Shown piece after piece: positions 1-64,000 of a stretch of 64,000 bases of DNA (position 1 is the stretch's first letter; each line of letters opens with the position of its first letter). The DNA is taken from assembly GCA_951406725.2 (NCBI GenBank), contig OX597821.1:48732001-48796000 (forward strand), in the 5' to 3' direction. This stretch comes from Octopus vulgaris (taxonomy: Eukaryota). The notes beneath the pieces are model-generated. The model worked only from the letters and a program-made list of their open reading frames with translations, did not search any database and was not told the origin of the DNA. The position numbers and the translations under genes were made by a program.

Positions 1-29
1 GTTTTCGTCTCCTATGAGGGCGCAAGAAT
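1..29 (-). CDS. vWA-domain gene, putative next coding exon (runs off the window)
   Basis: Acceptor tttttcag at 30-37 on the minus strand. Phase 1 matches the previous exon and reads (N)SCALIGDEN without a stop. Only 29 nt are visible. Confidence 0.5.
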
Positions 30-722
30 CTGAAAAATATAACATTCGATATAACTGTTGTTCAGCACGATAACAAGAGCTTACAAAGTTTCCTACTCTA
101 GATACTGTCATTGTTTTACATCTTCAAACAGATACTTAAACGGATTAAATAAATAAAAGCACGTGTTTTTAATGCCAACAATGTCGTTGTTTATTGTTTT
201 AAATTTTGTTTGCACTACGCTCACAGTTACCTAAATGTGGAGTCTATACGCATACAATCGTTTGTAAATCATTGTGCCTTTGTAGGATTCAAATTTCAAG
301 TTGAAAGAAGGCAAGTTTTTATTTCATTATTTTATTGCTTCCTTGTTATTTTCTTAATTTGACTGATTTAATAATTGATGGGAAATTACTTATCAAGTTG
401 TGAGATTTATAAGATTATGGGTTCATTAAAGAAGTTTAAACACGGGCTTCGTGCACGAAGACAAGTTTACAGGAAAACATTCCTACGTGTTGTTCCTAGT
501 GAATCATCTGTAAATTCACCAAAAGTCATCTTCAACTCAAAAATTTGTTAATAAATCAAAGGGCTAATTTCATTACTTCCCACCACAGCGTACAGGCATG
601 TCTTCCTAGTTATGAAGTTAAGACATAAATCTATCAAATAAGTTAGTAATTCAACATTTCAGGCACTCGCCCGACGATTTTGTTTCTATGATATAAGCGA
701 CAATGTTTGTTTTGATACTTAC

Positions 723-875
723 TTTGTAAATTGCTTTGTTCTAATGATTTAGATAATTTTAAAACTAATGTTTCTTTTTTCTTAGTAGTTACAGATGTCG
801 CAGCCGAGGATTTCGTCGTTTTTGCTGTAATACTTGTTAATGTTGCTGTTGAAGGTAAGGTTGTTGTAACGATGA
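723..875 (-). CDS. vWA-domain gene, Thr/Ser-rich linker exon
   Basis: ttttcag acceptor and GTAAGT donor (acttac at 717-722). 153 nt, phase 1-1, reading IVTTTLPSTATLTSITAKTTKSSAATSVTTKKKETLVLKLSKSLEQSNLQ. Confidence 0.8.
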
Positions 876-1793
876 CTGAAAAGAGGCAAACAGACTTTAG
901 ATTTGGGCAAAATGGTGTATTGTCAGAGTAAATAAGGTATACAATTTCAATGCTAATTACTTACAGTAACCTGACTTTTTCCTAATTATGATACTCTATG
1001 AGTGAAAAGAAATTGTAATTTCATAAACAATGTAAGAGATATACATGATGAAGTGAGGCGCTATCCAGTTTGTTGATAACCGTATCAAGAAAAGATTCAA
1101 CGTTACTTCATTTATTACTTGTAATGTGCGCAAGCTTTGCACACGCCAGATAATTTATTGAATTAGGATGCAGAAACACGTGTCATGAAGACCGATGTCA
1201 TTCATAGTCCAGATATGCTTTGACATAAATTGTCTTTAAAATAAATTTCTTTTCTGAGCCAGTTACCGCAGAGAAGCTCTCACCACGTTTGAACGTAGAT
1301 GAACGTGTTAAATGTAATTGAAGATTTGTTCGATTTAACAAAACCACCCAACCTTTGAAAATATTTGAGCCAATTTACCGGTAACAAAAAAACTTCACTC
1401 CTTATTACTTACCAGTTTTGGAAGCCTTGAAAATTGTTATGGGAGCATACACACATTTGTGTGTGTACTTGTGTGTGTGTGTACAAGCGAGTGTATACCT
1501 GTGTGTGTACCTGTGTAAGTGATTGAAACCTGGTATAACGTAGAACTGAGCTATCTGTTTCAGGAGTTAGGATACTTAACATGTATAACTGAATAGTGTT
1601 ACATTGTAATAAATGTATATTGGCCAATAATCGATATTATACTCTGAATTCGATATTGGTTAGGGAATATCAAAATAATTTTCATTTGTTGTGTTACATA
1701 TCTATTTCAACAACGGTAAACCGTTTAACTTTCCCCCACTAATGTAGAAATTCAAATCCAATTCTGAATAGTATCAGATATATCAAATATAAA

Positions 1794-2076
1794 ACGATCG
1801 ATTTGCACGTCAGAGGCGCTTTGGACTTCCGCCAGTTTCCTCTGGCTTCCTCTCGACCGGGCGTAGATCGCCATCTTTCGGGTCCCCGGCTGCCTGCTAC
1901 ACCTGAGTCGGAGCGGGAACGCGACGACGCGCGGAAACGCGGTCGCGGACGCGGGGACTCGACCCGGTAACGATGCTTCGAGGCACCACGCGCGCCTCGA
2001 CGACGGCGCCCGGAGGCACCGGCGCCGGCGATGCGAGCAACGACGTGTCACGTTCTCGCTTTCGCTGTGCCGTCGT
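1794..2076 (-). pseudogene. 28S rDNA fragment (D3 expansion segment and the conserved core after it)
   Basis: GC-rich island. The plus strand has acgatcgatttgcacgtcaga...gtttcctctggcttc...ccatctttcgggtcc, the reverse complement of the conserved LSU core that begins GACCCGAAAGATGG. Isolated ~280 bp inside an intron. Confidence 0.88.
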
Positions 2077-2122
2077 ATTTTTTAATCATTTCTAACAACT
2101 TCACGTTTTTTACAGTAATATA

Positions 2123-2883
2123 CAGGCTGTTCGGGCTAAATTTGATAGCTGGCATGATAAAAAAAAGTACTTTAAAAAATCAAAAATAATCAGCTAGATG
2201 ATGGCTGGGAGATAATTTCCGTTAAGTAGCCACCCTGAGCTTTCACGACGTCCTCAAGACGTCTGCAGAATCTGGCATATTCGTTAGTCCCAGTGTCCAT
2301 GGGAAGATCTTCAAACAACTCTTAGCCGCCAGCTCCGCCTTGGTATTTCAGGTAAAGCGGTTGGTGTCTTTGCCAACCGTGCCCCACATAGAGTAATCCA
2401 TGGGGTTACAATCGGAGAAATTAGGAAGCCAGAAATTAGAGCTGGTGAAGTCAAAGAAATTCTCCGAAAGTCACTTTTGACTCTTTCTGGATGTATGGCA
2501 AGGAGATGAAGCCTGCTGTCATACATAAGGTCTTCTAGCAGCAATCCGATCCAGTCATGATGTGACCACAGTTTCCAGCACTTTCACATAGTCATCTGAA
2601 TTGAACTTAAGCCCCTGTTCAAAGTTGTGGTGCGGCATGACGTCACTCTCACAGAAGTCTTAAGGTATGTCACTTAAGACATACCTTAAGACCATCACTA
2701 CTGGGGAACTTTGTTTCATTGATGTCAGTGTACGTCTTACAGCCTTCACAAAGAACTGAGCAGCAGTCATGATGTCGGCATTTTGATATCCGGTGAAAAT
2801 CATCATGACACAGTAACATTTTTTAGACCAATATTTAAACCAAATAAGCCATGGAAATCGTCAGATTTAACACGAACACCCTG
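2123..2883 (-). mobile_element. Internally deleted, degenerate Tc1/mariner (maT-like) DNA transposon
   Basis: Imperfect TIRs: caggctgttcgggctaaatttga on the left, and the reverse complement cagggtgttcgtgttaaatctga on the right. TA on the left flank. Decayed transposase remnant resembling (W)PPNSPDCNPMDY. Confidence 0.7.
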
Positions 2884-3123
2884 CAGAAAAGAAGCTACCT
2901 TAGTGAAGGTCTCCTATTAAACCACAGTGGCATAACACGATATTCATCTCGATCTATTTAATATGAGGGGAAATCTAAGGTGAGAAGGACTATCAGAAAA
3001 GATGTAAAACAAGATTAAAATGGCATGCAGTGTTTAGGTACATTTCTATGTTCTGCGTTCAAATCCGGTCGGTGGCTCTCTACTTTATAGACTATATAAA
3101 TTGAATACCCGTTGTTACATATA

Positions 3124-3263
3124 CACTACCGTCAGAAATTAATTAGCACCCTTGATTTGCTCTTCACTCAAGGTATGTCCTGTCACCTAGTCTCATAGGT
3201 TAATTGATTTAACCTATTTAATGTAGAAATTTGAGAAGTGCTAATTAATTTCTGACGCAAGTG
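3124..3263. mobile_element. 140-bp Tc1/mariner-type MITE
   Basis: TIRs cactaccgtcagaaattaattagcac and gtgctaattaatttctgacgcaagtg, with TA on both sides. Confidence 0.75.
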
Positions 3264-3403
3264 TAAGGGTGATTCATTGGATTCTAACCCTTCCACAAAA
3301 ACGTATGTACTTGTGTCAGTATAAAAAAGTAGCTTATATTTCTACGTTAATCTTTAACTAAAACCAAATTTGAAATTAAAGAAAAGCCTATTTTCACACT
3401 TAC

Positions 3404-3558
3404 TCTTACACAGAAGTTTTCGGAGTATTCCAACAATTCCTTGCAAACCGGAGAAATTAGAAACATCAAACATCTCTCTTTCAGACGTTGCTATTTGACT
3501 CAGTTCAGCTCTGGAGATAGCATGACCGACTCCAACAGTTAACATCACAATAGAGATT
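3404..3558 (-). CDS. vWA-domain gene, C-terminal vWA exon (5' boundary uncertain)
   Basis: Reads ISIVMLTVGVGHAISRAELSQIATSEREMFDVSNFSGLQGIVGILRKLLCK, a typical vWA C-terminus. GTAAGT donor at 3403-3398. Candidate AG acceptors give exon starts at 3558 or 3564. Confidence 0.75.
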
Positions 3559-3855
3559 CTGTTTCTATTTAGTGTATATAGGACAATTCAACTTTAGGAG
3601 ATAATTTAATTACAATCACTCTGAGAAATAGTATGTATATACAGGGTAAGTCATTCGTGGGATGTATTATATACAGGGATGTAGTATATACAAGTGCAAC
3701 ATTAAAATAATTACAAAATTACAAAATTAAATTGGCAAATAAAATAAATGATAAAACTCTTACAACTGCACTGTTATAATATGCAGAGTAACGTTGAGAG
3801 AAATATTGTTCTACATGGTGAAATTACATAGAAAAATGTCAATGAAAATTTGTTG

Positions 3856-3941
3856 TTCATTTTGAGGAATTAATTATAGTAGTAAATGTACCTATTGGTT
3901 CATTTTGAGGAATTAATTATAGTAGTAAATGTACCTATTGG
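3856..3941. repeat. 43-bp tandem duplication
   Basis: ttcattttgaggaattaattatagtagtaaatgtacctattgg occurs twice. Confidence 0.9.
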
Positions 3942-4329
3942 TCTCATTTTAAATGTATAGTCTATTTCATTTAAAATGGATTGTGTGTATAAATTCCAGT
4001 TCACCGGACAAAGAATCAATGACAGTTTGCACACTTTATAACTTTATGTAATAACATTATTACATAGTCAAACACGCGTTACCTACCTAAGTGTGTGTGT
4101 ATGCACACACACACACACACACACACACAGATATGTATACACGCACAAACACACACAAACATGCACACACATACACACGCACACACACACACTCATACTC
4201 ACACACACACATACATACTCACACACACACATACACACACATACATATACATACACACATACAGCTTATGGTGGGAATATCTATAATTACTCATTATTAT
4301 GTAGGGTTGTGAACATAAATATATCTTTT

Positions 4330-4516
4330 ATCATTTACTTGTTTCAGTCATTTGACTGCGGCCATGTTGAGGCACCACCTTAAACGGTTTTAGTCAAACA
4401 AACCGACCCCAGGACTTTTTTAAAGCCTGTTATCTATTGTATCGGATTATTTTTTTGCCAAACCGCTAGGTTAAAGAAGTGGTGTGGAAGAAACTCAGAC
4501 ACAAAGACACACATAA
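4330..4516 (-). mobile_element. 3' part of the tRNA-derived SINE family seen complete at 16099
   Basis: cttgtttcagtcatttgactgcggccatg... matches the reverse complement of 16440-16530. An oppositely oriented copy lies at ~5553-5675. Confidence 0.7.
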
Positions 4517-4677
4517 ACACACACACACAAACAAACAAACACACATATATTCCACTGCGAGATATGTACTCATCTTATAGGGTTGAAATCATCCTAGTTA
4601 TACAGGTTTACCACCCTATATCTATGATAAATATCACATTGATATAAATGGGTATATTAAAAATGTAGAATATTATA

Positions 4678-6380
4678 AAGAAGAAGAAAACAGAGCGTAT
4701 ATAGATATAAATTAATTTATTAACATATAGTTAATTAATTTTACTCAATACTAATTACAAATTTGTAAATAAAATAAAATAAAATTTGCATTTAGAATAT
4801 CATATGAGTAAAATCTCATCAGGGCTAATTGGCATAAAATGGTTACATGTTGTTAGGTTGAGATTTTAAAACAGACTGAATAAACGAAGATATGTTTATA
4901 TGTATGTGGGTGTTCAATATATTTCATAATAAAATAAAATAAAATGTGAATAAAAATAAAAATAAATAAAACAAAATGCGAATAAAAATAAATAAAACAA
5001 TATAGCCGTTATAAATTTCTGTCTATAGATTTTACTAATTTGTATGAGTGCACGCGCGCGCGTGCTTGAAAGAATAAACAAATTCATTTACTTATTTATG
5101 CTTGTGCGCGTTAATGAAAATAAAAATAATAATAATAGGTTATATGCGCGTATTATTTCCGCTTATAATTATTTGTGTGTGTGCATGTTAACTTATTTTA
5201 AAACAAAGGGACCATCAAAGTTGGATTTACATTAATATATCTTATGTTTACCAGTAAGATTGTCAATTAATGCATATTATTAATTATTATAAATATTAAT
5301 TGATTATTAAATTCATGGATATGAAACAATAAATATTATTATTAATTAAAACTAACAATTTAGTCTTAATAGTTATTTGAAATTATTCTATCTATTTAAT
5401 TTGTATTAATCCAGAGTTTAGTATAATGTGTATCTCATGATCAGGTTGGGTAATTGATATAAAGAATTCGTGTTTTACGTCATAAAAGATTGTGTTGTTT
5501 GTATTAGACCTCATTTTGTTTATAGATTAAAAGACATATACTAGCATAACATTATGTGTGTCTTTGTGTCTGAGTTTCTCCCCCACCACCGCTTTAACTT
5601 AGTGTTTCAGCAAACAACCTATACAATAGGTAACAGGCTTTAAAAAAAGTCCTGAGGTCGGTTTGTTTGACTAAGATATATTTATTTATCGAATTTTATT
5701 GAATGATATTAAATTGTATTATATTTTATTTTATTTTATTGTACTTTCGAAATACACATTGAGAGAAATGTTTACAACATAAAATAGATTCTTGTCGGCT
5801 ATTAAGAAGTTTAAGTTTCAAAGTCAAGATTTGGATAGATTTCGTGTACACATAAGTCACAGCGTCTTTTACTAATATTATAGGATTTAGAATGACTAAT
5901 AATTTCCCACTCTTTACATTCCTTTACATTCTTTTAGCTTCCAAATAAATTTGCTTAGACTGGTAGAATTTAATCTATACCTATTCTTAAATGTAGATTC
6001 ATGGTTTGCGATTCTACACTTTACGAAATTTTCCGTATATCCAAAATAAAAATATCTAACGGCTATATTGTTTTATGCATTTTTTATTCGCATTTTGTCT
6101 TATTTATTTTTATTTTTATTCTTATTTTATTTTATTTTATTATGAAATATATTTAACACCCACTCACACATATAAACATATCTTCGTTTATTCAGTCTGT
6201 TTCAAAATCTCAACCTAACATGTAACCCTTTTATGTCAATTACTCATATGATATTCTAAATGCAAATTTTATTTTATTTATAAATTTATAATTAGTATTG
6301 AGTAAGATTGAAGGTATTTTTAATTAACTGTGTGCTAATAAATTAATTTATATCTATATACTCTCCATTTTCTTCTTGTT
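4678..6380. mobile_element. Decayed Penelope-like element remnant bounded by ~330-bp inverted repeats
   Basis: 4678-5010 is an imperfect reverse complement of 6058-6380. The left arm keeps CTGATGA (4822-4816, minus strand) followed by a long stem attttactca/tgagtaaaat. Confidence 0.55.
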
Positions 6381-6552
6381 TATAGCCTCTTGTTCGAGAC
6401 TATAATAGAAGACACTTGTCCAAGGTACCACGCAGTGGGACTGAACCTGGAACCATATGATTGGGAAGCAAGCTTCTTACCACACAGCCACGCCTGCGCC
6501 TATACATGTTCAGGATTCGTTCGTGTGTTGGATAAATTTTATTGTGACTTAC

Positions 6553-6851
6553 CTCCATCATTTTGGTTACCTTCCTGATTCCAGCTGCCGTATCTGTTCC
6601 GTCTTTGGGATGATGCAGACGATTTGCTAGAAACTTTAACGTTTCCTTCGAGTGAAATTTTTTCAAGCCAATAACATCTCCAATATTGCTCGAATAAACA
6701 ATAATTCCGATATGTATTGTGTTTAGACCGATGTCAAAACTACCGATCAATTCTTTCACGAAATTTTTGCTTCTCACCCAATCGTTGTCACTGATGCTAT
6801 CAGAACCGTCAAGTAAAATGACAACATCTACAGGTTGATTACATTTCATTT
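6553..6851 (-). CDS. vWA-domain gene, N-terminal vWA exon (collagen VI/matrilin/Pif-like vWA)
   Basis: tttcag acceptor and GTAAGT donor. Reads CNQPVDVVILLDGSDSIS...FVKELIGSFDIG...IGIIVYS...GTDTAAGI, with the MIDAS DxSxS motif and Thr. 299 nt, phase 1-0. Confidence 0.92.
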
Positions 6852-7482
6852 CTGAAACAAAACAAATTCTTAATGAAAGTGTTATAAAGAAAAACCTAAT
6901 TTAAGGGAAATATTCGATTTGTAGCTAATTATAATCGTTTTTTCTTTCTTTTAGACAACGGAGAGGCAGAGCCTGTGACCATTTTACAGAGTGTCAGGGG
7001 CCTCGTGTGTGAGGAAGTCATCCTCAAACTGGAGACCTTACCTGAATGCTTACAACTATGTCGACTCTTAAAGGCACCCAGAGTACAGTACTATGGTGTT
7101 ATACTGGATGATGGATTGAGTCTGTTACTAATGTACGCTGTGGCGTGATATGAGCTCAAAACGCAAAGAGCAGAATCAAAAATGCCGCCCGATATACTGC
7201 CAGTGTTGCTAGTGCAAAGCCCTGGATTGATAGGCACGATTTGAATTCACACCGCTAACTAACCAGCTTCTATTTAGCATTGATGAACGGTCAAAATGTC
7301 TATTCGTGATCATTGTATATTCTGCCCAAACCTAATATAATTTGAATTACATTATTTAGCGTGTACTTCCATTTTAAACACAGTAGATTGTAATTTGATA
7401 GAAATATGGTTGCTATTTTTAACGGAACGAATTCACCGGTAGTTTGATATTATTTTCTGTTATATTTCAATTTGTGCGTGTA

Positions 7483-7521
<39 letters not shown>

Positions 7522-8186
7522 GGGAGGGGAGAGAGATTCACACATATAAATAATGTATTGATCACAGAAGCAAGGGCAGCGTCCATGATAGTTTTCAGGG
7601 TCCCTTTGAGAGAGGAAAAGAGGAGATAAGCCTTAGACCAGATACTTGGCTATTAGACTTGCAGCATAGCATAACCTGTTAAAGTGCCGGATTAACAATA
7701 ACTGCCTCAATATTCATTATAAAAATGAAATCACGCGGTATTGGACTTTCTAAACAAACTTTTATAACATTTGTTGTACATTTCTTTGGAGTTTTGGCAC
7801 AAACGTATATGATATGAAATTCAAAGTGAAATTCAAGAGAAATCAAAATCAGATAGTGGATACAGTATAGTAAGAGGTTAGACTGAGTTGCTGAAATAGT
7901 AAAAAGAAGGCTGAGTACAATATGCCTCGGTATTCAGAAGATAGGTTCTTCTAAGTCAAAATTAGAAATTAAACCAAATTCGAAAACATCTGCAAGTTTG
8001 GTTTGTCTTCAAGAACATCTCTTTAAATATTGTATTTCCATGTAAGGCTAAATTTGGTAGATTTATTCTTTAAGATAGAAACATGGTGTTTTTTCGAGTC
8101 ACTTTCAATGTTTTTATCTTATGAATTGTGCAGAGGTTTGCGGTCAGCTTTGCTGACAATGAATCATTAGCGTATATATAACTTAC

Positions 8187-8271
8187 CTTCGGTATAAATT
8201 TTTGGATGATAAGCAAAAAATAACCCTAGAACTAGCCAAATAGAAACTGAAGTTTTCAGGGAAAGCCACAT
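8187..8271 (-). CDS. vWA-domain gene, first coding exon (signal peptide)
   Basis: ATG at 8271, reading MWLSLKTSVSIWLVLGLFFAYHPKIYTE (hydrophobic leader). Acceptor at 8287-8288, GTAAGT donor at 8186-8181. Phase 1 joins the next exon in frame. Confidence 0.8.
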
Positions 8272-8593
8272 TTTGTTTATTTCAATCTGAAATTAGAAGA
8301 CAATTAGTGAAGTAAGTTTGTTTTTTTTTTTGTGGGGAGTGTAATTTGTTTAATCTTTTATTGTTTTCTTTTTGACATCAACCCCGGTTACCAAAATGTG
8401 AAATTATAATTAACAGATAATCAACTAGACATGTTATTTTGGCAGTTAATTCGAAAAAGAATACAGTCATTAATATTTAGCAGACACAGTCCATTTGCAT
8501 GAATTGAACGTGTAATTGACATACATTTACGAAGCACTGAAATGGTGGCCATTCATCGGCTTGACAAGAAAACATAATAATAATCGTATGATA

Positions 8594-8790
8594 TACAATC
8601 CCTGTTATTTGTCTTGAAACATTGAAGTTATCGTCTTGAATCGTTTATCTCTGGAATCGTATTTTTTATACCTTGCTGAGTCTGCAGAAATGGGCAGTAA
8701 CTATGTCATTCTTAGGCCTTCTGAAATCAGTGAGAATGATGTCTTTAACCATTGCAACTCAATGTTGTCATCAGTATGGGGCCTCGAGGA
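8594..8790 (-). ncRNA. Degenerate hammerhead-like motif with long stem II
   Basis: Minus strand: cata-CTGATGA-c-aacattgagttg...taacttcaatgtt-tc-AAGAc...GTA-tat. The GAAA box is mutated. The upstream ctcgagg context resembles the hammerhead at 17712. Confidence 0.35.
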
Positions 8791-9214
8791 TGGAAACAAC
8801 ATGGGTAATGAAAGAAAAAAAGTGGATGAAGAATGCATGAGTAGAGGTAATATGAGCGCAGCCAGCTCCGAAGAGAAAATATGCTTATTGCAGCAGTAGG
8901 AAAGGTGTGGAAAAGAGACAAGACACATATAAGAACCAGAGTCTAAGACACATATAAAAACCAGAGTCTGAGAGTGGCTAATCAGCCGGTGACCATTTCT
9001 GGGCGATATCTGTTTTTGTGCAGCAGCGTGGTTCTAGTGGTTACTCCGTTGTGCGTTGTGGGACTCACTTTAGCTTTGCAGAGTGCCAATAATTGTTGGG
9101 AGCTGAAGTATCTTCTTTCCCTGACGAGAAAGGCAAGTTGTTGCAATACGATCCTAGCTATGTTAGGGATTAGCTTTCACCTGCGGAGAAGCTCGACAAT
9201 AGTAAGGCCTAATA

Positions 9215-10463
9215 TCGGGTCATCCCATAAATAATGGAGTTTTTTCAATTACCTGAACAAAAAGTCGGAGGGGGACGGGATAAACTACGTGCATCAACTT
9301 GCTATAAAAGCAGGTATAATTTTACCTAGTACTTATTCTTAATGCAAAATTTGAAGAGTGCAGTTCGTTTTTAACAGTTATTTTGTCGAGGCTATAATGG
9401 AAGTGACAAAGGTGCATATTCAGCATATTTTGCTTTATGAGTTCAATAAAAGCAACAACGCAACGGAAAGTGCGAGGAATATTAATGCAGTATATGGGGA
9501 TATGACAATAAGCGTAAGCCAGTGGCAACGGGGGTTCCAGAAATTCCGAGCCGGAAACTACAGCCTAGAAGACGAGCCTCGTCCTGGATGATCTGTAGAG
9601 CTCGACGAGGACGTCCTGCAAACCCTGGTGGAACAAAATTCCATCGTGACTGTTGAACTAGCAGAGAAGCTTGGATTTGGTCATTCAACCATTCATCGAC
9701 ACCTTCGTGCCATCGGAAAAGTCAGCAGATTGAGTCAATGGGTTACTCACAAACTTTCCGAGTCTAATCGTGCGCAGAAAGTGATTGTGTGCTCTTCTTT
9801 GCTGTCACGTCTTACGGATGACCCTTTTTTGGACCGACCGGCTAGTGACAGGTGATGAGAAATGGGTTCTCTATAAAAATGTTAAGCGCCGTAGACAGTG
9901 GATAGGGAAAGTAGAAACATCGGCACCCCAGTCTAAAAGAAGGTCTTCACCCACGTAATGAGTTGTTATCTGTTTGGTGAGATATGAAAGGTATAGTCCA
10001 CCTTGAACTTTTAAAGCCAAACCAAGCGTTAACAAAGGAGATCTATTGCGAACAGCTTGAGCAGCTTAAGTCAGCGCTAGAATAAAAACGACCTCTTTGG
10101 TTTCAAGATGAAAAGTGTTCTTCCATCAGGATAATGCTCGGCCACATACAGCGAGGATGACACTCTAAAGGCTGCAGCAGTTTGAATGGGAAACGATTCC
10201 CCACCTACAATATTCGCCGGACATTGCTCTATCTGATTATCATTTATTCCGCAGTCTTCAAAATCATTTGGACGGAAAAAAAACATGAATTCTGTAGAGG
10301 AGTATTTTTCATCACGGACAAGTGAATTTTGGAAAAGATAGAGGGAAGAGCATTGTAGAAAATGAAGGAGAATATATTTTAGATTAAAAAGGAACTTTGT
10401 TTATCTTAATTTTGAAAAATAAAAGAAGTACAAAAAAACCACATTATTTATGGGATGAATCAA
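9215..10463 (+). mobile_element. Full-length decayed mariner (DD34D) element
   Basis: TIRs tcgggtcatcccataaataatg and cattatttatgggatgaatcaa, with TA TSDs. Transposase from ATG 9397: MEVTKVHIQHILLYEF, WVTHKL, VTGDEKW, FHQDNARPH, YSPDIALSDYHLF. Several stops and frameshifts. Confidence 0.95.
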
Positions 10464-11353
10464 TATTTAAAGCGAACGTCGGGACTTTAGCTGATTGCCC
10501 CTCATGTTTATGTGGATGTAGTGCAATAATATTTTCTTCATATCATACTTTTTAAGAAGACCAAAACTAAACTTAAACATATGACTAATGCTCTAAAATC
10601 TATGTTGCATGCTTCTAAAGTGCATATACCATGACTGGGCCTACGTCCGATAGCCATATTAGAATGACAGCCTTTTTCTGGAAACTTTTTCTGTAAAACA
10701 ATGTTTCAATGTAGCAACGAAAGTATAAAACCCAACTCAATTATTTTTGTAAATCCTTTCTATCAAATAGCATAGAATTCTATGAGAAAGTCCCGGAAAT
10801 GTGGTTTTATGCATTGTAATTATATTTAAGCTAATGTCGGAATTAGTGAGTGTCATAAATTCCGCTTTAATAGGTGGATGTGTTATTAAATTCTCTATCG
10901 TTACATTGTGTTTAGTCTTTGCAAGTTTTGAATCAGTAAATTGGTAGAGGCTACACTCCGCTTTTGCGGATGGCTACCATAGGTAACATCTGAAACACTG
11001 GCTGTAAATATACATACATATATAAGTACGTATATACATATATGCATGCATATATGCATACATATATATATCTACATATATATATATATAAATTAGGGTA
11101 TCTACGAGATACCTCCATGCTGAAAATAGCAGCCATAATCTGATTTTAAAACCACCTAAATTTTCCATATATCAACACGGAGAAAAAAACAAAGAGACAA
11201 GATGAAACTAGTAAAAAATTACTGGATAATTCTAATTTATAATTTTGATAATTATTACCTTTGAAGGTTATTTTTTCCATGCTGACCACTTGATAAAATC
11301 GTTATTTTATTTTTAAATTGACGATCTTATCCTTATTTATATACATACATACA

Positions 11354-11440
<87 letters not shown>

Positions 11441-11443
<3 letters not shown>

Positions 11444-11730
11444 TGTATCAAAGTTTATCGAATATTTTCTTACACTACTGGTCACAATACATTCCTTTGC
11501 ATTGTTGTAGCTTTCAAATAATGCCATTCCATTGGCTTGGCAGATTGGCCAGCATTTCCTCTGAACGGAACACCAGTCCGTCGCAGGGTTACACATGCAC
11601 AGCTGAATGGACTGGAGCAAATTGAAATGTTTTTACTTTATAACATAACCGCACCGGGCCGGTCTGAGTATTCAAACAGCGATTTTGCAATCGTGAGTTG
11701 AATACCCTAACCACTAGGACACAAGTCTTC
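11441..11730 (-). mobile_element. tRNA-derived SINE
   Basis: Minus-strand head cctagtggttagggt...tttgaatac (decayed A and B boxes), central aaccctgcgacggactgg, ending at a (TA)n tract. Confidence 0.6.
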
Positions 11731-11735
11731 AAACA

Positions 11736-11766
<31 letters not shown>

Positions 11767-12081
11767 GCACAAACATAAACACACACACATATACGTGTGC
11801 CAACGTTGTATAAGAGAAATTCGACAAAATTTTCTCTGGAACTTATTGGTACCAATTTCTTACAGACTCGTAATAAAATCAAATTAATTAACAAAATGAA
11901 CAAAATAAATGTTGTTTTGTGCCCCCTCTTTGTCATCATCATCATCTTTTACTTTTAAGAGTAAGTTTTTATACTTTTGCGAGTGATGTACAAGCTGATA
12001 CAAATGATTATATATGCTTTTACGAATACCTCTAAACATTTTTACAAGTGGGTATATAAAATTTTACACACTGTTGCGAGT

Positions 12082-12156
<75 letters not shown>

Positions 12157-13254
12157 TTTTACGAGTAGCTATATATACATTTACGGTGGGAAGATAAAAC
12201 TTTTTGTTTATATAGTTTTATGAACGGGTATAAACTTCCAAATTGAGAAAAAAATTAAATATGGCGTATTAAAGGAATCGAAAAATCAATTTCAGCGAAC
12301 AAGAAAAGAAAACAAAAGAAAATTCACTTACTTGTAGAAAATAGTTTTAAAATTAAGGAAAATAGGAAAGTATTGCTTTTGTGCAATTTTAAAATTTCTT
12401 TCTCACAAATGGTAAAAAATGATTTTTTGAGCTTTTTTTAATGAATTAAATGTATATAATATATTTTGAGTTAATTACTCGGCAAACTTGACTTTCATAA
12501 GTGAAGCACTTTCTTATAACAGATTGCCTGTCAGCCCTGTGCATGAACTTTGGAAAACAATGTCACTGCGCAATATTAGATAAAGACATGTTACTGAAAT
12601 ACTTAACTAGATTGTTTCAAATTTTGAAAGTATGTGACCTCGTGTCACCCTTCCTTTGATAAATACTGTCATCATTTTGAAGACAGGTAAGCCAAGAGGA
12701 GAAGAGAAATACTAATGATATATTTTAACATAAAGTAAAATAAGATTTCAAAAAAATGTGTAATACTAACTAGACAAGAAAAGAATTACTGACAACATGG
12801 ACCGAAACAATGTTGACTGTCACGTATGTCTAATTAGAAGCTTTCATATTATTATAGAGAGGTAACTTTATAATAACATTTGAAATATTTAGCGTTAAGA
12901 TCTCATCTAAGTTATAAAGATAATAATCACTGTCAACGTGTGATATGTCCTGAAAAATCAGCCGTGAGGCGATGGACACGAGGAAATACTACGCCAAATT
13001 ATTACAGCTTGCCACGACGTTACTCTGACAAACTATTGGTAGAGGATGCTTTAATGGCTCAGTTCTGGAGGATTAGCACTGAGAGACTAAATAACTGACA
13101 ATATCTTTATCATTCAGCAATAAAGTTTTCATGACAAAAGTCCCTGTAATGAATTGTAGAAACTGCGCAGAGAAACGGGGCGCAATTTAACACTGTATCA
13201 AAAAACTATAGATATATTCGGTCAATACAGATGTTAGTATTTTATACATTGTTG

Positions 13255-14435
13255 TTAAGCAGGTTATAATTTTTGGGTTCATTTGTTTCCTCATTTTTTG
13301 GAAGTAGGAACGTTACACCATAAATAGCCAAGAGAGAATCATACTAGGTTGTTGCAAAACATCGTTGTACAGTTTTGTTAGCAATTCATAACTCTCTGGG
13401 AAGGCATTCAACCAGAAGTTAGGAATTTTATCCTTTCCTGGAGACTTCCATTTGCTTGACCTCCTGAGAGCAGATCTTACATCCTCTGCCTTGATACCCT
13501 CCCACTTTTGCTATTCTAAGGAGTCTAAGTCTGTAGATATTATATCAATTCAAGGGGGCTTTTCATTGTGTGTTTTTGCTTCTGCCCAAATTTTATTCCA
13601 AAATTCCTGCACTTCTTTTGATGGGACAGACTTTAGTGTAACTGGTATTTTCCTTATCTTCCTGTAAACATTTTTTGGATTATTTTTTTATCATGTTCTT
13701 GTCCTTGAAGAATCTAACGCGCTTTTCATACCTTACTGTGCGGGCTGCTTTAGTTGATAGTTTCTGTGATGGTATCGATGTCAAATATGGTTTTCATATT
13801 ATATTTTTTCTTTCATCTTCGGATTTTTGTTGGTTTGATAGTCTTGTAAAACTTAAGGTTTTTAAACACTCTATGTCAGATCTAAGTAGCTGAATTTGGT
13901 GTTGAATACGCTCTTACCAAGTAGGCTTTTTGTAGGAATGTTGTAGTTTTCACCACATAGAATTGTCGAGATTTTCACGTATGCATAGTACAGGTGGTTG
14001 AGATCTGTAATATCAACATCATTCGCTTAAATGATATACTTAAGTGCAAGGCGGATTTTACCAATTACTTTCAGGTTTTGGTTAGAATTGCGAATTTTGG
14101 GGAGAGTGTCGCGTTCATTCATACTGGTTTCTTTAATTTTCAGCCATTCAATCATGATTTGGTCTTTTCAGATCATGTAGTTCTGTTGGGTCAATTTCTG
14201 TGTGACTTTCTTCATCTATTTATTTTCATGCGCCGTTAGTGTTTATGGTTGATTCAGAGGGTATTTCACTGCTTATCAGTTACGTTAACTCCTTCAATCA
14301 TTATTGCATTTTCATCAGACCTGGGCTGGTCTATAATTATTTCCTCTGTAGTATCTTCTTCAGCTGCAACTTTGTTCCTTATATCCCTTACTGATTGTTT
14401 AATTTTGTCAATCTCTAATTCAGTTCTCTTTAATC
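13255..14435 (-). mobile_element. Non-LTR retrotransposon fragment, pre-RT region (R4/Dong-like)
   Basis: Minus strand reads EDVRSALRRSSKWKSPGKDKIPNFWL...TFLLPKNEETNEPKNY. Frameshifted and truncated. Confidence 0.7.
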
Positions 14436-14444
14436 TTTTAATCT

Positions 14445-14638
14445 TTAACTTGTTTCAGTCATTTGACTGCGGCCATGCTGGAGCACCGCCTTTAGTCGAG
14501 GAAATCGACCCCCAGGACTTATTCTTTGTAAGCCTAGTACTTATTCTATCGGTCTCTTTTGCCGAACCGCTATGTTACGGGGACGTAAACACACCAACAT
14601 CGGTTGTTAAGCGATGTTGGGGGACAAACACAGAGACA

Positions 14639-14678
<40 letters not shown>

Positions 14679-14820
14679 TATATACGACGGGCTTCTTTCA
14701 ATTTCCGTCAACCAAATCCACTCACAAGGGTTTGGTTGCCCAAGGTGCCACGCAGTGGGACTGAACCCGGAACCATGTGGTTGGTAAGCAAGCTACTTGC
14801 CACACAGCCACTCCTGCGCC
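14445..14820 (-). mobile_element. tRNA-derived SINE with internal microsatellite
   Basis: Reverse complement of the 16099 element, with an internal deletion. Confidence 0.88.
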
Positions 14821-15081
14821 TATGTTAGTAATTTCTTTTCCATAATGTTCCTTCTAACGTTGGCAAGTTTGTTACAGTCTATGGAATTGCAATGACACAC
14901 AACCTTGACCCTGCCACAAGATTAGCTGGAGTTTTTCACTAATCTAAATAACATTGTTTGCCTAGTGTGCCAACAGAGAACTTATGAGATATTTTGCCCA
15001 GATTGATAATCTCTCACAATCAGTTTTGTTTACACACACACACACCCACGCACACTCACACACGCACGCTCACGCACACAC

Positions 15082-15143
<62 letters not shown>

Positions 15144-15309
15144 TTAATGTAACATTTATGACAACAAAAGCATTTATCACTCAATATGGCCACCTTTTTG
15201 GGCAATTATTGTTTCCACACAAAAACGAAATTTCTTTGCAGCTTCTGCAACCTCCACCTTTTTTTTATTTTGCATGTCAAACTGTTGACATTCAAGTGTG
15301 GTCCTTGCT

Positions 15310-16070
15310 TTAAGTACGCCGCATAAAAAGTAATCGAGAATCCTGGATAAGTATCACATTTTCAAGCCCAAACTTCTGCTCCATCCAAAGTAACAGAGAG
15401 TTCTTCAGGATGTCCAGATACTCCTTTGTGCCAATCGTCAAGCCAGACCCAATCAAGTGTGGATCTATGACACTTCCACCGCTCGCTACGGCTCCAAATA
15501 CCATCACAGAAGCAGGATTCTTAGTCTCAAACACAAGGGGATGTCAGAAGGGTTGTATGCAATCACTCGAGAATTTCTCCCATTCACCTCAGCGTTCACA
15601 GTGAACTTCACGTCCATAAACACGAGAGTTTTCCCTGTGCCTTGATGATTGATGAATGGCAGAAACTTTGGGCATCTCTCGGCTCTGATTTCTAAGTTGG
15701 CTGTTAGGAAGTGACGGGGTCGTCGAACATAGTTAATCATGCCAAGGTTCCTGTTCACAGTTCTGGACAGGGACACATTGCGTTTCTTTGCGAGAATTGT
15801 CTTGGATGTGGATGGATTAGTTTCAATCGAGCGTTTGAGGCCGGCGAGAAACTTTGGATTGCGCTTGGAATCGCTTCGAGTCTTATGTTCTTTTCTATCA
15901 ATCTTTCCCTCTCCTTTAAATTGTTTATACACACGATAAACTGTTGCTTTTGGAAGTTTCGTCAACATAACAATTTTATTGGCACTGTGCCCGGCACGCG
16001 CTAAAACAACAATGGCTGAACGATTCTGCTGTCGAGTCAGTTTGCTATTTACCCGTAGAATTTCAGGCAA
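15310..16070 (-). mobile_element. Truncated Tc1/mariner transposase (maT/DD37D-like)
   Basis: HTH N-terminus (AIVVLARAGHSANKIV...KATVYRVYKQF), TKNPASVMVFGAVASGG, YLDIL, IQDS. Frameshifted and ends after the second Asp. Confidence 0.85.
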
Positions 16071-16098
16071 TCAAGGTTTTGTCAAAAAATGAAATATA

Positions 16099-16263
16099 GG
16101 CGCAGGAGTGGCTGTGTGGTAAGTAGCTTGCTAACCAACCACATGGTTCCGGGTTCAGTCCCACTGCGTAGCATCTTGGGCAAGTGTCTTCTGCTATAGT
16201 CCCGGGTCGACCAATGCCTTGTGAGTGGATTTGGTAGACGGAAACTGAAAGAAGCCTGTCGTA

Positions 16264-16333
<70 letters not shown>

Positions 16334-16533
16334 TGTGACTGTGTTCGTCCCCCTAGCATTGCTTGACAACCGATGCTGGTATGTTTACGTCCCCGTCACT
16401 TAGCGGTTCGGCAAAAGAGACCGATAGAATAAGTACTGGGCTTACAAAGAATAAGTCCCGGGGTCGATTTGCTCGACTAAAGGCGGTGCTCCAGCATGGC
16501 CGTAGTCAAGTGACTGAAACAAGTAAAAGAGTA
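16099..16533 (+). mobile_element. Full-length tRNA-derived SINE with internal (TA)n(TG)n
   Basis: A box TGGCTGTGTGG, B-box-like GGTTCAGTCCC, then ttgggcaagtgtctt, a microsatellite and the tail gactgaaacaagtaaaagagt. Decayed copies at ~6385, 22995, 27372, 32100, 34075, 42840, 46487 and 63060. Confidence 0.9.
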
Positions 16534-16965
16534 TTAAGCCCACTAAGTCAACTGATTAAATTGGTCTCAGTTTATCTGCAAAACACTGTACTTGCAAGTG
16601 TCCAGCAATGACTGAATGACTGGTTATCTGTTCGGTTTATTATAAAACATATTTCTTGTTCTTTCTTACATCAACAATTATTTTGGTCAGAATGAACAAT
16701 CCTGTTCTCGATTAAGATCAAGCTTAACAATTTAAAGATAATAAACAGACTTGATGTTAAATTATGAAGTTGAAAAGTTAATTAAAAGTGGTAACAGCAT
16801 GTAAAAATGTCAGCGAGACCTGTCAAAGCTAAATATAAATTAACTTCCCTAGCCGCGAGAAAAATGTGACAGAATTTTTTTTTCTTTCATAAATAAAACA
16901 AAAATTTAAAACTTCCACAGATTTTCTTTCTTTTTTTCTTTCGGAAAATGAGACAAGGCTCCATG

Positions 16966-16966
<1 letters not shown>

Positions 16967-17017
<51 letters not shown>

Positions 17018-17022
17018 TGATG

Positions 17023-17086
<64 letters not shown>

Positions 17087-17122
17087 TGATGATGATAATA
17101 ATAATAATGATAATATTAATAA
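16967..17122. repeat. (AAT)n/(GAT)n microsatellite
   Basis: Direct reading. A similar (AAT)n tract lies at 19025-19099. Confidence 0.95.
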
Positions 17123-17125
17123 TAT

Positions 17126-17447
17126 GTACTCCGATTTAAAGCGACATTTTTAATATAAATAATTGACTGAAAATGATGAGCTCACGGAAGCCAGACTCGA
17201 ACCCACATATCAACACTTATCATATATCACGATTCCATGTGCATCCGATTGGGCCAAACGCTCAACCATCACTTTTAGCCAAATTTAATGAATATATACT
17301 TTAACTGCCCAATACTATATATAATATTTGTAAACAAACCTGCATGGAGTCGTATTAGCGTTGATATGTGGGTTTGATTCTGGCCTGGGTTAGATCATTA
17401 CTTTTTAGTCAATTGTTTATATAAAAATGTCGCTTTAAAGCGAAGTA
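17126..17447 (-). mobile_element. Fold-back element with a tRNA-like (Pol III) head
   Basis: ~95-bp imperfect inverted arms at 17126-17220 and 17355-17447. The minus strand carries an A-box-like TGGCCCAATCGG and a B box GGTTCGAGTC. Confidence 0.55.
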
Positions 17448-17462
17448 TATATATATATATAT

Positions 17463-18522
17463 AAATTGAGGGAGATAAATTAATATTAATTTTAATATCA
17501 ATTTAAAACCAGTAGTCCAGCATTCAAAAAATCTGAGGAGTCAGAGAAAATTCAAATATATGTGTATATTGGCAGGGCTGGCCTGCTAGGTAGCCGGCCA
17601 GAATGCTAGAAGAAGATCATCAACGATCAAACTACAAGGGAAATTCTCTAGAGGAAGAATTCAGCGAACACCAGAACCAACTTTGGCGGGCAGGACATAT
17701 GAAAAATTATATAAATAACAGACTTAAATGCATACCTCGGTTTCGGTCTTAACAAAAGAATTACTTGCATAATTCAAGTGTCCGTGACTTCATCAGTATA
17801 TTCGGTCCTCGAGATGCAAACCGCAAGACCAACCCCAGCCCTCTGTGTCAAGACAGACACGTGCTTAGTCTTACTGATTACATCAGGAATAAAATTTCAA
17901 ATGTCTTGGCTCCGGCGCGCTGAGAGACTCCTGAAGCGAAGGGCTGCAGTGAATAATTCACTGCGGGTAGTGCTTACAACTGGGGAACGTATTTATTTAA
18001 ATATTTAAAAATTGAGGGAGATAAATTAATATTAATTTTAATATCAATTTAAAACCAGTAGTCCAGCATTCAAAAAATCTGAGGAGTCAGAGAAAATTCA
18101 AATATATGTGTATATTGGCAGGGCTGGCCAGCTAGGTAGCCGGCCAGAATGCTAGAAGAAGATCATCAACGATCAAACTACAAGGGAAATTCTCTAGAGG
18201 AAGAATTCAGCGAACACCAGAACCAACTTTGGCGGGCAGGACATATGAAAAATTAAATAAATAACAGACTTAAATGCATACCTCGGTTTCGGTCTTAACA
18301 AAAGAATTACTTGAATTATGCAAGTAATTCTTTTGTTAAGACCGAAACCGAGGTATGCATTTAAGTCTGTTATTTATATAATTTTTCATATGTCCTGCCC
18401 GCCAAAGTTGGTTCTGGTGTTCGCTGAATTCTTCCTCTAGAGAATTTCCCTTGTAGTTTGATCGTTGATGATCTTCTTCTAGCATTCTGGCCGGCTACCT
18501 AGCAGGCCAGCCCTGCCAATAT

Positions 18523-18527
<5 letters not shown>
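17463..18527 (-). mobile_element. Non-coding Penelope-type/retrozyme-like element: 546-bp unit, partial tandem copy and inverted copy
   Basis: 17463-17767 is repeated at 18009-18313 with 2 substitutions noticed. 18321-18527 is an inverted copy. (TA)n on both flanks. Contains a hammerhead core. Confidence 0.8.
17712..17802 (-). ncRNA. Type I hammerhead ribozyme motif
   Basis: aauaua-CUGAUGA-aguc...gacc-GAAAC-cgagguaugcauuuaa-GUC-uguuauu. The core is intact, stem I has one bulge, and loop III contains the palindrome augcau. Confidence 0.6.
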
Positions 18528-18590
<63 letters not shown>

Positions 18591-19028
18591 CAAGCAAATT
18601 AGCTTGCTAGAAAATCTCTATAAGAGATGAAAGCAGTAACTATAATGATAAATAACGGTTATTGCCACTTAAACATGGTTATTAAGAACCAATGTTACTA
18701 CAGCTTTAAGCTGAGGAGGACGCCTTCTCCTGTGGTTATTCTACATATTGCGAGTAGGAGGGAATAACTGCCACTGCTAGCGGATGAGTATCCACCACCG
18801 AGGATGAGCACAAATATCTCGAAACCGTATTGTTTAGTGATATCGTGGCTGGAAGATGTTAGATGTTCACTCTTCTGCTTACATGTATAGTGCATGTTGC
18901 ATTGAACAAACCTGCTGGAGGAGGCGTGGATTCCTACTGAACAACTATGTTTAAGTGGCGATGACTATTACTTATATGTATGCGTGTGTGTGTATGTAAA
19001 TATATATATAACAACAACAGCAACAATA

Positions 19029-19102
<74 letters not shown>

Positions 19103-19281
19103 TGAATATAGTCTTTCATAATATTTTGTTTTAAACCCGTTTCAGTTGCTAAGTTTTGCGTTAAAACATTTTCGGTAGTAGGATACGCTTTTATAATTAC
19201 AGCTATATATGTATATATATGAAAAATAGAAGTTGAAAATGCACTGAGAATAGTTAAAGTATTTTTCATAAATATATTTAA

Positions 19282-20700
19282 AGATTTAACCGGTTTCACA
19301 GTTTACACTGATTTTCAAAAAGTTCAAATAGAACTTGCTTCTGACTAGTATCTGAAGCTTGCCCCATTTTTATAGGGACTTCATGGCTCAAATTAGTATC
19401 TGCTTTGAATAGGATTTGACTGGGAAAGGATAGTTACATGACTTGTCTTAGAAATTTTTGTTCGTATCAAGTGACAATATTCGGCGAGGTAAGTTAAGAC
19501 TGACACGGTTGACTGAACATGTCCAAGGAATCAATGCCCTGAATGTTTTCTTTCAAGTGTTGGTAGAGAATGAACACATGATTAAGTTTATAACCTTTTG
19601 TACGCTTCCTGCTACGTCCGTTCGTTAGCGTCACGTGAAAGTATATTTTGTGCTTAAAAAGAAGACCGACACTGTTGAGTGAACATTGTAAGATATAATC
19701 AAGGCACTCCATATTTAATCTGTCTGGTGGGAGAGTGAGAAGCTGTTTGTATGTAGTCCAGTGGCTAAAGTTTAGGCTGTTAGATGTGCAGGTTCCTCGT
19801 GATAACTGGCAGTATGAGTTTTGTGTGTGAATACTTATTTGTGTATTTACTCTGTTAAAGTTTAAGTCTTGGTTTGTACTTTTGTATGAAAGTATTTTCT
19901 TTGTTTATCCGTGCTTCATCTGTGGTATTCGCTGAACATAGGTAGAGTGGGAAGCCCTGGAATTTGGAGGATTTAGTGTTTTCACATATGTATATGTGTC
20001 CACTCAGTTGAATCTGTCTAGTACTGGTGTCTCGTATTTGTTGTCAGTGAATAGTTAGTCTATTTCTTAGAGTAAGCTTTGACTTACAGGATCTTCATTA
20101 GATCTTTGACATTTGATAGCGCATATTAAATTACTTGAAGAACATGTAAAGTGATTTTTTTACGCTAAAAGTCTGATTTGAATTTTTATGTTGTGTTTTC
20201 AATAAGGTTGATGCAGGTCCTGCAATTGGGGCGGCCAGACTTTTTGGCTGTCGGTGTAGGAATTGTGGAAGATAATATAACACTTGTGAGGAGTTTTTTT
20301 TTTTTTTTTGAGGGACTTCGATTGTCTTTTACTTTTGATTATTTTGTGTACTTTCGAATGCTTGTTTCATTCTTGGGTCTTCTTTTAGTAGTGGGATCTT
20401 CTGGTGGACAATATTGTAAACCTATGTATTTCTTGGGTAAAGTGTTCGATGTATCTGGGGCGTTTTTCGTTTTTCTTCGATATTTATTGCTTCGGCAAGT
20501 TCTATTCCGTTGTCTACTAACATTAATGGATATTGTCTTTTAAGTAGTACCTGTTTTAGTTCCTGGAGTATTTTATTGCGGGTTTCGGGGTTTGAGACAA
20601 TTGTGCAGATTCTTCTTGCTAGATTAAAGGGGATATTATTCTTCGTGTGTTTGGGATGGCATGAGGAAAACAGTAAGTATTGTTTAGAATTTGTTTGTAG
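19282..20700 (-). mobile_element. Penelope-like retroelement 3' half (RT thumb, Cys linker, decayed GIY-YIG, 3' region)
   Basis: QYLLFSSCHPKHTKNNIPFNLARRICTIVS...LKQVLLKRQYP, then IIKSKRQSKSL, GRPNCRTC and YFIQKYKP-like remnants. Decayed hammerhead-like tcagtgtaaactgt-GAAAccggtt at ~19282-19325. Confidence 0.85.
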
Positions 20701-20999
20701 TGAATATCTTTTTCAATGTTTTTATCTCTTTTGATGATTAGTAGATCCAGGAATGGATATACTCCTTGTATTCCCTCCTGTGTGCGACAATTGTTGTCAA
20801 TTAAAATCAGTTTGAAATTTTTCCGTTTTCGAGTTTGGCTTGGTTTTAAGGCAAAGCTGTTTGTTGTAATTATTGTTGAACTGTGTTGTTAAAACACTTT
20901 GTTAATTCTGCGTAGTTGCAGACACATTGACGTTTTTCCACTTGTTTGAAGGGGGAAAATGTTTTATTGTGTTTTGTTTTAAAAAAATAGAACGATGAT

Positions 21000-21930
21000 A
21001 TTATCAGATGGGAGTTAAAATAACGTCGAATCCTCCGAGGAAGAATTAACACAGTGTGTCAAAATATTGGACAAAATAATACAAAAGGAAAATGACACTA
21101 AAGCCAAAAAAGCAGACAATTTTGCAACAACGACTAGTGTCACAACAGGAAAAATGTGCATTGAAAGGAACAACTTGATAAATTCAAGTGTCTTCTATGT
21201 AAGGAAAGGCACGGAATTAAACTGATGCTTCCGAAAGAATTGTCCCATACAACCTCCCGTAAAACGGTGATTTTTAAAACCGTCTATATGAAAAGCAAAA
21301 GGCTCGACATAGTGACGAAAGAACAAGTGGAAAAGTGTCCGAGGCCCATCTGGCAAGATATTGCATATCTTACCAGAGGCAAAAGTTTTGCGACGGTGGA
21401 GGTGCTGTTCTCATCCGAAGATATTCTCAGTCAACACTCTACGACCCTGCCGAAAACCAACGAAGTGGTCCTCTTAGCCACATACCTGAGTGGACGTACT
21501 TCCAAGGTTGAGGCGGGAGAGATTATATCAAAGATCGATGTTATCTGCCAGGTGGCGGCAATCATCAAAGGTTTGGAGGAAAAAATAACAATCCTCCAAG
21601 CAACCAAAATCAAACACTAGAACTGGCAGGAGCAAGGATTAGAGATGCCAATCCAGCCTTCCCCTGCCGTTCTCGAGGAGATTGTCGACATCTTAGCAAG
21701 CTAAGAGTTATGGAGGAGAGTACAAGGGTTCGTTGTTTTAAATGTGTCCAGAAGGGCCACATAAGAGCAGAGTGCTCCCCACCTAAACCACAAGAGAACC
21801 TAAGAGTAGGGAAAGGAGTCGCACCTCTAGCGGTGAAAGCAGCGACTCCCAACTCTCCGGCATCACAAACGGCAGCAAAGATCCGGGAGGAGACGAATAC
21901 AATGAAGAGGAAAGAAAAAAATAAATGAAA
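21000..21930 (+). mobile_element. Decayed LINE ORF1 (gag-like, CCHC knuckle), probably L1/Tx1-type
   Basis: RCFKCVQKGHIRAEC zinc knuckle in the 21710 ORF, preceded by an RRM-like frame (21225-21620). Frameshifted. Confidence 0.65.
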
Positions 21931-22898
21931 TTCCTGATGGCTTCTGTTTAAAATGCTGAAAGTAATAAAAAAAATTAGGTGGTGCCTTTCGTTCTGGTAG
22001 GTAAGACGTTAAAAATGTGTGGAGTAAAAAGTTTCATGGCAAGTACACCTGCGAGTGCTTTGAAACCAAAACTAAGAGAAATTTCAGTTTTTTCAGAAAT
22101 ACCCTTAAAAAAATTAAAATTTATAGATTGTGGAAAACACGAGACACAAAAGCAATCGGTGTTCCCGGGATCGAAATCTACTTCAATATACGACCTCTTA
22201 AAAAAAGTATTATAGTACTATTTTAAGCAATGTATGAGTCAGGCCGAGTTTTGGGGGTTTTTTTCGCTTAGTGCAATGCACGAAGACAAATTCTGATTAA
22301 TATTACTTTCATAGTAATTTGGCATCTTTTCCATTAGTATATTGTCTTTTTGAAACAGGTATGAAACCTATTTTGCTCTTTTTTCTTTTGTTGTAATCGC
22401 TGTGCTTTTTGTGTTAAAATATTTGTTTGGAAATCTGAATTTTTGTTTCTCTGAATTTTGTTGCTCAAATGGCCAGACATCTATATTAATTTGAAGATTA
22501 TGACCGTGGATTCTGCTATAATTGTGTAAATAAGCCCGGATGCTACGTTCCATGAAAGAAGGAATGTTTTGTTTGCTACACACCTATAAATGTTGGAATG
22601 TCAGGTTGTGTGTGTGTTCGGATATATATCTTTTAATGGAATGCTTCAGGTTTTATTCCAATACGTTTTTCACCATTTGTTATTTTTCATGTCACAAATC
22701 TATTATATATATCTAAAATCATTGACCTAAATATACCTAATTATGCAAAAAGAAAATATATTCCGCACATTTATTTTGTAAGCCAAAATATAAAACTCTA
22801 TGAGAAAAAGAACCTTTTGTCAGAATTCAAAGGGGCTCTCAGGTAATATTTAAAAGTAAATTTTCAGTGAAGAAAATTTGCCACTTCGTTTTATAATG

Positions 22899-22974
<76 letters not shown>

Positions 22975-23139
22975 ATGTATGTATGTATGTATGTATGTAT
23001 TTGTGTCTGCATTTGTCCCCCAACTATCGCTTCACCACCAATGTTGGCGTGTTTACGTCCCTGTAAACAAGCCATTCGACAAAAGAAATCCGACAGAATA
23101 AGTGCTAGGCTTACAGATAATACTAAAACGACAATTTCA

Positions 23140-23778
23140 GGAATGTTAAGAGCAATCTTCTGATGTTGATTATTGTTATTGGAGCTATTTTTATCATACT
23201 TGTGGCTATGGCGAAAGAATGTATCTGGTGGACGCGCCTGAAAGGATTAGAGACAAACGCTTTCCTCTCTGATCAATCTCTCATCAACTTCTTCAAGTAT
23301 CACTTGAAAAGGAAAGTGAGAGTAGAGAGGCAAGTTTTGTCTAGTGAATGTCTTAAAAAAAGATGGGTGAATGTAGCAAGGATGGCACGTATGAATGACG
23401 AAGCCACCTTCACTATGATCGTATGAACCGTAAAAATTTAATACAGAGAGTTACATATTTGTAAAAAAAATATAGCATGTGACTTCATTGACCGAGGTTA
23501 CCGTGGTCTTTTCCGTAGGATTTTCTTTCCACGGGTAAACCTCATCTGCCTTACCTTTTACACTTTATATTGACATTTCTGTGATAACGATCCCTATTGA
23601 TCGATTTTTTTCTTTTTCCTTTTATTCCCCCCCCCCCTTTGTATTTGCTTTCCTCTTTCTTTCCTTTTACGATCCCATTTGATCGAAAACCAACCCCACT
23701 TTTTTTTATCCCCAAAAGAAAAGTTCTACCTTGTAATTTGTCCCGTCTGTGTGCAGCCCTGTGTGGCTAATAAAGAAA
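23140..23778 (+). mobile_element. 5'-truncated L1/Tx1-like LINE: ORF2 C-terminus and 3' UTR
   Basis: ILVAMAKECIWWTRLKGL...FFKYHLKRKVRVER...KKRW resembles Tx1/L1 C-termini. Pyrimidine-rich UTR ending aataaagaaa next to a microsatellite. Confidence 0.65.
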
Positions 23779-23804
23779 CGTATTTGTAATTTTCTTTCCC
23801 ACCT

Positions 23805-23930
<126 letters not shown>

Positions 23931-24154
23931 TACATTACTTATATAAGTTTAGCTAATTTTTCCGTATTTATAAAACCTTATTTTTTGTTACTAACTTATT
24001 GTAGATATAATTTATAGTAGTATTAGTGTATAAATTAGCATGATATTATACGTTATATTACATTATTTGAATACATTTAAACTTGGATGTTTCTTAATAA
24101 ATAAATGAATATATAATTTAATGAATATCTATTAATTATAGTAATATAAATTAA

Positions 24155-25958
24155 TCTCTATATTATAAATCTGAAATGCGAAAAGTTTGTTTGTTTGTCT
24201 GGTTTTGGCATTGAGAACGGGTTAAAGGCCACTAGATCCCGTCGGATTGACTCCAAAATTTACAGGGACATGTAAAATGAGGTGAGGATGCCAGTGGGCT
24301 AGGTTAGAAATCCCCATCTTAAAAGATGTCGTTGCTAGGGCTAAAAACGCACTTTGACAAGTCTACTCTCATTCTTTTATGTATCTGTCTTCCTCCGTCA
24401 CTCACTCTCTTTCCTCCCTTCCCATTACTTTCTATATATAACGTCGTTTAACAGCGTCTAACTCCCCTTCACTTTCTCTTTATAACGCCGTGTCACGGCG
24501 TTCTATATCTCCCCCCTCACCGCCTTCGACAGCGCTTTCACACACTCTCTCTCTCTCTCTACGTCTGTCTGCATTCATAGACAGAATTATCATCGCCACC
24601 ACCACCACCACCACACAATCATGAGAACAAATATTATGAATCAGATATTTATTGGGTTAATTTATATATATGTGTGTGTGTGTGTGTGTGTTCTATATAT
24701 AAATATGTATATATAATGTATATATACAAAGTGTATATATCTGTATTTATGTATATTAAACTTTTTAATACTTTTTGATAGTTATATATATTTAAAAAAA
24801 TTATAAATATAAATTAATAATTTTAATTTTAAATTAATATTATTTAAATTTTTCAATTTTATATTTTATATATTTTGTACATTATATTTTTACTTTCATG
24901 TTTTTCACTGTTTAATTTGCCTAATAGTGGTTTTATCTCTAATTTAATATACATATACATATATATATATATATTTGTATACATTTATATATATAATGCG
25001 TACACACACACACACACACACACTCATAGATATATAATGCGATTGCGCTAGACTTTAAATCGTTAATGTGTTGTTATCGATGATGAAGTTTTGAATGCTT
25101 ACCAAGGTGAGTCTACTGTCGTGAGAAAGAATCACTTCAAAACTTGGTGTTTTGGAATTTTCTTTTACAACAAGTTCAAAATTTTACGCCAGCCGTTAAA
25201 CTGCCAATACGTTGCTGTCCGTCGTTAAGAAATGCCAGCCATGGTAACTACTATCCTCAGATTATATACCTTCAAACTTTGGTTTCCAATATTTTTATTT
25301 TTATTTTTATTCAGCCCTCAAGTTCGTCTGTCCTTTTTAAATGTTATTGCTTTGCTGTCTGCCTTGAAGCAGACCTTTCCGTTGTCACTGCCTGATATTT
25401 ATGATTGATCTTTCAAAATATTTTACTTTCTCAACTTACTCAAGATCTTTTGTTGTTTATAAATGGGAGAGAGATAGATAAAGATAGAGAGTAAGAGAAA
25501 GCGAGGGAGAGTCCGAGAGAAAAGAAAAGTAAGAGAGTGGGAAAGTGAGAGAGAAAGGAGAGAGAAACAAAGAGGGAGAATCATCATCATCATCATCGTT
25601 TAACATCCGTTTTCCGTGCTAGAACGGGTTGGACACTTTGACCGGGGTCTGGGAAGCCAGGAGGCTGCACCAGGCTCCAGTCTGATCTGGCAGTGTTTCT
25701 ACAGGTGGATGCCCTTCCTAACGCCAACCACTCTGTGAGTGTAGTGGGTGCTTTTTTCGTGCCGCCGGCACAGGTGCCAGGGTGGCTGGCAGCGGCCATG
25801 ATTGGTTGGTGCTTTTTATGTGCCACCCGCACAGAAGCCACTCAAGGCGGCGCTGCAATCGGCCACGTTCGGATGGTGCTTTTTACGTGCTGAAAGGAAG
25901 CAACAGAAAGTAACAACCACACTCTTACCCGCACGTAGAGCGGGTCACCTTAAGCTAG
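24155..25958 (+). mobile_element. Non-autonomous Helitron
   Basis: A|TC 5' end (TCTCTATATTATAAATCTG...gtttgtttgtttgtc). 3' hairpin acccgc-acgtaga-gcgggt followed by CTAG|T at 25955-25959. Confidence 0.75.
25581..25890 (-). mobile_element. RTE-LINE 3' UTR fragment with (GAT)n tail, nested in the Helitron
   Basis: Same sequence family as the UTR of the LINE at 51533 (ggatgcccttcctaacgccaacc). Confidence 0.8.
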
Positions 25959-26850
25959 TTTAACTATATTATCTATATTTAACGTATTTTAGTATTAATT
26001 GTTTGGTCTTTAAATCTCCCAGCAATTTGTAATCTATACTTTTGTTTTTTGTTCTCTTAATCTCTGATTCTAGAAGCTTAAATATCTTTCGTCATTTTCA
26101 TTAATATAAAACATAATTTTATACATTTATTCTATTTTTTATATTTACGCAACGTCTTCACGAGTAAAATGTTTTATAAACGCTAAGGCCTACATTTTTA
26201 CGTTTAAGATTCAGTTAAAATTTTTTCATTAGATAAGTAATGCATTTCTTTCATCACAATATTATTGAATTTTGGATTGAATTTTGTTTGATTATTATTG
26301 TAAAAATATTGATTTCTATATTGTTATTTGATAATTATGAGTTACGATATATATATATATTTATTTACTTATTATTTTTATTATTTTTTTATTGTTATTA
26401 TCTTGTGAATTAACGTATTACATATAGCTTCATTTAATGTATATTATGTTATATATATATATATATATATTGTTTTAATTATTTTGTTTTAATTACTTGT
26501 ATTTTAATTTTCCAGTAATGATGATATACTATAGTTTGATATTTTTTTCTATAAGCTTAAATATATTCTCATAGATAAAATAAATATTTAGATTTATTTA
26601 TTCTAGTTTTATTTGCACCACGTTTTTAACGAGATAAAATGATTATAAACACTAAGTCCTACGTATTAATCTTAAAGATTTTATTTAACAGAATCTATTT
26701 AATAAGATATTTTGTGTTTTTGCTTTAAGATGTATTGTTGGATTTTTGTTCGATTTTTTTTATTGAAAAATTACGTATTTTCATATATATTTATACATTC
26801 TTATTAGATAATATACGTACATTTAATTAATTATTTTATTGTTTTTATCT

Positions 26851-26935
26851 TGGACCTGATGAGTAACTATATTTAAATTGAATTGATTTTACTGTTATCA
26901 GTTTGAAAATATAGCCACGAAACACGTGTAGTCTA
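26851..26935 (+). ncRNA. Minimal type I hammerhead ribozyme
   Basis: UGGAC-CUGAUGA-GU...AC-GAAA-C-ACGU-G-UA^GUCUA. Stem I is 5 bp. Stem II is extended (cuauauuu/aaauauag). Stem/loop III is the palindrome CACGUG. Predicted cleavage after 26930. Confidence 0.82.
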
Positions 26936-27075
26936 TATACTAATTATATACTATTTTTTTATTATTTCGTACTTAATTTAGTTCTAGGTAAATGTTTTAT
27001 CATATCTTTAATTTTTTTCTATATGGTATGATTTAAGTATATCATTGTTGAATTGCTACATGGCGGTTGTCCTCT

Positions 27076-27170
<95 letters not shown>

Positions 27171-27494
27171 CTCTTACACTTCGAACAAGGGAGCGATGTT
27201 TGCGCGTCAATAGCCAGCTGGAAAGCAGTAACATTCGTTCTAATCAAGTCTGATACTTATTGAATAAACTTTACGATAATGTTGCTGCACGTTTCTCGCT
27301 CGGAGATTTAGAACTGATAGTTTTTGTCCCTCTTTCTGTCTCTCTTTCTCTTTCTCTCTTTCTGTATATATGATATGGTTCCAGGTTCAGCCCCACTACA
27401 TGTCACATTGGGCATCTTTTGACTTGGGCCGACTAATGCTTTGAGTGAGTTTGGCAGCCGGACACTAAAAGACGGTCATCGTATATATATATAT

Positions 27495-27790
27495 AGCCCA
27501 GTGGTTAGGGCAGCGGACGCGCAGTCGTAGGTTCGCGGTTTCGATTCCCAGACCGGGCGTTGTGAGTGTTTATTGAGCGAAAACACCTAAAGGTCCACGA
27601 GGCTCCGGCAGGAGATTGTGGCGAACCCTGCTGTACTCTTTCGCCACAACTTTCTCTCACTCTTTCTTCTGTTGGCCTGCTCGCTTAGCCAGCGGGGTGG
27701 CGTCATTTAAAGGCTAAAACAATGCGAAGCGTATTGTGACCAGCGATGTGTAGCAACATCTGATAGCCTGGTCGGTCACGGTGATCACGG

Positions 27791-27793
<3 letters not shown>
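27495..27793 (+). mobile_element. tRNA-derived SINE nested in the (TA)n of an older SINE
   Basis: TAGCCCAGTGG A box, GGTTTCGATTCC B box, (TA)n on both flanks. The host SINE head lies at 27372-27482. Confidence 0.8.
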
Positions 27794-27846
<53 letters not shown>

Positions 27847-28049
27847 AAATGGATAAATGAATTATCTTGTTACGGATTATTCAAAATTTTACCGATACCT
27901 GGGTAGCAAAATTCACAACAGAAAAAACACGGTTGAAGTTACGACCATGGGGTGTCGCAACCGTCCTTAGCGCGGATAATTGAAGTTTAATATATTTAGT
28001 GAAGGGAAGAAATGGAGCTGAACGAAGATTCTACAGAATTCCTTTTATT

Positions 28050-28135
28050 ATTTTCTACACATGTTTCAAAGGCCGCAAATTTCCAAATTCGGATTGAATA
28101 AGGAGACCATTTTGCAGCTTTCTCTTCAGGAAAAT
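28050..28135 (-). ncRNA. Minimal type I hammerhead ribozyme
   Basis: AUUUUC-CUGAAGA-GAAAGCUGCAAA...UUUGCGGCCUUU-GAAA-C-AUGU-G-UA^GAAAAU. Stem I is a perfect 6 bp, stem II is ~12 bp, and the palindrome ACAUGU is present. AATAAA follows immediately. Confidence 0.8.
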
Positions 28136-28653
28136 CCAGGAATTTAAATCTCCAAACAAATGCGCAGCAAGCAATTCGAACAAAACGCTCCTTAGGAGCC
28201 CATGGAATGGCACAAACTGTCTCTCAATGTGCGTTGACGTCAGGGGTGGAGGCCGACGAAAAAGTCCGTTGGAACAAATCGAGGTCAAACTGCGGTCAAA
28301 CCTGGTAGGGGAAGAAATACTGAAAACCAAAGGGTATGAATATATTCTGTATAACTAATGTTAATGTTCGGATTGTTTTAAGAATTAAGGCTATCTTATT
28401 TAGGTGTGTGAACCTACCTACATGTATGTGTGTGTGCGCCTGTGTATGTGTGGCAGTATGTTAGGAAGCAGCTAGAGGGAAAGAGTACTGCTGATATTGT
28501 TGGTCAAGCAGCTGATAAAAGCCTGTGTCTGTGTGTTCGTCTGTGGCCAGCTTGTATACAGATGACTTGTCAAATCAAGGGGCGTATAATCCCTGATATT
28601 GCTTCTAAAAAAGTAGCAGACCATACGCTAAAAGGGGAGTAATTTCCCCTTGC

Positions 28654-28731
28654 AAATTTAATTCAAAGATTTTTTCAAAATTTTTTCCAAAATTTTGGAA
28701 AAAATTTTGAAAAAATCTTTGAATTAAATTT
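28654..28731. repeat. Perfect 78-bp spacerless palindrome
   Basis: aaatttaattcaaagattttttcaaaattttttccaaaa followed directly by its exact reverse complement. Confidence 0.92.
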
Positions 28732-28761
28732 CAGACGAACACACAGACACAGAATGTTAAA

Positions 28762-28797
<36 letters not shown>

Positions 28798-28800
28798 CAT

Positions 28801-29033
28801 AAGGCGGCGAGCTGGCAGAAACGTTAGCACGCCGGGCGAAATGCGTAGCCGTATTTCGTCTGTCGTTACGTTCTGAGTTCAAATTCCGCCGAGGTCGACT
28901 TTGCCTTTCATCCTTTCGGGGTCGATAAATAAAGTACCAGTTTCCAACTGGGGTCGATGTAATCGACTTAATACCATTGTCTGTCCTTGTTTGTCCCCTC
29001 TATGTTTAGCCCCTTGTGGGCAGTAAAGAAATA
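28801..29033 (+). mobile_element. Young SINE with target-site duplication
   Basis: TGGCAGAAACGTTAG A-box-like, GAGTTCAAATTCC B box, central gcctttcatcctttcggggtcgataaa. tatatatatataatcat occurs on both flanks. Confidence 0.88.
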
Positions 29034-29547
29034 TATATATATATAATCATTGTTGATTGTGAACAAGAGCAAGGAAGGCACAAAGAGGAAGCAAAAAAAG
29101 GCAAAAAAAAAAAGCAAAACAAAACAGTGAATAAAGGTTAGAAACATTCAATATTTTATTTTACTGTAAGTCATGGTTGCAGCAAGTGAAGTCAGACCAG
29201 CATCAGTGTACTACTGGCCATCAGAGCCAAGCCCAGATATCAAGATTTTGTTTTTCCAAATCATTCAGTATATTTAGTAGATTAATGTGTGTTATAAGAT
29301 GCATTCAAAAAAAAAAAATTAGCTCTAAAAATACATTAAATATTTGTATCCTAATTTGGAGAGTCTGTTAAAAATCTATTTTTCAGCCACTGTTTAACCA
29401 GCCAAGCACACATACAGCAGCAGTAGCTTCTCCCTCTTCTTCATACAAATTTATCAAATCTTAACACAGGAATAATAAAACAATGTCTCAAAAGATTTTT
29501 CTAAAAAAAAAATAAATTCAAAAACAAGATGTGTAATTATTTTCTGA

Positions 29548-29584
<37 letters not shown>

Positions 29585-30250
29585 CATACACACACACACA
29601 CAAAGAAAATAATCTAGTACTTGGGAGTTGTTTCCCTTCGGACACTACCAAAAACCTCAACAGGCACACTCGCTTGCACAACCATCTCTTCTCAGTAGGG
29701 CCTTCAAATAGAATAAAAAACCTCCTAGGGAATTCAGATCTTCAAGTGAGGCTGAGGATTCCATTGCATAGTACAGTTGAGGAAACTCTTACACACACAC
29801 ACACACACACTGCTTTCTTTTATTTTGCAGAAATTTAAGAGCTTGATATACAAGTAAAGTGGAAGCATTGAATCTAGTGTGCATGATAAGATTACAAACA
29901 CTTGGTTTAGTAATCCCAATAACCACAGAAAATAGAGTCTAGACAAACGCTGCCAATTTTGCATGATGGTAGGGAAATACTCTATCACACATGCACACAC
30001 AATAATTATCCCTTGCATAAAACACCAAAAACTTGGAATGGAATAGTCAGGGAGTAAAAATTGTGGTTGGGAATGAAATTCCTGTTGATAGAACAGTAAA
30101 ATGTTTGGAATGAAATTAAAACAGGGTCTCTTTTGGGTTGTAGCTACATTTCTTGGATCATTTTTTAATGTATTATTTACCTATTTTTATTTTCACTAAA
30201 TGTTTTTTCTAACATAATAGCATTTTGTTTTAGAGAAGAAATCAAAATAA

Positions 30251-31560
30251 TTATAATGGTTTCCAATTTTAGCACAAGGCCAGTAGTTTCAGTGGGAAGG
30301 GAATAGTTGATTACTTTAACCATAGTTCTTGGCTGGTACTTATTTTATTGACCTCAAAAAGATGAAAAGCAAATTTGACCATGGCAGTATTTGAGCTCAG
30401 AATGTAAATAATCAGAAGAAATGCTACTAAGAATTTTGTCTGATGCACTAACAATTCTGCAGCTCATTGTCTGTTGTTTCAAATTTTGGCACAAGGCAAG
30501 CAATTTTGAGGTGAGTAGTTTAGTTGACACTGGTACTATATTTTATCCAAAAGGATGAAAGACATAGTTGATCATGACAGGATTTGAACTTGGGATGTAA
30601 TGAATTGGGATGTAATGCAAAGCATTTTTCTGATGCTTAACAATTCTGCCAGCTCCACTGCCTTAATAATTATAATAATTTCTTTCATCGGTACATTAAG
30701 TGCAAATATTTATAGAGGCAGACATATATAACCATTTTAATTAGATGAATTAGTAAACAATATCTAAATAGAATTTGTAGTGACCTTCTCTGCTAACAAT
30801 TGTTCCAAAAATGTATCAAGAGAAATATAAATACTGTACGGAAATTACTTCACTGCTCAACCACTGTTCCCCACTATGGCCTGAATAATAATGGTTTTAG
30901 ATTTAGGCACAAGGCCAGCAGTTTTTGAGGAATGGTGGGTGCAATTCAATAGCACCCCTCATTTCTTGAAAGTGCAAAAATAAAATAGCAGTCATATACT
31001 TAGGATCAATTCCAGTATTTGACTGGTAATTTATTTTATTGGCCCTAGAGGAATGAAGCAAAATTATTGGAGAGATTTGAACTCAGAATGTAAGAGCCTG
31101 AAAAAATACTGCAAGGCATAATATCATAATGGGTCCAAATTTTGGCACAAGGCCAGCGATCTTAAGGGGAAGGGGGTTGACACCAATGATACCAGTACTT
31201 GACTGGCACTTATCAAGCTTGGTGGGATGAAAGGCAAAGCTGACCTTGGCAGGATTTGAAACCAGAACACGAAGAGGCAGAAAATATACCACTAGGCATT
31301 GTCCCAACACTCCAGCAGTTCTACCAATTCACCACCCTAATAATAATAATGGTTCCAAATTTTGGCACAAGGTCGGCAATTTTAGGGGGGGGGTGATATC
31401 ATCAATCCCAGCACTTGATTGGTACTTATCTAATTGATTCTGAAAGGATGAAAGGCAAAGTTGTCATCAATGATATTTGAGCTCAGAACATAGAGAACTG
31501 GAAGAAATGCTGAGCATTTTGTTGAACATACTAACAATTCTGCCAGAATGCCACCTATTA
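30251..31560 (-). repeat. Head-to-tail cluster of ~5 decayed SINE copies related to the 28801 element
   Basis: ccaaattttggcacaaggcc...aggatgaaaggcaaa...tttgaactcagaa...aacaattctgccag recurs at ~30251, 30475, 30885, 31125 and 31345. Confidence 0.75.
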
Positions 31561-31767
31561 AAGGAAATAATAGGAAATTGGAGAGCAGGTTTGTCCTCAT
31601 GTGAATGACAGAAATCAAAGAAATGATGTGGGAAAATGAAGAAAAATTATCCAATGGACAACCACATCTGACAAACAGACAAAATGGTTGACTTGTATCA
31701 CAAAATAAAAATTGCAAGAGATTCAAATGAAAAGGAAATTTGAAATTAAAAACATGGGTGGGTATAG

Positions 31768-31801
<34 letters not shown>

Positions 31802-33032
31802 TTATATGCATGTGTGAGCATTGCATCTGTGTACATATATGTGAATGTGAATGAGTGTGGGTGTAAACTACAGGCTTCTAGTTTCTCTCTACTAAATCCA
31901 CTTGCAATTTTTGGTCAGCCTGAGGATGTCCAAATTTCTATGCAGATATATACAATTGCATATGTGTGTGAGTGTACATATATATTACACACACATATTT
32001 AAGTATACATGTGTATTACACATCCACACACATATGCAAGTGTAACTATACATAAACATAAATACATACACACATTAATGTGTGTAAAATCTATCATTTA
32101 CTTATTTCAGTCATTAACTTGCAGTAACGCTGGGGCACCACCTTGAAGGGTTTAGTTGTTGTGTTCAATACTTATTTTTAAGTTATGGGGGATGTAAACA
32201 AACTAAAACTGGTTGTAAAGTGGAAGATAAATACAAACACACACACACACAAATGGGCTTCTATAGTTTCCACCTACCAGATTTGTCTTACAAGGTATTG
32301 ATTGGCCCAAGACTATAGAAAGTGCCTCATGCTGGAACTGAACCCAGAACCATGTGGTTGCAAAGACAAGCTTCTTAACCACACAATATTGCCTATGCCT
32401 ACAAATATATACACACACACACACCTCTTTTCTTTTCAGTCATTCATTTTTACAGTTTTTTTTTTCCAGGCTAGCATGGATTAAAAAAAATTACACAGGC
32501 ATTGTTTTATGGGTAGGTGTCTTCCTGTCACTAAACCTGAATTGAAAGGGACCTCTAATTCCACATTCTAAAGCAAGCTGTGGATTTGCTGATAGAAATG
32601 ATTGCTTGCACATTGTAATTTTAGAAGACAACAAAACAGTAAACACTCACCCACTGAAGCTTCAAATCAAGATGTGTTATCACTAGCTGACTATATCTTT
32701 ACATATATTTTACATTTCTGAGTACAGATTTTCGTGGTGTAAATACCTGTAACCTATGAGTATATCACATGTACATATAAATATACATGTGTGTAACTGT
32801 GAGTGCATGTCTGTGTGTATGTAAATGTATGTATGTGTTCCCAACACAAAAGATGAAACATAGAAAAATAAATGTAAAAAAATAAACAGATTTATAGATT
32901 ATTATTTCAATTAATTAATTTTATTTCATCTCTTCTCACATTTCATGATTATCTGAGCAGCTTAGGATGGGTACTGTGAAGTGAGTACCTCAATGTCACT
33001 GTCATTTACGAAGGAATACATATATACACACA

Positions 33033-33079
<47 letters not shown>

Positions 33080-33522
33080 TGTGTTGAGTGTCAGAAGAAG
33101 AAGGCAAGGGACAAGAAAATGTGTGAATGAAAGAAAGTAAAGAGAAAATGACAGTGACACTTAGAACAGCCCAGTAACTTAGACCTAGCCATCTGTCTTC
33201 ACCCAAAATGTTCCTTTAATATAAAAGAAAGGAACTGGCAAAAAAAAAAAAAAGAAGTAGAAAAAGTTAAGAAAGAAACTATCTGATCAGAGATTGCTTT
33301 AATGTTAGTTGGGTAGAAATGGGGGCGATAAAATTGAATAGGGTATCACCAAAAACATCCTACATGGGTGGTGTTTGGAGAATGAGAACTGACAACAAAA
33401 GCACTCCATTTCCTACCCTTCTCCATTAGACGATTACCAGCTGGGGAAGAGACAGAAAAGCTGAGCTGTTCCATCACAATGAGACCAGACCAGCCATTAT
33501 ACATACATACATTCATACATAC

Positions 33523-33561
<39 letters not shown>

Positions 33562-33587
33562 TATATATATATATAGCCAGCCACACC

Positions 33588-33695
33588 CTAAGAGCTACTT
33601 TCTTCACAACTGTTTAATCTGGGAACCTTCTGAGATGTACTGCTTTCAGGAGATTCTAAATTGGCTTTTGAAGAATCTCGTTTTTTATTAGAATT
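33588..33695 (-). CDS. DDA1: DET1- and DDB1-associated protein 1, exon 5 (last)
   Basis: Poly-T cag acceptor. Reads NSNKKRDSSKANLESPESSTSQKVPRLNSCEESSS*, comparable to the vertebrate NAAKKRD... tail. Confidence 0.88.
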   Translation of the reverse strand, partial: NSNKKRDSSKANLESPESSTSQKVPRLNSCEESSS

Positions 33696-34268
33696 CTGAA
33701 AAAAAAAAAATAATAAAAATAAATAAAATAAAAAAACAAACAAATAAATAATACTTTTAATATAAACATAACTCTTTACAATATTTCTAATGAAATACAT
33801 TGTACTTAATTTAATTTGGAAAATAATCAAAATTTGGAATGATGTACTCACTAACTCAAAGATTGACTTTTATTTTATAATCAGTTATAATTTAATAATA
33901 AAAATAAACAGTATTGGTGAAAAAGTAAAAATAAATAGTAATAATGCAGTAATTTGGGCTTATGAAAATAATTATGTGAAGTCAATATGATATAGTATAA
34001 TTTTCTGTTTTGGGGGTAAACTTTGAATTTATGAGAAATTGGTATGGAACAGAATTTAAAATTACATACTTTTATCTTTTACTTGCTTCAGTCATTAGAC
34101 TGCAGCCATGCTGGGGCACTGCTTTAAAAAATTTTAGTTGAACAAATTGACCCCAGAACTTATATTTTTTAAAGCCTGGTACTTACTCTACAAGTCTCTT
34201 TTTCCAAACCACTGAATTACAGAGATATACCAACACCGATTGTCAAGCAGTGGTAAAGGACAAAGACG

Positions 34269-34299
<31 letters not shown>

Positions 34300-34745
34300 G
34301 ATGGATCTCCTTCAGTTTCTGTCAACCAAATCCACTCACAAGGCTTTGGTCAGCCTGAGGCTAGTAGAAAGCACATGCCCAAGGTGCCATAGTGGGATTG
34401 AATCCAGAAGCATGTGGTTGGGAAGCACACTTTTTTACCATACAGCCATGCCAGTGCTAATTCATATATATTTCAAGTAAAAGTTTGATGTACGATAAAA
34501 CCAAAGGTTAGCAAGAATCTAAGGGTTTTTGTAGAAAATTTTTCATAAAATGTTTTCTTGTTTACAGGGCTGAGATGGTTTCTGTTGCAAAACATTCAAC
34601 TGTGAAGGAGGATCAGAGGCACAGCAATGACCATGAGATCAGTAGCCCATGGTTTTTATTTCATGGTCAATGTTGAAGTGATGATAAAAACAACTAGTTA
34701 AAAATTTGAAAAAGAGAGAACTCATCTTAGGTTAGTGAAAACATA

Positions 34746-35575
34746 CAGGGTATTCAGTCTAAATTTGACAATTTTTTTGTTTCTTTTAATCAAGAACAGC
34801 TTAATGTATTGGTGAACAGTCAACAGCATTGAAGAGCATAATTAAGACTAATGTTGTAGTTGAGAAAAAAGTTAAATGGAGAACTGGAAGCCATCTGAAT
34901 ACTATAAACAGTTACCCATATCGCAATACATGCTGGGCATCAAAATGCTGGCACCATGACAGCTACTCAATGCTCTATGAACACTTAAAGAGTTGTATGA
35001 TGTGACATGGACTGCTACAACAGTGACTATGAGGCCAAGGCCAGCAAGAAGACAGACAGGGCAGGCATTCTGACTGCATCTTCATGCAGGAATTCATCTC
35101 CACATCTTTGAACAGAGCCTCAGGTTCAATTCAGACAACTATGTGAAACTGGTAGAGACTGTGGTCAATCTCTAACTGGAGAGGGTAGCTGCTGGAAGGC
35201 CATATGTGTGGTATCAGAATTTGGTTCCATGCCATAGTGTCAGAAAAAATCAGAGGGGGTTGTCAGAATTTTTACAACTTCACCAGTCCCAATTTCAGGC
35301 CTCCTTATTCCCCTGATGGTAGTTCCATGGATTACTGTGAGTGGAGTGTGGTTGAGAAAGACACCAACTACTCTCTCTGCAACACCAAGACGGTGGCCAA
35401 AATCAAGGTGTTCAAAGATCTTCCCAAGAACTTCCAGAGCCTTCTTGAGGCCATGGTAAAAGCTATTATCTAACAGGCATAATCTAGATGATAATTTTTT
35501 GATTTTTTAAAAATACTTCTATTTTTGGGGAGGAATACTGCATTTTTATTTCCTTTTATGCCAATTGTCTAAATG
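34746..35575 (+). mobile_element. Degenerate Tc1/mariner (maT-like), same family as 2123-2883
   Basis: TIR ta-cagggtattcagtctaaatttga. Reads FRPPYSPDGSSMDYCEWSVVE. The 3' end matches the reverse complement of 2140-2200. Confidence 0.7.
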
Positions 35576-36825
35576 CTTACAAGATATCTTCTGCCATAAC
35601 TTTAAATGTTACAACTGAAACCATTCAATGTGAAGTCACCATTGAAACTACATTTAGTTGTTCAAATAGACATCTAGCCTCATTCCTGTCAACTTTTTAC
35701 TTCTTATTCACTGAACCACATATAGTCATGAATTTTTTAAATTTCATTATCCTAATAAAAGTACAGCAGCTAACATTATCAGTCATTATGTATACTACAT
35801 AGTATATCCAGTTAAAATAATAATAAATGACAACAGTCTTCAGATGGAGAGGTGTTTGGTGCCAATGACACCACAATTCCTCATAAAACTTAATATTGTA
35901 GAGAACAAAGTTACTAAATTGACAAATCTATGCTGAAAAGCATTTTAGAGACTCAAATAGTAAAAAAGCCAAAAAAAAAAAAAAAAAATGAACCCCACCT
36001 AATTTTGGAAGAGAAATTGGTATTCAGCTTTACATGAGGTTAAACAAAACTCTAAACTATAATGAAAAAGTTCATGCATCAGTAACCATAGAATCTTCTC
36101 AGTTTATCAAGGAATACATTATCCAATATATTTTGCTTGAGCAGTCTACATTCAGAACTTACATTATCCAATATGTCATTTATCTTTTAAGGCATTAGAG
36201 TATGATTTGAGATACATTTTGCAGCTTTTTCTAGCAAGTCAAACAACAATCAGATGGAGGTTTATTTTTTAAGAATTAGTTGTTGCTGGTGCAGAAACTA
36301 GGAAGCTGAAAAATAGGTACATATACATCTAGATTTGGGGCCGGATGGTTAACTAACTGATGAGTTTGTTGACAGTAGTAGGTTTATCCTTTTAAAAAAC
36401 ACTAAAATTCATTAATTTTTAATTTTCATCTATTTTCTCATCATTAACCCAATATCTGTGAATATACCTGACCTTCTCAGTCAGGTCAATTATTAATTTG
36501 AACCAGGAATTTTGTCACTTCCAAAACTATCAAAGCAGTTAGTGAATGTTATTTTATAGCGAAACAGAGAAAATGACACACAAAACAAAAAACATTCTTG
36601 AATATTATTCAGTTCCTCAACTGAACACTGAGCTGCCATATATATTTATAACACATGTATAACAGACAATGGGGAGTTTTAAGTTTTCCTAAGTCTTGCT
36701 TTAACTGCTCCTTGTGGGTAAAAATTATTTTAATTGTTGAAATATTAAAAAGATTGAATGAGTGAAGTATCATTCCAGTGAACCAGTCAAAAAAAGTTGT
36801 TTAACAAAGTTACCAGATAAATTAC

Positions 36826-36887
36826 CTTTTTGTCCCAATGTTGGTGTAAGTACCTCAGCAGAATATTAGTCTTTTCAGTAGTAATAA
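36826..36887 (-). CDS. DDA1: DDA1 exon 4
   Basis: ttacag/gtaat boundaries, 62 nt, reading [21 protein letters not shown] (DDA1 signature). Confidence 0.96.
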
Positions 36888-37989
36888 CTGTAAATAAGAA
36901 ATAGTTTACTATTAAATACTGCAATCGTTTAATCATTGAACATTCATTGACTTTGAGATCTAAAACATTACAATACTATACAGATAACACAAAGTGTATA
37001 TATGAAAAACTAGAAAAGATTCTACACAACAACCACATCTTCCAGCCAAATGAAGCATCTATATTCCCCCCCATTCCTACATACAGTGGTCACTCAACTT
37101 GCTAAATCAGCATCATCATTAACCAAAATCAGTCCAGAGTGGGATGGTGAGGAATTTCAAAAATTTTCAAAACCTTTTTTTTGAAAGACTGGTGAAATAA
37201 AAACATGGGTAAGATCCCTGTGAAAATGGAGTAGTTCCAGCTTATTTGGTCTTCCTGATCCCAAACTCCTCTCCCCATCCCCTCAGAAAAAATTTTCCCC
37301 ACAAATTTTTTTTATAATCGTAATCTATGCTGTTTGAAAGGTATTTATATCAAACTTCATTAAGAGATATCCATTTTCCTGAAAGTTATGCAGGGAAGAA
37401 GTTGGATCACGTGAATTTTCCTATCCCCTCAAAAACATTCGTTCCCATAAATTCCTATATACTCTGAATCCTCAGCATCTAAGCAGTATTTGTTGAAAGT
37501 TTTGCTAAAAAGTATTCATTTTTCTGGAAGTTATGAGACAAACAATTTAGTGGGGTACACATCTGTAGTTATGCCAACAAAAGACTATCCAGTGTTCAGA
37601 GTAAAGGGCAATAACTCCAGGTTTTACAGCTTAAATTTGTGGAAACAACCCCACCCACCCAAAACGCGTATTATGGGAACCTGTAGTCCGATTTACATGA
37701 AACTTGTTTTATTCCATTTGTATTCACATTTCAGGGGTTCTTTACTTTCAGAGTATTTTCCCATTATGCACCAGTTTGACTGTATTAAATGACAGACAAG
37801 CAAGCAATCAGAGTTTTAATAGTATATAGACGTATATTTTACATCTACCCTTACTATTTATCATAACTGTAAGTACATTTTACAATTAATGTATATTTTT
37901 ATCTATTAGTAATAATTATCAACTAATTTTCTAATCGTAATTGATTTAAAAATTTTTAAGAATTTCAGCACAATAAAACAAAAGCAAAT

Positions 37990-38770
37990 GTCACTGAATA
38001 ATTACTTTGAATAGGAGAAAGACCCATCAATGAGACACCAGAAGGGTTGCAGAGTGCACACAAAAAGAAAATACAAAGTGTCATACATAAAATACGAGTT
38101 CATCACAACAGGTGATTCACATGCTCTACAACTATTCTGTATAATATGTGGTGACCAATTAGCTAATGAAGCCAATGAAACCCTCAAAATTATTTCACCA
38201 CAAGGAGAGCAAGCACTCTGCATTAAAAACAAGCCCCTGGAATTTTTTGAAAGCAAATATGTGAACATGAAGGACAGAAGCAATTATTAAAAAAGCACCA
38301 CTTCAACAAATGTTTCTGCACTGAGAGCATCATTCTTAATAGCTGACTGAATTGCTAAAGCTAAAAAACCCTTCACTATTGGTGAAGAGTTGATTTTGCC
38401 TGCTACTAAGAACATTTGCAGTGAACTTTTCAGAGAGGAAGCAGCTAAAACGGTTGCAAACGTTCCTCTTTCGATTAGCACCCATAACAAGGCGAATTAA
38501 TGAAGTAGCAGAGGATATCAAGGGACACTTGTTAGAGAGGATTAATAAGTTGCCGTGGTACACAATTCAGGTAGATGAATCTACTGGTGTTGACAACAAG
38601 GCAATATTGCTTGTTTTTGTGTGATATATTTTTCAGGAAGATGTGCACGAGGATTTGTAATGTGTATTGTTTTTGCCAACTAACACCACACCCAGAACTA
38701 TACAAATCCTTGAACGATTACATATCAGAAAGACTTAATTGGTCATTTCGTGTCGATGTATGCACAGACC
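37990..38770 (+). mobile_element. hAT (Buster/Charlie, ZBED5-like) transposase fragment
   Basis: BED-like CIICGDQLANEA, then IAKAKKPFTIGEELILPA, TRRINEVAEDI and IQVDESTG. Frameshifted. Possible left TIR cagtggtcactcaac at 37084. Confidence 0.88.
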
Positions 38771-39008
38771 TTCCTCCCTCCCTCCCTCAGATAAAGCGAT
38801 CTGAGTTCGATTTCTAAGAGGTTTTGCAATTGATAAAAACTGCTACTACAAAGGTTTATAAATTTGCTCAGAAGAAACAAATGCAAAATATATTATAATA
38901 TAGGGGAAGTAACTGAGGAATTACTTTAAGAAAATAAAAATTTTGGTTAAAATGTGATGAGTTAATGATGGAGTAAAAGTAATTGAAATATCAAACAATT
39001 TTCTTTAG

Positions 39009-39416
39009 TACATTATTTACATTTGACGGATATTTGTCCGCATCTTGTTTATTGTTGACACGTTTCGGCTGATATTCCCTCCAGCCTTCATCGGGTGTCT
39101 TGGGGAAATTTCGAATCTGGATTATTATTATCATTATTATTATTATTATTATTCAGGTCACTGCCTGGAATCGAACTCAGAATCTACGTAGTGGTTAAGA
39201 GTGTGGGCTACAAACCCCAAGATTCTGAGTCCAATTCCAGGCAGTAACATCGAAATATACCTTAGGAATGAGAACCCAAGTTTGAAATTTCCCCAAGACA
39301 CCTGATGAAGGCTGGAGGGGAATTAACCCGAAACGTTGGGTTAACAACAAACAAGATGAGGACAAATATCCGTCAAATGTAAATAATGTACATAATTCCT
39401 CATCTCTTAACTATAG
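39009..39416 (+). mobile_element. Palindromic tRNA-head plus hammerhead retroelement with 12-bp TSD
   Basis: aattttctttag at 38997-39008 and 39417-39428. ~110-bp outer inverted arms each carry a hammerhead motif. Central tRNA-like head (tagtggttaagag...gagtccaattcc) with an inverted partial copy. Confidence 0.8.
39297..39342 (+). ncRNA. Minimal hammerhead motif (partly decayed)
   Basis: GACAC-CUGAUGA-aggcug...aaccc-GAAAC-GUU^ggguu, with palindromic AACGUU in place of stem III. The inverted copy (39055-39099) has an intact stem II but a CCGAUGA core. Confidence 0.62.
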
Positions 39417-39545
39417 AATTTTCTTTAGGTAAAGCAATTTATGATTGCTGCCTTCCTCTTCAACTTTTGATCTATTTTTGGAAAATGTTTGTTAATTTTA
39501 AATTTCTAAATATCTGAGAGAGATATAAGCAGTGGTGGTACAATA

Positions 39546-39808
39546 GAGCGGTTGTATACTGTCAACTTAACGTGACAGTCCCATAAAGGGAATCACACCA
39601 CTGCTATTTAGCCCTAGGAAGCATCAACGCTTCCTGTCGGCTTTGACACATTTCCTGGATGGGGGTGCTTGTCTCCTCCTTGTAAACATAAGGACACAGG
39701 AAATGTGTCAAGGCCGACCAGAAGCATCAATGCTTCCCAGGGCTAAATAGCGGTGGTGTGATTCCCTTTATGGGACTGTCACGTTACGTTGACAGTATAC
39801 AACTGCTC
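39546..39808. mobile_element. Fold-back MITE with ~110-bp arms
   Basis: gagcggttgtatactgtcaac...acacatttcctg is mirrored by caggaaatgtgt...gttgacagtatacaactgctc. Confidence 0.8.
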
Positions 39809-39869
39809 CGTTTGTTAATTTTTCAAATAAATATCTATATTTTTGAAAACTAAGACATCGGTCCTCTCA

Positions 39870-40500
39870 AGAAAATCTTCCCAGTGCATTCTACATGTTA
39901 GTGAAATATCACTGAGACAAATGGAGAAGTTTAAGTAGCTCAGGGATGTATTCATGAGTGATGGGAATCAGGCAGCCAAATTGGATGCTAGAATTGCACG
40001 TACTGGTACAGTAATATGCCAGCTCCCACAGTCAGTCCTCAGAAGAAGAGAGGTTGGTAAAAAAGGTAATGCTCATGAATATTGAGAAATGAGTGAAAGA
40101 GCAACACCACTAATACAATCAAGCGGAATGGAGTCCCTCTGCAAGATCTCTGAAGTAACATTACTCGATAGGGTGCATAGCTTGGAGATCAGGGAGTCTC
40201 TCTAGTTTGAGCTGCTACTTCTCTGCACTAAGAAGTCACAGCTTCAATATTATGGACATGTGATTAGAATGTCACAGGAAAGAACTTCAAGAAATTCTTC
40301 AAGTCAAGCCAGTTGGCAAGATGCCTAGGGGTAGACCTAGAATGAAATGGTAGGTTAATATCCATAGATCCAGCTGGCCATACTTAGGAATCCAACTAGA
40401 AAGTGTAATGATGGTTGCTTCTGACAGGACACTATGCCTAAGGAATTTACCCCCAACAATCCTTCCGGGAATAGTTGGCAGGAAAAAGTAGATGAGTGGA
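39870..40500 (+). mobile_element. Old RTE-like LINE ORF2 3' remnant
   Basis: LQYYGHVIRMSQER and PRGRPRMKW remnants. Confidence 0.6.
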
Positions 40501-41263
40501 TGGATGTTTTCAAAATGTGTAGTCAAAGTTGAAAACAGCTTGGATGGTTACACGGTTAAGAAGTAGCCAACCTTAGGGTTCAGGGTTCTATCATACAGAT
40601 CAGTAGATTGATGCTAACATAGAAGACACTTCTCTGAAGTCAAACAATTTTTTGTGATTGAAATTGGTAAAAGGAAACTGTATAGAAGCCCATCATATGA
40701 AGAGGAAATACAAGACATCAATCGTGTACTATGATAGAGACTCATTATCAGAAATGTAATGGACCAGTGATTTGTTGTCGACTGTAAACCTGTAAAACAA
40801 TGTTGCTTCACCATTTGTGATATATAATAAAATTATGGAGATTGACTTCTCTCATTAGAACATAGGAACAACTGTGAGGAAAAAAAAACGTTTCTAGGAA
40901 TTTTTTTTCACTTTTATTTTCAGCATCAGTTTTGAATTTATTAGAAATATTTTAGTTAATACTGAGGTTGGTTATGTCCTAAGCAGAAACAACATAATGC
41001 CAAAATAAAGGTTTACCCCTCCAAGCTAGTATTCTCTGCCCAGTAAGATTTACCAAACATCAGCCCTATTTCTCCCATCTTATTTACTGCAAATAGTTGA
41101 CAAGGGGTTTTTGATGATACTTTAATTGAGAATTCTGTTGTGTCTGGGGAGAGTCATTTTCTCTCCAAATCCAAAAACGAAATATAATTGAGAAATTAAA
41201 AGGCAAAAACTGTCAATGAGATAAAGATGTTAAAAAACCTCAAAGCTTTATAAAGGTATAGCT

Positions 41264-41347
41264 CAATGGTTCCCAATTCTTTTATTTAAATGAATTTTCC
41301 ACAGACCCCTTTTAATATTCTTATCCTTCTGTGTGTATGTATGTATG

Positions 41348-41378
<31 letters not shown>

Positions 41379-41434
41379 TTGAATTTAGTTAACAGACCAC
41401 CAGGAGTCTGTGGACCCCAGATTGGGAACTACTG
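41264..41434. mobile_element. hAT-type MITE with 8-bp TSD
   Basis: TIRs caatggttcccaat and attgggaactactg. gtatagct at 41256-41263 and 41435-41442. Confidence 0.88.
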
Positions 41435-41518
41435 GTATAGCTTGTGGAAATATTCCTTAACAAAATCAGTAACGTTTTCTTTCTTTCCTTACACACATAA
41501 CACACATCATAATAATAC

Positions 41519-41570
41519 CTTGTTCGTATGGATGGTCTTTGGTTGAAATATAAACAGCAGGCCGCCGTAC
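41519..41570 (-). CDS. DDA1: DDA1 exon 3
   Basis: ttcacag/gtatt boundaries, 52 nt, reading VRRPAVYISTKDHPYEQ (compare NRRPSVYLPTREYPSEQ). Confidence 0.93.
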
Positions 41571-42070
41571 CTGTGAAGAAAGCATAGAGAATATAAAATT
41601 AGTCACTAATTGAATGATATTAATTAACCAACAATGGAGGATATTAATTAATCAACAATGGAATATACTTCTAGGTTAGGAAAATGATTAGGTAAAGTGT
41701 TCAATGGAAGGTTTACACTGGAGTGAAACCTGATGTGATGTTTCATTGATGCCAACATAGAAATTAATGGTATCGGGATGGAGCTGTTGCATGGAAAGAA
41801 TTTCAACAGAATAAAGATTAAACATGTTGGGAGGGTGAGAAATGGGATTAGGGTTGATATCTAAAAATATAGTATGCCTTCAATCAGTTCAATTGTGATT
41901 ATCTTGGTCCAGCTAATGCAAATTCTTGTTATAAAGCCACATCTCAATTTATAGACACCAAATCACCAAGGTCTAACACAAGCTGGCCCTCTGGCTATCT
42001 TTAACAGTGTCCTAAACTTCCAGCTAAGAATAATTCCTTTCTTCCATTATTCTCATTGGGAATTTCCCTC

Positions 42071-42650
42071 CATCATCATCATCATCATTTAGCGTCCGTT
42101 TTCCATGCTAGCATGGGTTGGACGGTTCAACTGGGGTCTGTGAAGCCGGAAGGCTTCATCAGGCCCAGTCAGATCTGGCAGTGTTTCTACGGCTGGATGC
42201 CCTTCCTAATGCCAACCACTCCGTGAGTGTAGTGGGTGCTTTTTTCGTGCCACCCGCACAGGTGCCAGACAGAGCTGGCAAACGGCAACGAACGGATGGT
42301 GCTTTTACGTGCCACCGGCACGGGGCCAGGCGAGGCTGGCAACGGACACGAGTGGATGGTGCTTTTACGTGCCACCAGCACGGGGGCCAGGCGAGGCTGG
42401 CAACGGACACGAACGGATGGTGCTTTTTACGTGCCACCGGCACGAGGCCAGTCGGGGCGGCGCTGGCAATGGTCACGAACGGATGGTTCTCTTATGTGCC
42501 ACTGGCACTGGTAACTCAGCTGCAATTGCCATTGATCGATTTCGATTCTGATCCTCACTTGCCTCAACAGGTCTTCATAAGTAGAGTTTTGTGTCCCAAG
42601 AAGGGAAGGTATGCATACGTAGGCTGGCTCCATCCCATGTAGAAGGCCAC
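42071..42650 (-). mobile_element. RTE-LINE 3' UTR with internal ~60-bp repeats and (GAT)n tail
   Basis: Repeated ggatggtgcttttacgtgccaccggcacg units. Homologous to 51533-52140. Confidence 0.8.
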
Positions 42651-44289
42651 AAAAAAATAAACAAATAATCAACAGTATGACTGAAAATTGAAGCAGGTTT
42701 CATGATTGTCAAAAATCAACTAAGCCATACTTTTACAAAACATCTTCAAATGAATGACAAGACAATTGTAAAAGAACAGCCATAAAAGAGAGAGAGAGAG
42801 AGTGAGTGCACGTGAACAGACAGACAGACAGACAGACACAGGCATGACTGATAAGTTTGCTTCCCAATTACATAGTTCCAGGTTCAATCCCACTGTATAA
42901 CATCTTGAGCAAGTGTCTTCAACCAGAGCCACAGGCTGGTCAGAGCTTTGTGAGTGTATTTGGTAGATGGATGGAAACTGAAAGAAGACTGTCGTGTATG
43001 TCTGTGTGTGTTACTGTCTTCTTGCCTTGAAACCATGACAGTTGTAAACAAGTGTCAGAGCCATGCAAGTAGTGTCCTTCATTTCCAGTTTTCCATGAAA
43101 ATATGTCTGGACATAGAGAAGTATCACCTTGCTTGAAACAGGTGGGAGTTGGTGACAAGAAGAGCATCTAGCCATGGAAAATCTGCATCAACAAATTCCA
43201 TCTGACACATGCAAGCATGGAAAAGGGCTCATGAAAATGATGAAGGGTTCAGTTAGTTTCACTGGGTATTTCAAAAACTCTACTGGTCTCAATCTGGAAG
43301 ACAGTCTCTAGACCACAAACTTAGGTGGATGGAGTGGACATTTAACATTAAATATACTTCTCAACCTTGTCAGATAAGGCCTGCTGAAAATTTATATTTG
43401 GGGTTAGATCAATAGCAGAAATGATGAAAGGATGATAAATTTATATCTATGAAAACTAAGATAAGACATCAGATTTCAGTCTTTATTTGTACCAAAATGC
43501 AATGAAACCATTAGTCAATAGTTAAAAGGTTTGGTGTATGTGTATTTACACTGTCCACTATCTATGTATACATATGAACCATAAATGAACAATATTAATA
43601 TGTATATATGCACTATATTTGTACAAAAACTTTACCATATGGTCTTGTACGATCTGGACATTGGTGTAGAGCTCATCTTCAACAAATTATAGGTTATATG
43701 AATATATTGATTAGGAGTATACAGTATATCAATTATGTGTATACAACATATTGATTATATGTTTACTATGTATCATATGTATTGATTATATATTTACAAC
43801 ATCTATGTATACAAAAAACCTGACTTCAGTACCACTCATAGTCGTGCAGCAGGGACTTTGATAGCAATGGCAGCTGGGTGTATGACCTGGCAGATCCAAG
43901 AAAGCTATAAAGATGCTGAACCAACAGAAGGACTGTCTTGCTGAAACAGAAAAGTAGTCTATTCACCAGCGGTTGGAAGACAGCGGAATTGAAAGTGGGT
44001 TGGCATCATTTGTAAGCTAAAAGAACACAAGGAAAATAGACTCGGTATCCTGTTGATCACTTAGCCTGTTCCACAGTAGCAGAGTGAAATCTGTGTGACC
44101 TAAAGTTAAGAATCTCAGATGCCCATAGGCCACCAAGGAACCAGATAACAAACCTTGCTATATGTACCTACAAATACAGGTGGAGGAGAAAAGGAAGATC
44201 AAATGCAAAATGCTAAGATTCTACAAAACATGTTGAAGGAAATATATAAATACAAGATGGACAGATGAAACAAGGCTCATTGTAAGCAA

Positions 44290-44695
44290 ACAATGGTTTC
44301 AAAAATCATCTCTTGCAAATTGTCTTCATCACAGACAGGAGTGCATTCATCTCTCAAGAAATATCACCCTCAATACCATACATACCACAAGTGCTAGCAA
44401 AATAAGGAAATGGAAGAATTCCACCAAGAGCTAGAGGAAACACTTACACAGTAGTGATGGGAGATGTCAAAACAAAGGTTGGGAAGGAGCTGTAGGGGAA
44501 AGAAATATATTGGAAAGTTTGAATCAGGAGAGAAATATGAAAGAGGAGAATGTTGTTCAGCAAGGTAGAGGTGTATAAGCTTTACACTGGGAACAGCCTG
44601 TTTAGGAAGTAATTTGAAAAGAGGTGGACCTGGACAACCCCAAACTCTCAGCACAAAAATTAGATTGACTACATCCTAGTCAACAAACAACATAC
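44290..44695 (+). mobile_element. Decayed LINE AP-endonuclease fragment (RTE-like)
   Basis: VVMGDVKTKVG, WTWTTPN and IDYILV remnants. Confidence 0.6.
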
Positions 44696-44699
44696 TGTG

Positions 44700-45290
44700 A
44701 GAAAGTTGAGCAGAGAATTTGCATCAAATTTTGCCTAAAGCTTGGCAATACCTGCTCAGAGGCCTATGCAAAGTTTTCATTGTTCTCGACACAATCAAGG
44801 AGACCTTGTGCAACTGAACCCTGAGTGTCCTTTTGGTCAGCTGAAAGCAGTTTTGGCACAAACTAGGCAGACACGTGTCTCATACCCAAATCTTCAGTAG
44901 TAAAGGACTGGACTGAACCATAACTAATCTGCACATCCTCTGATAATTCATGGATGGTGATTCAATGACTTCCCTCACAGCTACATGCACATTTGTGATG
45001 TTTTTCTCAGTTCCGCTGGTTGTGGGTCTCCCAGAATGTTCATCAAAATCAACATTTTTTCAGCCACCTTGGAAACGTTTGAATGACTCGTACACTTGTG
45101 TGCGGCTCATACACTCCTCTCCATACACTTTCTGCAACTTTGCATAGGCCTCTGAGCAGGTATTGCCATGATAACTGTCTCTGTCATGGTTAATGTGACA
45201 ATCACATGCTACACACCTTCCCTTCTAAGCACTGCTGTAAACAGCAAAAGTGAGCTAGAACGTTAAAACTTAGTGCCCATGCACTAAGTG
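44700..45290 (-). mobile_element. Rearranged mariner transposase 5' fragment
   Basis: Minus strand: AYAKLQKVYGEECMSRTQVYESFKRF...SGRPTT...FVPKLLS. The N-terminal EQRICIKFCLKLG is on the plus strand at 44701-44775. Confidence 0.8.
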
Positions 45291-45304
45291 TTTTATATAT
45301 ATAT

Positions 45305-46400
45305 GAACAGCTTTTAGGGCCTGGAAAGACGTTGGCCCTCTGACCTCATGCAGTAGTAGACAAAGGTAGAAGCACTCTTGTTGAGTGGGATGCACTGTGT
45401 ATACTCGCCCAGGGCAAGTGTGAAACTTAATGCCAGGGTATCCATGAACATTTTGACCTGCTTTCCGTGGGGCCCATTTTTTTTCCTATCCAAGTGTAGT
45501 ACGATGGAATCTGTGGATACAGCAAGGTTTGAACGAATGGATCCACTTGACAAAGCTTGAAGAATGCAGTGAGTGTGCTATCCCTTGGTTCCTCTGCCAA
45601 CAGAGAAGCATTAGCATCGGTGAAGTACACTCTTTGACCATTTTCCAGGTGCACTGCAAGCTGTTGAATGGCGGGGTGTCGTTGGTGAATTGGAAATCCA
45701 AAGATGCGCCAGAAAACCTCATTGCTACTTATGTACCGTCCCACCTGATAATGCGTCACCTCATCCTGGCAGTATTCTTGCTGAAATCCAAACATTGCAG
45801 CGTCAGAACCCTTGTTTACATATTTGCAAACGTACTTGATGGATTTAACGGAGTTGCAAAACTCAACGTTGATGTGGGCATTGAAAGTCTTTGACAGGAG
45901 TGGGCAGTATGGAACAATCCATCTATTATCAATATCATGCTGTCCGATAGTTGCTATGAAACCTCCGTCTTCTGGTTTTCTGCGTCTGTATGATGGATAC
46001 CCATCAGCACCTGTCTGAGTTTCTTGTAGGAACCTCCTTGGAAATCTTTTTGAACATATGCTGTCCTTCAAGCATGGTGAGTTTATGTTGAATCCATGCC
46101 ATGTACCATGTTTGCTTTAACTATTTCGTATAGTTCTTTGTCTAAAGCTGGATCAGGAAGCTCTGCAGAGATTATGTTGTCGATGTCATTGGAATTGATC
46201 TTCGCTGAGAGCCAAAGCAGGATATGAGCATGTGGAAGGCCCTTTTTTTGCCAGTCGATTGTGTACATGTCACATTGTATGGGCCCAAAGACTTGCCCTT
46301 TTTGTATGAGTTCCATGAGAGAGATTAACTTCAGATGGAAAACTCGGGCGTTGAGATTCCGGTTCGAACGTAAGGCAGGTTTGAAAGTGTTCCCAACAGT
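45305..46400 (-). mobile_element. Helitron RepHel fragment (HUH Rep domain)
   Basis: WQKKGLPHAHILLWL (HUH), MVHG, CSKRFPR, DGYPSYRRR, DNRWIVPYCPLLSKTFNAHINVEFC, SIKYVCKYVNKGSD, RVYTVHP. Frameshifted. Helitron-type 5' end TCTTTATATATAAAACTG at 47620. Confidence 0.95.
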
Positions 46401-46924
46401 TATTAGTTGTAGTGGTAGAGTGTTTATGCCGAATATATACGTATGCATGTATATATATATGTATGTATGCCTGTATATATGTACAAAATCCACTGAGAAG
46501 GCTTTTGTCGGTCTGAGGCTACAGCAGAAGACACATGCCAAGTCACCACACAGTGGACTGAACCCAGGACCATGTGTTTGGAACGTAGTTTGTTACCACA
46601 CAGCCACACCTGCCCCTATGTATGTGTGTGTGTGTGTATGGGTAGATATATTATGCATGTATATATGTGTATATATATGTGTACATATTACATGTACATC
46701 TATATATACATCTACACATAAAATACAAAATACAAAGTTATATCTTGATATCGCTAGTGATAACAATACTCAAAGTATATAACAGACTGGAATTGTAGGC
46801 CCGTCTCTTGCAATTTCGATCAATTAGATCTTGTCCTCCCTCTTGTATAGAAGTGTAGGGCTGCAGCAAATTTCATCTTTGGACTTTCTTCTATTGAAGG
46901 TATTTTAACAAAAATGCTTCTGTA

Positions 46925-50756
<3,832 letters not shown>

Positions 50757-50783
50757 CATATATATATATATATACACACATAT

Positions 50784-51378
50784 ATCATCATCATCATCAT
50801 CATTTAGCTTCCGTTCTCCATGCTAGCATGGGTTGGACGGTTCAACTGGGATCTGTGAAGCTGGAAGGCTTCATCAGGCCCAGTCAGATCTGGCAGTGTT
50901 TCTATGGCTGGATGCCCTTCCTAACGCCAACCACTCCGTGAGTGTAGTGGGTGCTTTTTATGTGCCACCCGCACAGGTGCCAGACAGAGCTGGCAAACGG
51001 CCACGAACGGATGGTGCTTTTACGTGTTACCGGCACGGGGGCCAGGCAAGGCTGGCAGCGGACACGAACGGATGGTGCTTTTACGTGCCACCAACACGGG
51101 GCCAGACAGAGCTGGCAAACGGCCACGAAACGGATGGTGCTTTTACGTGTCACCGGCACGGGGGCCAGGCGAGGCTGGCAATGGACACGACTGGATGGTG
51201 CTTTTACGTGCCACCAACACGGGGCCCAGACAGAGCTGGCAAACAGCCACGAAACGGATGGTGCTTTTACGTGTCACCGGCACGGGGGCCTGGCGAGGCT
51301 GGCAACGGACACGAATGGATGGTGCTTTTACATGCCACCGACACGGGGGCCAGACAGGGTTGGCAAACAGCCACGAAC
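50784..51378 (-). mobile_element. RTE-LINE 3' UTR with expanded internal minisatellite
   Basis: (CAT)n tail followed by ~7 alternating ~60-bp units. Confidence 0.8.
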
Positions 51379-51532
51379 CTTTCTAAGTTATTCTAAGTTA
51401 CATATATATATATACATACATACATACATACATATATATATATACATACATACATACATATATATATATATATACATACATACATACATATATATATATA
51501 TACATACATACATACATATATGTATATATATA

Positions 51533-52912
51533 TCATCATCGTTTAACGTCCGCTTTCCATGCTAGCATGGGCTGGACGATATTGACTGATGGCTGGCGAA
51601 CCAGATGGCTGCATCAGGCTCCAATCTTGATCCGGCAGAATTTCTACAGCTGGATGCCCTTCCTAACGCCAACCACTATGAGAGTGTAGTGGGTGCTCTT
51701 TACGTGCCACCGGCACGGGGGCCAGTCAGGCGGTACTGGCAATGATCTCGCTTGAATCTTTTTACACGTGCCACTAGCACAGGTGCCAGTGAAGCGACGT
51801 TGGTAACGATCACACTCGAATGGTGCCTTTTTACGTGCCACGTGTACGGAAGACAGTTGGCTGTTCTGGCAACAATCACGCTCGGATGGTGCTCTTGGCA
51901 CCCTATTAGCACAGGCACAAGTGCCAGTAAGGCGACACTGGTATCGATCATACTCGAATAGCCGCTCTGTCAACGATCACACTCGTATGGTGCCCTTTGC
52001 ACCCTGCTAGCATGGATGCCAATCATCGAATTGATTTTGATTTCACTTGCCTCAACAGGTCTTCGCAAGCAGAGTTTAGTGTCCAAAGAAGGAAAAGGTA
52101 TACATAAGCGGGCTGGTTACACTCCTGGCATAGGCCACAGGTTATGGTCTCATTTGGCTTGCCGGGTCTTCTCGAGCACAGCATATTTCCAAAAGTCTCG
52201 GTTGCTAGTCATTTCCTTGGTGAGGCCTAATGTTCGAAGGTCGTGCTTCACCACTTCATCCCAGGTCTTCCTGGGTCTACCTCTTCCGCAGGTTCCCTCA
52301 ACCGCAAGGATGTGGCACTTTTTCACACAGCTATCCTCATCCATTCTCGCCACATGACCATACCAGCGCAAACGTCTTTCTTGCACATCACATCTAATGC
52401 TTCTTAGGTTCAACTTTGCTCTCAAGGTACTTACACTCTGTCGAGTAAGCACACTGACATTACACATCCATCGGATCATACTGGCTTCATTCCTTGCGAG
52501 CTTACACATCTCCTCAGCAGTCACAGCCCATGTTTCACTGCTGTGTAGCATAGCTGTTCGTACACATGCATCATACAGTCTACTTTTACTCTGAGCGAGA
52601 GGCCCTTTGTCACCAGCAGAGGTAAGATCTCTCTGAACTTTGCCCAAGCTATTCTTATTCTAGCAGCTACACTTTCAGCGCACCGTCCTCCGCTACTGAC
52701 TTGGTCATCTAGATAATGGAAGCTATCAACTACTTCTAGTTTTTCTCCCTGGAATGTGGCAGAAGTTGGTCTCTGTGCGTTTTCAGTGTTTATCACTCCC
52801 GAGCATCTGCCACATACAAAAACTATCTTCCCAGTTAGCCTTCCTTTGATATTACTGCACCTCTTATGTGTCCATAGCTTACACTGGGTACATCTTATAG
52901 AGTTTCTCCACA
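51533..52912 (-). mobile_element. 5'-truncated RTE-clade LINE (RT end, C-terminus, 3' UTR, (GAT)n tail)
   Basis: LEVVDSFHYLDD, RIRIAWAKFRE, LYDACVRTAMLHSSETW, RRLRWYGHVARM, GRPRKTW. One frameshift noticed. Confidence 0.92.
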
Positions 52913-54920
52913 TGCCTGACAGACATGATTAGTATGGTGTGTAACACCACCAGTGGCCAGGTTGTCACTCATCTGTCTCGCTTTATGACTACGAAGATGA
53001 CTCTTGAGTCCAGCTTTACTGAGGCAGGGTCTTGCACAGACACTGCATGTCAGCATCATAGGAAGACCCTTCCCACCTGGAAGTGTAACAGCGATGCCCT
53101 TCCTGACATCACCTCCTTACTTTCTCATGCACAACTCGAGATTTCTCAAAAGTAGCTGTCCCCTCAATAGCTATGCCCTCCGATGTGTCAGGAGAAATGC
53201 AAGCATTTCATAAGGAAGCCTTCAGCAAGTCCTTATACCTCTTTTTTGGTTTATGTGGGGGTCGTTCTCCTTTAGCTAACTCCCCATAAAAGAGTCGTTT
53301 TGGCATCCTTGAATCCTTCATCCTGACCACTCCTCCATCTGAGCCTTTGCTTTAACATAAGAGCTTCTATACTTTCACACCGAGAGCCTTCCAATATTTC
53401 AAGATCACTGATGCGGTCCTCACACTTAATGCCATAGATCCGTCTGAGACACATCTGATGGAAACGTTCCAGTTGTTTAAAGTGGTATCGATATGAGACC
53501 CACGTCTCATATAGAGAAGAGAAGGGAGCACACATGCCTTGTACACCTTTATCTTTGTCTTTCTGCATATGTCTCGCCGACTCCAGAGGCGCCTTTCTAG
53601 CCTTCCGAAAGGATCACTTGCTTTCCTAATTATGTGTGGAATTTCATCATCCAAATTGCTAAATCTATTAACAGTGCTTCCCAGGTAGACAAACTGATCA
53701 ACTACATCAAGTCGTTTACCATACACATAGATATTTGGTACACTATACTGCTTACCAGGGGCAGTTTGGTACATGACAACAGTTTTCTTGAGACTCACTG
53801 TCAATCCTAAGGCAGTGCAAGCATCAGAGAGTGCATTCAAAATGTGTTGCATATCAATCTCTGTGTGCGCTACTAGATCACAATCATCTGCATACAAAAG
53901 GTCTCTTATGATAGAGGTAAATACCTTTGTTTTTGCAGCAAAGCACCTGATATTAAATATGCTGCTAGAGGTAAACACCATATCTACAGTTTCTGAATGC
54001 AATATAAACACCATATCTACAGTTTCTGAATGCAATATAGAAAACCATCGCAAAATATATGGCAAATAGGGTCAGTGCCAGAATATCTCCCCGTTTCACT
54101 CCATTTTGTATTGAAATGGGCTCTGACATTTTCCCCTCTAACATTAACCCTACCCTTCATGTCTTCATGAAAAGACCTAACCAAAGCAAGGAACTTTTGA
54201 GGACAGCCAAGTTTCTGGAGGACTTTCCACAATGCTTTTCTATTAATGGTATCAAAGGCTTTTGTCAGATCGACAAAAACCTGATACAAATCCAGACCCT
54301 GTTCCACACACTTCTCCTGAAGCTATCTAGCTGAAAAGATCATATCAGCAGTGCCACATCCCACATGAAAGCTAGATTGACTTTCTGGAAAAACACAATC
54401 TGCAACGTGCTTCAGCAGACAATCCAGAAGTATTCTGCATAAAACCTTTCCTATGATAGAAAGCAATGATACTCCCCTATAGTTACCACAATCATTCCTG
54501 TTGCCCTTTCCCTTATTCAAGACCACAGTTACTGTATCTCTCCAGTCCTCAGGTACAGATTCACTAGTCCATATCTTACCAAACAAAGAGTGAAGTTACT
54601 GCAGAAGTTTCTCACCGCCATGCTGTAACAACTCCGCATGTATGCTATCCATACCCGGAGATTTCCCATCATTCATCCTTGAGACAGCCACTGCAACTTC
54701 CTCCAACTTTGGTGGTTCTGCGAGTGCTGCCTTCATGGGTAATCCAGGGATGAGATTGAGAACATCCTCACTAACTACAGACTACTGATTCAAAAGTTCA
54801 TCAAAGTGTTCTTGCTACCATCGCAGAATTCCTTGTGAATCACGAAGAAGTTCTTTATCATCCCTGCTTCGAAGTGGTGTCATCAGAGAAGACGTCGGTC
54901 CATAAACTTCCAGTATGCCT
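52913..54920 (-). mobile_element. Second RTE-clade (BovB/RTE-1-like) LINE, decayed RT to C-terminus
   Basis: KGKGNRNDCGNYRGVSLLS, FVDLTKAFDTINR, LLYADD, FVYLGS, C-terminal CSVCARPC..GLKSH. 33-bp tandem duplication at ~53972-54040. Confidence 0.92.
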
Positions 54921-54924
54921 CAAA

Positions 54925-56060
54925 ATTATCATCAATTGTTGCAAACATCATCTAAAGTCAGGAAGTTGATTGTTGCTAACTACTGTTCTGTTCAACTTCT
55001 TAGCTCGGTACTGGCATTTTCATGTGCTAACATTGTTTGCAAACTGAGCAACTGTGCTTTTTGTAGGAACACCACCTAACATAATGCCAGTAACCACACT
55101 GTTAGTAAGTTGGTGGTTTAGATTCCTCAGCACCTGCTGGAATCAGCACTGCCATAAGGTCATCTTGGTGATATTCAAGGTAGGGGGTTGGATGATAGGT
55201 GTGCCAACACTCTGTTGTACTTGATACTTAGGTGTTGGTACTCATGTAATTGTTTGCAGCATTTCTGGAGACTGTTCAAGTTTGTTCAATAACCTATTTC
55301 CTACACCACTGGTGATATGTGAAGGCACATGGCTCAGTGGTTAGAGTGTCGAGCTTACGATCGTGAGGTTGTGAGTTCGAATCCCAGATTGGGCTGCGTG
55401 TTGTGTTCTTGAGCAAGACACTTTATTTCACATTGCTCCAGTTCACTCAGCTATAGAAATGAGTTGCGACGTCGCAGGTGCCAAGCTGTATCGGCCTTTG
55501 CCTTTCCCTTGGATAACACTGGTGGCGTAGAGAGGGGAGGCCGGTATGCATGGGCGACTGCTGGTCTTCCATAAACAACCTTGCTCAGACTTGTACCTGG
55601 GAGGGTAACTTTTTAGGTGCAATTCCATTGTCAGTTATGACCAAAGGGGGTCTCAGCACAGACGATATGTGACTCTAAGCTGCAAATGAAAATCAAGCAT
55701 CAGAACTGGTCTTCAAACATAGCTTGAACTGTTTGCATTTAAGACTTGCAAAAGTGATACAGTCTTCCCTTTCATAAACAGGTATCAAATATCGAACAAC
55801 AAGGAACACTCACTAAAGATTTCTGACAGTTGTTGCACAGTGTGGTCAAAAGTCAAATCCCTTGTATTCCATGGTAGAATAAAATAGCAACATGTTGTGT
55901 TCTGGTGTGCCAGGTTTCCTCAAGAGTAGCCTAACTTGCTATACATCTTCCTTGTATTTCAGTTCAATTTCTAAAATACCTTCAAATCTTTTGAACCACA
56001 TGACAAAACACATACTTGCATCAGGATAATAGAATTATGTGACAACCGTTTTCAGTTATG
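54925..56060 (-). mobile_element. Decayed Ty3/Gypsy (Mag-like) gag fragment interrupted by a SINE
   Basis: WFKRFEGIL...VRLLLRK, DLTFDHTVQQLSEIF, CLIFICSL, RLLNKLEQ and Cys/His knuckle remnants. Confidence 0.65.
55323..55663 (+). mobile_element. tRNA-derived SINE with 9-bp TSD
   Basis: TGGCTCAGTGG A box, GAGTTCGAATCCC B box. gatatgtga at 55314-55322 and 55664-55672. Confidence 0.88.
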
Positions 56061-56682
56061 TCAGTGACTTGACTTGATGACTAAATTATCTTTTGCTTGG
56101 TCAACACCATGATCAGCCACATTTGAGTCACTTCAAACTGAAACTGCTGCATCTTCAAAATTGCTCCCAATTGTTCATTAGTCACACATATTTTGACTGG
56201 TTTAGCCATCCAGCAAAACAATTTTTCCTTTGTATAAATGATAGAATAATTTCGCAAATTAAATTTACAGTTACCATTCATATACTTAGTAGCTTAGGGT
56301 AATCTCATCCTTGTCATCAGATTTGCCATATTTTGCTGAAAGGAGGGTCTCTCAGTAATGAGAAATGAATCAAATATATAAAATTTTATAAGTAACAGAG
56401 CAATTTGCAAATGCGAGTGGTGGAGCTCTGTCATCAAGAACATATTCTTGCTTTTTATTGTAGCAGATGCTGTGAATAGTCCATTGTTTGGGTTAACTCA
56501 CTTTTGTATAATTTTTGACTGCCAGCACAATAGTAGTAAAGAATGCTCAATCCAAAACATTGACGGTTCAAATTCATCTGACAAGACTAGTATTAGTAAT
56601 CTATTTTTATTTAAAAACAGGAGGCAGTTTTAGTGGCATACTTCTTTAGTTATACTCAGAACTGATGTTCCTGACAATAAAC

Positions 56683-56912
56683 CACAAGATTATAATATAG
56701 AGTTTTTTACAGGGCGTATTATAGATTATAGAATGTCTCTAAATAGATGTCTGTAAATCAAGCTTATACAATATCTCTCAATGTATATAAACCAACTAGA
56801 ATATAGAATTCCTCTGACTGGGGATATATAAAGCAACAAGATTACAGAATGTTTCTGACTGGGTGTATATAAACAAGATTATAGAATGTCTCTGATTGGA
56901 TGTATACAAACC
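56683..56912. repeat. Degenerate ~40-bp minisatellite
   Basis: About six caagattatagaatgtctctgactgggtgtatataaac-like units. Confidence 0.75.
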
Positions 56913-57289
56913 AGCATGGTCAAAGAAATATATATTTTTATTCCTCAAATTTTGAAAATTACTTCACTTTCTCAAAACCAATGCCAACAAAATGGTATAA
57001 AGACAAATATATAAACAACATAGAAGAAAATTCTTAATCCATTCTTTTCTTCGTTTCTTTAACTTACAATGTCATATAAAGTCTGTCATTGTATTTGAAT
57101 GTGTGTACACACACACACATAGAAATCCCAACTATTTGTGAACAGAAGTTCAAGGGGTCATAAGTGGAATATGATCTAATGCAATGCTATGAGGCAGGCA
57201 CCAAATTTTAACTTATTTCACTTCAAAATTTACTGACAATATCAACATGGTTATCTCCCCCTGCTCTAAAACAGGAAATAATAGCACAC

Positions 57290-58230
57290 CATGCTTATTG
57301 TAGTAGCCAGCAACCTCAATGGCATGGAGATCACCAGCTTTGTATTTCATGTTCAGGGTTGGGAAGGTCTTCCTACTTTGGTGGAACATGTCAGAGAAAC
57401 AGTGTCATCAGAAATTATCAGGTTGGCCAAGTTTGTCCAGCAGGTTTAGGACATAATCAATGGCTGCCCCAGCAGGTCAATGAGAGCCATGGCTGAGCAG
57501 CTCAAGGTGACAGGGTTTACTATCAGACATAGAGCAAACAAGAACATCAGCTCCAAATCTTGTGATGATGAGGGTCGTTCATGTACAGTAAAAGTCAAAC
57601 TGGCTATGTGATCCAGTTGAAAGACCTGCTGAACAAACTCAAGAAAACCTCATGCTCTAATTCTCTGTTGAGGGGAACTTTCATTGAAAACAAGAGTGCA
57701 GGAAAATGATAGGTGGTTCTATATGGACATTATTGTAGCCAACTCTGTAGGTGATAAAACAATGATATATATATATATATACACCCATTTGTACATCATT
57801 TCTCAGTCCTAGAGCTCATAAGCAACAAGAACAATGTCACACAGGGACTAATGGTCAAAACTACTGCTTACATCAAGGTGCTGCACATGATGGCCAAACA
57901 TTGCATCAAGTAACTGGCCAAGATGGGAACTGTTGTGCATGTTCTAACAGAACTTTGCTTTCTACCACCCTCATCAACCTGAAATGGCTGGCCAAGAATT
58001 TTTAGGTCACCCCTCTCCAATACCCCAAATTTGTGACTTCCTAACTCTCCCAATATAAAACACTGGATTTGTGTATCAGGATATTATAAGAGGGAAGAAC
58101 TAACCGATAGACCCACTTTGCCAAGGACTCATTAGGAGCTGCTACTGTTGGCATGAAAGACAAGGACAACCTGATCCTGAAATGCCATTACTGCACTGGC
58201 TGTCATTAGAACTAAAGACAGTTTTGTTAA
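57290..58230 (+). mobile_element. Highly decayed Tc1/maT-like transposase relic
   Basis: PNL*LPNSPN remnant of WPPNSPD at ~58025, and layout similar to the 34746 relic. Confidence 0.45.
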
Positions 58231-59744
58231 ATGACTCATTTCTTTAATGCATCTTGTTGAATGTGGAATTTTTCTGAGAACAGTTTGTTTTGTTTTCAGT
58301 TTGACAGCTTTGCTTTACCTTATATTTGGTTTTAATATCAGTACTTGGTGTACTCTACATATATCTTCCAAGAAATCTCTTTGCAAATAAAACTTCTTAG
58401 AAATTTCAAATATACTTTCCTAGGAAGAGGTGGTTGAGCACCATTTACAAATATATTATTTATAGAGTCATCAATGCTCACCAATGTCATTTTTATGGAC
58501 CAAATTATCAACACTTTAGTATTTGGTTGGTCATTCTCTAGCAACTTACAACACTTGCATTCACAATTAGTATTTTCATCCAAGCTGTTTATTAAAGATG
58601 TATTGTTCTTTAGAACCTTGTCATTTCCTGGCTTTATATTATTAGGACATCAATAAAATGTAGCTGCTCTGAATAATGAGTTCACTTTTCAATGAGTCTA
58701 ATGCAGGTCCCTGACAATTTTTTTTTTTTTGTAGAAGTCAAATTACTTGAGACCAACTAACAAGTACTTCACATGTTTATGATTATAACTACCACTCTTT
58801 TTGGCACTTTCAAGCATTTTTTCAATATATATTTGAAGGTATGTACCTAAGTTCTAAACAGCATAGTTTTCCTTACCAAATTCTCCCACATATTCTCCAT
58901 GGTTATTGTCTTAGATTATTGTATGTTCAGCTAATCCATTGTATTATTGCTATTTGCTATTTATACAATAACGTGTCATCATTTAGTGTATCTCATCTAT
59001 CTTATAGAGGTCATATTTACATCCAAATAATATTGTAGCTGTACAAGGTCCTTTTCCAACAGAATAATGAAGTTCCCACAATGAACTGCAAAACCTAATA
59101 CAGATCATGTAACCATTGTGTTAAATCAAATATGTGAAAACTAGCAATGCGACAACATATAATGTCCACAAGTGAGTCAGTTCACAGCCATGTCTGAAAG
59201 AATAAATTTAGCAAAAGATATTCTATAAATAATACGGAATTCTTCTAACAAAAATGTCAAACATATGGCTTGCCAATCTCCACAGAAATGGTAACTTTTT
59301 TTCATCAGTGAGAGAAAGTTCAATAATAGTCCTTGATTAGCTTCTATTTATAATAGGCTCGTCGCGTCATTTCTATGAGCTAATAACTGCACAGTGTAGA
59401 ATGAAACATGGAAAATGACTTTTCTCTGACAGTCTGTAAAGTTTATCAGTAGAGAAGTGAGAAAAAGTCAAAGTTTTTTTTCCAAAATATTAATTAGCTT
59501 CTAAACAGTATAAGGGATAATAATTGCTATGTATGTCTGTTGTTGGAGAATGGTCATGAGTCTAGTTAAAGTGGAATTAAGGGATCTGCAAGAGCAATCT
59601 GGACCATAGTATCAGCAAAGAAACAATATTAAAGGAATGTGTGGCAGTAAACTCACAAGCACGTTTAGTAACACTGAGAAAGTTTACATTTCTATCAAAT
59701 AAGACGAAGTAATAAATATGAAAGTTTGTTGTCCATAGATATCT

Positions 59745-59960
59745 ATGAGTGTAGGAAGATAATACAGATCATCTATGTGAAGATATGTAATACTGGTTAT
59801 CAGAGTTTGTGTGCGAAGGTAATACACAGAATGTGTATGGAGGGGTATGTAATACACAGGGTACCTTGTGTGGGAAGGTGAATAGTACACAAGGTATTTC
59901 TGTGAGGGAAGAAATATAGTACACAGGGTCTCTATGTATGGGAAGGTACGTAATATACAT
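59745..59960. repeat. Degenerate ~32-bp minisatellite
   Basis: tgtatgggaaggtatgtaatacacagggt-like units. Confidence 0.7.
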
Positions 59961-60154
59961 TGGGTGGTTACGTATGAAGACATCCATTCAGTTACTGCGT
60001 TATAAATGTAAATAATATCGTAGTCGTTGTAAGACAACCAAACACACATACACACACAATAAAAAGAATGTTGATAAAACCACAATACACATTTACATAC
60101 AACCGTTTCTGGGAACCTCTTGTAAATATATTTTAATACTGAACAAGTACTTAC

Positions 60155-60235
60155 ACTAGTTTTACAACCAGAATCGGGATGAAATCTTGTAAAGTTGTGT
60201 TCATTGTAACAAGGCAATCCTTTTAGAAATTCCGC
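60155..60235 (-). CDS. DDA1: DDA1 exon 2
   Basis: gccag/GTAAGT boundaries, 81 nt, reading [27 protein letters not shown] (compare [27 protein letters not shown]). Confidence 0.96.
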
Positions 60236-61285
60236 CTGGCATTATAAAGACAGAAAAGAAGTCCAATGAATAACAGATCGATCCATCGTTTATATAAATA
60301 TATATAATGTACAATTATGATAACGAACGTATAATTAAGGTGACAGAAATAGATTATTAAACTGTAAAAGGACGATCTGAAAGGGTAAATTCTTCAAATT
60401 TGTTATTACGTGTTTATTCAATACTGTCACTATATCACATTCACTGAAGACTTAGTCTTCGATGGTTCCCTTATGCCACCTCCCCACTATGTCGGAGTTT
60501 TTTTTCTTTTTTTTTCCAAGACTTCCTTTAACTTTGGACCTTAAAATGTAAAAATAGGTTTTTCTCTCACTAAGAATGTGAAAACATGGTAAATGAAGGG
60601 CGAAAATGTCTAGATCACCAAACTGTGTGTTTAATAAATAAATGTTGTGACGAGTAATGGTTAACGAAATCCGTGGAGTTTTAGAATAACTGTCCTTCGA
60701 ATTCACATACCTCATGTGAAAAGAGAACATTTCCACCCCGTGATGTTTTACTATTTTTGCATTTCATACAGCGGAAATTAGGATTCCGAATACATTTTTC
60801 CTTTCAAAAAATTTCTCCACCCCCGATTCCTTTCTCATGGAGTACAGAACTTCAAGGAAATGGTACACCAAAACTCCGCCCCGAATTCTGTTTAATACAT
60901 AGAACACGCGCGCGCGCACATATATGTATATATAGGTGTGTGTACATATGACATAAAGCGACTCAACTGGTTAGAAATAGCAGATAAATTCTCTCGTAAT
61001 GTCTTAAAAAATAATGGGCAAAATGGCTAATGTATCTTAGATATACAAGAGCCCGGTTGTTCAGGTTTAGAACGAGTAGATCTTTTAAAACAGAGCTGAC
61101 CTGGGGCTTAAACAACGACTTAATGACTCGGTAATTGATGCAAGACATGCGTATATACGGGTACACATATATACATTATACATACATGCACACACACACG
61201 ATATGAGAGAGAGGGGTGGTTTATTGAAAAGAAGTCATTCAGACAATATATCTGTTAGTTCATTAACTGACCCATGTCCACTTAC

Positions 61286-61288
61286 CAT
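61286..61288 (-). CDS. DDA1: DDA1 exon 1 (start codon only)
   Basis: ccaacATG|gtaagt. Phase 0 joins exon 2 and gives a 306-nt CDS (101 aa). Confidence 0.8.
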
Positions 61289-61818
61289 GTTGGTCGTTCG
61301 GTGTTGTTGGTGATGATGGAGTGTTTTAATGGTCTAAGACAACTCCAAAATACTCCTCCTTAGGCGATGTTAATTATTTACAATACAAACAGGAGAGGCA
61401 GTCAGTTATCTCCGAATCGATAAGCTGACCGTTGGAAGAAGATACAGCGACCATGTCAACCTACAAGACATTTAAGTTGACAAATGATTGAACACGCCAA
61501 AAAAAAACGATAGTGTAAATTGTTCCAGAGAAGAACGTTGTCGATGTGTTTCTTATATATGTTGTGTATGTATATAAATATGTGTGTGTAAATATATATA
61601 TATGTTCCTATATCTCAGCTGCTTCGTCTTCTTCTGGAGACATTATATTGCTACAATCAGAACCAATGTGCCTGGTTGTGATACACAACTACGTCACATA
61701 TATCGACGTACATAAACTCATGACAAAACAATTTTTGACATAAACATTTTCCACATGCGTTCACAGAAATCTATGACGTAATTAGATTGTGTGGTATTCT
61801 CTGCAGAATCGGGACAAA
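61289..61818. promoter_or_regulatory. Shared bidirectional promoter/5' UTR region of DDA1 and COPS2
   Basis: Divergent start codons are 530 bp apart, no TE is recognisable between them, and CpGs are retained. Transcription start sites cannot be placed from sequence. Confidence 0.65.
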
Positions 61819-61866
61819 ATGTCGGACTCGGACTTTATGTGCGATGACGATGAAGAATACGATCTG
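61819..61866 (+). CDS. COPS2: COP9 signalosome subunit 2, first coding exon
   Basis: MSDSDFMCDDDEEYDL|gtaaat matches the CSN2 N-terminus MSDMEDDFMCDDEEDYDL, ending at a donor. No further exon was recognised in the window. Confidence 0.85.
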
Positions 61867-64000
61867 GTAAATAACAAGCACATTCATCGCTCTCTTCCTT
61901 TTATTTTGGATGTGCAATTTCATCATTGTCCTGTTTACCTTTACAAGCCATTTAAAAAAAAAGTTTTTGCCTTGTATATTTATCTCTTTGCACTTTCTCT
62001 TCACCTCGCATTGCACCGGTTTTTACTCTCTTTTATCAACCATGTTTATCTTTTACACCTTAATGGAATATATACATACGCACACACACACAGATTTGTG
62101 TATTTATAAATTGTATTGTCTAATATGTTTGAAGTCCCTTACAATCCTCGAACCGATATATGTGCGCGCGCGCACACCTGGCTAGAATCTCCTTGCTGTC
62201 CAGTTACTTTAATATTTCATTCTTTGAATATTGTCTTGTTACAATTACACTTTTTTTTTCTTTTTCTTCAATGAATTACCTAAACAGGTGATAAGATGAA
62301 TCCGTTTTACCCCTCTTAGAGCTAAACTCTGATGAGCATCTTCCCGTTACCAATTCTCTTCTTTTTATGTATCTGAGACCACTTTGGTCAGTGTGTTTCT
62401 TTCTTTTTTTCTTCAAGACGGCAAGATGTGATTTAAATGAGATTTAGCAGCTATTTCTTGTACGACCGCGATCTGTTTAAGATGTCTTAAGTCTATTCTA
62501 ATTCATTATATCGTTTATTTTTTAATTCTTGTTGTGAAGTCATATTCACCTACAATATAACCACCATAGCAAAATCACTTTCATATCGTTATTTTCACAA
62601 GACCAAATCTGATCCTTAGTCGCAGTAAGTAGTAACTTACTGCGACTAGTGACTATCTCAACTGCAACATCTAATTTATTAGAAATATGTAATGACACTT
62701 TATTTATGTATGCGGCAAATCAACAGAAATGATGCAGATTGAAATAGCTTGCATTATTTACAAATCTCACAACTTGGCCATCCGTCCATCCAAGGTTGAT
62801 ACAAAATATTCCCTTTCGTTTCATTTGTGAATGTTATAAAAACTGAGAACGATTCAGAGAAAAAGAATCCAATTTTCAAAAGTAAGCTGTCAGTGTTTGA
62901 ATTTGATAAATGGAAATTGAGTGGAAGCTTGTCGTGTAGACATGTAACATCATCATCTTTAAGTTTGGTCATTGGGCAGTTCAACAGAATCCATAGTGTC
63001 AGAGGACTTGCGTCATGCTTCAGAGGTTGCAAGAATATGGAATGAAATATGGGCAAGAGATATGTGTGTTTGTCCCTACCACCACTGAATAAATACAGGA
63101 ATTGATTTGTTCAGCTAAACCATTCAAGGCTGTGCCTCAGCATGACCACAACCTAGCGACTAAAACGGTTACATGACTTTTGTGTTCCTCTCAAAAAATA
63201 TTTGAGACAACCTAAAATTTGGCATTGCTAAGGTAATTTACAATGAAGTACTGGTATCAGTTTGGCACTACTTCCACCTATTCATTATTATTTAACGTCT
63301 ATGTACCGTGCTGGTAGGAGTTGGATGGTTTGACAGGAATCCAAAGACTTCATTCGAGCTCATGTCTGCTTTGGCATGGTTTTTACAGCTGGATACCCTT
63401 CCTGATACCAACCACTTTAGAATGTGTGCTGGGTGTTTTTTCGTGCTACCTGCACTATTGAGTTTGCCATGCAGTTTGCAAAAGTATGAACCGTGGGGAG
63501 AGGAGCAGCTTCATGTTATGGGATGAAAGGATTACTATGAGAAGTGTATGACTATTTACATCTAGTAGGGGGGAAAAGAGGTGGCGTGAGTGAGAAAATT
63601 ATGGTGATAAGGTATCCGGCACAGGCTGAGTAGAAGTGGGTGGTTGATTTGCAAGATTATATGGAAAGATGAATTAGGAATGGGGATGCAAAACTGTCGA
63701 AGTAAATGGGGTTGAAGAGTGGTTGAGACAGGAACCATGAGCTGGAGAAGATAAAGGGATGCAAAAGAATGGGAGATGGTAAGTTACAGGGGCTAGTGGG
63801 TAGCCAACGAAAGATATATGGTGGGGTAATCTGTAAAACTGGTGGGAGGGGAAAGAGTCATGGTAGTGGAGAGGAGCGTTACTGTAACAGATGGAGAACA
63901 CAAGACGTGAGGCTTCCAGAATTTGGTTTTACTGAGGAGGGCACATCTTTTTGAGAACCTTAAATGACAAAAGATCCTGGTCCTTTGACCTCTCATCTAT

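Follow-up and report, generated by a model that had tools for sequence, protein, structure and literature searches.

A palindromic insertion in the Octopus vulgaris genome is built from pLTR pieces of a coding Penelope-type family with a tRNA-like head and a hammerhead

We analysed a 64,000-nucleotide stretch of the Octopus vulgaris genome (hereafter the window) and traced the origin of an insertion at positions 39009 to 39416 that joins a tRNA-like head to a hammerhead motif. At this locus a Penelope family has left a dead palindrome of solo-pLTR type, and no new class of SINE is involved; with high confidence, the head-hammerhead unit is the pLTR of a protein-coding Penelope/Poseidon-type element (PLE, Penelope-like element), here present as a solo pLTR. 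Our best explanation, held with moderate confidence, is that pLTR pieces of this coding element were inserted head to head and that the tRNA-like head probably acts as an internal RNA polymerase III (Pol III) promoter. Two family-level features are new in the literature that we searched, the tRNA-derived head with A and B boxes and a recurrent deletion of the triplet at the predicted hammerhead cut; the inversion, the tail, the target-site duplication (TSD) and the hammerhead itself are already known Penelope features.

Anatomy of the insertion and its parent family

The insertion consists of an inverted and a forward copy (Table 1), as the initial annotation had described. The exact 12-bp repeat that brackets it is expected by chance at ~3e-5, allowing 15x15 positions of boundary slack, and the end of the element also reads on into the first 2 nt of the repeat (microhomology). 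Positions 39008-39129 pair with 39267-39391 and 39157-39185 with 39220-39248, confirming the inverted partial copy, and the 25-nt 3' extension of the forward copy is indeed missing from the inverted arm. A minimal hammerhead is present where it had been proposed, with the same predicted cut. Compared with the family majority sequence, the two arms (inverted 39008-39185, forward 39187-39416) match at 89-97%. The locus copy is damaged: half of its A box is gone and its B box is mutated, stems II and I of the forward hammerhead are mispaired, and the inverted hammerhead carries a U-to-C change in the core together with a 3-nt deletion at the cut triplet.

Table 1. Features of the insertion, in window positions
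Feature	Positions	Strand	Basis or remark
Left TSD, 12 nt	38997..39008	+	exact direct repeat with 39417-39428
Inverted pLTR arm, coding part (tail-less 3' end, ORF N-terminal codons, hammerhead)	39008..39129	-	90.4% to family majority, 125 nt
(AAT)n microsatellite of inverted arm; variable spacer between head and coding part	39130..39153	-	sequence; spacer shared with most copies
Inverted arm, 3' half of tRNA-like head (B box)	39154..39185	-	96.9%, 32 nt
8-nt palindrome, head-to-head junction of the arms	39184..39191		sequence
Forward tRNA-like head, 5'-truncated	39187..39248	+	88.7% to family majority; tRNA alignment
Partial A box	39187-39194	+	
Mutated B box	39227-39238	+	
Penelope RT-endonuclease ORF, first ~50 codons, ATG at 39268; overlaps hammerhead and tail	39268..39416	+	frame continuous with RT in L102 and L108; majority ORF; N-terminus of homologue P0001
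Minimal type I hammerhead	39297..39342	+	stem I 39297-39301/39338-39342
Hammerhead core	CTGATGA 39302-39308, GAAACGTT 39330-39337	+	predicted cut after 39337
Penelope tail, forward arm only	39392..39416	+	43/50 family inverted arms stop 24-35 nt before 3' end
Right TSD, 12 nt	39417..39428	+	sequence

Several other features were seen in the window. A second inverted repeat (39546-39808; 112-nt arms, 91% complementary, 39-nt loop) lies 120 nt downstream of the Penelope insertion, is unrelated to the element and is possibly a MITE. On the minus strand, a frame at 6400-6900 resembles a von Willebrand A domain exon, and a host gene may span the window. By eye, fragments on the same strand resemble a Tc1/mariner transposase (15504-16070), a Helitron Rep/helicase (45427-46592) and RTE-like LINE reverse transcriptases (52150-54071).

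The unit had been proposed to use Penelope machinery, and its genomic copies bear this out by linking it to a reverse transcriptase (RT)-endonuclease ORF with RVT_1 matches in a pLTR-ORF-pLTR layout. The genome searched (2.8 Gb, 227 contigs) holds 4347 exact matches to a 26-nt piece of the element's 3' end. Among the 30 best DNA matches, 3 extend upstream into a frame with RT and endonuclease-like motifs, and a search with that frame returned 30 loci, of which L101, L102 and L108 show the pLTR-ORF-pLTR arrangement; copies run downstream into the ORF start, as in these three, and upstream into the endonuclease end. The family majority contains an uninterrupted 832-codon frame (an ORF of ~835 codons) that begins upstream of the hammerhead, so that hammerhead and tail are coding. 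The family pLTR is made up of the tRNA-like head, (AAT)n and the first ~50 ORF codons with the hammerhead and the tail.

Pfam RVT_1 matched 2 of the 5 ORF stretches scanned, and the two endonuclease stretches and the N-terminal stretch gave no Pfam match. Near the C-terminus we noted by eye a motif with CxC and His residues that we take to be GIY-YIG-like; DNA of the ORF matched none of 30 PF01541 loci. The linker between RT and endonuclease has only scattered Cys residues and no Zn-finger linker of the Neptune/Nematis kind, unlike that of a 781-aa family described below. The Penelope/Poseidon clade name is only our inference, since the tree included no named reference elements. Seven full-length homologues (745-847 aa) were found, the best being 48% identical to the family protein, and homologue P0001 has a similar, hammerhead-coded N-terminus. 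Copies diverge from the majority by a median of 3.8% outside CpG (n=275), and 0 of the 30 ORF loci keeps an intact ORF. DNA sets containing the unit bear five organism labels, no RNA set among the indexed runs was listed as containing it, and a search of viral contigs found no relative of the element. The literature searched contained neither a tRNA-headed or Pol III PLE nor a description of this family, which Repbase and Dfam, outside the search, may list; the main text of a recent octopus repeat annotation makes no mention of hammerheads (PMC13282606).

The initial annotation had read the unit as a non-autonomous tRNA-hammerhead element. Its use of Penelope machinery stands and a Pol III head is plausible, but the separate SINE does not survive, the unit being the pLTR of a coding element and the supposed SINE body being N-terminal coding sequence of the ORF. 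Seen at a single locus, the head, body, defined 5' end and TSD do give the look of an independent tRNA-derived SINE fused to a PLE 3' end, with the enzyme merely borrowed. Yet coding copies carry the same head, which starts 32 nt past the ORF stop codon, and 12 of the 69 head-anchored copies extend >40 nt into the ORF; ORF-linked copies already contradict this reading, which we consider very improbable. Head-starting short copies and ORF-linked pLTRs have diverged to the same degree (0.037, n=75, versus 0.038, n=28), share their common variants and show no diagnostic substitution between them, so there is no sign of serial amplification from solo copies. As in tRNA-derived SINEs, the distance from the 5' end to the A and B boxes of the head is 10-15 nt, but the unit is not distinct from its coding partner, the head belonging to the ORF-linked pLTRs; instead of the tandem array of a non-LTR retrozyme, the locus is an inverted pair.

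Insertion structure and the hammerhead cut site across the family

The inversion, the one-sided tail and the TSD recur family-wide, in support of the initial annotation. Among 90 loci chosen by position along contig C1 through an exact tail pattern, 50 carry an inverted arm, which in 43 cases terminates 24-35 nt before the family 3' end, and 23 of the 50 palindromic copies have a TSD of at least 9 nt (mode 12 nt; a TA microsatellite accounts for one of them); the same holds for 1 of 50 controls. The proposed linkage of head and hammerhead is likewise found in other copies (55 of 69 head-anchored copies, a set of 70 less one duplicate in which two near-duplicates were retained), and most of those without a following hammerhead region break off within the (AAT)n spacer. 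In PLEs generally, inverted 5' copies and one-sided tails have been reported (PMC8557442), and the two ends of our family, full and 24-35 nt short, correspond to the two sites, one on either side of the tail, at which the anole element is primed internally in vitro (PMC11167929). Paired arms share more substitutions than expected (60/391 versus 20.5).

The consensus hammerhead core is sound: the family majority fits CUGANGA/GAAA/UH, with stems I and II and a palindromic minimal stem III, as a minimal hammerhead of the dimer type, and the core is intact in 133 of 263 pieces. The Rfam check suggested by the initial annotation came out negative, with no hammerhead or tRNA model matching at the locus or in near-consensus copies and the remaining hits being hairpin and microsatellite noise; ARAGORN called no tRNA in the same sequences. 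Neither miss is surprising, the head being degenerate and the ribozyme minimal, and the tRNA and hammerhead labels rest on the comparisons reported here. In minimum-free-energy folding neither the monomer nor the dimer took up the active hammerhead fold, and the core is not conserved in excess among copies (3.5% versus 4.5%), as expected for neutral decay.

A 3-nt deletion at the predicted cleavage triplet stands out, occurring in 51 of 277 pieces (background 1.9%). Genome-wide the tally is 500 versus 4043 exact matches (6 from one tandem array). Overall ~11-18% of copies are affected, and the deletion tops the 339 deletion variants tested, at 27/206 (13%) against 0-3.8% at 10 other microhomology sites. 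The two arms of a pair usually differ in it (24 pairs discordant and 6 concordant, with 4.1 concordant expected by chance; the pair at the locus is also discordant), no substitution is linked to it, and tail-bearing and tail-less arms show no bias (P 0.8). With arms mostly discordant and no linked substitution, we rejected the deletion as a subfamily marker; for the same reasons we conclude that it arises anew in each cDNA.

We consider it fairly probable, judging from these patterns, that the deletion is a scar of hammerhead self-cleavage in vivo; slippage is possible because the site sits in an imperfect GT repeat. Copies with 5' ends just past the cut site (11 of 47 within 8 nt) form a blurred set that we did not use as evidence. 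PLE hammerheads have low activity in vitro (PMC4209133), and the anole study reports that RNA ends at the cut were not found (PMC11167929). The deletion bears on whether PLE hammerheads cleave in vivo and, for any PLE family that bears a hammerhead, the genome sequence is enough to check for it.

The tRNA-like head and how the element may be transcribed

At family level the tRNA-like head is borne out: scored against the SINE consensus of PMC8969392, the A box matches at 11/11 and the B box at 10/11 positions, with a 33-nt spacer. Its best local alignment is to host tRNA-Arg(TCG), with a score of 55, whereas 300 shuffles reached at most 42; the Arg label is tentative, as the comparison covered only 30 tRNA loci and six isotypes.

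Copies pile up at the start of the head. By two methods, 35 of the 69 head-anchored copies begin at -9..+3 of the tRNA-like sequence, and the stop rate is 0.078/nt there, versus 0.009 within the head and 0.002-0.004 at >40 nt upstream. Exact 21-mers number 3681 at +28, 816 at -30 and 708 at -137 genome-wide, a 4.5-fold drop in copy counts across the head start. These 35 ends join the flank (12), an inverted arm ending elsewhere (17), a forward piece (3) or the palindrome partner (3). An RNA 5' end at about -7/-6, which is 13-14 nt upstream of the A box, would explain the pile-up. A 12-nt palindrome is located exactly at the pLTR 5' boundary, and annealing of palindromic ends was rejected as the sole cause, because only 3 of 35 ends join their partner there. 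Copies that start at -7 (L149, L150, L328, L348, L350, L355) often have 3-4 additional bases by which the 5' palindrome becomes longer, a pattern that snap-back extension of the cDNA end would produce. A TATA-like motif lies ~28 nt upstream of the pile-up and overlaps the ORF stop codon, so a TATA-set Pol II start also fits. RNA-seq (3 unstranded raw runs under another species label and 1 contig set) mapped to a full-length-type copy gave equal depth on both strands, which tracked copy number without a pile-up at the start.

Transcription of the coding RNA by Pol III predicts a sense strand free of TTTT. The majority ORF has none in 2496 coding nt, where three codon-aware nulls expect 3.2, 4.7 and 5.2 (P 0.018, 0.005 and 0.002), the depth of the majority sequence being only 7-8 over the first 600 nt; the non-coding part of the majority has not even TTT. 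Single copies contain 21 TTTT runs at 19 sites, 18 of them private. As a control we took a young Neptune-like PLE family of similar composition from the same genome, identified by a PF01541 search, and it has 8-9 TTTT per ORF (2343 nt) in 9/9 copies checked. Related metagenomic ORFs (60 of 79; 19 were too short) contain 300 TTTT versus 278-285 expected; TTTT-free ORFs make up 5 of these 60 (3.0-3.4 expected), and 1 of the 41 with an expectation of at least 3. GGGG is likewise absent from the majority ORF (P 0.09-0.28). The TTTT signal is real but modest. The Neptune-like control family (L191-L199) has many intact 781-codon ORFs and a Cys-rich linker; its 3' repeat bears repeated CCAAT/CRE-like and TATA motifs, and a simple pattern search found no hammerhead core near the ORF start.

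Together, the A/B-box head, the 5' pile-up and the TTTT-free ORF suggest Pol III transcription, possibly of the whole coding RNA. We lean towards the head being the internal Pol III promoter of the element; that Pol III makes the full coding RNA is doubtful. Equally tentative, and unlikely to hold in full, is the most extended reading, in which a 2.7-kb RNA would be made wholly by Pol III from a captured tRNA promoter, with an ORF purged of terminators; this arrangement would have arisen at least twice among Penelope elements (including L216, below), and thousands of genomic copies would carry a 3-nt scar of hammerhead cleavage in vivo. The Penelope element of D. virilis has a LINE-like internal promoter (PMC2377424), and Kojima argues for Pol II as the necessary polymerase of autonomous partners (PMC10886601). 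Being uncapped, a Pol III RNA would also require unusual translation, which counts against the Pol III reading. Self-cleavage can promote cap-independent initiation in other systems (PMC13725137), but the hammerhead cut of the octopus family lies inside the ORF.

A similar layout was seen in a metagenome contig (L216:2811-3025), an intact tandem Penelope-type element with a 2791-nt period and two near-identical ORFs, between which lie both boxes, an (AAT)n stretch and a hammerhead; among 31 control 3' regions it is the single one in which A and B boxes occur together. Each copy has 2 TTTT runs near the ORF start, and the match of its head to the sampled tRNAs is not significant (41 versus a shuffle maximum of 52). 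In the tree this element falls in the same broad clade as the octopus family (support 0.85), with head-less relatives between the two, and the shared layout is probably of separate origin. It is a recurrence of the layout and not evidence of Pol III use.

The family could also be an ordinary Pol II Penelope, in which the head would be a tRNA fragment or SINE relic picked up by the 3' UTR, the 5' boundary would be set by the TATA-like motif or by self-priming of the palindrome, and the lack of TTTT would be chance; we regard this as quite possible, if short of likely. The position of the TATA-like motif favours it, as do pLTR palindromes and TATA/Inr motifs known from rotifer PLEs, which lack a tRNA head and have palindromes at their pLTR 5' ends and Pol II-type motifs (PMC3846280), but in the octopus family the motif is not part of the pLTR, copies that start at the head no longer contain it, and we saw no other Pol II elements inside the pLTR. 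Self-priming fits the two cDNA ends of the palindrome, which co-fold at -13.4 kcal/mol, and the short palindromic extensions of many -7 ends, whereas 29 of the 35 head-start ends are joined to the flank or to non-palindromic partners. The (AAT)n past the head resembles a SINE tail, and zero-TTTT ORFs occur among the controls; against this, the A/B spacing and the distance to the 5' end suit Pol III, and the absence of TTTT had been foretold before its test.

The reading nearest to the initial annotation shares the promoter with our best explanation and divides the work: Pol II would make the coding RNA by read-through or from tandem copies, and the Pol III head would make only short solo-pLTR transcripts, mobilised in trans like a SINE. 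It accommodates the ~4.5 to 1 ratio of short to ORF-linked copies at the head, the promoter and priming site retained in a solo copy and the excess of substitutions shared by paired arms, and in rotifers pLTRs alone are enough for mobilisation in trans (PMC3846280). The short copies, however, show neither a diagnostic substitution nor a different age, and TTTT avoidance spans the ORF, which that model does not require; we judge it rather improbable.

Proposed mechanism and comparison with known systems

Under the best explanation, with an internal Pol III promoter in the head, the RNA start would precede the tRNA-like sequence by 6-7 nt and the A box by 13-14 nt. The element protein would nick both strands of AT-rich DNA ~12 nt apart, and two cDNAs would be primed at two internal start sites bounding the tail, as for the anole element in vitro (PMC11167929). 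If priming took place in the 5' pLTR or the template was a solo-pLTR transcript, only ~260 nt would be copied, up to the RNA 5' end, and microhomology or snap-back would join the two cDNAs head to head into palindromes flanked by TSDs; a start in the 3' pLTR would give 5'-truncated ORF copies. Some templates would have been cut by the hammerhead, and RT may jump the cut on a 2-nt microhomology with the loss of 3 nt.

Non-coding parasites (SINEs, TRIMp3) are known to carry small-RNA promoters, and their coding partners are expected to use Pol II (PMC10886601). If confirmed, a Penelope that codes for protein yet has a Pol III head would break this split between non-coding Pol III and coding Pol II elements; it would also explain how the promoter is retained in single copies that have no tandem partner, and one family would show how SINE-like units originate from a coding element. 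Should the Pol III reading fail, the element would be an ordinary new Penelope family. Such pLTRs are likely mislabelled as SINEs in cephalopod repeat libraries.

The octopus family resembles Poseidon of Anolis carolinensis (PMC11167929) in its pLTR-ORF-pLTR layout, its RT followed by a putative C-terminal endonuclease, its hammerhead overlapping the ORF start, its two 3' ends bounding the tail, its AT-rich targets and its inverted 5' copy; unlike the anole element as described there, it has a pLTR that opens with an A/B-box head, an ORF without TTTT and a recurrent cut deletion. With the minimal PLE hammerheads of PMC4209133 it shares the unpaired base before stem II, the G-C closing pair, the palindromic stem III and the short stem I, its predicted structure being no different, and those hammerheads likewise occur mostly in solo or inverted copies. 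A Pol III-type promoter followed by a hammerhead is also found in Sm-alpha and Sj-alpha of Schistosoma (PMC6765202), which are tandem and non-coding, whereas the octopus unit lies within a coding element and occurs mostly as dispersed inverted pairs. The TRIMp3 elements Cassandra, Helenus and Ajax also have a small-RNA-derived Pol III promoter in a terminal repeat but are non-autonomous LTR elements of <1.3 kb (PMC10886601), in contrast to this 2.7-kb coding PLE.

Non-LTR retrozymes (PMC7229834; bioRxiv 10.64898/2026.07.22.740005) are likewise ORF-less hammerhead pLTR derivatives, of which the octopus family has one tandem array; they form tandem arrays and are described in these accounts without report of a tRNA head, whereas the octopus family consists mainly of dispersed palindromes. 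That array (L380, G000:C2:2734247-2735998) is retrozyme-like, with head-less hammerhead-tail units of ~215 nt, all of which bear the cut-site deletion.
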